12,164 bases of DNA from an uncultured bacterium (GCA_964549305.1 CAZJVM010000075.1:1-12164); one strand, 5' to 3'; shown: positions 1 through 12,164, counted from the stretch's first letter. Made by a program: numbers and translations. The notes: generated by a model from the sequence alone, not told the origin.

Positions 1-68
1 TTCGCCTCGAAGGAAGAAACTACGAAGTGCGTGACGGCGACATTATCAATTTCAAATTCAATGTGTAA
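1..68 (+). CDS. ychF: 3' end of ribosome-binding ATPase YchF (Obg-family), partial
   Basis: The frame starting at base 3 reads RLEGRNYEVRDGDIINFKFNV* (TAA 66-68), matching the characteristic YchF C-terminus RLEGKxYxVxDGDxxxFxFNV. Translated by hand; not in the ORF track. Confidence 0.9.
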   Translation, partial: RLEGRNYEVRDGDIINFKFNV

Positions 69-102
69 CAGTGGCAGTGCCTCTTCGCCTGCTGTCTGTT
101 AC
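65..102 (+). terminator. Stem-loop immediately after the ychF stop; possible atypical terminator or 3' stability hairpin
   Basis: GTAACAG (65-71) pairs with CTGTTAC (96-102). TGGCAG (72-77) pairs with CTGCTG (89-94) using two G-U pairs. No U-tract follows, so this is not a canonical intrinsic terminator. Confidence 0.35.
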
Positions 103-140
103 GAGATTATAAAAAAATCCACAATATATTCCCACTAATA

Positions 141-149
141 TGTTATAGT
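141..149 (+). promoter_or_regulatory. Candidate extended -10 promoter (TG-T-TATAGT) for the lipoprotein/oxidoreductase pair
   Basis: TG at 141-142 and TATAGT at 144-149 in an AT-rich intergenic stretch, about 80 bp upstream of ATG 227. No convincing -35 element. Confidence 0.35.
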
Positions 150-226
150 TCTAACTAGATTTTTCTACTGTATTCTTTTGCCGGGAATGCAGGATATCCG
201 TGCACCTGAAATGCTTAGGGTAAAAT

Positions 227-733
227 ATGAGAAAAATATTTCAGAGTATTTTTATCCTTCTGGTATTTACCGCTTGTCTGTCCGAAAGAGAACCGCTTCC
301 CCCGCTGAATACGCCTAAAACAATTGCGGGGCTTAATATGAGCAAGGTCAAAATGGGAAGACCGGCACTGAAAGTGTTGTACAGTCTTCACGGAAGAAGC
401 GTCGAGATAATTAACGGTTATGTTGCATCTTATTCTGACGGGGAAAATGAGGTTACCGTTTACTATTCCGAAGCACGTGATAATGAAAGCGCCGATAAAT
501 TGATTGAAAGGATGGTTGAAAAAATTGAAGACGGAAACAAATTCTTTACAGATTTGAAAAGTAAAAATCTGGGTTCATTCCCGCTGTATTCGGTAACAGG
601 AATGGGACAGGAACACTATTTTTTTGAAAACGGAAAAAGAATTGTCTGGATTGCGGGAGACAACGCGGTGATTGAAAGGGCATTGTCAGATTGCCTTGTT
701 TTTCTTGCTAAGGAGAAAATGAAAAAGAAATGA
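227..733 (+). CDS. Uncharacterised predicted lipoprotein, 168 aa
   Basis: Basic N-terminus (MRK), hydrophobic core and lipobox-like F-T-A-C with Cys17 (TGT 275-277), then a Pro-rich linker and a globular domain (LHG..., GMGQEHYFF, IVWIA). The stop overlaps the next start (ATGA 730-733). Confidence 0.75.
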   Translation: MRKIFQSIFILLVFTACLSEREPLPPLNTPKTIAGLNMSKVKMGRPALKVLYSLHGRSVEIINGYVASYSDGENEVTVYYSEARDNESADKLIERMVEKIEDGNKFFTDLKSKNLGSFPLYSVTGMGQEHYFFENGKRIVWIAGDNAVIERALSDCLVFLAKEKMKKK

Positions 734-1716
734 AATGCGTTGCCATTAAAAAACAGGGAAAAGAAATAGAAAACCTCGTTATAGAGGAAAGAGATTCATT
801 AATACCGGAAGCGAATGAAATTAAAGTGCGTGTCGCGGCAACGGCGCTAAACCGCGCCGACCTTCTTCAGCGAAGAGGTCTTTATCCCGCGCCTCAGGAT
901 ACAGTTCAGGATATTCCCGGACTTGAGTATGCGGGCGTAGTCGATGAAGTCGGGAAAGATGTGACTCTCTGGAAGGGCGGTGAGAAGGTTTTCGGGATTG
1001 TATCGGGAGGCGCTTATGCTGAGGAAATTGTAGTCCACGAAAAAATGGCGGTGAAGATACCCGATGCACTCAGTCTGGAAGAAGCGGCCGGGGTTCCTGA
1101 AGCATTCATTACCGCTCACGATGCGCTTCGTACTCAGGGAGGAATGAAGGAGGGTGATACAGTCCTTGTCCATTCTGCCGGGGGAGGTGTTGGAAGCGCG
1201 GCGCTACAGCTTGTAAATCTTTTCTCGGGGAAAGCAATCGGGACTGCGGGAAGTGATGAAAAAATTGATAAAATTAAAGAATTAACGGACTTTTTCCCGG
1301 TCAATTATAAAAATGATGATTTTAAGAAAGTCATAGAATCCCGTTTCGGCAAAAACTCTGTTTCAGTCATATTGGATACAGTGGGGGCAAGCTATTGGAG
1401 TAAAAATCTTTCATTATTAACAAAGAAAGGCACACTTGTCCTTGTGGGCGTAATGGGGGGAGTTAAAGCGGAAACGAATCTTTCCCTTATTTTAAGCAAA
1501 CGTCTTCATATTGTGGGCACGGTTTTGCGCTCGCGCCCCCTTGATGAGAAGATTGCCGCAACTGAGGCATTTTCGAGGGAAGTTGTCCGGCATTTTGAGA
1601 ACGGGAAGTTAAAGCCGGTAATAGACAGTATTTTTCCCTGTGAAAAGATTTATGAAGCCACAGAGCGAATGGAAAAAAACGAGAATATTGGTAAAATAAT
1701 TTTATCATTCAAATAG
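730..1716 (+). CDS. NAD(P)H:quinone oxidoreductase, PIG3/zeta-crystallin type (Zn-independent MDR superfamily), 328 aa
   Basis: Motifs LNRADLLQRRGLYPAP, PGLEYAG, GGAYAE, PEAFITA, nucleotide-binding HSAGGGVGSAA, GTVLRSRP and C-terminal NIGKIIL. No catalytic or structural Zn-cysteine set. Confidence 0.9.
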   Translation: MKCVAIKKQGKEIENLVIEERDSLIPEANEIKVRVAATALNRADLLQRRGLYPAPQDTVQDIPGLEYAGVVDEVGKDVTLWKGGEKVFGIVSGGAYAEEIVVHEKMAVKIPDALSLEEAAGVPEAFITAHDALRTQGGMKEGDTVLVHSAGGGVGSAALQLVNLFSGKAIGTAGSDEKIDKIKELTDFFPVNYKNDDFKKVIESRFGKNSVSVILDTVGASYWSKNLSLLTKKGTLVLVGVMGGVKAETNLSLILSKRLHIVGTVLRSRPLDEKIAATEAFSREVVRHFENGKLKPVIDSIFPCEKIYEATERMEKNENIGKIILSFK

Positions 1717-1760
1717 TTAGTCATAAAAGCCCGTCTACCGGCAAATAAGTATTTTTTGCT

Positions 1761-1819
1761 TATAATTGAATATACTTACATAAAAACTCCTTGATTAATT
1801 CAATCTGATATGCTATTCG
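1761..1819 (+). promoter_or_regulatory. Candidate sigma70-type promoter region of the nuo operon
   Basis: Perfect TATAAT at 1761-1766 with a poor -35. Separately, TTGATT (1791-1796), a 17-bp spacer and TATTCG (1814-1819) preceded by TG (1811-1812). Lies in the 149-bp AT-rich gap before nuoA. Confidence 0.4.
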
Positions 1820-1865
1820 ACGCCCGTTTTGTTTAATGGATGTTGTTATTTATTGAGCCGGATGA

Positions 1866-2261
1866 ATGATGGAAATCTTTTCAAATTTTAATGAATACCG
1901 CTCAATCAGCGAGTATATCCCGATTTTACTTCTTCTGCTTGCGGCAATTGCATTTGCCATAGGGACGCTGGTTGTGGCGCTTATCGTGCGCCCGAACAAT
2001 CCCAGCAACGAGAAACTGAGCACTTACGAGTGCGGAATCGAGCCTGCAACGGAAGATGCAAGAGGTGCTTACAGCGTAAGATATTTTCTCGTTGCCGTGC
2101 TTTTTATCATTTTTGACGTTGAAACCATTTTTCTTTTTCCCTGGGCGGTAATTTATAACAAAATATCCTATTTCGGCTTTGTGGAAATGATGATTTTTAT
2201 ATTCATACTGCTCGTGGGTTATTTCTATGCGTGGAGAAAAGGAGCTCTTGAATGGGTATAA
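1866..2261 (+). CDS. nuoA: NADH-quinone oxidoreductase subunit A (start may be 1869)
   Basis: Three hydrophobic segments and motifs [23 protein letters not shown] and [10 protein letters not shown]. Confidence 0.96.
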
Positions 2262-2749
2262 TCGAAAACAGATTCGGTCCCAATGTACTGATTACTTCCA
2301 CTGATTACGTTTTCAACTGGGCAAGAAAATCGGCACTCTGGGGCGTCACATTCGGGCTTGCCTGCTGCGCGATTGAAATGATGGCAGCGGGAGCGGCACG
2401 CTACGATTTTTTCGAAAGGTCAGGAATGCTCTTCAGGGCGTCTCCGAGGCAGTCTGATATGATGATTATCGCGGGCACCGTTACCAAGAAAATGGCGCCT
2501 GTCATTAAAAAACTATACGACCAGATGCCCGACCCGAAATGGGTTGTGTCTATGGGCGCCTGTGCCAATACGGGCGGAATATTTCCCACATACAGCGTTG
2601 TGCAGGGAGTGGACAAAATAATACCGGTGGATGTTTATATTCCCGGCTGTCCCCCACGGCCCGAAGCCCTTTGCCACGGACTGATGATGCTGCAGGATAA
2701 AATTGACAAGATGACTATTGCGAGGAGAAAAGAAGCTGATGGGCAGTGA
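2252..2749 (+). CDS. nuoB: NADH-quinone oxidoreductase subunit B (N2 cluster)
   Basis: [25 protein letters not shown] and [10 protein letters not shown] supply all four N2 cysteine ligands. SD AAGGAG at 2239-2244. Confidence 0.97.
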
Positions 2750-3203
2750 AAGTCTTGCAGAGCGTTTGGCTGAAAAATTCGGTGACGCGGTAGAGAGCGT
2801 GCCTCCTTTGAGAGACCTCGAGAGCGAAACTACATTCAAGGTGAAAGCGTCGAGGATTGTGGATATATGCCTTTACCTCAAGAATGAGGAAAAATTCAAT
2901 TTTCTTTCAGACCTTTGCGGCGTCCACTATCCTGAAAACGACAAAAAATTCGAAGTGGTGTACCACCTTTTTTCCATTGATAACAATAAAAGACTGAGAA
3001 TAAAAGCGCCTCTGGGCCAGGGCGAGAGCATCGCCTCCGTTACCGGTGTGTGGGAAACGGCAAACTGGCACGAAAGAGAGTGCTACGATATGTTGGGAAT
3101 AAACTTTTCGGGACATCCCGACCTTCGGCGCATTCTTCTGCCGGATGATTTTACGGGACATCCTTTGAGAAAAGATTTTCCCTACAGGAGTGAAGATGCC
3201 TGA
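2739..3203 (+). CDS. nuoC: NADH-quinone oxidoreductase subunit C, short form (154 aa)
   Basis: [44 protein letters not shown] and [12 protein letters not shown] 2739 (AGGAG at 2723-2727) is preferred over the TTG at 2718 used in the ORF track. Confidence 0.95.
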
Positions 3204-4320
3204 AGAAGTGAAAGATAACGGCGGTTTCAAAACCGAAGAAATAATCGTCAATATGGGACCACAGCACCCAAGCACCCACGGCGTGCTTCGTCTCATACTT
3301 ACCCTTGACGGCGAAGTCGTGAAAGACAGCGAAGTTGTAGTTGGATATCTTCACCGCGGTGTGGAAAAACTCTGCGAGCAGAGAGATTACAGGCAGAATG
3401 TGGTCTATACCGACCGTCTCGATTATGTTGCCTCGATGAGCAACAATCTTGCCTATGTGCTTGCCGTGGAAAAGCTTATGGGCATTGAAATTCCCGAGCG
3501 CGCGGACTACATAAGGGTGCTCGTTACGGAATTGCAGAGAATAGCGAGCCATCTTCTGTGGCTCGGCACTCACGCAATGGATATAGGGGCGGTAACTGTT
3601 TTCCTTTACTGCTTCAGGGAGAGGGAGGATATCCTCGACCTTTTTGAAATGCTCAGCGGCGCGCGCCTTACATATAACTATATAAATGTAGGCGGAGTTG
3701 CCGCGGATTTGCCCGACGGTTTCAGGGAAAGAGCACAGAAATTCCTTGACGATTTCCCCGGGCATATCGGGGAATACGAACAGTTGTTGAGTAAAAACAG
3801 GATGTGGCTTGACAGAACCGTGGATGTGGGAATCATCTGCGCGGAGGACGCAATTGATTTGGGTTTGAGCGGTCCGAGTCTCAGAGGGTCCGGTGTTAAA
3901 TGGGATATAAGGAAAGCCCAACCCTACTCCATATATGATCGTTTTGATTTTCAGGTACCAATAGGGTCAAAGGGCGACACTTACGACAGATATATCATCA
4001 GAATGGAAGAGATGAGACAAAGCGTGAAGATTGCGAAGGATGCCCTTTCGCGCATTCCCGAAGGCGAGATTATGGCAAAAGTTCCAAGAATAATAAAACC
4101 GCCCGCAGGCGAGGTTTATCATTCAATAGAAGCGCCTAAAGGCGAATTGGGATTTTATATCGTAAGCGACGGCAGTGACAAGCCATACAGGGTCAAGGTC
4201 AGGCCTCCTTCATTTGTAAATCTTGAATCATTCGGAAAAATGGTAAAGGGACATCTTGTCGCCGATGTCATAGCCGTAATAGGCACTCTCGATATCGTAC
4301 TCGGAGAGGTGGACAGATAA
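3196..4320 (+). CDS. nuoD: NADH-quinone oxidoreductase subunit D, short form (374 aa)
   Basis: NMGPQHPSTHGVLRL, GYLHRGVEK, DRLDY, EAPKGELG and C-terminal DIVLGEVDR. The quinone-site His and Tyr are present and NiFe CxxC motifs are absent. ATG 3196 follows AGGAG (3186-3190), so it is preferred over GTG 3190. Confidence 0.97.
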   Translation: MPEEVKDNGGFKTEEIIVNMGPQHPSTHGVLRLILTLDGEVVKDSEVVVGYLHRGVEKLCEQRDYRQNVVYTDRLDYVASMSNNLAYVLAVEKLMGIEIPERADYIRVLVTELQRIASHLLWLGTHAMDIGAVTVFLYCFREREDILDLFEMLSGARLTYNYINVGGVAADLPDGFRERAQKFLDDFPGHIGEYEQLLSKNRMWLDRTVDVGIICAEDAIDLGLSGPSLRGSGVKWDIRKAQPYSIYDRFDFQVPIGSKGDTYDRYIIRMEEMRQSVKIAKDALSRIPEGEIMAKVPRIIKPPAGEVYHSIEAPKGELGFYIVSDGSDKPYRVKVRPPSFVNLESFGKMVKGHLVADVIAVIGTLDIVLGEVDR

Positions 4321-5486
4321 TGGATGTAATAATAAGAGACATTGTCACCGCGCTTATAAAAATTGTTGTAGTAATGGGTGTAGTCGCTCTCGGCGTGGCG
4401 TATACGGCATATCTCGAAAGGAAGGTCTGCGCGTGGATTCAGTCGCGCCTCGGACCGATGAGGGTGGGGTATCACGGCATACTTCAGCCCATAGCTGACG
4501 GACTCAAGCTGTTCATAAAAGAAGACATCATTCCAATGAAGGCGGATAAGATTCTCTTTTATCTCTGCCCCGTAATCTGCCTTATTCCGGCATTCACTGT
4601 GCTTGCCGTAATTCCCTGGTCCCCTGATTTTTACATTACGGATATCAATGTGGGTCTTCTCTATATATTTGCCGTTTCATCATTGGGAGTATTCGGGCTT
4701 GTAATGGCAGGATGGGCTTCAAACAGCAAATACCCACTGCTTGGCGGGCTTCGTTCCGCTGCTCAGATGGTCAGTTATGAAGTTTCGATAGGGCTGTCGG
4801 TAATAGGTGTGCTTATCTTTGCCCAGTCCCTTTCGATGGTTGAAATAATAGAAAAACAGGCGCAGTCAGGTGTGTGGTTTGTATTTTTACAGCCACTGGG
4901 TTTTGTACTCTACATGGTTTGCGCCCTTGCGGAAACAAACAGACTTCCCTTTGACCTTCCCGAAGCTGAAACCGAGCTTGTGGCAGGTTATCAGACGGAA
5001 TACAGCGGAATGAAGTTTGCGTTCTTCTATCTCGCGGAATATATGAATATGATTGTCGTCTCGGCAATAGGCGTAACGCTGTTTCTCGGCGGATGGGGAA
5101 GTCCTCTCGGATTTCTCAACATTCAGATACCCGAAAGCGTCGGAGTGCTGAAGCCCATTCTTGACGGGGCTATTCCAGCTTTCTGGTTTTGCCTCAAAAT
5201 AGTGGCAATACTCTTCGTTTTTATATGGATAAGATGGACTTTCCCGAGATACCGCTATGACCAGTTGATGCACATCGGGTGGAAGATGCTTCTGCCTCTC
5301 ACGCTCGCGAATATAGTTTTTGCGGGAGTGGAGCATTTCTTTTATGAAAAGTACGACTGGTATATTTTTTATCCTGTAGTTTGGATAATTACGGCTCTCA
5401 TCATAGTCCTTTCATTCAAGTTTATAAAAAATTTTGAAAATTACTGCATTTCAAGAAGAAGCACTGAAGAGGAAAATGCTTTTTAG
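4320..5486 (+). CDS. nuoH: NADH-quinone oxidoreductase subunit H with C-terminal extension
   Basis: YLERK...QSRLGPMRVG, QPIADGLKLFIKED, LRSAAQMVSYE, AETNRLPFDLPEAETELVAGY and PRYRYDQLM. The start overlaps the nuoD stop (TAATG). Confidence 0.97.
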   Translation: MDVIIRDIVTALIKIVVVMGVVALGVAYTAYLERKVCAWIQSRLGPMRVGYHGILQPIADGLKLFIKEDIIPMKADKILFYLCPVICLIPAFTVLAVIPWSPDFYITDINVGLLYIFAVSSLGVFGLVMAGWASNSKYPLLGGLRSAAQMVSYEVSIGLSVIGVLIFAQSLSMVEIIEKQAQSGVWFVFLQPLGFVLYMVCALAETNRLPFDLPEAETELVAGYQTEYSGMKFAFFYLAEYMNMIVVSAIGVTLFLGGWGSPLGFLNIQIPESVGVLKPILDGAIPAFWFCLKIVAILFVFIWIRWTFPRYRYDQLMHIGWKMLLPLTLANIVFAGVEHFFYEKYDWYIFYPVVWIITALIIVLSFKFIKNFENYCISRRSTEEENAF

Positions 5487-5501
5487 CTGACAGGGGTCTT
5501 A

Positions 5502-6053
5502 ATGAAAATGGATGATTATATTGTAATTTCACGTGAGAACGCGGAGAGGAAGGAAGAACTTTGGTATGACTTCTTTCAGGATTTGCGCTCAGGATTTGAA
5601 GTTACGCTGAAATATATGTTCAGCCGCAAGGTTACAATGCAGTATCCCTATGAAAAATCGACTAAGGAGTGGGAAATACCTGAAAGTTGGAGAGGACTTC
5701 ACGGGCATGCGCTCAAGGAGGACGGGTCTTTAAAATGCATAGGTTGCGGTCTTTGCGCGAGAGTTTGCCCCGACGGTTGCATTACCATAGAAACTGAGGG
5801 GAAGGGGAAGGACAAAAAGATAACTGTTTTCACTGTTGACCTTTCAAGATGTTCCTTTTGCGGATTGTGTTTCAAGTCCTGTCCCGTTGACGCAATACTG
5901 CCTACGGAAGAATATGAACTTTCCTGCGGAAGCAGAGAAAATTTCGTGTATCCCCTTAACAAGCTTATTGAAAACTGGGAAAAGAGCAAGAAGAGCAAAA
6001 CCGTGAAACCGGAAATCAAGGAAGAAGAGACGGAGGCAGAGGAGAAAAAATAA
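5502..6053 (+). CDS. nuoI: NADH-quinone oxidoreductase subunit I (2x[4Fe-4S])
   Basis: VTMQYP...WRGLH, CIGCGLCARVCP (5736-5771) and CSFCGLCFKSCP (5850-5885); position between nuoH and nuoJ. Confidence 0.95.
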   Translation: MKMDDYIVISRENAERKEELWYDFFQDLRSGFEVTLKYMFSRKVTMQYPYEKSTKEWEIPESWRGLHGHALKEDGSLKCIGCGLCARVCPDGCITIETEGKGKDKKITVFTVDLSRCSFCGLCFKSCPVDAILPTEEYELSCGSRENFVYPLNKLIENWEKSKKSKTVKPEIKEEETEAEEKK

Positions 6054-6574
6054 TGGAATCTTTAACTTTATCTGCTATGGCAAATTACGGTATTTTCTTT
6101 TTCCTTGCCGCTCTTACTCTCTTTTCCGCGATTATGGTCATTACGCGCGAGGAGATAGTACACAGCGCGCTTTATCTCGTGCTTACATTTTTTTCCGTTG
6201 CGGGAATTTACATACAGCTTAAGGCGCAGTTTCTCGCGGCAGTGCAGGTGCTTGTCTATGCAGGCGGAATAATGGTGCTCTATCTTTTTGTAATTCTTCT
6301 TGTTAACAAACGTGTGGGGGAAATAGCGCGCCCGCAGACGTCATTCAAGTTTCTTGCCGCTGTTATAGGTGTAACGCTTTTTCTGGAGTTTGTTTATATC
6401 TTCATAGAATCGGGCAAAAAAATTGCTTCGCTCGTATCGGGCTCTTTTTTCGAGGGCACCATAGAGAATGTGGGCGTTATGCTTTATACGAAATATATCT
6501 TTCAGTTTGAGCTTGTATCGGTTGTCCTTCTCGCGGCGATGGTAGGGGCGATAGTGCTCAGCAGAAAAATTTAG
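6053..6574 (+). CDS. nuoJ: NADH-quinone oxidoreductase subunit J
   Basis: VHSALYL, AQFLAAVQVLVYAGGIMVLYLFVILL and FELVSVVLLAAMVGAIVL. TAATG overlap with nuoI. Confidence 0.96.
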   Translation: MESLTLSAMANYGIFFFLAALTLFSAIMVITREEIVHSALYLVLTFFSVAGIYIQLKAQFLAAVQVLVYAGGIMVLYLFVILLVNKRVGEIARPQTSFKFLAAVIGVTLFLEFVYIFIESGKKIASLVSGSFFEGTIENVGVMLYTKYIFQFELVSVVLLAAMVGAIVLSRKI

Positions 6575-6585
6575 GAGAATAATTT

Positions 6586-6888
6586 ATGATTCCTTTAAGC
6601 TGGTATCTTTTACTTAGCGCGCTTCTATTTATTGTAGGGGCAATCGGAGTCATTACGAGAAAGAACGCGCTCATAATATTAATGTCACTCGAATTGATGC
6701 TTAACTCCGCGGCAATAAATTTCATTGCCTTCTCGAGTTATCTTCGCGACGTTGCGGGGCAGATATTCGTGATAATGATAATTACGATTGCCGCGTCTGA
6801 GGCGGCTATAGGTCTTGCCATCATTATTTCGATGTTCAGAAATAAGGGAAGCGTGAACCTCGATGATTACGGAGTTTTAAAGGGATAA
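6586..6888 (+). CDS. nuoK: NADH-quinone oxidoreductase subunit K
   Basis: 100 aa; RKNALIILMSLELMLN and IAASEAAIGLAI retain both conserved glutamates. SD AGGAG upstream. Confidence 0.97.
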   Translation: MIPLSWYLLLSALLFIVGAIGVITRKNALIILMSLELMLNSAAINFIAFSSYLRDVAGQIFVIMIITIAASEAAIGLAIIISMFRNKGSVNLDDYGVLKG

Positions 6889-6894
6889 AACACT

Positions 6895-8955
6895 ATGCAG
6901 CTACTTTTTATAATACCGCTTCTTTTTGCCGCCGGATTTCTGATTAACGGTACGGCAGGGCTTCTTTCGGAAAAATACAGAAACTCGGAAAAAATAATAC
7001 ACACCGTTGCCTGCGGCGTAGCCATTGCTGCTTCGGCTACTGCCCTTTACGTGCTTGCCGATTTCATATTCATCAATCATCCGGAAAGCGGAATTTTCGA
7101 GCAGGTTATCTATGAATGGATTCCTGCGGGAAAATTCAGGGTGAATGCGGGGTTTCAGCTCGACGCCCTTTCGTCCATAATGCTTTTTGTCGTTACATTT
7201 GTGGGAATGCTCATACATATTTATTCAACGGGATATATGCATGGCGATTCGGGCTATTACCGTTTTTTCGCCTATCTCAACCTCTTTATGTTTTCAATGC
7301 TTCTTCTTATCCTCGGAAACAATTTTCTGATTATGTTTGTTGGATGGGAAGGCGTCGGACTCTGCTCGTATCTTCTCATAGGATTTTACATACTTAAAAA
7401 GTCAGCCGGCGATGCCGGGAAGAAGGCATTTGTAGTAAACAGAATAGGGGATTTCGGATTTATACTTGCAATATTCTGCATCTATTCCGTATTCGGCACT
7501 CTTGACTTCACTACTATTTTTTCCGCGGTCGAGGGTAAAGAGGAAGCGCTTATGCATATGACTCCTCTCGGGATTACGGTAGTTACGGCAATAACGCTTT
7601 CACTTTTCATAGGCGCTATGGGAAAGTCGGCGCAGATTCCGCTTTATGTCTGGCTTCCCGATGCTATGGAAGGTCCTACGCCTGTGAGCGCCCTTATTCA
7701 CGCGGCGACGATGGTTACGGCAGGTGTCTATATGGTTGCGCGCTGTAATCCTTTATATAATCTCGCTCCTCTCAGTCTCGCAGTCGTTGCGACTGTGGGT
7801 GCGCTTACGGCTATATTCGCCGCGTCCATAGGCCTTGTGCAGAATGACATTAAAAAAGTTCTCGCCTATTCAACGGTGAGCCAGCTTGGATATATGTTTC
7901 TCGGTTGCGGAGTGGGAGCATACGAGGCGGGAGTTTTTCATCTTATGACACACGCTTTTTTCAAGGGGTGCCTCTTTCTCGGCTCGGGAAGCGTTATTCA
8001 CGCCATGAGCGGCGAGCAGGATATGAGATATATGGGAGGGCTTAAAAAACATATGCCGCGCACATACTGGACATTCCTTTTCGCTACCATCGCTATCGCG
8101 GGAATTCCTCCTTTCGCGGGATTTTTCAGCAAGGATGAAATTCTCTTCAAGGCATTTACTGCGGAGAATCCCGTATTGGGCGATTTCAGGTATTTCCTGT
8201 GGTTTTTGGGTGCCGTAGCGGCGTTTATGACTTCATTCTATATGTTCAGACTCGTAAATTTGACATTCAAGGGAGAATCGAGAGTTTCAGAAGAGGCGGC
8301 GCATCATCTTCACGAATCTCCCCTCAATATAACTTTGCCTCTTATGGTGCTTGGCGTCCTTTCCCTCATTGGAGGACTTGTTGGAATTCCTCTTATTCCC
8401 GGCGCAAACAGAATCCACGAATTTCTGGGGCCTGTTTTTGGCGCGGGCGGACACGGCGAAGAAGTGCTTCATGCCGCGGGAGAGCATAATATGGGACTTG
8501 AAATTACTCTTATGATTGTTTCAGTGGCGATTGCTGTGGGAGGATTACTCCTTGCAAATTATTTGTATCTTAAAAACAAGGAATTGCCGGCAAAGCTGGC
8601 GGGGAAATACAAACAGCTTTATACCACTTTGCTGAACAAATACTACGTGGACGAAATTTACGAAGCGCTTTTTGTCAACGGAATTAAAAAACTATCTGTA
8701 TATTTCTGGAAATTCGATGCCGCAAGGATAGACGGACTGGTAAATTTCACGAGTTCCTTTACTCTCGCTGTAAGCTATGTTTCCAACTTATGGGATGCCT
8801 ATATTGTTGACGGAATGGTAAACGGCGTAGCATCTCTTGTGGAGCGTTTTTCAAAAGCAGGAAGAAAAATTCAGACAGGTTTTTTAAATACCTATGCCGC
8901 AATAATGCTCGCGGGAGTATTCATACTTGTGAGCATATATATTGTAATGATGTAA
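6895..8955 (+). CDS. nuoL: NADH-quinone oxidoreductase subunit L with lengthened lateral helix
   Basis: HIYSTGYM, GWEGVGLCSYLLIGF, NRIGD, MGKSAQIPLYVWLPDAMEGPTPVSALIHAATMV, FFSKDEIL and NKYYVDE...QTG followed by a final TM helix. Confidence 0.97.
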   Translation: MQLLFIIPLLFAAGFLINGTAGLLSEKYRNSEKIIHTVACGVAIAASATALYVLADFIFINHPESGIFEQVIYEWIPAGKFRVNAGFQLDALSSIMLFVVTFVGMLIHIYSTGYMHGDSGYYRFFAYLNLFMFSMLLLILGNNFLIMFVGWEGVGLCSYLLIGFYILKKSAGDAGKKAFVVNRIGDFGFILAIFCIYSVFGTLDFTTIFSAVEGKEEALMHMTPLGITVVTAITLSLFIGAMGKSAQIPLYVWLPDAMEGPTPVSALIHAATMVTAGVYMVARCNPLYNLAPLSLAVVATVGALTAIFAASIGLVQNDIKKVLAYSTVSQLGYMFLGCGVGAYEAGVFHLMTHAFFKGCLFLGSGSVIHAMSGEQDMRYMGGLKKHMPRTYWTFLFATIAIAGIPPFAGFFSKDEILFKAFTAENPVLGDFRYFLWFLGAVAAFMTSFYMFRLVNLTFKGESRVSEEAAHHLHESPLNITLPLMVLGVLSLIGGLVGIPLIPGANRIHEFLGPVFGAGGHGEEVLHAAGEHNMGLEITLMIVSVAIAVGGLLLANYLYLKNKELPAKLAGKYKQLYTTLLNKYYVDEIYEALFVNGIKKLSVYFWKFDAARIDGLVNFTSSFTLAVSYVSNLWDAYIVDGMVNGVASLVERFSKAGRKIQTGFLNTYAAIMLAGVFILVSIYIVMM
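8713..8823 (+). repeat. In-frame degenerate tandem repeat, period 78 bp / 26 aa, within the NuoL amphipathic helix
   Basis: FDAARIDGLVN (8713-8745) recurs as WDAYIVDGMVN (8791-8823). At DNA level gatgcc occurs at 8716 and 8794, and gacggactggtaaa (8731) matches gacggaatggtaaa (8809) at 13/14 positions. Confidence 0.85.
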
Positions 8956-8980
8956 AAAATAGAAACCGGAGGATAAATTG

Positions 8981-10675
8981 ATGGACTTAAATTATTCATC
9001 GTATCTTGGTGATGCATATTCGTATGTGAACCAGATAGGATTTCCAATACTTTCATATTTGATTTTTATCCCGCTTCTGGGCGGAATTATTCTGATGTTT
9101 TTTCCAAAGGATAAAATCAACGGGATAAAAATATTCGCGAATCTCGTCGCGGTCATCGATATGCTTCTCTCTTTTATGCTTCTTACCAACTATGACGCTT
9201 CAACATACAAAATGCAGTTTGTGGAGAAGTTTTCGTGGATTGAAGTGAAGTCGATGAATCTGAATATTTATTATTTTCTCGGAATAGACGGAATAAGCGT
9301 TCTGCTCTACCTGCTTACTACGATTCTCGGTGTCATTGCCATACTTTCATCGTGGTCCGCGATTACGGAAAGGGTAAAGGAATATTATATTTTTCTTCTC
9401 TTTCTTCAGACGGGAATGCTCGGAGTTTTCGCGTCTCTTGATTTTTTCCTTTTCTACGTATTCTGGGAAGTGATGCTTGTTCCAATGTATTTTCTCATAG
9501 GCGTTTGGGGAGGAGGTCCGAGAAAGCTCTATTCTGCAATAAAGTTTTTCCTTTATACATTGTTCGGGTCGCTATTTATGCTCCTTGGAATACTAGCGCT
9601 TTTCTTTCATTACAATGGGACGCATCCGGGCGTATATACCTTTGATCTTATGAGACTGCTCAATGACGAGATTCCATACGTGTGGCAGTGGTGGCTTTTC
9701 CTCGCTTTCTTTCTCGGCTTTGCAATCAAGGTGCCAATGTTTCCCTTTCATACGTGGTTGCCTGATGCACACGTTGACGCGCCTACGGCAGGAAGCGTTA
9801 TCCTTGCGGGTGTGCTTTTGAAAATGGGCGCATACGGATTCCTGAGATTCAGTATGCCGCTTTTCCCCGAGGCGACAAGGGATTTTGTCCCCTTCGTGGC
9901 GACTCTTTCGGTCATAGGGATTATTTACGGCGCAATGGTTGCCCTTGTGCAAAAGGATATGAAGAAGCTCGTTGCTTACTCGAGTGTAAGCCATCTCGGA
10001 TTCTGTATGATAGGGCTTTTTGCCCTGAATTCGCAGGCAATGATGGGCAGTATTCTCCAAATGATAAATCACGGCATCAGCACCGGCGGGCTTTTCCTTA
10101 TAGTGGGATTAATCTATGAAAGAAGGCATAACAGGGAGATTGCCGAATACGGAGGGCTATCAAGCCGGCTTCCTGTTTATTCGGCGCTAACATTGATAAT
10201 ATTTCTTTCTTCAATGGGACTACCGGGAATGAACGGTTTTATAGGTGAATTTCTGATTCTTCTCGGTGTTTTCAATTCTCAGTATCTGGGATGGATTTGG
10301 GCGGCATTATCCTGCACGGGAATTATTCTCGGCGCGGCATATCTGCTTTGGCTTTATCAGCGCGTTTTCTTCGGCAAACTTTGGAATCCGAAAAACGCTA
10401 ATCTCAAGGATCTCAATTTCAGGGAGATTGTAACGCTTGCGCCTATTATTCTTTTTATTTTCTGGATAGGCATTTACCCAAAACCATTTTTGAAGATTTT
10501 GGAAAAACCGGTAGAGCATCTTGCTTTGAGACTCGCGCCTGAGAATGCCCAAAGCGAAAAAGTTGCGGAGGAAGTAATAGACAAGAAAATAATTTCCGCT
10601 TCCGCGTTATCTAATGAACATGAAACTGTCTCAGAAATTTCGGACGCCGTCAGCGAAACAGGCAAGGAATTATAG
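8981..10675 (+). CDS. nuoM: NADH-quinone oxidoreductase subunit M
   Basis: LGIDGIS, FYVFWEVMLVPMY, AIKVPMFPFHTWLPDAHVDAPT, LLKMGAYG and GFIGEF. ATG 8981 (GGAGG at 8968-8972) is preferred over TTG 8978. Confidence 0.97.
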   Translation: MDLNYSSYLGDAYSYVNQIGFPILSYLIFIPLLGGIILMFFPKDKINGIKIFANLVAVIDMLLSFMLLTNYDASTYKMQFVEKFSWIEVKSMNLNIYYFLGIDGISVLLYLLTTILGVIAILSSWSAITERVKEYYIFLLFLQTGMLGVFASLDFFLFYVFWEVMLVPMYFLIGVWGGGPRKLYSAIKFFLYTLFGSLFMLLGILALFFHYNGTHPGVYTFDLMRLLNDEIPYVWQWWLFLAFFLGFAIKVPMFPFHTWLPDAHVDAPTAGSVILAGVLLKMGAYGFLRFSMPLFPEATRDFVPFVATLSVIGIIYGAMVALVQKDMKKLVAYSSVSHLGFCMIGLFALNSQAMMGSILQMINHGISTGGLFLIVGLIYERRHNREIAEYGGLSSRLPVYSALTLIIFLSSMGLPGMNGFIGEFLILLGVFNSQYLGWIWAALSCTGIILGAAYLLWLYQRVFFGKLWNPKNANLKDLNFREIVTLAPIILFIFWIGIYPKPFLKILEKPVEHLALRLAPENAQSEKVAEEVIDKKIISASALSNEHETVSEISDAVSETGKEL

Positions 10676-10692
10676 AATTAAGGATTTGATTA

Positions 10693-12164
10693 ATGGACAT
10701 ATCAGCTTTTATACCGCAGGTTAATTTAATTTATCCTGAAATTTTTCTCACGCTCTGGTCGCTTTTTCTCCTTTGTGCCGGAATTTTTCTTTCACGAAAG
10801 AGTTACGCGGTCATATCGGTTACCACTCTTATAGGATTGATTGCTACCGCGGTCATTCTTCTTTTGAATTTCGATAACTACGGCACTACATTTTCCGGTT
10901 CATTTGTTTCGGACGGTTTTTCATCCTTTTTTAAAATGCTTTTCCTCATTGCCGGAATTTTGACGGTAATGATGTCGGGGAAATACAACTTTATCGAAGG
11001 CATTATGAAGGGTGAATACTATGTTCTGATTTGTTTTTCCATCCTGGGAATGTTTGTCATTTCAAGCGGAAACGACCTTATGGTCATTTACATTGGAATA
11101 GAAATGATGGCGCTTTCTATTTACGCCCTTGTAGGCTTCAAGAAGAAGGATGTGAGGTCGAATGAGGCAGCTTTGAAATATTTTGTTCTGGGCGCGTTTT
11201 CCTCAGGAATACTCCTTTACGGAATATCCCTTATATACGGTGAAACATCATCTGTGAATATAATGGAGATTCAGACGGCGCTTCTTCAAAACGGATATTC
11301 GAAACTGAGTCTGCTGGGAATCGTGCTCATAATTGTGGGGCTTGGATTCAAGATTGCCGCTGTGCCATTTCACTTTTGGTGCCCTGATGCTTATGACGGC
11401 GCGCCTACTGCAATTACCGCATTTATGTCTGTTGCGCCCAAAGCCGCCGGATTTGCCGCATTTCTGAGGATATTTGCCGTAGCTGTCATACCGGCTAAAG
11501 ATGAATGGTTTATACTGCTGTGGATTCTTTCCGCTTTTACAATGATAATCGGAAATGTGCTCGCGGTCACTCAGGATAACGTAAAAAGGCTTCTTGCATA
11601 TTCAAGCATTGCCCACGCGGGGTATGGTCTGATGGGGTTAGTCGCGGCGAGCAGACTTATCGAAGTGAGCAACGGAAGAGTCATATTCTCCGAAGCGGGA
11701 AGATTGAGCATATATGCCGTGCTTTTCTATATGCTGGCTTATACATTTATGAATTTAGGCGCTTTTACGGTAGTAATCTTTTTGAGGAACAATTCCCTTA
11801 GGGGTGACAGAATTGAGGATTTTGCGGGACTTGCGAAAGAGAAGCCCTTTTATGCCGCGGCAATGGGAATATTTCTTCTTTCCCTTATGGGAATTCCGCC
11901 TATGGCAGGGTTTGTGGGCAAGTTCTATATTTTTGGAGCCGCTATCAAGGCGCAGCTTTACTATCTTTCGGTCATAGGAATCCTTACAAGCGCCATCTCG
12001 GTTTTTTACTATTTTAAAATCATCAAGGCGATGTATATCGATAATCCCGCTGAAGAATTCTCACTCATATCTTCAAGACCTCTTACATTGGTACTTTTCG
12101 TTTCGATGATAATGACGCTTTTAATCGGTCTTTATCCCGGACCTTTCCTCAATCTCGCGAGAGA
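10693..12164 (+). CDS. nuoN: NADH-quinone oxidoreductase subunit N, partial (no stop before window end)
   Basis: Translated by hand from ATG 10693 (TAAGGA upstream): MDISAFIPQVNLIYPEIFL...GEYYVLI...IGIEMMALSIYALVG...SNEAALKYFVLG...GFKIAAVPFHFWCPDAYDGAPT...KRLLAYSSIAHAGY...GIPPMAGFVGKFY. About 490 codons are open to the edge. Confidence 0.96.
   Translation, partial: MDISAFIPQVNLIYPEIFLTLWSLFLLCAGIFLSRKSYAVISVTTLIGLIATAVILLLNFDNYGTTFSGSFVSDGFSSFFKMLFLIAGILTVMMSGKYNFIEGIMKGEYYVLICFSILGMFVISSGNDLMVIYIGIEMMALSIYALVGFKKKDVRSNEAALKYFVLGAFSSGILLYGISLIYGETSSVNIMEIQTALLQNGYSKLSLLGIVLIIVGLGFKIAAVPFHFWCPDAYDGAPTAITAFMSVAPKAAGFAAFLRIFAVAVIPAKDEWFILLWILSAFTMIIGNVLAVTQDNVKRLLAYSSIAHAGYGLMGLVAASRLIEVSNGRVIFSEAGRLSIYAVLFYMLAYTFMNLGAFTVVIFLRNNSLRGDRIEDFAGLAKEKPFYAAAMGIFLLSLMGIPPMAGFVGKFYIFGAAIKAQLYYLSVIGILTSAISVFYYFKIIKAMYIDNPAEEFSLISSRPLTLVLFVSMIMTLLIGLYPGPFLNLAR

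Follow-up and report, generated by a model that had tools for sequence, protein, structure and literature searches.

The stretch of DNA analysed here, referred to below as the window, comprises 12,164 nucleotides from an uncultured bacterium (GCA_964549305.1, CAZJVM010000075.1:1-12164); it probably comes from a Candidatus Schekmanbacteria relative, a MAG of that group (83%) being the nearest one that bears a name. From position 1866 to its end the window carries a complex I cluster of 11 co-directional genes on the plus strand, nuoABCDHIJKLMN, with all 11 Pfam families scoring above their curated cut-offs. The open reading frames of nuoA (1866-2261; Oxidored_q4), nuoB (2252-2749; Oxidored_q6), nuoC (2718-3203; Complex1_30kDa), nuoD (3190-4320; Complex1_49kDa), nuoH (4320-5486; NADHdh), nuoI (5502-6053; Fer4), nuoJ (6053-6574; Oxidored_q3), and nuoK (6586-6888; Oxidored_q2) precede those of the antiporter-like subunits: nuoL (6895-8955; 686 aa), with the Proton_antipo_N, Proton_antipo_M, and Proton_antipo_C families; nuoM (8978-10675; 565 aa from the TTG at 8978, an ATG being present at 8981), with a Proton_antipo_M match at 1.3e-81; and nuoN (10693-12162), recognized by its reading frame and Pfam match, of which 490 aa are visible, the frame being still open at the window end. 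Within the window the cluster has no nuoEFG, the end of nuoD and the start of nuoH coinciding at 4320. Since only 22 nt (25 nt, if the ATG is taken) separate the nuoL stop at 8955 from nuoM, and 17 nt the nuoM stop at 10675 from the nuoN start at 10693, a second nuoM has no space in this tract, as the original prediction had maintained. The NuoM C-terminal tail is hydrophilic over its last ~45 residues. A GGAGGA Shine-Dalgarno sequence lies 5' of nuoM, but good ones are also found at nuoB, nuoH, nuoJ, and nuoK, so that its presence is uninformative.

NuoL has the architecture of that subunit—a Proton_antipo_N plus Proton_antipo_M core, a C-terminal lateral helix, and a last transmembrane helix (TM16)—and its best solved relatives are Paracoccus NuoL (8qby_L) and T. 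elongatus NdhF (6hum_F). With the canonical complexes of E. coli (3RKO), T. thermophilus (Nqo12, 4HE8), Paracoccus (8QBY), and M. smegmatis (8E9G) the window shares the antiporter core, and with canonical NuoL it shares the YxDE helix start, a D-x4-[VI]DG-x-VN unit, present there once, the QTG, and TM16; the canonical helix, however, is 26 residues shorter, and the canonical complex has 14 subunits, including NuoEFG. In the window the lateral helix runs from Y583 to G662 (8641-8880), YYVDE starting at residue 583 (nt 8641) and QTG at residue 660 (nt 8872), which positions, together with the 78 residues up to the Gln, agree with those first given. The alignments bore out the proposed net excess of 26 residues: by phmmer, query residues 608-617 and 634-643 were both placed on 8qby_L 648-657, the M. 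smegmatis chain 8e9g_L gave the identical double alignment, and in a MAFFT alignment of the tails of 75 related NuoL proteins 49 lacked exactly these 26 residues.

A tandem duplication of the unit bearing the D-x4-[VI]DG-x-VN motif accounts for the insertion. Repeat unit 1, the extra copy, extends from F607 to L632 (8713-8790) and consists of FD-x4-DG-x-VN followed by the stretch with T623 and S630; unit 2, from W633 to K658 (8791-8868), is the counterpart of the canonical single copy, its V638-D639 aligning with E. coli L565-N566; and the TM16 anchor then spans F663-M686 (8881-8952). The two units are identical at 8 of 26 residues, and no other in-frame stretch of nuoL matches unit 2 as well as unit 1 does. 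A tandem duplication of 26 residues, as initially claimed, is thus found in the protein, while the accompanying claim that its trace is still visible in the DNA holds only for the motif-coding part (29 nt at 72% with a spacing of 78, or 22/33 nt). Over the whole unit the nucleotide identity is 33/78, which value is no better than the 34/78 of an unrelated in-frame window of nuoL, so that the DNA likeness would represent conserved residues rather than recency and the duplication, judged from the nucleotide sequence, is old. A recent duplication was accordingly discarded, the 33/78 nt being not unique within nuoL and the insertion being common to several phyla.

The AlphaFold2 model of NuoL (mean pLDDT 84.6) contains one unbroken DSSP helix from residue 583 to 685, a region where block-mean pLDDT values of 59-75 denote moderate confidence. 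On the basis of that model, and of a hydrophobicity that by eye is too low, an insertion in the form of a loop, a hairpin, or an extra transmembrane helix was weakly rejected. Among the PDB chains aligned none has the long helix: the Paracoccus and Mycobacterium chains split around the insertion, and the alignments with E. coli and T. thermophilus end at query residues 597 and 614, in or before unit 1. A short C-terminal NuoL query against the PDB retrieved only two chains already found, E. coli not being among the matches.

To place the window among its relatives we used 80 related loci, the best at ~60% identity, of which 75 had a complete NuoL. The 26-residue insertion is present in 26 of these 75 proteins, and among NuoL cluster representatives 72 of 120 are long, with a motif-to-C-terminus length of 103-112 versus 77-86 in 43 others. 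The close NuoL relatives of the window (67-86% identity, all of 681-693 aa) share the long-helix state, and the NuoL tree requires at least four switches between the long and the canonical label. In 23 long-helix loci nuoN is found downstream, and 22 of them proved to have space for one nuoM (1551-1950 bp from the end of nuoL to the start of nuoN) and a single locus, L049, two (3173 bp). The 22 single-nuoM operons belong to Acidobacteriota, Methylomirabilota, a Verrucomicrobiota-named MAG, and others. One-nuoM and two-nuoM long-helix operons are both present in Acidobacteriaceae, in line with an architecture that stays the same while the number of nuoM copies varies.

Residue conservation was counted in 92 non-identical long-helix tails, and the classes were compared with 91 long and 88 canonical tails. 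Both copies of the motif are near-invariant in the 92 sequences: within unit 1, D608, G614, and V616 are found in 92/92, D613 and S630 in 91/92, N617 in 87/92, and T623 in 83/92. The length from D608 to Q660 is 51-53 in 89/92. The window NuoL is accordingly a member of a large class having one extra 26-residue unit of the lateral helix, which unit is conserved like the original one and kept at a fixed spacing. Beyond it, D634, D639, V642, R657, Q660, G662, Y667, and G674 are common to the long and canonical tails, and because of these shared residues long and canonical NuoL would be expected to have a common docking partner for TM16. In one paper's reading of 3RKO, the E. coli P564-L565-N566 form the helix kink that is closest to NuoM (PMC3274701). 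In the alignment with E. coli NuoL, those residues coincide with the [VI]DG motif; the duplicated unit therefore bears a motif aligned to the E. coli helix-NuoM contact, an observation that is new here and that fits a helix made for an additional M-type subunit.

At a helix rise of 1.5 Å per residue, 26 residues correspond to ~39 Å. Since the motif aligns with the kink by which the E. coli helix contacts NuoM, the long helix, if helical throughout, would offer two M-type docking sites ~39 Å apart, plus the canonical anchor on the NuoN side; from these sequence comparisons we infer that it may act as a ruler measuring out four antiporter-like positions. The long helix might instead serve an enzyme with only the three pumps L-M-N, either with motif 2 resting on NuoN and TM16 displaced by one slot to lie beside NuoK/NuoJ/NuoA/NuoH, such that the whole arm would be clamped, or with the extension partly bulged. 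We consider this arrangement somewhat unlikely. At face value, the prevalence of one nuoM in the long-helix operons (22/23) implies that nuoM number is not tied to the length of the helix, E. coli withstands insertions of 6-7 residues at several positions of the helix according to the tabulated data of PMC3274701 (Table 2), and the further insertions of ~9-10 residues in some long-helix clades show that the length has some latitude. Against a three-pump enzyme, however, stand the canonical invariant residues retained in TM16 and in the segment after motif 2, which would be unexpected with a different docking partner; the narrow range of lengths kept in nearly all the tails; the two-nuoM operon L049, whose NuoL carries the same 26-residue unit as that of the window; and the association of the insertion with an extra NuoM in the literature (PMC9040806, PMC6606698).

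That association refers to the 2M complex I of Chadwick et al. (2018), here taken from the citing papers, which describe a NuoL insertion of ~26 residues, placed in the amphipathic helix at the C-terminus (PMC9040806, PMC6606698) and where Nitrospira CI_1, Acidobacterium capsulatum ACP_2566-2576, and Chloroflexi nuoLM1M2N are the named systems. The NuoL extension of the window resembles that insertion in both length and place, as had been proposed, its helix being longer by 26 residues than those of 8qby_L, 8e9g_L, and 49 canonical relatives. The likeness extends to gene content, since the Nitrospira 2M form is described as being without NuoE and NuoF (PMC6606698), nuoE, nuoF, and nuoG are unlisted in the A. 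capsulatum cluster, and the window operon has no nuoEFG. The 2M complexes, however, have a second nuoM, whereas the visible DNA of the window has one copy, between nuoL and nuoN. A long helix with a single nuoM is nevertheless already in print: Yu et al. (2022) reported a NuoL insertion in Complex_I_1 and Complex_I_2 of Candidatus Manganitrophaceae despite canonical gene content and order (PMC9040806), which answers a question posed by the original prediction. The Manganitrophaceae belong to a different phylum, and their likeness to the window is by that published description. Because their insertion was reported first, the window adds another case of a known kind.

Yu et al. left open whether extra pumping subunits might already be accommodated in the Manganitrophaceae complexes or whether these represent a transition (PMC9040806). 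A transitional state, in which a second nuoM has been recently lost or not yet gained and the long helix is mismatched, had also been put forward for the window; besides being named in that paper as one possibility (PMC9040806), it accords with the switching of labels on the NuoL tree, which implies that gains or losses do happen. We nonetheless find it very improbable, since the state is common to relatives at 67-86% identity and to the 22 single-nuoM operons of several phyla, the extra unit is strongly constrained, with both motifs near-invariant, and the duplication is, by its nucleotide sequence, an old one.

For the four positions of the putative ruler, the likeliest occupancy would be one in which the single NuoM fills both middle places, yielding L-M-M-N from one gene. 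We lean towards this double use of NuoM, with a probability that falls somewhat short of even, because the long-helix operons nearly always have space for one nuoM only. To our knowledge no complex I relative has one antiporter-like gene product in two non-equivalent positions, which consideration counts against it. The two NuoM proteins of L049 are only 52% identical, indicating that their duplication is old and that nothing in it points to a NuoM in double use having been divided recently. Orphan long-helix nuoL-nuoM pairs with unrelated flanks, encountered in three loci (L027, L052, L070), and canonical operons with their own nuoM, which many long-helix genomes also have, likewise weigh against the double use.

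Those same observations would accord with a fourth subunit encoded elsewhere, whether as an orphan nuoM or mrpD or as the NuoM of a canonical operon in the same genome, to which possibility the ruler argument applies equally. Also in its favour are the non-operonal nuoL and nuoM of N. moscoviensis, as described in PMC6606698; a second, convergent complex I operon at no more than 10 kb in 6 of the 22 single-nuoM loci (L020, L042, L053, L054, L066, L068); and the existence of canonical-length NuoL proteins under the Schekmanbacteria name (P0033, P0055; 641-642 aa). Yet every documented second nuoM sits within its operon and adjacent to the first—in L049, in A. capsulatum (ACP_2574 and ACP_2575), and in the Chloroflexi nuoLM1M2N—and an obligate subunit that was unlinked in 22 of 23 operons over several phyla would be unusual. 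In the 7.8-11.2 kb covered downstream of nuoL in the long-helix loci there is no extra antiporter gene on the same strand, and a borrowed canonical NuoM would be a distant paralogue because the NuoM proteins of canonical operons group in a starred clade of 46 that is separate from the NuoM of long-helix operons. An unlinked fourth subunit is thus, in our estimation, unlikely. Recurrent reading frames of ~150, 245, and 100 aa lying 3' of nuoN in four single-nuoM loci of Acidobacteriota (L063, L071, L028, L054), considered as a candidate conserved extra subunit, turned out to be atpI, atpB, and atpE; in L038 a ParA-like ATPase and a DUF2513 protein occupy that place.

Returning to the double use of NuoM, the extra pump module would have been added to an enzyme without NuoEFG, and because those subunits are absent, this enzyme probably either takes electrons from ferredoxin or some other non-NADH donor or operates in reverse. 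Cyanobacterial NDH-1 receives its electrons from ferredoxin, and has exchangeable NdhD/NdhF modules that are encoded away from the core genes. Like the window, it has an 11-subunit core without NuoEFG (6HUM), and its NdhF was the second-best solved match to NuoL (1.9e-139), but that alignment stops in unit 1, at query residue 625 and chain residue 622 of 656, as corresponds to a tail of canonical length. In the literature search we found neither a structure of 2M complex I nor an experimental demonstration of four antiporter-like subunits or of a raised H+/2e-, even for the named 2M complexes.

The combination of a long clamp helix and a single nuoM is therefore common among the relatives of the window, and is in print. 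The role of the lateral helix has been debated since the first structures, and these operons provide a natural test of whether it is a clamp or ruler or else a coupling element. As a tentative proposition, further from even chance than the double use itself, a widespread lineage lacking NuoEFG might place one NuoM in two adjacent, non-equivalent positions, with the helix as a ruler for four modules; most four-pump enzymes would then have been missed by gene counting, and the 2M operons would have arisen later from this same architecture by subfunctionalisation. Should the modules be reported by helix length rather than by gene count, the four-pump enzymes are underestimated in nuoM-counting surveys. 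In the present sample 26/75 locus proteins and 72/120 cluster representatives are long-helix NuoL, and nearly all the readable operons have one nuoM. The number of antiporter-like modules sets the protons moved by complex I per electron pair, and on that ratio depends the ability of the enzyme to use low-potential donors or to run backward, making reduced ferredoxin.

From position 1866 to the end of the window every long ORF is on the plus strand, and the ORFs together with Pfam matches account for all eleven complex I core families in the order nuoA, B, C, D, H, I, J, K, L, M, N; since the end of nuoD is the start of nuoH, nuoE, nuoF, and nuoG are absent from the cluster. The nuoL gene (6895–8955, +) encodes 686 aa, nuoM (+) begins at either TTG 8978 (565 aa) or ATG 8981 (564 aa), and nuoN (+), of which 490 aa are seen, runs off the window end. 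With gaps of 22 or 25 nt between nuoL and nuoM and of 17 nt between nuoM and nuoN, no space is left for another gene among the three, in agreement with the original observation of an L-M-N arrangement too tightly packed for a second nuoM. The last 45 or so residues of NuoM (10525–10672), which lie outside the Pfam match (residues 153–448), are hydrophilic and acidic, and through this tail the protein (565 aa) exceeds most NuoM of the related loci (about 510–545 aa). Upstream of nuoA lie a zinc-type alcohol dehydrogenase/quinone reductase-like gene (730–1716) and, overlapping its start by 4 nt, a 168-aa ORF (227–733) for which a Pfam search gave no match.

The NuoL lateral helix carries YYVDE from residue 583 (nt 8641) and QTG from residue 660 (nt 8872), as had been claimed. 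In phmmer comparisons with solved structures, the tail was split against the Paracoccus NuoL into two matching segments, residues 545–617 and 634–683, both of which cover Paracoccus chain residues 648–657, and the M. smegmatis NuoL gave a like double alignment around residues 575–581; the anticipated insertion of about 26 residues thus amounts to a net 26 against either protein. The two units, F607–L632 and W633–K658, share 8/26 residues, and no other stretch of nuoL read in frame comes as close to the second unit. A trace of the duplication at the DNA level, also described at the outset, held for the motif-coding part, where the likeness is strongest (29 nt at 72% with a spacing of 78, or alternatively 22/33 nt), but not for the whole unit, whose 33/78 identical nt are no better than the 34/78 attained by an unrelated nuoL window; from these sequence comparisons we infer a tandem duplication that is real but old.

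The nearest named NuoL, from a Candidatus Schekmanbacteria MAG (P0005; 83% identity), has 685 aa, and the six nearest cluster representatives (67–86% identity) all have 681–693 aa. Among the 120 NuoL kept from the similarity search, the stretch between the K-Y-x-V-D-E motif and the C-terminus had a bimodal length, 77–86 residues in 43 and 103–112 in 72, with one outlier at 55 and four proteins in which the motif was not found. A scan taking one genome per species provided 80 related loci, at most about 60% identical to the window, with 87 NuoL-like ORFs, 75 of them reaching the C-terminus; in the MAFFT alignment the 26-residue block was present as in the window in 26 of these 75 (long helix) and exactly absent in 49 (canonical helix). 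In one Terriglobia subclade (L028, L047, L055, L062, L064, L071, L077, L080) a further glycine-rich insertion of about 9–10 residues (GRRK-x-G-x-VRLG) stands early in the lateral helix, beside the 26-residue unit.

The nuoM copy number was gauged by how far downstream of the nuoL end nuoN starts, a measure used because it is independent of MAG frameshifts. Of the 26 long-helix loci, 23 had nuoN downstream, 22 with one-nuoM spacing (1551–1950 bp) and the other, L049, at 3173 bp with two nuoM (526 and 527 aa); the remaining three had nuoL-nuoM pairs only, other nuo genes being absent nearby. In these orphan pairs (L027:9884-13679, L052:1292-5041, L070:10064-13694), candidates for exchangeable distal modules, the long helix bears another insert, of 9 residues and the GDGE type; the neighbors in L027 are genes for VWA-domain, radical SAM, and aminotransferase proteins. 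Among the 49 canonical rows, five had no room downstream, and 38 of the other 44 showed one-nuoM spacing (1523–1880 bp); the six at 3054–4703 bp owe their width to a CitMHS_2 transporter gene, and to no antiporter-like subunit. That gene (PF16980, E 1e-139 to 2e-187) lies between nuoM and nuoN and on their strand (L014:13660-15168, L011:11259-12698, L018:14166-15659, L019:13951-15576, L076:15009-16517, L029:13983-15461) in three phyla, namely four Poribacteria, one Latescibacterota, and one Ignavibacteriae. A second nuoM was therefore seen only alongside the long helix, yet the long helix nearly always accompanies one nuoM.

Four single-nuoM loci of Acidobacteriota were scanned beyond nuoN, and the ORFs 3' of it are atpI, atpB, and atpE (L063:15327-16912, L071:15644-16910, L028:15651-17304, L054:6676-8355), the long-helix NuoEFG-less operon there standing directly 5' of these ATP synthase membrane genes. 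In two Terriglobia/Solibacter loci nuoH follows nuoN (L001:14889-16070, L002:~14882-16017) instead of standing between nuoD and nuoI. BLAST labeling did not find nuoB and nuoI in the Terriglobia long-helix clusters L047, L055, L071, L077, and L080, labeled A-C-D-H-J-K-L-M-N, an absence that could be an ORF-calling artefact of high-GC sequence; the A. capsulatum cluster, in the supplementary entries of PMC11636273, lists nuoB as well as nuoI, along with nuoL (ACP_2573), nuoM (ACP_2574), nuoM-II (ACP_2575), and nuoN (ACP_2576). In Chloroflexi the arrangement is nuoLM1M2N (PMC7117926).

In a quick maximum-likelihood NuoL tree (76 rows, last 125 residues removed), whose backbone is poorly resolved, the long/canonical label changes 6 times, at least 4 of these changes being forced by starred branches, and a Terriglobia clade of 16 is all long; this means either several gains or losses of the unit or an erroneous backbone. 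In the tree of 74 NuoM, with the window NuoN as outgroup, 46 NuoM of canonical operons form a starred clade, outside which fall all 25 of the long-helix operons; three more, canonical by default, fall among the latter, their label being provisional, given a fragmented NuoL in their own loci or, for L021, a reduced one. The two L049 copies are 52% identical and their mutual placement is not resolved, so that this duplication is old. In L021, an Acidiferrales MAG, a second, minus-strand nuo cluster without a full nuoL has, between nuoK (15244-15546) and nuoM (13144-14820), a 163-aa ORF (P0123, 14759-15250, −) without a match in the Pfam search, which resembles only the NuoL end (one transmembrane helix, the lateral helix bearing a motif of the WCDAWVVDG type, LQSG, and the last transmembrane helix). 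A deletion or a faulty assembly could account for this ORF, or it could be a clamp that stands free.

In a set of 92 non-identical tails with the long helix, the extra unit (D608 92/92, D613 91/92, G614 92/92, V616 92/92, N617 87/92, and, in a second stretch, T623 83/92 and S630 91/92) is conserved to the same degree as the original copy (D634 and D639, 92/92), and the D608-to-Q660 length is 51–53 residues in 89 tails and 62–63 in 3; that the long helix with one nuoM is a relic or marks a transition strikes us as very improbable. When the E. coli NuoL was aligned with the window and twelve locus tails, its L565-N566 fell on V638-D639 of the D-x4-[VI]DG-x-VN motif and its N570 on the invariant N643; passages of Belevich et al. 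(2011; PMC3274701) place P564 in a helix kink at the NuoM contact and name L565 and N566 as the residues nearest to NuoM in 3RKO. The tandem unit would accordingly duplicate a NuoM-contact motif, the two copies, 26 residues apart, would be separated by about 39 Å if helical, roughly one subunit width, and the N-side helix end would be unaltered, so that the simplest geometry would be L, two M-type positions, and N. An AF2 model (70-sequence alignment) renders residues 583–685 as one continuous helix, with block means of pLDDT of 59–75 there against an overall mean of 84.6. A three-pump complex with the helix anchored differently, its second motif on NuoN and TM16, the last transmembrane helix, one slot further, seems rather unlikely, and must account for the canonical invariant residues kept in TM16 and the preceding segment; D634, D639, V642, R657, Q660, G662, Y667, and G674 are conserved in both classes (91 long and 88 canonical tails). 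A fourth subunit that is unlinked or borrowed we consider unlikely. That the single NuoM is used twice is the reading we tentatively favor, though with considerable doubt.

Alignment, coordinates, and gene spacing together uphold the observation of a long-helix NuoL with one nuoM. Since PMC9040806 reports the 26-residue insertion also in NuoL of the Manganitrophaceae Complex_I_1 and Complex_I_2, whose gene content and order resemble canonical forms, the combination had been noted, its meaning being left open there: either extra pumping subunits are already accommodated, or the complexes are in transition. The literature searched yielded no structure or stoichiometry for a long-helix or 2M-type complex. 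Because the second nuoM, the gene that defines 2M complex I, does not occur in the visible DNA, we do not class the window's complex as such. The operon adds a new, Schekmanbacteria-like member to a known and widely distributed type of complex I, which lacks NuoEFG and has one unit more than normal in its lateral helix, and its complex may work like 2M complex I, which is held in the literature to push electrons in reverse to ferredoxin.
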